The translations under genes and the position numbers were made by a program. Below the pieces are notes generated by a model, which saw only the letters and a list, made by a program, of their open reading frames with translations, was not told the origin of the DNA and made no database searches. A stretch of DNA of 64,000 nt from Vicugna vicugna (lineage: Eukaryota): the NCBI GenBank assembly GCA_013265495.1, contig MU062951.1, forward strand, positions 992,001-1,056,000, in the 5' to 3' direction. Positions 1 through 64,000 of the stretch are shown here, one piece after another (position 1 is the first letter of the stretch; the number at the start of each line of letters is the position of its first letter).

Positions 1-1806
<1,806 letters not shown>

Positions 1807-2268
1807 GGCGGCGGCGGCAGCGACGGGGGTACCGGATCGGGGGCCATACGCCCGCCCGGCCGGCCGCACGGGGCGGGGCGCCGGGGGCGGGGTCGGCCGG
1901 GCCCTCCCCTTTGTCTCGCCCGCTCGGCGCGCGCAGGCGCGCTGGCCCCTCCTGGCCCCGCCCCGCCCCGCGCCGCGCGTCACACGGCAAGTGCCGGCCG
2001 GTTGGCCCCGCCCCGGCCCGACGAGGCCACTGGAGCCGCGGCGGAGGGGGGCGAGCAGGTGCGGCGCCGTGCCCGGCCGCTTGCTCCCGCTCCTCTGGGA
2101 AAGAGTGGGCCCCGTGGTGGCCTCGCCTCGGCTTCTGTCATCACACCCGTGGGGAGCGTCGCGCGGAGGGCTCCGGCGGCGAGGCGGGGCGTGCGCGCGA
2201 GCCGCCTCCCCCGCGGCCCGGCGCGTGGTAGACCCCGCCGCTTCATTTCCCGTGCGCGGCGCGGCCGG

Positions 2269-2337
2269 CCCTCCCTTTCCTTTGCCGTCCGGCGCCGCCG
2301 AACCCTCATCTGTGCTCGCCGCGTCCTTGGCTGGCGA
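2269..2337 (+). other. EEF1D: EEF1D non-coding exon 1 with 5'-terminal oligopyrimidine (TOP) tract
   Basis: Pyrimidine run CCCTCCCTTTCCTTT (2269-2283), then ...GCGTCCTTGGCTGGCGA|GTGAGT donor at 2338. TOP tracts are typical of translation-factor mRNAs. The exact TSS is inferred. Confidence 0.75.
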
Positions 2338-5300
2338 GTGAGTACCGCGGCTCGCGCCGCCAGGCCCCAGGGCCCGGGGAAGGGGCGGTCCGCACTGCGC
2401 CGGCGATTCCGTCCTCGACTCCGGGGCGCCGGGCCGAGTGCAGCGCCGGCGGGGAGCGCAGAGGGGCGGGGCCCGCGGGCCACGTGCTGGCTGGACCCCT
2501 GCGGCGGCCTCGGCGGGAGGGCGGCGGCGACACTGCGCCGGCCGCGCTGGCCGGCGCCTCGGTGGGTGACAGGAACGCCTGCCTACCTGTGGCCCGGGCC
2601 TGTAGCGCTTCCTTTGTCCGCGTTTACTGAGCACCTCCTGCACGCCGGCTCTGGGCCTCGGAGGACAGGCGCGGGCCCAACCTTCGGGAAACGTTGACAG
2701 TTCGTGAATGCAGGAAATAAGGACGTGATTGCTGAGTGACTAGAAAGAAACACACAGCGTTCTCTGAGAGTGACCGAGGGCCTTGACTTGGATAAGGTGG
2801 TCCGGGCAGGAAGCGATGTCAAACCAGTGTCTGAAGGGGAGGGTGTCGCCTTCCTGGAAAACGGGCTTTTTAAATAGAACGAAGAAGGGAAAGCCAATGG
2901 GGTGGCAGGTGTGGGGACTCGATGGAGGCAGCACCGCAGGGTTTGCAGAATCAAGGGCCACCTTGGAGCAAGAGAGTTATATGTGTAGCTAAATTTGGGG
3001 TGGTCCCTGCCTGTTGCGGGAGCACCTCTTACATTGACCCTGGCAGGTAACCCGCTAGGGAGTAGGCCTGGCCTGGGTCAGGGAAGGATGCTTGGTGTTA
3101 CCTCAGAAGCGGCCCTGACAGCCCGACTCCTCTGGGCGCCATCAGCCGGTAAGTGGGCTGGTTCAGATGTGACTCAGTTGTTCCTGAGCCCCTTGTGCCC
3201 AGCTCTGTTGGCAGCTGTTCCCTGAAAAAGCTCCTTCTTGCAGAGTGCCTGGCACACAAACTGCAAGGAGCAGGTGCTCTGCCATCTCTGCAGGGCAGTC
3301 AGCCCTGGGCCTCACGGGAGCCTGGGCAGAGTGGTGTCTTCTCGTGGTCAGTGGGGTGACTGCCCTCTGGAGGAGGCTGGTGCAGGACCAGCCTCCTTGG
3401 CTTCACTGCTGGGGAGCTGGGTGAGGCTGCAGGGTTCAGCAAAGGTGGGCAGACGTGCTTGATCAGTGTTTTTGTGAGTGGAGGTTTCTTGAAGGTGGTG
3501 TTTTAAAAAAGATCATGTTGTGAATATCTCCAACGTATTGTGCTCTGGTGTCAGCTTTTTAGGGGTCAAGCAAGAAATGCTGGCCTGAGCCCTGGCCCTG
3601 TGCTGATATTTTAAGATTACATATGTGAATTCAAAGTGGACAGCAGTGTGACATTGGCATGAAGTACAGGCACCAGTGAGACACAGATTGCCAGGTCCTC
3701 ACCTCACCTGGAGCTGCAGTTTCCCCCACTCCTGTTTCCCAGCTGTGAGGCTTGGAGACATACATGAGGCATCAGGTGTACACAGGATGGTTAATAAAGC
3801 AGGTGCAGTGTTGGAGTCGCCCACAGGGAAGGGTGTAGAGGTGCCTGGCAGTCAGGGTAGATAGACCAGGGCAGCACCAACTGAGACAAATAGAACTGAG
3901 GGCCATGGCGCTGCAGCACAGACAGCAGGGCAGGTTGGCGTTTCTGGGTGGTGCTGGACTGTCCAGGAGCCAGAGGTAGGAAAGCATCTGACTAGGAACT
4001 TGGGGCGTGGCACTGCCCCCTAAAGAGAAGCAGAGGGCGTCACTCCCACACAGTAGCCCCACTGTGTCGCTGTTCTCATCGCCTGAAACATGACCAGTGC
4101 CCACCACTGCCCTCCCGGACACCGCCCGTGGGGAAGCTCTATTGTGCAGCAGTGGTCTAGACCACAACAGCGGGGGGTGGCCCCGCTGCCTGCACTTCAC
4201 ACCCATTCTCACTTCCTGTGGAAGGTGGAGAGAGCTTTGATTCCCTAGGTGGATGATCTGGGAGTCCCTCTGTGTGTGCGACTGAGATGAGATGATGTGA
4301 GCATGGGGATACCTGGGGCAGTGTTTGGGAAATGGGAAGGTGCAGAAGGCAGAGCCAGGGGAGGGGACAACCCCCACCCCTCCCAGAAACCTTCCTCATT
4401 CACCCAGCCTCCCAGGGCCTCTGGGCTCCCTGGCACCTTGGTGGGTGTGGCTCTGCCAGTCCGTGTCCTCGCATTACTTCAAGACTTTCCAGCCAGGAGT
4501 ATCCAGGGTGGGGGCTGCTGCTAGTTTCCCTGTCTTGGCACTGCTAGAACTGCCCTTCCAGGACAGAGGCCAAGAAGGGCCCTGAGTCCCTGCACAGGCT
4601 TTGGAGAACGTGTCTGTCTTGGCACAGCCGTGGGTGCTTTCTGCACTGGGTGCTGAGCTGGGAGGGTTGCAGAGGAACTGCTGCATCGCTGCTTCCACCA
4701 CAGGTCCTTGTGGCCAGGTCGGGTGCAGTGCCTCCAGGGCTTCCCACCACCTCACTGCCCCCTCTCGTGGGAACGGTCTTAATGCACCTTATGGACCAGG
4801 GTTGGGCCTTAGTGGCGGGCAGCATGCGCTTTTGCCCGGCCAGTGAGTGGGAGGGACCCCTGAGGCTAGTTGCCCGGCGTCTGGGAGCTCTCCTCCCGGG
4901 GCTCCGCTCTGTTCTGGCTGGGGGAAGTGCGGCAGAGCAGAGCCCGCTGTCCTGTAGGCACACGGCATCCTGACTGGAGGGCTCTAGACTGGGGTGTGTG
5001 TCCTCGAGAGGAGGTGTTCAGACTCAGACTTGCTTTTCTCCAGGAAGAGATGGGCCTCATGGAACCTGGAGGCACTCAGGGACAGGGAGTGGAGGTGGGC
5101 TTTTGCATCTGATGCTAGGGCGCTGTGTCACCTGTCCTGGGAGACACAGCAGCAAGGCAGGGGACTCTGAGAGCTGCCTGTCCCCCTACCCTTGGAGTCT
5201 TTCTGGGTGCTCTTGGCTTCACGCCAGGAGGCACTCCACTGTGTGTGGCTAGCCTCCAGGTGATGCTCTCCTGCGGTGTCTGGAGAGCCCTCCTTCAGCC

Positions 5301-6258
5301 AGTGCTTGGCCACATCCTCCCCCTGGGAACCTCATCACCTGAGAAGCCCCGGCGGTGGGTGTCTGCAAGGAGCCTACCAGGACCTCCTGTGCACTTCCAC
5401 CTGCTGATGTCCTGTGTTCACCCTGCTCCCGCAGGGCACATTGTATATCCCTGTCCAGTGGTGGCTGATGCAGGCGCTCCAGCGCTGGCTGCAGTGTGGG
5501 GTAGACAGGGGAGGGCAGGGGTGTGGGTGGCAGGGCTCCTATGGGAGGAGGGAGACAGATCCTCAGGTCTCTAGTCGCTGGGCAGCTGGGGGCCCCTGGG
5601 ACAGAGCGGGACAGATCCGCTGCCTATGTGTGTGGTTTCCTCAGCTCCTGGGCTGCTGCCTCTTACGGATTCGGGTGGGGCACCTAATGTCTCCCCACCT
5701 GTCCTTTTATGCACACCAGGAAGGCATTGTGTCCCTGAGAGTGCTTTGGTGGGAACCTGCGGGGACAGTGGCACCCTGCCCACCTAGCCTCTCACCCTGC
5801 CCCAGCGGTGGCCCTGCTGAAGGAAAAGGCACTGGGGCTTGGTGGCTGCTGAGACCTTCAACAAGGTCATCTTGGGCCTGGTCCAGCGGTCTGGACCCAG
5901 TGGCTGTGCAGAGAGGGGGATCCCCTCCACAGCCACGGCTCCAGGTGGACAGTGGGGACGCCTAGTGCTGGCTCCCCTCTCCCAGGTTGGCTCAGCTTGG
6001 TGGGGAGCGGTGGGAAGGGCACTCAGATGGTGCCCCCCAGGATCTGCCCATTTCACATGACGATGGAGCAGTGCTGCCCTGAGCAGTGGACCCAGCCGCC
6101 TCCTGGGATTTCGGTGGTGGGTCTCGCCCTGTGTCTCCTCCCTCACCCTCGCCTCCACGCTACCTCACCAAGCAACGTCTGAAAAGGCCCTCCAGCCTGC
6201 TCAGGCCTCCCTGTCTGACTGCCTCTAACCTTGCTGCTTTCTCTTCATGCTGTCCTAG

Positions 6259-6273
6259 GAGATCAAAGTGAAA
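6259..6273 (+). other. EEF1D: Candidate 15-nt 5'UTR microexon of EEF1D (GAGATCAAAGTGAAA)
   Basis: CTAAC branch point, polypyrimidine tract and CCTAG acceptor (AG 6257-6258), followed 15 nt later by a perfect AAA|GTAAGT donor at 6274. Confidence 0.7.
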
Positions 6274-7724
6274 GTAAGTACCCTGCTGCGTTCCCTTCAC
6301 CTGAGCCCAGAGACCCCCAGACCGGTCCTCAACCTGCCTGATGTCCTCACACACCTGTGGGGCCAGGCTGCAGGCCTCGGTTTCCTTGTCTGGAGCAGAG
6401 TCCAGTCCTGTCGGTGTGGGCTTGGCTTTCCTGGGCTGAGCCAGTTCCTGCCTGTGAGTCGGGTGGGCCTCCCCTGAGCACCGTCTGTAGGCAGGGCTTG
6501 GAGCTGCAGCCCTGCCAGCCCCTGGTCCCAGACCCTGTCCCTGGCTCATGGGCATCTTGAGCTGTGGCCCTCAGAGCTCTGAGCAGAGCCTAGTCTGATG
6601 TCAGGAGCAAGGACAATGTTTAAGTCAGTAGATTTATGTGGGACTCTGGCGCTGGAGGCTCAGCCTGGTGGGCAGGGCTGAAGGGGCTGGACCAGCCCAG
6701 ACCTGCCCTGGTGAGGGGTCAGCCAGGAGCTTGCTGTCAGAGGGCAGTGGGTGATGTCACAATGCCCCCCTTCCTGGGCACACTTACCACCTCCCACCAC
6801 TGCCTCTGCCGTCAGCCTGGCCTTGGTAAGTGCTGCCTCCAGCCTAAGGAGGAAGGCTCACGCCCCCGGGCCCACATTAGAGCAGGGCCTCTCCCTCAGC
6901 AGGAACCTCTCTGAGCCTGGGGCCTCAGTCCCTGCCATAAGAGGCCTGCGGCATGTGCTGTTAGAGGGGTCCCCAGCGTGCCCCTTCAGAGCACGAGGGG
7001 GGATCTCCCTGAAGTCCAGGGCAGGGGTGGGACTTAGCCCCCATGTCCCACAGAGTAATAGGAGATGGGTTTTCCTTTTGTTAGGGGGTGTTAGGAAGGG
7101 GGTGTAGACCCTGGACTGAGTGGTGGGAAGAGTTTGCCATCTGGGGTGAAGGTAGCGTGAGGCAGAGTCAGGGCCTCTGGGGCAGCAGATGACACAGGTC
7201 CCTCTAAGCTGAGCCTTGTCCACCCGCCCCAGTAGCCGGTGGGGTGCAAAGCCCCACACCCTTCTCCCACTGTCCCAGTGACAGAGCCCTTACACCAGAA
7301 GTGCTGATGAGAGGAGGGTACTTGGAGTGCCGAGGACAGTACTTGGAGGTTCCCACATGGCCCCTTTTAGTTCGGGTGCACCCACAGATGTGAGCTGATT
7401 GCCTCCTGATCAGGGAGCAGCTGCCACTGACCAGGGAAACTGGTCCTCACTCCCTGCCTGACCTCCTCTCCTTTGAGATGGTCACTTCCTGGTGTCTCTC
7501 CTGATGTGACCTCGTGGGGTTGGGCACTACACCCTCTGCTCCCAGCTGCCCACTGGGAGATTGCCCCTCATCTCAGACCCTCACAGCTCCTCTCGGGATA
7601 TGCCCTGCTCAGGATGGCGGGGTGGCCGTGCGGGTGTGGGGGACTCAGGCCCGGGCACCGTGAGGGGCCATCTTCCAAGACCACCAAGTGCATGTCTATA
7701 AAACAGAAACCCCAGTGCCTCTGG

Positions 7725-7899
7725 GAGGTGGCCAGACTTAGCAAAAACACAGGACGTCCAGTTAAAATTTCAGATGAACAGCAAATAACGTTTCAGTATA
7801 AGATTCTCAGATGTCTCACGGGATATATTCATTCTAAAAGTCATTTGCCATTGATGTGAGAATCAAGTGAGTGCGTCCTGTATTTTATCTGGCTGCCCT
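7725..7899. mobile_element. MER53-like non-autonomous hAT DNA transposon (palindromic MITE)
   Basis: Ends GAGGTGGCCAGACTTAGCAAAAACACAGGACGTCCAGTTAA... and ...GCGTCCTGTATTTTATCTGGCTGCCCT form degenerate terminal inverted repeats matching the MER53 consensus as I recall it. Confidence 0.75.
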
Positions 7900-8274
7900 C
7901 CTTGGAGGTTCATAGGAAAGGTTTCTGTAGCCAAAGATATTTGGGAAGTGTTCCCCAGATCCCTCTGGAGAGCCTGGGTGCCCTGCCCGTTGGATCAGAA
8001 AAGACAAGCTTTGGAGTTGGGAGGATGCATGCAAACACGGCACACACAGCACACACATGTGTATGTGTGTGTCTGTCAGTCGCTTCACAGGGTTGCCTGT
8101 GCACTCCACTCCGGGTCTTTGCCTGTTGCCTCACAGAACCCCCAGGCACCTCCGTAGCGGGCGTCCCCCGCAGCCCCGCCAGTCAGGCTGAGCAGGGGGG
8201 TGGGGGCGCCGTCTGCAGACGGCCCGTGGTGTTGCAACTGCCTTCTCCTGCTTGCTTTTTAACGCTGCGTGAAG

Positions 8275-11200
8275 ATGAGGAGCGGGAAGGCCTCCTGCGC
8301 CCTGGAGACCGTCTGGGAGGACAAGCAGAAGTATGAGGAAGCCGAGGGGCCCTTCCACGAGCATGAGGCTGCGCGAGCCGCCGCCCCCGCCACCGCCCAG
8401 CAGCTCCTGGCCGCAGCCCCGGCTGTGAACGGGCCAGGTGGGGAGGATGTGGAGGAGGCAGACGCCCCCGACGGCAGCAGGAGCGACCGCGGGAAGAGCC
8501 CCAACGGGAAGAAGCCCCTGCAGAAGAAGAGGAAGCGCTCCCCAAGGGGCTGGCTCAGCCAGGCGGACCTGGCCCTCGTGGGCCTCTCAGCTGACCACGT
8601 CTGGCTGGACAAGCCGCTTTTTGACCAGGCGGAGAGTTCCTACCACCAGAGGCTGGCAGACGTGGCTGCCCAGGCCCCCTGGGGTCCCTGCACTCATGGA
8701 AGCCAGGTTGCCTGCCACCACGTGACCTTGGGCATCTGGGTCAACAAGTCTTCCTTTGACCAGGCAGAGCGGGCGTTCGTGGAATGGTCTCAGGCATTGC
8801 TGCTGGCTGTAGAGGGGGGCGGCCGGCAGGCAGCTCCCGACACAGGCCAGCAGGCAGCCGCCCCGGACCTGCACCTCATCCGCCAGCCCAGCCCACCGGC
8901 CAACAGCCAGCCCCCACTGGGCAGCCTGCAGGCGCTCGTGCAGGGGGTGTGGCTCGAGAAGCCACGGTACGACGCAGCCGAGAGGGGCTTCTACGAGGCC
9001 ATGTTTGACGGCCACCCTCCTGGGAAGGTGCGCCTGCAGGAGCGGGCCGGCCAGGCTGAGGGCGCCAGGCGGGGCCGCAGAGACCGGCGGGGCCGCAGCG
9101 CAGTGGGAGGCAAGCGGCTGGGGCAGCGACGGGCCAGCGGGGAGGCCCCCTCTGCTCTGCCCTACTGGCACCTCCTGCACAAGGATGCCGAGGCCCCCTG
9201 GCTCAGCAAGCCCGCCTACGACAGTGCCGAGTGCCGCCACCATGCTGCCGAGGCCCTGCGCACGGCCTGGCGCCTTGAAGCCGCATCCCTGGCCCGCCAG
9301 CCCAGCGCCCGGTCTGGCCCTTCCGTGTCCAGCCTGAGATCCAAGTAGGAGAAACGTGTTGGGTGGATGCCTAGGCTTCTGGGCTGGGGCCAGCATGGTC
9401 CCCTTCCTACCTCCACCCCGGCGGGCCTCTTCCTGATTGCTGGACCCCACTGAGTTGGATGCTGGGGCGGGTTGGGCAGGGTAGCTCTCTCCTCCTGGGG
9501 CATTGCGGTCTCCAGGATCACCCTTGGGGGTCGCTGAGTTCTGGTCACCCCCACCGAGTTTTGGAGGGAAGGGCTGAGTTTGTCCTGGGCAGGGTTTCCC
9601 CTTTGGCCTGGCAACTATGGGCCTGGCAGAGGGAGCAGTGAAGCCTTGCCCGAGCCCCACTGGGGCCTGCCTGGGAATTCTGTCTACCCTGTGACCACCT
9701 CTGAGGGGAGGTGGGCATCTCGGGTGCAGCAGCACATGAGTCTGGAGGACACCACTGACGAGGCCAACTGGCCTTCAGCCTGTGTGCTCAGGGGTCTTGG
9801 AGGAGGGGGGAGGGGTGGGCAAGGCCAGCGTCTGGCCGTGGAAGGGGCCCCTTGGCCAGCGGGGCTCGGGGGAGGCCTGGATTGGAGGCGCAGCAGTGGG
9901 GGGAGGGGCTGCAGTGCAGGCGGGGTCAGCAGGGAGTTAGGCCTCCCTGGGCCTGAGTCCCAGCAGAAGCCGCTTTGCTGCTCAGTGGGGGTGGATGTGC
10001 TGCTTTGGGAGGATCCAGGCCCTGTGTGAGGGGCCAGGACATGGGGGTTGGGGTGTTCCCTGTTGGGAGTATGGGGGCAGACCATGGAACTAAAGCTGGA
10101 TTCATGGTGGCGCCTCACGGGGGCGGGGCACAGAGGGGAGCTCTGGGGCCCGACTCTCCTCTTGTCACCAAGGGGCACTTGGCGAGGTCCGGTGATGGCC
10201 TGGGGTCCTCGGCACAGAGAGCTGGTGGGATTGGGTCCCTTTCTGTCACGCTCAGTGAGGGACAGGACAGTCCTGTGGCATCAGGGTTGTCGTGGAGGGC
10301 CAGAGGGAGAAGAGGGTGGACCCCGTGCTCGGGTCTGGGGCAGCTCCCCTGTCTTGCTGCGACGTGCCAGTGCTCCAGTTTGCCAAAACGGATGGTGGCT
10401 GCGCCCGCCTCTCGGGCCAGAGTTCGCCAGCTGTTCTCAGACTCGCTGGTCTCAGGATGCCAGAGCTTTCTACCATGGACTTCTACCACGTTGGTGATAA
10501 AACACAGGAGGTTGTTTGTTGGAAAATAATAAGGTCGTTATTTGTTAACATATTTCTGCAGAAATGGTTTCCTTGTAACAAAAAGATTTAGGAAATAGGG
10601 AGCCTTGTTTTACATTTTTGCAAATTTCTTGTGTCTGGCTTAATAGAAGGCAGCTGGATCCCTGCACCTGCTTGTGCATTCAGTCTGCTGGTGTACGTTG
10701 TCTGATCAACAAATTCAGCCTTGAACAAATGTGTGATTGGAAAAGGGAGGACCTTGGGAACCCCTGGAGGTTCGTGGCTGTAGTTTGAGAGCTGCTGGCC
10801 TTGGGGATAGGCCCGGGGACCATGGGCCTTAGAACGGAAGGAAGTCCACGGCGGGGGGCAGGGGTAGGGGCTTATGGGCTCACTGTGGTCTGTGCCAGGA
10901 ACCGCTGGTGCTCTGCTCGGGGCCTGGAGCCCTCGTCACCCAAGGATGGGACGGCCTGCCTGGCACCCTTGAGGTCTGGGCTGTCAGAAGGGGTGCTTGT
11001 GCAGGCCCGCCCTGGGGCCTGCAAGGAAGCACCCTCTCCCAGCCAGGCTGTCTTAGTCTCTCCTCCCCTTCCCGACAGGAAAATGGCCACAAACTTCCTT
11101 GTGCACGAGAAGATCTGGTTCGACAAGTTCAAGTACGACGATGCAGAAAGGAGGTTCTACGAGCAGATGAACGGGCCCGTGGCCGGCTCCTCCCGCCAGG

Positions 11201-14200
11201 TAGGGACTCTGCGCAGCCACTGCCGGCGGGCCGGAGGAGGGCGGCCTGGCTGGCTCCTGGGGAGCTGGAGCTGCCCTCGTTTCGGCGCAGGGCGCTCCCA
11301 GGGGCCCACAGGACCCGGCCTGGCCGGGCCTGCAGAGCGCGCGCCTCGGGCCCTGTCTCTGCGGCCCAGGACTCTGTTCTTGTCTGTCCTCCGGCCCCTT
11401 GAGCGCATCCTGTGCAGCACTTCGCTGCTCTCCTCACATGAGTGGTTTTTTTTTTAAATTTAAAAAAGAGAAAAAAGAGACTGGTGTTTTTCTGCACTGT
11501 CTGCAGGAGAACGGCGCCAGTGTGATCCTCCGTGACATTGCGAGAGCCAGAGAAAACATCCAGAAGTCCCTCGCCGGGGTGCGTACCGCAGGCCGCCGCC
11601 CCCCCTCCCCGCGTCCCTGCTCCTCCCCCGCACTGCTGACTACTTTGGCCTCTTGGAGCAGTTAGCGTAGGGTGTGCAGGGCTGTGTTTCCACACCGCCA
11701 GAGAAGATGTTCTTCCTCTTGTGTCCTTGCTGAGCTGGCTGGCAGTCACCTGGGATGCCCCACCTTGCCTTGGCCACTCCTGTGGGGCCAGTGTGGGCCC
11801 CCTCATCCTGCAGGGTGCACCCCAAGGCACAGGCCCGGAGACCTCTTGCTTCGGGCTTGCTCTCCCGGCTCAGGAACGCAGGAGAGGGTGGCACATGCCA
11901 TGGTTCATCCCTCCCCAGAGAGATGGGCTCACGGGGCAAGTTGAGTTCTGTTCACGGAGTTGGCACTATCTTGAATCTGAGGCCCAGATCGGGGCCCTCG
12001 GGCCCAGCTCAGCCTCCAGGTCCCACGTGAGATCAGGAAAGGAAGACAGGATCGTGTCTGGCTCTGCCCCCAGACGGGCTGGGGAGTGTGTCCCTAGGAG
12101 GTGACAGGCCTGCTCCACCTTCTTGCCAGAGGAATCAGGACCTCGTTCTCCCCTGGGACACAGGGTGGCACCGTGGCCTCCAGGGCGAAGTGTCAGCAGA
12201 GCTGTACTCTGTCTGCAGGCTCTCGGAGAGTCCACCAGTCCACCTCCTTGCCTTTTCCAGCTCTGAGAAGTTGCCCCCATTCCTTGGCCCATGGCTTCTG
12301 ACGTCAGTTTCTGTCACATTTCTGGCTCTTATGTGGACCTTTGTGATGACCCTGGTCTCCCCGGTGGACACCGGGTGATCTCCCTACGCCCAGAGCCTCA
12401 GCTTCATCACATCTGCAAAGTCCCTTTTGCCACGAGGTCACCTTTTTACAGGGTTCGGGGATTGGTATGGGACCAGGTTTTAGAACCTTCTGCTGGCCAC
12501 AGCTGGTTCAGGAGGTCCTGGCTGTAGGTTGGGCAGACCTGGGTGAGTGTCCCCCAGGAAGTGGTGCCACCACGGTCTGCCCAGCAGACCGTGCTCTGTG
12601 CTTGCCTCCTGCCTTGTCTTCCGTCCAGCAGCCCCAAGTCCCACCTGCCACCCTCTGCTTGCTCAACACAGTTCAGGCCAGGCAGACGAGGGATCAAGGT
12701 GGCACAAGGTCTTTGCACTCAGGCCAGGTGCATCAGGCTCCTGTGCCCAGGAGGCCAGTGCTGGGGGCTCAGCAACTCTGGGGGCTGTGGCCCTGGAGCT
12801 TCCTGGGCTGCGGACCTCTTCCCCCACCGGGCCTTGGGGCCTTGGCCACTGGGGTCAGTGGCAGGGTCTTGGTCTTTGGGGGAAGCACGTGGGTGCTTGC
12901 TTGGGCCCGGGGGCAGGTCTGCTTGGGCTGATGTGTGAAGCCCCGCGGACCAGGTGGCAGGAGGAACAGACACTTACCTTCTCGTGATGTGGAGGCTCAG
13001 CGTCCGAGATGAAGGTGTGCGGGGGTTGGTTCCTCCCAAGGCCTCTCTCCTTGGCGTGTAGAAGGCTGTTTTCCTCCTGTGTCTCTGTCACATCTGTGTC
13101 CACATTTTTTCTTATGACGGCACCAGTTACGGGATTAGGACCACTTGACGACTTATCGTGATTAATTATTGTTTCCGAGTAAGCCCCCACCCTGAGGCCC
13201 TAGTGGTGGGGCCCCCAAGTGAACTTCAGGGGAGCATCATTCAGGTGCCGAGGAACCCAGGAGGGATGCTGCGGCCCAGCGCCGTGCTTGGACTTGGGTG
13301 GGGTGGGGCTCAGCACCTGCCGTCTCTGGAGGTTCCCGCAAACTGCGAGGTGACAGGCAGAGGGCTAGAGGCAGGAATGGAGGGTCCTGGATTCAGAACC
13401 TTAGTGTGGGTCTGCCCTTGAGGCTGCCAGGTGGCTGCCTATTGTATCATGGTCTGCGACTGGACTGGGTGGCCTGGGCCCGCCTCACTGAGCTCCCTGA
13501 CTTTCTGCCCCGCGTAGGGCTGGGCAGGGTGGCCCTCAGGCATAGACGCCATGCAGGGACTATGGGCTTGTGGGCTGGGCAGCGGTGACCCAGTGGCCCC
13601 CAGTCCGGTCTCTGCCCCGCCACTTCCTCTTGGCCTTGCAGCAAGTGGGGCCTTGCCCGGAGCCTGCATCCTCAACCGTCGGTTCCCATTCAGTGTTGTC
13701 ACCAGGGCTGTGTTGGGAGGTCCCGGGGCTGGGCCGACATGCCAGGCAGCAGGCTCCAGCCTGCTGCCAGACCCGGTGCATTTGCTTGGCAGGTGAGCCT
13801 GCTGAGAGGGGTCTGGGCCGGAGCGTGCAGGCTGGTGGAGCAGTGGGAAGGGTGGTCAGGGCCTTGCAGGAAACAGGTGGTTCTGGATTTCATCGCTGTG
13901 CGGTGGGGCTGCTGGAGGCTTTTGGTGGGAGTGGTATTGGGAGCTGAGTGCTGTGGGAAGCAGGCTGGAGAGGCTGGGTGCTCTGTGGCAGCGGCGAGGG
14001 CGGTCAACTGGCAGGTGGGTGCTGTTGGCATTTGCTAACCAGAGTAGGAGGTTGTGGGGACAGGTTGGGGATGGACATGTCGGTTGATCTGAAAGGAGGG
14101 GAATGGAGTGAGCAGAGCCCACCCCGGTCCTAGGGCCTGGTCAGCACTGCTTCCCCAGCAGCACGGCGCCACTTGGCCAGCTCTCACGAGACTTCGATGC

Positions 14201-16198
14201 AGTAGGAGCTGGTGGGTCACAGGAGACAGTGTCGGCCTAGTACTGCCCCAGGTCCTTGGGCAGGGAGCCAGGTGCTCAGTGTGTCCTCTGTTGGCAGTGG
14301 CCTGGGGGTGTGCAGATCAGAGGAGGAGGCCACATGGCTTGCTCTGTTGCTGCCTGGTGGGTGGGCCCCAGGCTCAAGGTCTTTACCGTAGTTGGACACT
14401 GGAGAAGGGCAGCGGCTGTTGGAAAGGGCCCAGTGACCATGCTCTGTCGTTGGAGCCATTCCACTGCAGTGTGGTGGAGCTGAGTGGCCTGCTTGTAGGC
14501 CCCAGGGGGTAATTTGAGCCATGACACCTGGGGGGTGAGCTCCCTGGGCCCCGCTGTTGGGTCAAATGACAGGGCTCCCAGTCAGGGAGGAACCAGAGGA
14601 GGCTGGTGGCCAGGCCAGGGTCCCTGGTCACTCGGAGCTTTTGAGGGAGGCAGGGTGTGGCACTGGCTGCTGCAAGGTGGCTGCCCCCTGCTCTGGCATG
14701 CTCCTTCCTCCTGCTCCCAGTGGGCCCCTCAACTGCCATCCCCTCCTGTTTCCAGCTCAAGGCTGTGCTGCCCAGTCCTCCTGAGGCTCTGGGCCAGGCT
14801 GACCCAAGGGCTTTAAGTCTTTTGCTTCCTCCTACCCCACCGGGCGACGGCAGCTGTGGCTCAGTTCCGCACTGCCTCTGTTCTGGGGCTGCCTCTGCCC
14901 TGGGCCTCCTGCTTCCTGTCCTGTGCTGTCCACTCATTCAAGGGTGTCCCTGATCTCACATCTGCAGGGCTTTCTCCCCACTTGCCTGGGGCAGGTGGAC
15001 CCCGTGGGGCTGACGAACTTCTTACCCAGCTTGGGGCTCTGCTTCTGAATGGCTGAGGTGTTGAGCCCACCCTCTCCTGCTGCCTTGCAGAGCTCGGGGC
15101 CTGGGGCCACCAGTGGGCCCAGTGGAGACCACAGTGAGCTGGTCGTCCGGATTGCCAGCCTGGAGGTGGAGAACCAGAGCCTGCGAGGGGGTGAGGCCCT
15201 GGGCCTGATGGGTGGGGGGCCCCACCCTGCCCCTGCCATCTGACCAGCACCCACTTTGCTCCCACAGTGGTGCAGGATCTGCAGCAGGCTGTCTCAAAGC
15301 TGGAGGCCCGGCTGAGCGCACTGGAGAAGAGCTCACCAGCCCACCGAGCCACGGCCCCACAGACGCAGGTGAGTGCCCTCCCCACACCCAGGGACCACAT
15401 GCCTGGCACTGAGCAGCAGGAGGCCCTCAGATACACGGGCCCTGGTGCCCTCACCCTGACGGGCAGGGTGTGTAGTTGGGTCCCTGGCTGCGTGGGCCTC
15501 AGCCTCCTGTCCCCTGTGGCAGCACGTGTCTCCCATGCGCCAAGTGGAGCCCCCTGCCAGGAAGGTGGCCACTGCCACGGAGGATGACGAGGATGATGAC
15601 ATCGACCTGTTTGGCAGCGACGAGGAGGAGGACAGGGAGGCGGCCCGGCTGCGGGAGGAGAGGCTGCGGCAGTACGCTGAGAAGAAGGCCAAAAAGCCTG
15701 CCCTGGTGGCCAAGTCCTCCATCCTCCTGGATGTCAAGCCTGTGAGTGGCTCATCTCTGACCCTCCCCACCCTGTGCCCTGGGGTCCTGGAGAGGTCGGG
15801 GGGGCAAGGCAGGTGTAAACTCAGACTGCTCTGACCCCAGTCCCCCCCCTCCCCAGTGGGATGACGAGACAGACATGGCCCAGCTGGAGGCCTGCGTGCG
15901 CTCCATCCAGATGGACGGGCTGACGTGGGGGGGCTCCAAGCTGGTGCCGGTGGGCTACGGCATCCACAAGCTACAGATCCAATGTGTGGTGGAGGACGAC
16001 AAGGTGGGGACAGACCTGCTGGAAGAGGAGATCACCAAGTTCCAGGAGCACGTGAGTGGGCAGGCACACACGGTGGGGTCCCCAAGTGAACCTCCGGCCA
16101 GGCCAGGCACGTGGCGGGAGCACGTGGGCCTTCGTGAACACGAGCCTCCCTCTCCACAGGTGCAGAGCGTCGACGTTGCTGCTTTCAACAAGGTCTGA
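8275..16198 (+). CDS. EEF1D: Elongation factor 1-delta, long isoform (eEF1BdeltaL), about 638 aa
   Basis: Exons 8275-9344, 11079-11199, 11507-11578, 15091-15190, 15268-15368, 15523-15741, 15857-16051, 16160-16198; all GT-AG and phase-consistent. N-terminus [32 protein letters not shown] at 8524-8538. Confidence 0.93.
11083..16198 (+). CDS. EEF1D: Elongation factor 1-delta, canonical short isoform, 280 aa
   Basis: [32 protein letters not shown]...; leucine zipper [33 protein letters not shown]; HVSPMR phosphosite; acidic [13 protein letters not shown]; GEF domain [16 protein letters not shown]...[12 protein letters not shown]. Confidence 0.97.
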
Positions 16199-16236
16199 GC
16201 CTGGCACTGGGCCTGTGTGTGTGAAGTCTTGCAGCC

Positions 16237-16242
16237 AATAAA
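16237..16242 (+). terminator. EEF1D: EEF1D polyadenylation signal
   Basis: AATAAA 39 nt after the stop codon. Confidence 0.85.
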
Positions 16243-17499
16243 GACAGATTCCAGCTCTCTGCCTCCTGTCCTGGTCTGGGCCCCACGGTGGGCACGTTCA
16301 GCGAGCGGCACTCTGCCAGGCCCCAGGCCTCATTAGTGTCGCCTGGGCCCCCTGTCTGTCCTGCTGCTCCTGCACCAGTGGCCACCACCCTCCTCCCCTG
16401 TCTTGGTCTCTCCACAGCCCTCCTGTGGCTATGGGACCCCACCACTTGCTGCCCCTCCTATCTGCCCCCTCCCATCTTGCTCACGCCTCAGTTGCGAGCA
16501 CCACGTCCAGGTCAAGCTGTTGAAACCAGAAACGAGCACATATTGGCTCCCTCACTGTAGGAGGCATCCCTGTCCACCACCTCCTCTCTTCTCTGCCGAG
16601 CTGTCCCCACAGGTGCAGAAGTGCCAGTCTGGGACTGTCCAGGGGAGAGGTCCCAGCGGCCGACCTGGCCCTGCTGTTGTGACTATAGCCAGGCGCCCCA
16701 TCAAGTTTGAACTGTGTGAACCCCTGCCAGACATCCCACCATCTCTAGAAAGAAGGCTGGGCTTTTCTCAGCCCTGCCGCCCCTGCTGTCCAGCCCTGCC
16801 CCTCTCCCTTCAGTCCTTTTAGGGTGCTCACTGTCCTGCCCCACCCACCTTCCACTGTGCTGCCTGCATCTGTGGTCATGCCTCCCCCTGCCCCCCACAC
16901 TAGAGACCAGGGCCCTAGACGGATCCCATGACAAACTGCCCTGTGCGCTGGTGCCCACTGTCCTGCCTGTCCCTGTCCACCTCCACTCCCAAGCCCCGGG
17001 TTTGGACAACACTTGAGTCACTAGTGGTTTCTCCTCTGGACTGCTGACCCACATGGCTGTTGAGGCAGCCGTGTCTGGTGTTGGGAGAAAGTGTGGGTTG
17101 TGGTTACTTCTGCGCTGTCCTCCAGGGCCCCCCTCGGGATTTCTGTGGGGCTTTGAGTGCAGAAGCTGAAAGCCTTTGCTACCAGCTGGGGGTGGACAAA
17201 GGGCCCCCTCGCCCTTTGTTGGCACCACACTCCTTCCCGAGCAGTGTGGTATGGGCCTTGCCTGGGGCGGTGCTGCCTGTGCGCTGCCCTCCCCAGGCCA
17301 GGGCGGCCCCTGGGCGGGTGGGGGTGAAGTCCAGCTGGACGCGGAGTTCTGGCTGCCCTCTTCTACCCTCGCGGAGCCCAATGCACGGAGCTGCCAGCCT
17401 CGCGGGGATCGGGACAGGCCACGCGGCAAGGGGCCAAGGGGAGCAGGGGTGACCAGCGAGAGCACACGCCCCCAGCCCCAGCCAGGTCCAGCTGCTGGG

Positions 17500-18200
17500 G
17501 CCTCTGGGAGTGTCTGGAGGCCAGCGGCCCGCCCCGCCCATTCCGGTTGCCAGGAAAGGCGGTCTCTCCCTGGTGTCCCAGCCTCCTGGTGCGTCCCGCT
17601 GGCTGGGCGGGCTTTGGGGAGCGCGGCGTCAGGGGGTGGACGGGCGGGGCGGCCAGAGTCCGGAGTGCGGGGGTAATGGCGGCAGAGCAGGACGCAGAGG
17701 GGCGCGCGGCGGCCCGGCCGCTGCTCACCGACCTCTACCAGGCCACCATGGCGCTGGGCTACTGGCGCGCGGGCCGGGCGCAGGACCAGGCCGAATTTGA
17801 GCTTTTCTTCCGTCGCTGCCCGTTCGGTGGAGCCTTCACCCTGGCCGCTGGGCTGCGCGACTGCGTGCGTTTCCTGCGTACCTTCCGCCTCCAGGACGCA
17901 GGTATCCCCCGGGCCCGGGAGCCCCTCCTACCCGGCCCCCTTGCCCCGCCCACCACCACTTCTGCCGCCCCTAGACGTGCAGTTCCTGGCCTCGGTGCTG
18001 CCCCCAGACACAGACCCGGCGTTCTTCGAGCACCTTCGTGCCCTCGACTGCTCCGGGGTGACAGTGCGGGCCCTGCCCGAGGGCTCCCTCGCCTTCCCCG
18101 GCGTGAGTGCGGGGTAAGCCGGACGATGGGGTGGGGCTGAGTGGGCCCACGGTGCCGAGCTGACAGCCCGCCCCACAGGTGCCGCTGCTGCAAGTGTCGG
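17500..18200 (+). promoter_or_regulatory. NAPRT: NAPRT CpG island and promoter
   Basis: CpG-dense, with GC boxes (GGGCGGGGCGG) just upstream of the ATG at 17676. Boundaries approximate. Confidence 0.7.
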
Positions 18201-20902
18201 GGCCACTCCTGGTGGTGCAGCTGCTGGAAACGCCACTCCTCTGCCTGGTCAGCTATGCCAGGTGGGGCCTGGGGTGCCAGGTGGGGCCTGGGGTAGGACC
18301 GGGGCTCCTGCCCAAGACCCGAAGGCTGGGCTCCGAGGAAGGAGCGTGGCCCCGGGGTTGGATGGTGGAGCCCAGGGTCCTGGAGAGGGACCTTCCGCTC
18401 CCACCGTGCAGGGTCCCAGGAGAGGACGGCTCTGGTTGGCTTCCTGGCCCTCACGCAGGGCCCTTGCCCTGTTGCTCCAACAGCCTCATTGCCACGAATG
18501 CAGCGCGGCTTCGCCTGATCGCAGGGCCGGAGAAGTGGCTGCTGGAAATGGGACTTCGGCGAGCTCAGGGACCGGATGGGGGTCTTACGGCCTCCACCTA
18601 CAGCTACCTGGGCGGTGAGGGCCAGGAGAGGGAGGCAAGGTTTGGGAAAGGAGGCCAGCCCTGAGATCCCCCTCACTACAGTACCTGAAGTCCCTCAACC
18701 TTGCCTGATGCCCTGGTCCAGGCTTTGATGGCAGCAGCAATGTGCTTGCGGGACAGCTGCGGGGCGTGCCTGTGGCCGGAACCCTGGCACACTCCTTCGT
18801 CACGTCCTTTTTGGGTACCGAGGTGCCCCCTGACCCGGTCAGTACCCCTGTCAGCCCCACTGCAGTCCAGAGGGCAGACCCCCAAAGCCAGCCGCTGCCC
18901 AAGGGGAGGGAGGGACCAGTTCTTGCTCTGCACTCAGGTAGGTGCCGTGCCTGGCCCACCTCAGCCACCCTGGCAGGCAGTCTTGGTGCTGCACTGGGAA
19001 GCTGGCAGGCAGGTGGCTCAGACCCTTTACCAGGGACAAACCAGACCCCACCCTGTGCTCTGGATCTTCCATCCTTCACCAGTTCGTCTCCCTAGATGTT
19101 GGCTCCTGCTGCTGGTCAAGGCCCCAAGGTGGACCTGGCCGCCTGTGTGGAGACATGGCTGGAGCGTGTGTGTGCCCACCTGGGGCTGGGAGTGCAGGAG
19201 CCACACCGGGGGGAGCGGGCAGCCTTTGTGGCCTATGCCCTGGCCTTTCCCCGGGCCTTCCAGGGCCTGCTGGACACCTACAGCGTGCGGAGGTGAGGCC
19301 CAGGCATCCCCGGAGCGGGCTCAGCCGAGCACCTTCAGGCCCCCGACCGCCTTGCCCTGCCTGCAGGAGCGGCCTTCCTAACTTCCTGGCTGTAGCCCTG
19401 GCTCTGGAGGGGCTGGGCTACCAGGCAGTGGGCGTGAGGCTGGACAGCGGCGACCTGCTTCAGCAAGCCCAGGAAATCCGCGGAGTCTTCCGAACGGTGG
19501 CGGCCCAGTGAGTCCCCGGGGTACTTTGCCTGCTGAGACCCCATCTGGGGTTGGAATGTTGGGATGGGACAGAGGAGGGGAAGGAGGGACCTTCCCAACC
19601 TTCACCCCTCCCACGGTGAGGCTCTCTGGTGTGGTCGCTACCTCAGTAGAGTAGGCACGGCCCTGGCGAGGAGGCTGGGGTGGGCTCACTCAGGGGCCTG
19701 CAGGCAAAAAGGCCAGAGCCAGCATGGCTGAAGGCAGATTATCAGGGGGTGGGGAGATGGCATGACGGGTGGGAGGGGACCGGTGCATCAGGAGCAGCGG
19801 AGGGGCTGCCCACACAGGTTCCGGGTGCCCTGGCTAGAGTCGGTCCCTATCACCGTCAGCAACAGCATTGATGAGGAGGAGCTGGCTCGGCTGGCCCAGA
19901 AGGTGAGTGGGGCGGGGGCAGGCCAGAGGGCGGCTGGGGGCCCCAGGCCTGCAGGTGCTGGACGAGCCCAGGGCTGCCTCCCGTCCCCTCCTCCAGGGCA
20001 GCGAGGTGAACGGCATCGGCATCGGCACGAGCGTGGTCACTTGCCCGCGTCAGCCTTCCCTGGGCTGTGTCTACAAGGTGAAGATGGGGCAGGGGCCCTG
20101 TGGGGGCGGGCTGGGCTGGGTCATGGGCCCGAGGAGAAGGGTCCAATTCTGCTGACACCCTGTCTCCGCAGCTGGTGTCCGTGGGAGGCCAGCCACGAAT
20201 GAAGCTGACTGAGGACCCAGAGAAGCAGACATTGCCGGGGAGCAAGGCTGCCTTCCGGCTCCTGGGCTCCAACGGTGAGGCCTGCCTTGCTGACCCTCTG
20301 CGGTTCGGCTCAAGGCCTCTGGCCCCCCACGTTATTCTTGGCACCCCTGACACGCACACACACACAGGGTCTCTGCTGATGGATGTGCTGCAGTTGGCAG
20401 AGGAGCCACCTCCCCAGGCTGGCCAGGAGCTGCGAGTCTGGCCTCGAGGGGCCCAGGAGTCCTGTACCGTGAGGCCGGCCCATGTGGAGCCACTTCTGCG
20501 ACTCTGGGTCCAGCAGGGACAGGTGACCACCCCTACCCACCCCACTAGGCTGCACCTTCAACCCAAATCAAGCCCTGACACCTGACCTAGAGCCAGCCCC
20601 TTCCTTCCCTCTTCCCCCCAGCTGTGTGAGCCCCTCCCATCTCTGGCTGAATCCAGAGCCTTCGCTCAACTGTCCCTAAGCCGTCTGAGCCCTGCACACA
20701 GGCGGCTGGAGCAGCCTGAGCTGTACCAGGTGAGTGTCGGGCCCACATTGTCAACCTGACCTGTGTGCTCTCTGCCCCGACAGCCACCCACTCTCCCCTC
20801 CTCTCCACCCTGCAGGTCGCACTGTCTGAGAAGCTACAGGCCCTGGTGGACAAACTGAGTGCCAGCAGTCCCCATGAGAGTCCAATGGTGGGAGTTGCCT
20901 GA
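17676..20902 (+). CDS. NAPRT: Nicotinate phosphoribosyltransferase, 13 exons, 546 aa as read
   Basis: Exons 17676-17901, 17975-18102, 18179-18261, 18484-18614, 18722-18837, 19096-19292, 19367-19507, 19818-19902, 19997-20077, 20172-20274, 20368-20522, 20622-20729, 20816-20902. Motifs [27 protein letters not shown] and GIGTS are intact. Confidence 0.96.
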
Positions 20903-22552
20903 AATTAACATGAGTCATTCACTGTCCCCCACAACTTGTCATGTGTCGTGTCTTCACCCAGCCTGCCACTCACTGGAACCCCAGGGCCTCCCGGGGTGGG
21001 CTGGAGTCAGGGATCAGCGTGAGGGCTCGTGCTTCCAGGGGAGATCCTGCTCGGCCCGGGCAGGGAGGTGGCCCTGTGCCGAGGCCTGAGGGTGGTGAGG
21101 AGGTAGGCTAAGGGCAAGGAGTGTCTGAGGCCTGGAGAGCTGGGAAAGGGCAGGGCTGTGGGGAAGGGAGGCCTCTGGTGCCCAGCTGGGAGTTGGGGTT
21201 GGTACCATGGAAGGCCTCTCCCTGCTGGAGGCTCGAGAAGGGGCACCTCGGGGTGGGATTAGAGTGCCAGATACAGGAGCTCCAGCATTCCTGTGACCAT
21301 GCGCTGCCTAAGGCACTGTCCTCAGGCAGGCTCTGTGGGGCACCTTGAGCTTCCCAAGCCAGAGAGCAGCCTGGTGTCACCTGCCACTGCTGCTGCCAGC
21401 CCTGCAGGACCCTGCCACTGGGGAACCCTGTGGCCCTGCGCCCCACCCATCTGGCTCCCTCCTGGCCTTGGCATCTGTCATGATGCTGACCAGCCTGGGC
21501 CTTGGGGACCCGGCTCCTCGGAAGGGAGAGGAGTGGGTCCGGGCCTGCGCTAGAGCCAGTGAAGAAGTTGAGGGGACAGAGGGCGGCTCAGCTCTGTGCA
21601 GGCAGGCTAGTCAGGTCTCCAGAGGGGCCACTCAGGAGAGCAGTCTGGGGCTCTGTGGACGTGAGGGTGGGGCCCGGGCCTGGCCTGTCCAGGCCTTGAA
21701 GCAGGTGTGGGCGTGGAGGTGCTGACTCTCCAGGGCGCTTCCCACAGCACTGCCACCTGCCAAGGTATTTGGCCAGACCAGCTCTTCTGGCTCCTCTGCC
21801 CAGGCTGGGCAGTGCCCCTGAGTTGCTGGGTGACAGTGACGGTGGGAATTTAGGGCAGAGGCCCAGTCAGGCCATCCCTGGGGGACAGGTGGTTGGAGGA
21901 AGATACAGACACACAGACACACAACAGAACATGCACTGGCCCCAGGTACCCACAGGTCACCACTTCTCAGCTCTGCACTTCCTTGGTGCTGGGACCCAGA
22001 GCACCTCCCGCCTCCAGTGATGGCGGTCACCTGCAAGGACACCTGAAGGCACAGGGCAGCTCCTCTTGCCTCTGGCTCCACCCCAGGGCTGCCCCGAGCT
22101 CAGAGATGTGGGCAGCTCTCTGAATTATCCCCGTTCCCAGAATGGCTGGGTCAGAATGCAGAGGGGACAGCCCAGGCCCAGCCTGGACCCAACGGCTTCT
22201 TTGGGGCTGAATCAGGTGAAGGCTCAGCTCAGGGCTAGGCCCAGCGTTCTGGACCCTGCCAGGGTCTCTTCAGGGCTGTCCACACCTTCCCCAGGGTCTT
22301 CTGCCTAGAGGAGGCAGAGATCAGGGACAAGGACCCTTCTCTCCCCTTGCAGACCTACTGTCTCCCAGGGACCTTCCCTCTTCCCCAGGGCCTGGGGGCA
22401 GAGTCAGACCCCAGGCGCTCAGGCTTCTCACCCCAGATGCTGGCCACTCACCTCCAGCAGCCCAGGCAGGAGGGGCTTTCACAAGCCCCCAGCAGGCACC
22501 ACTCCTGGGGACACCTCTGTGTGGCTCCCCAACCCCCACACCCACACCCACG

Positions 22553-22555
<3 letters not shown>

Positions 22556-22591
<36 letters not shown>
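22556..22591. repeat. (AC)18 microsatellite upstream of the MROH6 start codon
   Basis: Seen directly. Confidence 0.95.
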
Positions 22592-22593
<2 letters not shown>

Positions 22594-22638
22594 CACCACG
22601 CCCGTTCTTGGTCCCGCCTGCCTGGGACATGCTTCTAG

Positions 22639-27283
<4,645 letters not shown>

Positions 27284-28289
27284 GTCTGACCGGCCTGCCC
27301 TCCGGGTGGGAGTCAGGGGTCTGAGTGGGGCGCCCCACCACTCTGTGGCCAGTCTGGGCAGGGCCAGTTCTGCGGAAGAGGTCTCCCTGGAGGGGCACCA
27401 GGGCTTGGTGCTGGACACCGATACCTGCCTTTGGAGCTGCCCGAGGCCTGCTGCACACAAAGAGCCCTCTCCAGGAGCGCCCCACCGTGACAGCCACAGG
27501 GCCCGGAGGGAGCCCATGTGCCTTCTGCCCGAGCACCAATTCACCCTCAGCTTCTCACCTCTTACACCTCTGGGTCCGCCTGTCCCCCTCAGGCCTATGG
27601 CTCACCAAGCCCCTTGGAGTGTGCCCTGCCCATGGCACCTGGCCTCCCAAGCCAGACTCTGGTGGGGGACAGTGTGAAGCTGGCACAGCCCTCTTCCTGG
27701 GCCTCTACCTGTCGGGCCCTCCTGGCCACCACAGCAGCCCAGCACCCTCCATCGTGTGCTCCACTCCCTGCTGGCCATGCCCTGGCCTGAGGTCCTCAGG
27801 TTCCTGGCCACATCCTCGCTGCTCAAGAAGCTTTGATCTGTCCACACCTGCTGCCCCACAGCCTGGCCCCACTCCATCCCCCCATCATGGTGTCAGACCG
27901 CCCCCCGGACCTTCTCCGGATCATGTCCCCTGACCTCCCCACTGGACAGCACAGGCCCGAGATGATGTCTGCAGGTCCAGCTGTGAGGCACCCACATCCA
28001 CAGCCCACCAGGCTGAGCCCTCGCCTCGGTGCCCCAGCGCCTGGCTCAGGGTTGAATGAGAATGGCAGGACTGGACGTTCGGGGAAGGGGCCCCTCTGGG
28101 AGTGTCTGAAGCTGTGACTAGGCCCCTCCAGACCCTGCCAAGTGGCTTCCTCCACCGGGAGTATCCCCCTTGAGGTGTCCTCCTGCCCTCCCAGGGCCCC
28201 CCCAGAGCTGCTTCCTCAGAGAAGGAGGCCTCGACTCACACAGCCTCTTGGAGGCTGGGGCTCTGTCCATCCCCATGGAGAGAGTTTAA

Positions 28290-28295
28290 AATAAA
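28290..28295 (+). terminator. MROH6: Likely MROH6 polyadenylation signal
   Basis: First AATAAA I found downstream of the stop, about 1 kb into the 3'UTR. Confidence 0.7.
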
Positions 28296-28724
28296 CGCAC
28301 GGGTTAGAAGGCTCAGCATCTGTCTGTGGCCTGGTTCTGGGCCGAGGCTGTGGTGCCGGTGTGCTGGGCCTGGTCCAGGACCGGGCTGCGGCCAAGGTGA
28401 CAGACGAGGCATTATGTGGCCAGGAGCAAGGGGCAGCCAGGGGTGGGCGCAGCAGTCAGGCAGCTTCACCCTGAGACGGGAGGCTGCGCAGAGGGGGCTG
28501 GGGTCTCCTCGTTGGGCAGGCATCCCCAGGCTGGGGAGGCTCAGGGCAAAGGCACTTGTCTGTGTGAAGCCAGAGGTATGGTTTGCTGTACCAGTCCGGA
28601 GCCCCCAGAGCAGCTGCCAGAGCTGGACTGAACTACAGGAAATATATTGGGGTCACGCTGGAGAGGCCAGGAGGCCAGCAGACCCCCGAGGGAAGGAGAC
28701 GGGGGGGGGAAGGGAGGGTGGTGG

Positions 28725-29296
28725 TGTGCGGGGACACGGCAAGCCGGTGTCGCGGGTGGTAGGAGAATTTACCAAAGACAAAGAAGAGTTTGAGAGACAA
28801 GGAAGAAGTGGAAACGGGCACAACAGCTGGGCGACAGCGGGCCGCGCGGACAGCGATCGGAGCCCGCATGCCCCGGCGTAGACGTGCGGGGGCTTACGTC
28901 AGGGACAGGGCTGTGCGCGCAAGGGGTGCTGCGTGCGCAGCTGGGGCACAGGCACCAACTGGCAACTAGTGAGGCTCGGCGGGGGCCGTTCTAAGTCACG
29001 GGGTTTATGACTCTGGTAAGGGCAGGGTGTGCAGTGAGGCCTCCTGCGCCCACCCCACCTCAGCAGGCACCACGCCCGCCCTGCCCGGCTCCCTCCAGTC
29101 TACGGAGAGCCCATTCCAGCACCAGGGCTGGCCCGCCCGGGTACTGTGAGACTAGTGGTTTCTAGGGGCAGGCAGTTTGGCCAGGGCACACATACGTCAG
29201 GGAAACATGCTCTTTATCTTTTTATGAAGGAATGTAGGCACATGGAGCATCCAGGAGTGGGGGTTAAGGACTTCAAGAACGCCAGCCTGCCCCACA
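28725..29296 (-). mobile_element. Solo ERV LTR, 572 bp, minus orientation
   Basis: Begins TGTGCGGGG, ends CCCCACA (TG...CA), flanked by an identical 5-bp GGTGG at 28720-28724 and 29297-29301. The minus strand has a TATA-like TCATAAACCC near 29000-29010 and a U5-like ...CTCTTCTTTGTCTTTGGTAAATTCTCCTACCACCCGCG... end. Family not assigned. Confidence 0.8.
29039..29145 (+). pseudogene. Diverged fragment of MROH6 terminal exon embedded in the LTR
   Basis: 29039-29122 aligns to 27156-27241 at 74 of 86 columns (manual alignment). Weaker similarity continues to about 29145. Flanked by GTGAG at 29034-29038 and 29146-29150. Confidence 0.88.
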
Positions 29297-41589: not shown

Positions 41590-42620
41590 CTCGTTCTGGG
41601 ACGTCTCCTGTCCTGGCCCGCGCAACTGCAACAGAGCCCCTGGGGCCCTCGTGCCACCAGGCCGCCCCCGCGGAGCCCCCAGAACTTAACACTACGCGGA
41701 AGGAACGGAGCAGCGGCGCGGGTGGAGTCTGGGGCTCGGTCCCCCGCACAGTTCTGCAAGGAACGAGAGCCCGTGGCGGAAAGGCGAGCCCAGCTCTCCA
41801 GGGCCGGAACCACCAGACGCAACGCCCCCTCCGCAGGCGCGGAGATGCGCCCTGCGGGCGCTCTGTAGTGATCGTACCCCCGACCTTCGCTCGGCAGCGA
41901 TCGTACCCCCCCGACCTTCGCTCTGCGCGTGCGTGGCCCCGCCTCCCCGGACCTGGCCAGGGAGACGGCGCAACTTCCATCCCTCCCCCATCATCCCCTG
42001 CAGCCGGGCAGTCGCCCGGGCCTCGCCGCAGTGCGCAGTCTCGGCTCCTCCCCCGCTCCGCCCCGCCCGCGGGGAAACGGTCGCTCGGCGATGACGTCGC
42101 GGGGGCCTGGCCGGGCGTCGCGGACTCCAGAGATGGAGGAAAAGGAGCAATTACGGCGGCAGATCCGCCTCCTGCAGGGTGGGTCGGGCCGGGCTCGGGT
42201 CGCACGTCCCCTTCTTTCCCTTCACCTCACAGCGGGCCCCCGTCCACCTCCCCGAGGGGGGTTGCTCTCCACCTGCGGTCTCGGCGGCTAGGTCGGGTCG
42301 GGTAGGGAGATAAGGTGGGGTCCGGCTGGGGCTAGGGAACCCGGAGGGTCTTTCGGACCGGCCAGGGAGAGCCGTCGCTCGGTTTCGTCCCGCGGAAGGT
42401 ACGGGCGTTTCCCACGCTGCGGCAGGTGGCCGCGGAGCGGTCGCTTAGTAACCGGCGGGAGGCGGTTCCCCGCCCCCCCCCCCGCCCACCGGCGAGCAGG
42501 TCCTCTGCGCCCCTTTCCTCCCTCCCGGCGCCTGACCGTGGCGCGGAGGGCTGGTCCCTGGCGCTGCCGGGCATGGCGCACTCGGGGGCTGGCGTGTGTA
42601 TTTCTTCCCTGGACACCCCG
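41590..42620 (+). promoter_or_regulatory. ZC3H3: ZC3H3 CpG island and promoter with CRE-like TGACGTCG (42092-42099)
   Basis: CpG-dense, GC boxes, CRE-like motif 40 nt before the ATG. Boundaries approximate. Confidence 0.8.
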
Positions 42621-45600
42621 TTTTGACGCTCTTCTCTCCGTACAGCCACACTCTCCTTCATGTTCTGGGCCCAGATTCCCCAGGCGTCAGTTTCCAAACT
42701 TTGCAATTTTTTGACTCAAGTTGGCTTTCTATACTTAAAAAAAAAATCTACTTTTAGTTATTCCCACAAAGACTTAAGGACTTGGAAAGTGTGTATGGGG
42801 GAGTCCAGGAGGGCTGAACCCGCCTTCCTACCGCTTCCTGAATCTCCATCATACCTGCCTTGATGTGTCACCAGGTCTGGATATGGCTCTCTTTGGGCCT
42901 GGGGGCGGGACCTGTGGTTGGGGAGTGTTATAACTTGGGGGTTGGCTACTGGTTTGTTGACTGAGTTGTAACAGCTCCGATTGTTCCAGCCGAGGCCTTT
43001 GCCCCACCTGCACCAGGACAGCTGTCCAGGGGCTTCCCTGGAAAGGCCCCATGGTGGTCCACTGTGCTGGGGCTCCAGCTGGCCAGGCCTCTCCTCTCCT
43101 TAGGGGAGGGTGCTGTGACATTCTTGTCAAGTGGGGAGTGCCCAGAGGCATCAGTTATCTTACAGTCACCAGTCTGTGTGCCAGGCAGGGAGGTCATTAA
43201 GGTGCAATCCTGCCCCCTTTCTGTCCATGGGCAAGCCAGAGGGCCTCCATGACCGCCTGGACCCCTTCTTGTCAAGGCATTGCAGCATGGGGCCTTGCTG
43301 GTCTCTTCATATTGAGTGATATGTCCCCTCAAAGTGTTGTGGACCCAGTGTTGTATTCTCAGCAAATGGGAAATACTGTGCTGCAGATGTGCATTTTAAG
43401 GACAAGCAGGCAGAAATAGGACTGAAGTAGAACCAACAGGAAAAGCCTCATGGAAAAGATTGGCCGTGAGAGTTTGGGCTGAACTGTCAGTGGTTCTTAG
43501 GCCCTGGGGCTGCTCCTCCTGCACTGGAACCTGGCAGGGTCCAGTGGGGTCTGCAGGGTGTCTTGTCAGCGGATGCCCCTCTTGGGGATTCTTGCTGGTT
43601 TTACTTACTCTCTGGTTAACTAAGCCTGTGTTTCTCTCTTCTCAGGTCTGATTGACGACTACAAAAACCTCCATGGCAGTGCCTCTGCCCCAGGCACCTT
43701 CACCGCTCCCCAGTGGCAGCCACCCACTTACAACAGCAGCAGGGCCTTTAGTGCCCGCTACCCTCGCCCGAACCAGAGGGGTTTCTCCCTGAACCATGGG
43801 CCTACGTGGCGCAAGAAATACTCCCTGGTGAATCGGCCCCTGGCATCCTCGGACCCATCTGGCGACTGTGCTGCGCAGCCATCCCTTGGGGCTGGGGGCA
43901 GCCAGGGTTCCGAACCCCAGCAGTATGTCTTGGAGAGGCAGGTCCAGCTCAGTCCAGATCAGAACATGGTCATCAAGATAGAACCACCATCAGAGCCGGG
44001 TTCAGCCAGCGCTGCGGGGGTCTTGAGGGGCTTCGTGGATGGATATGAACACAGACCTCAGGGAGGTGAGGGTGAGCCCCCTGGTGGGCAGCGGCAGCTC
44101 TCTAGGCCAAGCAGAGCCAAAGGGAGCTACAGTGCCGAGGACCCCCTTCTGGTCTGCCAGAAGGAGCCTGGCAAGCCCCGGGTGGTGAAGTCTATGAGCA
44201 GCGTGAGCGACAGCCCCTCGGAGCCCCGGCGGACGGTCAGCGAGAGCGCGATTGCGGTCAAGGCCTGCTGCCTGCCCTCCAGCCTGCCCCAGCGGGGCTG
44301 CTTGGCCCTGGGCCGGAAGGTGGGCTCCCACTCTGTGGCCAGCTCTGTCACACAGCTCCTTGGGGACGGGAGAGCAAACGCTGGCTGCTCAGATCAGTCA
44401 GCTGCCTCTGGCTTGGTGACAGGCCCAGCAAGACCAGCTGCTGGACCCAGACAGACCCGGGAACCCTCGCTGCTCGTGTCCTGTCGAACCAACAAGTTCC
44501 GGAAAAACAACTACAAGTGGGTGGCTGCCTCGGCGAAGAGTCCCCGGGCCCCTCGGAGGGCCCTCAGTCCAAGAGCAGCAGCAGAGAATGTGTGCCAGGC
44601 TCCCTTTGCCACAGCAGAGCGGGTGGAGAAGCTGCAGCTCAGTGCCGACCTAGATGCCAAGCCCAGGAGGTCGGCTGTGTCCTCCATGCCTGGGGCGGCG
44701 CCCAGCAAGTACAAGTGGAAGGCCTCCAGCCCCTCGGCCTCCTCCTCGTCGTCCTTCCATTGGCAGTCAGAGGCTGGCAGCAAGGACCATGCCTTCCAGC
44801 TCTCCCCAGTCCCGTCTAGGTCCCCGCCGGGGGACCGACTAGCAGTCGGACACAGCAGCTTGAAGCCTGTCTTCAGTGAGACCCCGCTCTCAGCATACAA
44901 AGTGAAGAGCCGCACCAAGATCATCAGGCGGCGGGGGGGTGCTGGGTATGTGTCCCTGCCACCACCCCTGGTCTTGTCTGAGTAGGCAGGGTGGGGAGTG
45001 TGCTGGCCAGGCAGGCTCCCTGCTTGATATGTAGAGCAGGTGGGAGCTGGGAGGGCCCACCTGCAGAGGTGAGGGGTAGGAAGGAAGCATCGCCCTTATG
45101 GGGCCACGGTGTGGTGTTAACATATCTGGTAGGGATGAGGCCAGGGTTCCTGCTGTTCCTTACAGCTGAGTGAGGGGGGCTCAGCATGGCTAGGGGCTGC
45201 TTGCCTGGGGCCGCCAGCCAGGCGGGAACAGGTGGAGGTGGTGCCAGCAAGCCTACTGTTTGTCCTGTTGGTGAGAGACTAGAGGCTGCCGGGCTGGCTT
45301 CCTTCCTGGGACCCTGGGGGCTGTGGACGGACTGCTTTGTGCTCGGGCCAGGAGCTCGGCAAGCAGACCCGGCTGCAGTGCACCTGCAGGAGTCGTCTTT
45401 CCTCTAGGGAGGAAGGCTGCCCCTTGGCAGCCAGGGGACAGGGTGAGTCATTGCCTCACTGAATGCCTGTCGCCTTTCCCACTCTCCACATTCTCAGATC
45501 TTGAGGAGGCTGGAAGATGGAGTCACGGCCTGGTGCTCAGTCTGGGGTCAGGGACTCAATTGAGGTTGCTGCTAATGGCGGGGTCAGAGGGCCTGCCTGT

Positions 45601-46402
45601 GCCTTCAGACATGGTGACACTCGCCATCCTCCCAGCGAGTCCCACTCCAGGGTCCTTCCTGCTGTCTGGCCTTGATCTTGGGCCCTTCCTCCCAGACAGG
45701 TGCTGGCTTGGATTACTCGGGCTGTTTGCTTTTTCTGGCCAGTGGTCTATTTCAGTGAGGGTGGAAGGGGAGCCACGAGAGGGAGCCCCTCCTCCGGAGA
45801 GGGCAGGGGCGGCTGGGGGCAGCTCCACCTCGGATGGTGCCTGCCTCCTTTGCTCCTCCTCCAGGTCTGCTCAGGTTGGTGCTCATGTGGCTTGGGGAGG
45901 TGGAGGAGATGGCTGTGGACACGTCGAGTGGGCTCATGGGCTGCTGCCCTGTGCTCGCTGGTGCTGAGGTGGGGTGGGAGGGAGCAGCTGTCCTACAGCT
46001 GCTGAGGCTGAGTGGGTGGGAAAGCCAAGGGGGCAGGGCTGGAACCTGGGGGCAGCGGGGGAATGGCGGGGTGGGAGGAGAGGGGCTTGGCTGCCTCTCG
46101 GGGCTGCTTCTATGGCTCTGGGACCTGGGTGGTTAAGGTTGGGTGTGGGGAGCCACCCGCTGGGGGAGCCTGCTGAGAGCTGCCTGCCCTGTGTTTCTGC
46201 AGCCTTCCTGGGGACAAGAAGAGCAGCCCGCCACCTGCTGCAGCGGCCAAGAGTCAGTTCAGCCTGCGGCGGAGGCAGGCCCTCCGGGGGAAGAGCAGCC
46301 CCATTCTGAAGAAGACACCCAACAAGGGCCTGATGCAGGTCACCAGGCACCGGCTGTGCGGCCTGCCTGCCAGCCGGACCCAGCTCCCCGCTGCCAAGGA
46401 AG
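42133..46402 (+). CDS. ZC3H3: Zinc finger CCCH domain-containing protein 3, exons 1-3 only (gene continues beyond the window)
   Basis: Exons 42133-42178, 43646-44945, 46203-46402: MEEKEQLRRQIRLLQG|LIDDYKNLHG...WRKKYSLVNRP...RTNKFRKNNYKWVAAS...|LPGDKKSS...SLRRRQALRGKSSPILKKTPNKGL. I found no exon 4 or CCCH fingers before base 64000. Confidence 0.95.
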
Positions 46403-49400
46403 GTACGACCACTGGGAGGAGGGGATCTGGGGAGTTGCCCGAGAGGGTCTGCGCTGGTCCTGCCCTCCTCTCGGAGTGCTCAGCCTGGGCAGTGGAGGGC
46501 AGGAAGGGCCGGGCTGGGCAGGGGTTGGGGTGGGGTGCTGTGCCCTGCACTCTGACTAGGGAAGATGCTCCAGGCAGGCTCCTGGAGGCCTTTTCAGCAC
46601 ATCCCTCCGTGTCCTGTCCCTGGGAAGTGGGTGAGACCTGGAGGGGGAGGGGCGTGACTGGTGCCACCTGGGCTGCAGGTCAACCATCCCCTCCCTGTCG
46701 GCTCCTGCCTCTTCCTGGGGAAGCCTGAGCTGGCCTGGGAGGGGTGGGCTTTTCCCTCTTTTCGAGTGGTTGGTGTCCAGGAGAGAGGTGGGGAGCATTG
46801 TGGGCATGGTGCCCAACAAGGGTGGCTCCCCACTGTGAGGTGATGGCAGTGCCCTGAAGGACAGCCAGGATTCCTGCAGGCGCACCTGGCCCTGGCGTGG
46901 CCCCTTTGGGCAGTGGGGGAATGAGTGGCCATGACTCCCAGGTGGCCACGTGTGGATCTCGAGGTGATAGGGGTTTGGGGCTGAGCAGGCCCTGAGAGCC
47001 CAGTTGAAGGCGCTGTCCTTGGCCCAGCCAGGAGGCTTTCAAGGCTTCTGGATGACCGGGTGCCTGGGCAGAGCTGAGCATCTATGCGGGGAGCCATGAG
47101 AGGGTGGTCCCAGGCAGAGGGCTGATCAGGGCACAGGGGAGACATGAGGAAGTGAGGCCGGAGGGCACCGGCTGCCACCTGCCCTCCTTTGGCCCGTGTG
47201 TCATGGCAGGTGTAGATTTCATCCCAGGTGACAGAGCGCAGGGAGCCTGACTGACGGTCCCTGCTGGCCAGCAAGGTGCCTGGATCAGGGGTTGGGCCTT
47301 GGCTGCAGGACTGACTGGGAGTGAAGAGGTCGAAGGTGACCGACCTATAGCCAGGCTGCCTCGATTGAATGGATTGGATGGGTTGAGAGACTGGTGGCGG
47401 TGGCTGAGCCCCCGGGGAGTTTGGGGACAGGTGGAGGGTTCAGGTGGCCTCTTGAGGCATCTGGGAGAGAGGCCAGAAGATGGTGTCTATGGACATTGGG
47501 TCTCTGTGGGGACTCAGAGCCCCTGTTCAGATCCTCTCCATCACAATGTTGTCTCAGCCGCCAGAGGCTGGATGTGCAGAGAAGCTGCAGATGGAGATCT
47601 GTCCCCACAGATGAGGTGCCACATGGGGCTGGCAGCGTGCAGGCAGTGGCGGTGCTCAGGGCCGGCTGTGGGAGGTGGAAGTGGCCGTAGGCCTCTTCAC
47701 ATCCTGTCCAGGTGCTGGAGGTCCAGGAGGCCCGGGGCAGGGGTTTGGGGTCCCCTCCTGAACTCCTGTGGCCGGCGTTCCAGCTGGTCAGTGAAAAACA
47801 GACGTTTAGGGTGGCCGGCCGTGAGGAGGGTGTGTTGGGGTGAAGGGAGTCGGGGCAGCCAGGCAGGGCGCCTCGTGGAGGCGGTATTTCAGCAAGACGA
47901 CAGGGGTGTGGTAAGAGGTGGCTCGTGGGAGGAGCATCCCAGTCAGGGCAGCGTGCTGGGGAGGCCCTAAGGCCCTGTCCCTCCTCCTCGGGCCCTGCCT
48001 GGCCCCAGTGCTCTCTGGGGGGCGGAGTTCCTCGAGTGCTGTTGGCGTCTGCCGGGCATCAGGCCTCCATGCTGGGCCTGGAAGCGTGTGTTTGCAGAGC
48101 ACCTGCTGGGTCGGGTGTTGAGTGTGGCAGGGTTGTAGCAGACAGGGCTGGGCCCTTTTTTCTCCCTTCCTGCCTCCCGGGGTGCTGTGTCCTGAGACAG
48201 GGCTGGGCGCTGAGGGGTTTGTGGGGTGACCCAGGCAGGCACACCCTGACCTCTTGCCGCATGTGAGCTGCTCTCCCAGCTTGGCGGAGCCTCGACCGTC
48301 CCTGCCGGGCCTGCGCAGCGTCTGCCCCCACGGAGCCTGGTCTGGGGGCCGACAGCCTGAGACGGACTGTTGCCGTCCCGTGTGGCGGACGCCCCCAAGG
48401 AAGGAGCACCACGTGGTAGAGGAGGTCGTTCTGTCTCACAGGCTGAGGGCTGGCTCGAGGAGCCCTCTCCAGATGGGGTGGGAGGCGGGTGACACCAGAA
48501 AGTCTCCAGGCAGAGCCAGACTTTCCTGTGGGGCTGGAGGGTGGTCCTGATTGCGGTCCACAGTCACCGGGAGGCAGGGCAGAATCTTCCTCTGGTGCGG
48601 CTGGGGGTAGGGGTGTGAGGGCTGCCTCGGGCACAGGAACATCCTGGCAGCAGCTTTGCTGCAGGAACCGCTGGTGGAGGGACCTCAGGGGAGCTGGGGA
48701 GCTGGGTGGGGGCCGTAGGGGCAGCGTCCTGGGCTTGTGGGCTGGGTGCATTCTAGGACAATCCCCTGGTTGCCAGGTGGATGGCAGAGGGGTGAGGGGC
48801 TGACCGGGACCAGACACTGGGCCTGTGGGTGTGCTGAGCAGGCCAGGTGGAGGAGGAGGGCACTTCCTCAGGCCCTGCTGGCTTGTGAACCGCCTGGTCC
48901 TTCTTCAGGCCCGGAGCGGAGTAGGGTGTAGGCTGGGGATGGTGGAGGCCGCCACTGCTGACAGGGCGGGTGCGCTGCTCTGTGGGCACCGTGGGATGTG
49001 GGGTGTGGGGTAGGGGCTGCAGAGTCTACCGAGGGGGCTGACACAGTCCCTGTCTTCACATTTCTCTGCACTGGGAGGCAAATGAATAAGCTCGTAGTTA
49101 TAGTTGAATGTGATAGCCACGGATAACGATGCACAGAAGCCCTGCGGGGGAAAGGTTTGGAGAAAGTTTCCACCCACCCATTCATCCTCCCCTCACGCAC
49201 CCTCCATCCTCCATCCATCCCCACCCTCCACCTGCCTGTTCTCAAGCCCACCCACCTGGCCTCCGTCCGTCCATCCCCTCCCCTCCCCCCACCTAGCCAA
49301 GGACAGTGTGTGGTGCACCTCTGTGTGCAGGCAGTGTGCTGGCTCCTGGGGCACCGTGGGCGGTGGACGCAAATGCAGGTGCTTTAAAAGGTGGGAAAGT

Positions 49401-50068
49401 CGCTTTCTGGAGGCAGAAGCGCTCTGAGGAAGAGGAAGCAGGTGGCAGTATCGTGGGGGTGCTGCTGGGAAGTGGTCAGCTCTAGCCAGGCAGTTGGGGG
49501 CTTCTCCGAGGAGGGACATCTTAACTGAGACCTGTGTGAGGAGAGGAGCGAGCAGGCACATCTGCGCAGGCAGGGGCACGGGTGGGCTGAGCACTGCCTT
49601 TTCCAGGGGCAGAGGGGTCCCATGTGGCCGGCATCCCGGAGGGTGGGAGGGGCCAAGGCCAGAGGGCAGGGGGGACCAGAGGATGGGAAGGGTTATTCAG
49701 TGTTGTAGGTCTTGGGGTAAGGGAGTGAGGCCTTCCTGCCCTCCCTCGGTGGGCTCGAGCAGCTCTGTGTGCTTGTTGGGCTGTCTGTCCACATCGCCCA
49801 AGGTCGTGCTCTGCTGCCTCCTGGAAAGTGCAGACCCGAGCTAGGGCCTCCCTGGGAATGGGCGCAGGGAGCTTGGGTGGCCTCCTCACTGAGTAGCCTT
49901 GAGGCCTCTCATCCTGTTTCCTCACCCAAACTCGTAGTGCCAGGTGCCCCTCCTCTTTGAGCAAGGTCAGACTTGACCCCTGTGGGCTCCTGCACTTCTG
50001 GGGATGGAGATGAGAGGGACGGGTGGGGAGAGATGGGCTTCCCCCTTCAGCCCCGCTGTGCTTCTCAG

Positions 50069-50087
50069 TGGCCAGCAGAGGGCGCGC
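50069..50087 (+). promoter_or_regulatory. CTCF-binding motif, forward orientation
   Basis: TGGCCAGCAGAGGGCGCGC is a close match to the established CTCF core consensus (TGGCCACCAGGGGGCGCT). Confidence 0.75.
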
Positions 50088-50089
50088 TT

Positions 50090-50830
50090 GCCCCTCTTAT
50101 CCCTCATCCACCTTTTTCTGGTAATTGATTGCCTAATTTCCTCTTTATGTGAAAGANNNNNNNNNNNNNNNNNNNNNNNNNNNNNNNNNNNNNNNNNNNN
50201 NNNNNNNNNNNNNNNNNNNNNNNNNNNNNNNNNNNNNNNNNNNNNNNNNNNNNNNNNNNNNNNNNNNNNNNNNNNNNNNNNNNNNNNNNNNNNNNNNNNN
50301 NNNNNNNNNNNNNNNNNNNNTCTCCCTTGAGTTACCATTGCAGTGTAATTGCTGCGTTCAATCNNNNNNNNNNNNNNNNNNNNNNNNNNNNNNNNNNNNN
50401 NNNNNNNNNNNNNNNNNNNNNNNNNNNNNNNNNNNNNNNNNNNNNNNNNNNNNNNNNNNNNNNNNNNNNNNNNNNNNNNNNNNNNNNNNNNNNNNNNNNN
50501 NNNNNNNNNNNCAGCTCTGCCACTATATTGCTCAGCAGATAAGGGGACTAATAAAAAGAAAATTGAATTACTAATGATCACCAGGAACAGAGTATATAAA
50601 ACCTGGCAATCGCCGGTTCAGGAAAAGGGAGAATCAATTTTCTTGGGACAAGGTGCGCTCATTTTTTATTTTGGCGCATATTATCAGCAGTTTAATTTGA
50701 GAGCGCAGAAACAGGAGGCAGCAGTTAGGGAATGACGAGCCTGGAGGTGTAAAGTGCCGCAGGGTGTATGCTGTACACAGTTTATTTGGCACAACAGATA
50801 ATCGCTTTAATTGAACTCAAACCTGCATTG
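50090..50830. promoter_or_regulatory. AT-rich, non-repetitive intronic island, probable conserved non-coding element; N-runs at 50157-50320 and 50364-50511
   Basis: Abrupt drop in GC with no L1/LTR signature. Dense TAAT/ATTA, AGATAA and TGCTCAGCA motifs. Conservation itself is inferred. Confidence 0.6.
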
Positions 50831-53800
50831 TTCAGCAGGCCTGCGGCCGCTGGTGCCTTGGGGACTGAGCATTGTGGAGATTCCAGCCCGACTCCTCCTC
50901 TTGCTTTCCCTCCCCTACCTCTACCCTCACCTTCACTCTCTGGTCCAGCCCTCTGACCCTCCCGCCTAGTTCCCTGGGCCTAGAGTCAGGCTTCGGCTGA
51001 GGGGGTGGGGCGGGTGTCCCTGGGGGGGGGCCACAGGGTCTCCCCCTCTGCCGTCACAGGTCTTTCTGTCCTCCTTTTCATCCTAGGGTGGGTCTGTAGG
51101 CAGCTGGAGATGGAGAGGTGACACCTGAGAAGGGATGGGCAGGGGACCGCTCCTTGGCTGAATTGGACCCCAGAGAAGGCAGCAGAGGAGAGAACCTTTC
51201 TCAGACCTCAGAAGGTTTCCGGTTTGCCATCCACTGAATTGTGGAGTTGTCACAGTCTGCGCCAGCTCTCTCTCCAGGGCAGGCCTGTGGCTTCAGGGCT
51301 GGCTCCGTGGCTCCTCTGCCCTGGCCATGCTGGGCCCAGCACCATGACTCAGGCTGCCCTGCCCTTGGGTGGCAGACCCGATGTGCGCCACTGAGCTCAG
51401 CTCCCTGTGGGTGGAGAGGTTGTTGCCCGGTCCACACGATCCACAGGGCCCCAGGCTAGGAAACTCCATGGTGGCAATAGGTCACATGGTTCCTTCCAGC
51501 CACTTGTGAATGTTTGCTGGCCTGTGCCAAGGAAGAGCCACGGGTGGGTGGGTAAGGGTGTTCTCACCTCTGGAAGTTGCTGGGATGGGAGGATCCCCTC
51601 TGCCTCGTCTGCCCAGGGCAGTGAACGTGAGGCAGTAGCCCCCCCACCTCTCCCTCCTCTACCTGTCTAGAGCCCCAGACCTCGCAGACAGGCTGCCAGC
51701 GTGGAGGGCGGCCCGGGGCTGTGTGGGCAGGGCTGGGGCTGACTGGAAGGGCTGGGCTCTCAGGTGCTCAGGGGCAGACCTGAGGGCTTTCTCCTGAGCC
51801 GGGCCCCACACGGCTGCCTGCCCCTGGCTGAGAGCTTGCCAGGCTTGGGGCCACGCCAGCCACGCCATCCGGAAGAGCTGCTGTCACCTGTACATGGATG
51901 CTCAGTGGGGCGTTGACTCGCCGTTGGTCACTAGCAGGAAAGGCAGGTGTGACTTGGGCCCTTGTCTGGGCCTTACCCAGTCTTCACCGTGTAGCCCCCA
52001 GTCTCTGACACCTGGCCGTGGTGGCCAGTGAGGAGATCCTCTGGCTGGGGTCAGCCGGTGCTGGGGCCATCCCAGCCTGAGTGCGAGTGTCTGTCCCCAG
52101 TACCCGGGCTCCTCACCAAGCCCCCTGGGGGGCTGTCGTCCCCTCCCTCAGCCCCAGAGCAGGGACCTGTAGGGGCTGGGGATTCCTCAGGCACACAGTG
52201 CTCACTGGGGGGTGGGTCCCTGAGTGGCCCATCTGTGGGCTGACTGTAAGAGGACATCCTGGGCTGCCTCCCCCCACTGCTCGGTCATTTGGGCTTGAAG
52301 GGCCCCCCTTGGGGTGGTCACCATGTCCCTGGGGCGCCCTCCTGCTCCTGTGGAGTCAGAGCAGGCCCTCAGCTCCCTGGGCCCTGAAGCCTGTCAGTCG
52401 TGCTTAGTCTGTCAGGGGCGTTGGCGGGGCGGCGCTTGAGCAGGCGCCTGCTTGAGGACTCGGGAACGCACCTCCAGGGTGGTGCGGTGCCCGGGCCCAG
52501 CTCTGCTACAGCAGCTTCTCGGGAGCCACGGGAGACTGCAGAGCCGTCCTCACGTCCCCTCCTCTGGAGTCCTGCAGCCCCGCCCCTCTCCCACAGGCCC
52601 CGCCTCTCCTCTGACCCGGTGACCCAGTGGGCAGGGGCCCGCAGTCACACTGCAGCCCAGAACCCACTGCATGGTGCTGGGTGGCCTCAGGCCTGCGGGA
52701 AGATCAGGCAGGGGTCAGAGGGAGCAGAGCAAAGACTTGCCCTGGGCCTCCATTCTCATCACTAGGCCCGCTGAGGCATTCTGGGTTGGTCAGGAGCCAG
52801 GACCCTGAAGAGAGCAGGTGGGAGGAAGGAGGCAGGCTTCCTGTGGTAGGGAAGGGAGGATGCAGGACCAGGGCTGAGTGGCTCCGTGGTGTCCCCACCC
52901 TGCCCAGTGCTCCAGTCTGGGGCTCCCGAAGTGCTGGGGGCCCTGCTCTGAGCCTCCAGGCTGGTGCTGGCGTTGCCGTGTTCCGTTTCCACGTCTGGGT
53001 GGGGGTCAAGGGTCATCTCCTGGGCATGGCTGTGTGGGTTGAGGGGGTGGGCGGGCAGGCAGGCGCTTAGGGTGGGCTTAGCGGGTGCTAGCCTGGGTGG
53101 CGCCTCTTGTCCCCGCCGCTCTTCTCGCTGCTGGAGTTCCCCGCCGTGGCGTGCTCGCTGGATGCGGGGAAGGACGTGAGAGCGGTTCAGTCTGGACCGT
53201 GCTTCCTAAGGGGAAATAGAGGGGCTGCCGTCTGCCCTGTGAGAGGCAGACGCGGCCGGCTCGAGCCTGGCATGGACTGTTCGGCCTGTCTTTTACGTCT
53301 GTCGTGGCCTTGCCAATGAATTATTCCACAAGGGCGGCGTGGGAGTGTGTGTGCCCGTCAGGTGCAGCTGGCTCAGAGCCTCGGGTTGGAGAGGGGGGCT
53401 ACTGCGTCCTTCCCCGGCCTACCCACCGACTCCTGGCCTGGAAGGAGAGGTGACGTTCTCACGGTGTGGAGCACCTTCTCGCAGGCCTGGATCCCTAGGT
53501 TGGGGGCACCTTGGGCTGGTCTGAGTGGCACGAAGGAGTGGAGCGCCTGACCTGCAGCCTCTCCAGCCCCGGGGGCCGTTTTGAGACCCCAGCCCCTTTG
53601 GCCTCACCAGTCTGGCTGTGAGGCAGGACTTCGTGCGCTGCATCTCCACCGCCTCCTGTCACTCCTGGTCTCTGTTGCGCCCTGCATTGCTGCAGAGGAG
53701 GTGCCCGGTGAGCTCTGATCCATGCCTGATCCTGGAGAAGGAGGGGAAGGACACAACTTAAATTTGTTCTGGGCTCTGAGCTTGAGGTGACTGCTTCCTG

Positions 53801-55329
53801 GAGGTGGCAAGTGAGGCTGGGGAGGCTCGGGCCTCCCCTACTGTGGGCAGCGGTCTGCACCTGGCTGTGGGCCTGTGCACCCTTGTGTGGCCTTCAGAGC
53901 CACACCTCCGGGGTGTCCAGCCACTAGGCTGTGTGCAGATGCTGGGCATCACCTCTGAAGTGGGGAAGGGGTGGGAGGGAGCCTGGCATTCCCAGGCAGG
54001 GATGGCTGGCGCAGGGGCTGCTGTGACCAAGGACATCCAGATGGTTGAGGAGGCGGGCCTGGGAAGGGGCGCGGAGGCCAGCACTGCCCGTCCAGGAGTC
54101 TGCCCCGTCCCTCAGTGAGAATCTGGTGCAGACTGATGGCCAGGCTGGCTGCTGTGTCTGTGTCCTGAGTGACAGAACCCCAGCGGGTTGTCCAGGAGCT
54201 AAGCAAGCCGGGCACGGAGACCCGGTGCCAGCTGCAGGGAGGTGCCCAGCTGGTAGGCAGCCTTGAACTGTGCTGGGTGACTGTGGCCTCAGCAGGCAGT
54301 TGGCCTCTCTGCCTCTCTTTCCTCCTCTGCAGGACAGGCTGATGACAGCCCTCTGCCCTGACTTTGAAACACCCTGGGAACATGCCCGAGCCAGGGCAGC
54401 CAGGCCATCACTCAGGGACTTGAGTCCTGGGGATGGCGCTGGGAGCTGCCTGGGAGGCAGGACCTGTGTCGGCCTGACCACCCTGGGTGGATCTCCTTCC
54501 TGCTGGGACAGCTGGGCAGGGGAGGAAGACCAGGCAGGCCATGGCAGGGGTGTCCCCAGGGTGGACCTTCTGGTCCAGGCTTCTGGGGAGGAGCAGTAGC
54601 TAAGATGGGAGAGGATGGCCGTCCTGTGGCCCGTCCCCTCCTGTCGGCTCTGCCACCTGAGGGTCCTTTCAGGGACTGCTCTGAGGCTGTGTCTTTGGTG
54701 CCCGGCCCTGTGGGAGGAGCAGGTGAGACACCGTCACTCCCCAGGGACCGTCACGGGGACCCCTGTCCCTCTCACCTCAGCCTGGGCCTGTGCCAGAGCC
54801 AGCAAGGATGCAATGGACCCTCCCTCCAAGACCGAGAGCCAGTGGTTTGGGCCAGAGTGGCTCTCCCTTGTTTCTCTGTTTGCGTGGAGCCTGGGGCCCC
54901 AAGGTGGGCAGCAGGCCTTGGGCCCAGAGGTGGCATCTCCAAAAGGAACTACAGAATCATGTTTCCCCAGGGAGCTCTGTTTAGACCAGCTCTCCCTACT
55001 GCCTGCAACTTAAAGGAAGAAGGTGCCAGGTGTGGTGGGGGTCTGTTGTCCGCATCTGGCTCAGGCTGCTGCCCCCACACGGTTGTCCACTCGGCTGGTG
55101 AGGGCAGGGCAGCAGGTGGAGGCATTACAGGGCCACATTGCCTTCCTGCTGCCCTGGACACGGGGCCGGCTGGTGTGTGCACGCTTGAGTCTGGGTCCTG
55201 AGTCAGTGCCCCAAAGGGCGACGAGGGGCACAGGCAGCCTGGGAGCGGGGGCCGGGGCGGGGGCTGCTCTTCAGGGTCAGAGCTGCCTGTGCGGGCCAGT
55301 GGGCCTGAGATCAGACTGAGCACACAGGA

Positions 55330-57620
55330 CGCCCGTTGTCCTTCAGGCTTTCCTATTTTCTAAAATATGCAGGTAAAAGGTTATAAGTTCCTACCTGAGC
55401 ATAGCTTTAGCTGTCTTCTGCAAGTTAATTGTTTATGTTTTTCTCCAAAGTTTTTCTAATTTTCATTTCGAGTTTTTCTTTGATCGAGGGTTATTCAGAA
55501 AGGGGTGCTTCATTTCCAATGCCCTGGGGATTGCGTGCCATCTGTGTGATTTCAGTCCTTTGAAGTCTGCCCAGACTTGTTTTAAGGCCCAGCTTAGGGT
55601 CAGTTTTGGTAAAGCTCTCGTGTCCACTTGGAAGGAATGATGCCGGTTGGTGAGTGTGGGGCTCTGTGAGGAAAATGGTGTTAATTGTGTTGTTCACACC
55701 TTCTGTATGTGCGCTGATTTGATGGGCCGGGAGGGAGTCTGTTTTCCCCACAGTCATGGGGAGGCAGTGCAGAATCTTCCTCTGTGCCAGTGAATGTGTT
55801 CATTTCTCCAGCTGTCGCTCTTGCATTAAATATTTTGAGGTCGCTTAACTGAGTGCAGACTGTTTAGAGTTGTTATCTCTCTCTGGTGGATTGAATCTTT
55901 TACTGTTGTGAAATGTCCTCTTTTATCTCCAGTAACACTTCTTGCCTTGAAGTCCTCTTTCTCTGACATGAGTACAGCTACACTGGGAGTGTTGCAGGAT
56001 GTGCGTGTGCACACGTGCGCTCACACGCCATGCAAATGTTACGTGGCGCGTGGGAACGCGTGTACGGTCAGCCTTCCTGTAGTACGGCTATGGTTTTGGG
56101 GTTTTTTTTTGTATCCAGCAAGTAGGTGGTTCTTAAGTACAGTTTGAGATTGTCTTTCTTTCGTTTTTTTTTTTAATAAGCAAAGGATTTTATTAGTAAA
56201 GCAAAAGTCAGTACACCTTTGAGAAGTGAAGGTGGTTCAACCCAAGAGTTAAAGATGGCCTGCGTTTGTCTGTCTAAGAGATTTTGCCTATTCACACGTG
56301 ATGCAGCTATCGATGTACTTGGGTTTAAACATGCATACTGCTGTGTGCTTTCGCTTTGTTCCACCTGTTCTGCTTTTTTCTCTTCTTTTTTTTTGTTTTT
56401 CTTGTTTTGGGTGCATTTTTATTGCATTTTCTCAGTTAGCTTGTAATGCATTTTTTTATTCCTCTCCGCAGTGGTCTCCACAGAGGTGGTAGTGTGCGTC
56501 CTCGACTCACTGTTTCTGGACTTGGTAATGATCGCCTGACCCTCCGCTGACAGTGGGAGGAGCTCGGAGTCCCCAGGCCCCACTCTCCTCTCTCCCCTCG
56601 ACACGAGCTCGGGAACTGTTGTGATGTTAACTCTGTGTGTCCTAGACCTTGCAAGCGCAGTGTGCAGTGGACTCGTCCGTGTGTTACTGCGCCACCCCTC
56701 TCCGTCCCTTCCTCTCCTGCGTTTGGGAACATGTCTTCTTGTTTCCTTGGTGTCGCAGGGGTGCTGGGGACCATTGCTTTCCATAGATGTTTCCCTGAGA
56801 CATCTGTGTCGCCGCTCTCTGCAGAGTGTCTTAGTTGGGAGCCGCTGGGGAGAGACTGTCCCGTGGTGGCCGGTGACGGGCCCCCGCCCTGGTCTGCGCG
56901 GGGCTTTGTCTGTCCGGGGTCTCCAGCAGTTGTGCTCCGGGCGCCTCCTGCAGGCTTCACTTACCCTGCCTGCAGTCGCCATACTGTATGGATTTGCGGC
57001 TTATCAATTTTCGTCAAATTTGGAAGATTCCCAGCCATTCTGTCTCCAAGCATGGCCTCTGCTCCGTCCCCACCTCTCCTCCTGCGATCTCTGCTGCGTC
57101 TGCACCGAACCTTTTCACCGTATCTTACGTGTTTTCTGTGCTCTTTCCTGTGTCTTCTGTGACTTTTCTCTCCAGGCTTAAATCTGGACAGTTTCCTCCT
57201 ACCTGTTCTCAGGATTACTTATTGTCTGTCCAGTTTTGTATAATCTGTTGTTAAATCCATCCATTGAGGTCTTAGTTTTAGTTACTTTTAAGTTCTGAGA
57301 TTTTCATTATTTGTCCTTTAAAATGGTTACTGGGTCTCTGCCGAAATCTGCAGTCTTGTCTTTGAGTTCTTGAACGCATAATCATTTTTGAAGTCCCTGT
57401 CTGACCGCTCAGTTATCTGGGTCGCTGTTCATCCCATTGCCTGGCTTTTCCCTTCTTAGTTTTGGGTTAAGTGTGATTTGCTTGTGTGTCTGGTTATTTT
57501 GTATTGTGTGGCAGAAGTTGTGTATGGAATTCGGGAGATAACTTGTGGCTGGATGATGTCACCTTCCCCCAGACAGGGTGCGCAGTCCCTGGGAAGACAG
57601 ACCTGCAGAGTCAGGCAGTG
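55330..57620 (-). mobile_element. Old LINE-1 (L1M/L1MC-like) in ZC3H3 intron 3
   Basis: T-rich stretch with L1 antisense phrases (TAAATATTTTGAGGTC, TTACTGTTGTGAAATGTCCTCTTTTATCTCCAGTAA, TCGTCAAATTTGGAAG, TTAAATCCATCCATTGAG). Boundaries approximate. Confidence 0.82.
56164..56275 (-). mobile_element. Short polyadenylated retroposed fragment nested in the L1
   Basis: T11 at 56164-56174; on the minus strand AATAAA (56189-56194) lies about 15 nt before the A-tail. The old L1 resumes afterwards. No clear TSD. Confidence 0.5.
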
Positions 57621-60600
57621 TGGGGAGTGAGAAGGCCCAGGCAGGTCCCTGGGGGCTGTGTCTTGCCCAGGGAGGGGCTCTGCCAGGGTGGTTCTAGGTG
57701 GGCTGACGGAACACCAGGAGGGCTGCTGACCCTGGCTGTCCTTTGACAGTGTTGCCCAAGATGCAGGTCTGTGCGGGAGGGTGATTGAAGGGCAGTGGGA
57801 GCCCCCTCCACCCAGCCCTGCATAGAGGCCCACTTTCCCCCCGCCCCCTGTGTGATTGGTTGGGAAGGAAGGGTGGCTCCTTGCGATCCCCAGTGACCTG
57901 TGCATTGGGGGAAAGGAGGGGCTCACTGACCCGTGGCCTCTGAGAGGTCTCTGGGTGTAATGTCAACAGGACAGCCTGTGGGCCTGTGGATGGTGGCCTT
58001 ATTCCTGCAGGCTTCTCCCTGCCCTTGCTCCAGGCCTGGAGAGGACTCTGGCAGCCATGCTGCATCAGGATACCAAGCCTGGGGGAGGGCCTTGGCGGTG
58101 GAGGCCAGGTGGGGCCCAGGGTGCACCCTGCCTGGGGCGGAGTTGCTAAGTGGAGGTGAGGGACAGCCGAGGTGGCAGTGTTTGTGCTGGCAGGGCCCTT
58201 GGGGGCCCCAGGGAGAGCCTCAGACTTTCACGTTGGCCGTAGGCAGTGGGCCTGGTGCACAGGGTGCTCAGGGAGCGGCGAAGTGTCTCTGGTTTAGCGC
58301 GGACCTCGTGTGGGGCTGACTGCCTCAGGGCACCCTCCTCTTGGCCCTTGAGGGCAGGACCACCTTGGCAGGGGGAGCTCTGCTGGTTTGTGCGGGCTGT
58401 TGATCCTGGCACTGGGCAAAGAGCAGGACCTGGTGACACCAGCACCCAGCTCTGTGTACCTGAGGTCCCCTGTCCCCTTGTGGGGTGACTGGAAGGGTCG
58501 TGGGCTCCGGGACACGGAGGCAGGAAGGGCTTGCTGCCCTAGAGCCAGCCGGCAGGTGGGCAGTGGGCAATGGTGCACTTGCTTGGAGCCTCCAGGGCTG
58601 TGTCCCTTGGGTTGCCCCCCCATCCCATGTCTTCATGAGAGCGTGTTGGCCCGGATGGAGCCCACTCAAGACAGGCACCGAGGATGGGCCTCCCCTGGGG
58701 TCTGAGCTGAGACCCTCTGCTTCCCATCCTGCTGGGGCCCCCGCTGATTGCTCTGCCGATGGAGGGGCACTAGAGCTTTGGGCTCAGCTGTCCCGGAAAG
58801 CGTGGGCCACGTGGCCTTCTGCAGAAGGATTGCACCCTTCAGCCGTTGGAGCATCTGGGCAGATCCTGTGACCCTGGAAAGGCTCAGGTGTCTGTGGGGC
58901 CTTCCTGCCTTCTTGCTTCCTCTCATGTGCCTGGAAAGTGGCTCTTCTTCCCCTGAGACTGAACCTTCTCCAGGCAGATCCCAGGCTGGGCTGGCACCCC
59001 CGCCCAGCCCCCGCCCACGGGTTCTGGGGCTAGTGCTCTCTCCAGGCCAGGCACAGGCCGCTGACTGCCTGTGCCTGGTGGCCTGTCCCCACCTGCTACA
59101 GCTGTGCTGGGGGAGCAGCCTTGGGCCTGCTTCATGCTGGCCACCTGCCCTGGGGCCTGTTCTGGTCTGCACTGAGGGAGCTGGGATGCTTTGGGGTGTC
59201 TGCAGGGGCCTTGTCCCTTGCACACGCACTCCCTCCCCCATCTTGTCAGTTGTGGGTGTGGTGGCCACCTAAGGGATGCGCTGCCCCCTCCCTCTCCTGC
59301 CCGTCTGTGGATGGGGAGCCTCCTGACAGCCTTGGGGCTGCCTAGTGCCCTCTGCGCGGCAGCCTGGAATGGCTGGCCCTGTCCCCTGGCTGGCTGTGCC
59401 CGGGAGGGAGAGCCGCACATCCAGGCAGGTCTGGGGCACCCTCTGGGCTGGGCCCCATCCCGGTCCCGTCCCCCAGCATGTGCCAGCTCCTTTGTCGTCA
59501 TTCCGCGGGGCCTGCGCTTTCTAAATTAATTCTGGAGCCGTTGTGTTTCCTTCTCATGGCGTGTTTCAAGCTACGCACCCTGCGTAGCTTCTGGCAGCTT
59601 TTCTCCTAATTGCCCTTTCCGCATCAGCGGCCTAGCGATTAAGTGGTGGTGTGCGCAGCTCTGGCTCTGGGTCCGCGGTAGAGGCGGCAGTCTGCGGAGA
59701 ACACACAGCGGTGCGGGCTGTGCCAGTGGCCACTGTCCTGAGCCTAGCGTGTGGAGGTGGCTTTGGGACGGGCACAGGCACAGTGGCTGGCAGCACATGG
59801 CCCCCTGAGCAAGAAGGTGGTCCCCAGGACGCAGCAGGTCGTCCTGTAGAGCAGCCTGTGTCTGCAGTCGCGGGAGTCCCCGCGGGGCATGAATACCTTC
59901 TGGACGGGCGCTGGGAGGGGCGTGAGGCGCCTCGGGGAGTGAGGTGGCTTGCTTCCGGGGTGCCTCCAGATCGGCTTGCTCCCTGCTCTGTGCACCAGGG
60001 CGCAGTAGGGCAGCTGCCTGGCCCCGGATCGCCATGGGCTGGGGAGGCATGTGGGGTGGGCATCAGGGTGCGCTGATGGCTCTGCCTGCCAGAGCGCTGG
60101 GCCCAGCAGGCAGATGTGGGAGATCCTGGGGTGACCGTGTGCACCTGATTTCTGTTCTCCCAAACAGCCATGCCCCAAGTGCCTCCTGCAGTGCCTGCCC
60201 TGCCCGGCCCTGGGGAGCGAGGCCTGGTCCGGGGTCGCCTCTGAGCAGGGCGCACAGCCAGCGGGAGGACATACTTCTCCCCGGCCAGGCCCGCGCCCTG
60301 TAGCACCTAGACTTTCAGGACTGTGGTCCGTTCTTGTGTGCCTTCTGCCTGTACCTCTGTGGCCCTGGTGCCCCAGGAGACAGGCAAGTACAGTGGGCGT
60401 GAGGGCTGGGCTGGGCCAGGCGGCTGCAGAAGTCAGAGGGCAGCGCGAGCTGGAGGAGGTGGGCCCTTGTCTTTAGGAGGAGCCCTATCTCCCACTAGCA
60501 GGTGGGCTGCATTGAGCCCCTTTCTCGGGGTCCCCAGGACAGCCGCTGGTCCTCGCCTGTGTGGCCCCAGGAGGGCCTCTTTGCTGGCTCTGTGCTTGGG

Positions 60601-62599
60601 ATGTGTCACTGAGGCTGACACTGCTGCTGGCTCTGTGGCTGTGTCCTGTGCCAGGGCTGGAGGACACGGAGGAGAGGGGACAGGCCCATCCTTGAGTGTG
60701 ATGGTGCCCATGCAGCTCTAGGCAAGGCCTGTGGTGCCCCAGCTCCTCCCTGTGGTTGCCCCTGAGCTGAGGGTGGGGGAGGCCCTCGCTCCCTCCCTGG
60801 CTGGCCAGTCTGTGCTGCCCCCTCGCTGCCTCCGCTCTGCTGGGCAGTTGTCAGGTGCACTTGAAACTGTAATGCGACCTGAAACGTTCTGAAACGTGGC
60901 CCTGGCGCTGCCCTCCTGCTGCCGTGGCGGGACTGTTTGTCCAAGAGGGCCCCGGGGTGAGTGAGGCTGGGGCACGCCCAGCACCAGGGGCCCCCCCACG
61001 GCTGCTCGCTGCCCCTGCGCTGCAGCTCTACCCGCACCCAGCCACCAGAAAGGCCAGAGGAGCCCCAGAGAGGAGCTGGTGAGTGGCCGGGAGAGTCTGG
61101 GCGGCCTGGCGCTCGGGAGGGACTGGTGGTTTTCCCTTCGTGGCCGCTGCCTTTTATAGAGGGGTTATTCCCAGGCTCTCTTGAAAGCGTCCGTCTCTGG
61201 CCTGACTCCGAGAAAGCAGCGCAGGGATCCCGAAGGAGGCCAGGCATGGCGAGCAGGACGCACTGCCCTCGCGGGGACTGCCAGCTTTGGGCCACATAGT
61301 GAAGCTGGGACCGTAGGCCACGGGGCAGCCACCCAGCCCCTGTGGAAGCTGGCCAGACTCTGCCCCTGTGAAGTGGGGCGGGAGGGAGCTATGGTTCCTA
61401 GGGCCCCTGTGTGCTCCCGCCCTGGGGGAGAGGGTGGGGGTTCTTGGGGGTCAACAGGGTGGAGGCAGGCTCACCAGTGCCTGTCCTGTGGCACCAGTTA
61501 GCATCACTGTCAGCTCCCATTGAGGGGGCTCTGCCCAACGCCCTTTAGCAGCAGTGGTCGTCAGGCCTGTGTCCAGGGGCCTTTTCCGTCTCCATAGCTT
61601 GGAACATGGGGTGTCTGACCATCTGAGACTGGTGGGCTCTTTCCAGCACTTTCCTACCCACCCAAAGCCCCCAGAAGGAGCTGCCAAGGTGGGTCGAGTG
61701 GGCCTTCACTTCACAGACTAGGTTTTGTCACCTCCCTGCGCTGGTGCGGGTCGCATGGGGGCCCTGGCACTGCCGGGGGAGCATAGCTGTGGCCCCTCGT
61801 CTCTCCTTGTTGGACTTGGGAGCCCTCGTTTCTCCCCAGGGCCCTGGCCTTCTGGAGTTTCAGCCTGGTCAGGGGTGAATACCCCTTCCAGGCCACCTCC
61901 TCTGCCCTCCTGGTGTGCCTGGGCCAGACCCCCGAATGAAGGGGCATAGTGATGACGGAGGGCTGCCGTCCCACGAGGGCAGAGACCACACAGCAGCAGA
62001 CCCAGCGCGGGGCTGGGTGTTGGCTGGCACCTGATTCCCCCAGGCAGAGGCCTCCGGCCACTGCACCCCGGCACGTCAGCCCCAGCCGTAGTGTAGGTAT
62101 GGAGGCCTTGCGTGAGGTCTTGGCCTGCCTCTCCTGCTGGGCCAGCTTCACTTCCTGTCCCCTGGCAGGTGGGGGCCGGGCTGAGCATGCACCTGCAGAG
62201 GGGCACTGTGGCTGGCTCCACGTTTACCTGGACGGGGTTCCCGGCAGGCCGCCCCCACCTCTGTGCTTGGTCCCACCTGGACCACAGAGAGTTCAGGGCC
62301 CCCGTGGGCAGGCAGCACTGAGGCTGAGCCCCTGGGAACCCGGCAGGGAATGGGATCATCTCGAGATGAGCTGAGGTGCTTCCTGTGGTGCTGCCCCTGA
62401 GAGCCCCGGAACCCTGGGTGGGAAGGCCCTGCCCAGCCCAGGTGCCGGTGAGGACCCTGTCAGCCTTCTGAGCCGATAGAGCAGGTGCTGCTGCTGCCTC
62501 TTCTTGTGTGCCGCGAGGGACCCACCCTTCCCAGGAGGAGCGGAGGGGGCTCGCCTGACCTGAGCAGGGGTGGGGGTCTTGCTGTGCTCCCTGCCGCTT

Positions 62600-62645
62600 C
62601 CCCAGCACACAGTGGGCTCACCGAATGTCTGTTGAATGACTGAGC
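62600..62645 (+). mobile_element. L2 3'-end remnant
   Basis: CCCAGCACACAGTGGGCTCACCGAATGTCTGTTGAATGACTGA resembles the L2 terminus. Confidence 0.6.
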
Positions 62646-64000
62646 GAGCTCTGTGCAAGGGGCATACGGGTGTGGGTGCCGCTCAGGCGTCCTTTCCTCA
62701 GCCCCCTGGCCTCCGGGGTGGCTTTTGTTGAGCATGGAGGTCCACTCCCTCTCTGGCCTCTCCCGTGGTTTGCAGTCGCTTTTAAACACTGCATTTTCAC
62801 TGTTCTCTTTCTAAGCTTTCTCACGTCCATGTTCACTTGACCTTGTGTGAGTAATAAGTAGACCTCAGACTGCAATAGCAGAAGAGGCAGTGAGACAGCA
62901 GGCCTGGCTTGGTGTCGGGCTGCAGACGACTGATAGCCCAGCACCGCGAGCTGCCGGCCAGGGTCTGGCAAGGGCCGGGAGGCCCGATCAGAGGGCCGCG
63001 TGAGGACAGGAGTGGCCAGTCAGCTGCTGAAGAACTGAGGGGCCCCAAGGGTCACTGAGGTCAGGGCTGGGCTCCAAGAACAGGAAGGCCCAGTCCTGCC
63101 CCATGACCCAGGGCCGAGGGGAGGAGGGGACCAGGGTTAGCCCCCCAGCTGTAAGCCCTCCATTTCTGGGAGGCTGGATCCGAGCCCTGGGACCTGCCAC
63201 TTGGCAGCATCCTGTCTCTAACAGGCACCGGCCCCACCCCCGACACATGTGTGCATCCCTTCACCTGCTAGGTCCCGGGGTGCGTGCATCAGTACATCCA
63301 TGGACACCTCGCCTGCTGTCCTGGACACAGGCACCCCTTGTACCTGCTGGAGTCCTGGCTCCCTGCGGGTTGGGTGCCGACAGGGCATGGCCCAGGCTGG
63401 CAGAGGATACCTGGTCTGCTGGGGGGTGGTGAGCACCAGCTTTGCCCTGGGCAAGCCTGTGTCAGGAGGACATTGCTCATCAGCGTGTACTGGGCCTGGT
63501 CCTGTCTCTGGGGTGTCCTGGGAGGGCGAGCTGTCTGCCTGTGCTGTCTTCCCTGCCTTCACCTGGGAGTGCGTGGCTGGGGGTGCGGCTGCCTCTTACA
63601 CATGTGGGCTCTGCTCAGGCTGTTTGCCCCCTACCGGGATCCCCCTCACTGCACATGTGCTAGCCTGTTGGCCTTCTGGGGTGCGCCTTCCAACCACCAA
63701 GGTGCGCTGGGGCTCCCTGCCCCAGCCCTGGCCCAGGGCCTGCGGGTGGGGCTGGGAGGTGTGCACTTTCCCCTCTTCCATCCTTCAGAGCGATGGGTGA
63801 AAGGGGAGGGAAGGCCTGCCCCTCATAACGTACAGCGCCTGTCAGGGAGCAGACTACTCCCGTCTCGTGCAGACGGGCCAGCGTCGGCGTGCGATCAATG
63901 GCTCGCGCACAGTAATTACAGGAACTAGCGGCTTGTGTTGCTTGAGTGAGTTTGAGGAGAGTAGGGTCTCAATCTTTCCTCTAATAGGGCCTGACAGCCC

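Follow-up and report, generated by a model that had tools for sequence, protein, structure and literature searches.

A copy of part of the MROH6 last exon inside a solo LTR of the vicugna genome, most likely made by local repair-mediated duplication

Results

The window (the whole 64-kb stretch that was analysed) holds the 3' end of MROH6 on the plus strand and a tail-to-tail neighbour on the minus strand. The coding sequence of the last MROH6 exon lies at 27037-27283 (+). In a protein comparison (13 hits among 154 candidates), the peptide that it encodes was 99% identical to MROH6 of Vicugna pacos, 96 to 98% identical to the Camelus proteins, and 67 to 68% identical to those of suids. Given this identity to both camelid and suid MROH6, the window is South American camelid DNA and the exon is old host sequence. 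Among the related proteins is a predicted protein of Camelus ferus (P0008, 1,406 aa) that has MROH6 sequence at its end and other domains ahead of it, presumably those of EEF1D and NAPRT; it is probably a merged gene model. A sequence scan places the MROH6 poly(A) hexamer, AATAAA, at 28290-28295 (+). The minus-strand neighbour, which we take to be GSDMD from its protein and from the first-pass annotation, has its stop near 31337, about 1.9 kb from the LTR element described below, and AGTAAA occurs on its 3' side at 31203-31208.

Four of the 24 sequencing runs listed for comparison were used in alignments: two DNA runs (X7, possibly the source of this DNA itself, and X14, which carries a different species label) and two camel-like RNA runs (X15 and X20, the latter leaving most of the element uncovered, a gap that carries no information). 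One X15 contig of 1,876 bases starts in the last MROH6 exon, crosses the AATAAA at 28290, and reaches 28699 (approximately 27155-28699 of the window), with 44 letters in place of 28484-28487. It may represent a longer MROH6 3' end, read-through, or DNA. There was no Rfam match within 26500-31500, a tRNA search of the window returned no tRNA genes, and no tandem array was found at the LTR element. Nine ATG-initiated reading frames of at least 50 aa overlap 28300-30000.

Downstream of MROH6, the first-pass annotation had described a TG...CA element with perfect GGTGG duplications, about 430 bp past the poly(A) signal. Both ends (TG at 28725 and CA at 29295-29296, within TGTG..CACA termini) and both copies of the duplication (28720-28724 and 29297-29301) are present, and the gap from AATAAA to the element measures 429 bp. 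We rejected TG..CA ends with a 5-bp duplication as proof of an LTR, as this combination is too common alone: 364 spans of 300 to 700 bp in the window have it, and 3 have TGTG..CACA. Other genomic contigs align inside the element at a likeness of at least 80% (45 in X7 and 48 in X14), mostly on 28730-28800, with some on 28982-29042 and others on 29236-29269; beyond the element they contribute no depth. Because these contigs align internally and stop near 28730 and 29269-29279, i.e., near the edges of the element, 28725-29296 is best read as a solo LTR of an endogenous retrovirus. The stretch at 29236-29269, on the U3 side, is a tandem repeat in a related LTR copy, with 15 letters between the units in both DNA runs.

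The orientation of the LTR appears to be minus (U3 side at 29296, U5 side at 28725), judging from a putative TATA-like CATAAA at 29005-29010 (-) and from ends that resemble those of ERV1-class LTRs. There is no AATAAA or ATTAAA on the minus strand within 27000-32000. A scan with a degenerate LTR-end pattern returned no loci in viral contigs and three in metagenome contigs; the three were dismissed as chance matches, having no further likeness to the element (best E 0.73). The counts of camelid ERV classes in the accessible part of PMC8605555 do not allow the family of the element to be named. The U5-side half (28725-29033) is rich in CpG (26 CpG, observed/expected ratio 0.94), and the camel-like run differs from it by CpG to TpG or CpA changes in 7 of 12 cases among the differences listed. 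This CpG richness could stem from low methylation in the germline or from GC-biased conversion on the llama branch.

Inside the LTR, positions 29038-29122 match 27155-27241 of the MROH6 last exon on the same strand in 75 of 87 columns (E 2e-23), in good agreement with the 74 of 86 claimed in the first-pass annotation. The alignment includes 10 substitutions and one 2-base gap (86% alike), and its longest exact run is 13 bases. By alignment, the donor lies in the coding part of the exon at 27155-27250 (+), and donor and acceptor are offset by 1,883 bp, start to start, on the same strand. The next-best match to the insert in the window has an E value of 0.009, and the insert and the exon form one of only two self-matches at E<1e-6 in the 64 kb. 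The other self-match pairs 48558-48594 with 55748-55784, two 37-bp segments on the same strand that are 92% alike and lie 7.2 kb from each other. As had also been noted, the insert has a GC box, CCCGCCC, at 29075, where the exon has CCCACCC at 27192.

The arrangement is present in the DNA runs as well. A single contig spans 28400-29700 in X7, with no differences, and in X14, with two differences and one gap, and these spanning contigs in two DNA runs rule out the local misassembly that the first-pass annotation had raised. Across the larger set, 14 of the 24 listed runs, under three organism labels, contain 0.95 to 1.00 of the sequence words of 28400-29700; nine are flagged as possible sources.

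The boundaries of the insert were set with a related LTR copy that lacks it. This copy aligns to 28982-29042 and stops at 29042 in four of four runs, which probably sample one orthologous locus. Its continuation, seen in X20 and thus in one of the four runs among the alignments listed, follows 29130-29155 by eye; a 16-base part of it agrees with 29140-29155 at 14 of 16 positions, the only match in the window, where 0.01 would be expected. Since the related copy stops at 29042 and resumes at about 29130, we place the exon-derived insert at approximately 29043-29129 (+), a length of 87 bp, with edges that the junction microhomology leaves uncertain by a few bases. The TATA-like box thus lies 32 bp from the insert edge. 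The length of 107 bp given in the first-pass annotation gives way to this estimate. That length had been drawn from two GTGAG words (29034-29038 and 29146-29150, both +), described as bracketing the insert as its own direct repeat. The words are indeed present, but not in that role: the first lies where the insert-free copy aligns and the second in the continuation of that copy, about 20 bases apart there and 107 here. GTGAG as a target duplication of the insert was therefore rejected, as both words are native to the LTR.

At the left junction, GGCCT (29038-29042, +) is common to the LTR and to the exon at 27155-27159. At the right junction (29123-29134, +), degraded exon homology passes into native LTR in a loose alignment that continues to about 27250, where the exon word resembles the LTR target, which nearly repeats the word of the left junction. 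The insert carries no poly(A) tail. We rejected insertion by target-primed reverse transcription or retroposition on account of the missing tail and the native origin of the GTGAG pair. Such junctions are characteristic of template switching at microhomology, presumably in a repair pathway.

The first-pass annotation had proposed checking whether other copies of the family carry the insert, and here the related copy is without it and no other insert-bearing contig occurs in two genomes at 80% likeness. Depth over 29060-29191 equals that of the locus contig alone in X7 and X14 (29.1 and 12.8), with nothing added by the 45 and 48 other contigs. As a positive control, the X15 exon contig was aligned to the insert, with 8 differences over 71 bases. 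Native LTR bins (28840-28971 and 29148-29191) are likewise without extra depth, and copies less than 80% alike are not visible by this approach; close family members thus seem scarce, and the lack of extra depth over the insert is weak evidence alone; the insert-free related copy carries more weight. The insert is present in every camelid-like run with cover at the site, and no insert-free ortholog or empty orthologous site was seen among them.

Run X15 diverges from the window by about 4 to 5% (4.3%), compared with a few letters at most between the two DNA runs, and is therefore taken to be from an Old World camel. Its contig contains the orthologous LTR with the insert (28736-29479, 32 differences over 744 bases, 3 gaps). 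As this camel-like run carries the same LTR and insert, the insertion would predate the Lamini/Camelini split, if X15 is a camel. The insert differs from the exon at 10 of 85 positions, which is 2.9 times the ortholog distance (95% interval, 1.3 to 5.8). With the split between Old and New World camelids at about 16 Mya, the date found in the accessible part of PMC5577142, the insert would be about 46 Mya old (range, 21 to 92), or roughly 20 to 50 Mya if the element is camelid specific; error-prone synthesis and CpG decay may inflate this estimate.

Residues at two positions point the same way. Translated in the frame of the exon, the insert reads G before DSPF and R after L-x, as do three suid proteins, whereas the window's own exon and three camelid proteins have E and Q; tarsier differs from both states. 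The insert retains the pig-like residues, so the copying predates changes common to all camelids. The insert also has changes of its own in this frame (L to P and H to R) together with a frameshift, and it is therefore not a coding copy.

The first-pass annotation had suggested that the insert became a promoter element. This is not borne out by conservation: compared with X15, the insert differs at 2 of 87 positions and the rest of the LTR at 21 of 474 (p 0.56, for 27 of the 32 differences, those listed), so there is no excess conservation. A GC box is expected by chance in 0.06 of 87-base stretches, and the CCCACCC of the exon is itself an Sp/KLF-type site. A second, native CCCGCCC at 29132 is altered in X15. 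We see no sign so far of a function for the insert, which is probably neutral, neutrality here being absence of evidence on 87 bases. A promoter at CATAAA, if there is one, would fire in the direction of the 3' end of MROH6.

The X15 contigs cover 28736-29479 and 29560-29700; they are strandless, and the library may contain DNA. Between these intervals, contigs of X15 and X20, which come from two studies, skip 80 bases (approximately 29480-29560) with GT..AG ends on the minus strand. The skip is flanked by 3-base microhomology, and 50 of 1,055 comparable microhomology-flanked spans have minus-strand GT..AG by chance. The acceptor has 7 pyrimidines in 20 positions, compared with 12 to 16 for three MROH6 acceptors (in windows offset by one base). 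The skip may reflect splicing of an antisense RNA or the loss of these bases from the camel genome, and a deletion fits as well. The predicted duplex between the antisense of the insert and MROH6 has an energy of -185 kcal/mol, versus -238 kcal/mol for a perfect antisense.

Discussion

We conclude that the exon-derived segment is very probably an old local duplication, made by repair at this single locus into a solo LTR, and probably neutral. The direction of transfer proposed in the first-pass annotation, from gene to LTR, is supported by the age of the exon as host sequence. Of the two origins offered there, local templated insertion during break repair agrees with the data, and retroviral capture of host RNA is not supported, as no other insert-bearing contig occurs in two genomes at 80% likeness and a related copy lacks the insert. 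A sequence of events can be proposed from the alignments. On the camelid stem, a retrovirus would have inserted itself downstream of MROH6, with the provirus later reduced to a solo LTR; the element and the duplication are observed, and solo-LTR formation is deduced. A break or stalled fork inside the U3 region would next have been repaired by template switching, in which the broken strand would have found a primer site, GGCCT, in the last exon of MROH6 at a distance of 1.9 kb, with about 87 bases copied in the same orientation. The copied end would have rejoined the LTR at a similar word, by a pathway that can be named only provisionally, since synthesis-dependent strand annealing (SDSA), MMBIR, and polymerase theta are indistinguishable here. 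All of this would have preceded the split between Old and New World camelids, with both copies drifting since.

Other explanations must be set against this one. That the match is an assembly artefact or a chance similarity is scarcely credible. The region is GC rich and the window has N gaps elsewhere, but the E value (2e-23), the 10 substitutions relative to the exon, the single spanning contigs in two DNA runs, and the ortholog in a run diverged by 4.3% all argue otherwise. Retroviral transduction, as in oncogene capture, puts exon sequence of the host into a retroviral element, an arrangement that is found here as well. MROH6 RNA would in that case have been taken into U3, and an insert-bearing copy would then have integrated at this site. 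The high divergence between insert and exon (10/85) is what viral replication could give, and the family is only patchily visible at 80%; however, the divergence is accounted for by age, no insert-bearing contig exists elsewhere in the two genomes at 80% likeness, and the related copy has no insert. Unlike in oncogene capture, no spread of a captured form is seen, and the piece, in U3 and antisense to the transcript of the LTR itself, adjoins its donor; for 1,000 copies, a chance insertion no more than 2 kb from the donor would have a probability of about 0.002. We thus consider capture highly unlikely. Repair in cis templated by nascent MROH6 RNA or its cDNA, with an otherwise identical origin, is better placed and still distinctly unlikely. 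The donor is wholly exonic and copied in the sense strand, and an X15 contig extends beyond the poly(A) hexamer, from the exon region as far as 28699. Against this, that contig may be DNA, the insert has no exon-exon junction or poly(A), nothing demands RNA, and in the part of PMC2671141 considered here the templates are as a rule DNA that lies within 5 kb.

A further question is whether the insert was put to use later, as a promoter or enhancer module or as the antisense part of a minus-strand spliced RNA that pairs with MROH6 mRNA. This concerns function and is compatible with the repair origin; we judge it unlikely. In its favor are the 32-bp distance to the TATA-like box, the CpG-rich U5-side half, the X15 cover of the element, the GT..AG skip in X15 and X20, and the predicted duplex of -185 kcal/mol. 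However, the insert is not unusually conserved (p 0.56), the skip has microhomology and a poor acceptor, and the contigs give neither strand nor level. Moreover, RNA started at the TATA of the LTR itself would leave out the insert, a transcript that ran on into MROH6 would have perfect antisense sequence even without the insert, the longest exact run is 13 bases, and X15 has a changed second CCCGCCC (29132). The most developed form of this idea, which we hold unlikely, is either a minus-strand RNA, spliced at an intron 29560-29481 and arising by read-through from GSDMD or as a non-coding RNA of its own, that crosses the LTR with its 87-base MROH6-antisense module, or a scar within a live, CpG-protected LTR promoter that fires antisense into MROH6.

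Local repair-mediated duplication, the reading that we prefer, has ample precedent. Pace, Sen, Batzer, and Feschotte (2009, PMC2671141) described transposons, LTRs included, interrupted by a copy of single-copy DNA of at least 50 bp. In the part of that survey drawn on here, 824 of 1,136 human cases have a donor within 5 kb and 202 cases occur in cow; the median length is 147 bp, the size is under 619 bp, the mean donor distance is 1.2 kb, and all 39 proximal breakpoints examined have repair hallmarks. Donors there include exons, untranslated regions (UTRs), and binding sites, with full or partial exons in 8 of 824 cases and UTRs in 16 more. The insert studied here resembles those duplications in its length (87 bp), the distance to its donor (1.9 kb), its microhomology, and its lack of poly(A). 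Its features are an interruption of a transposable element by at least 50 bp, judged against one insert-free locus; a single donor, the only match in the window and without extra depth in two whole-genome runs at 80%; a donor more than 50 bp and less than 5 kb away; and breakpoint microhomology without a tail. It departs from the surveyed cases, as far as that part of the survey goes, in coming from camelids, which were not among its genomes, in having a coding-exon donor, uncommon there, and in having its breakpoints defined by a paralogous LTR copy and not by an empty ortholog.

Two other classes are related. The doublets or short paired duplications of Thomas et al. (2004), as cited in PMC2671141, are similarly short, close, non-tandem products of imperfect break repair, but they are described there as identical or nearly so and shorter than 100 bp, whereas the insert here is old and only 86% identical to its donor. 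Insertions templated through MMBIR or polymerase theta end joining, as presented in the accessible parts of PMC8421209 and 10.1101/2019.12.20.882852, also copy nearby DNA after a microhomology template switch; in contrast to those cases, the junction here is ancient and no pathway is assignable. Judged by title or start of abstract, no paper on this MROH6-GSDMD locus or on the insert was found. The insert most likely belongs with the repair-mediated duplications, a kind already catalogued in mammals, and not with retroviral captures.

The locus therefore offers a clean and datable camelid example of repair-mediated duplication, with an uncommon coding-exon donor, that is usable as a lineage marker. 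It also illustrates that host sequence inside an LTR need not imply viral capture. If the spliced minus-strand RNA or the promoter activity should prove true, a repair scar would be feeding regulation at the junction between MROH6 and GSDMD.
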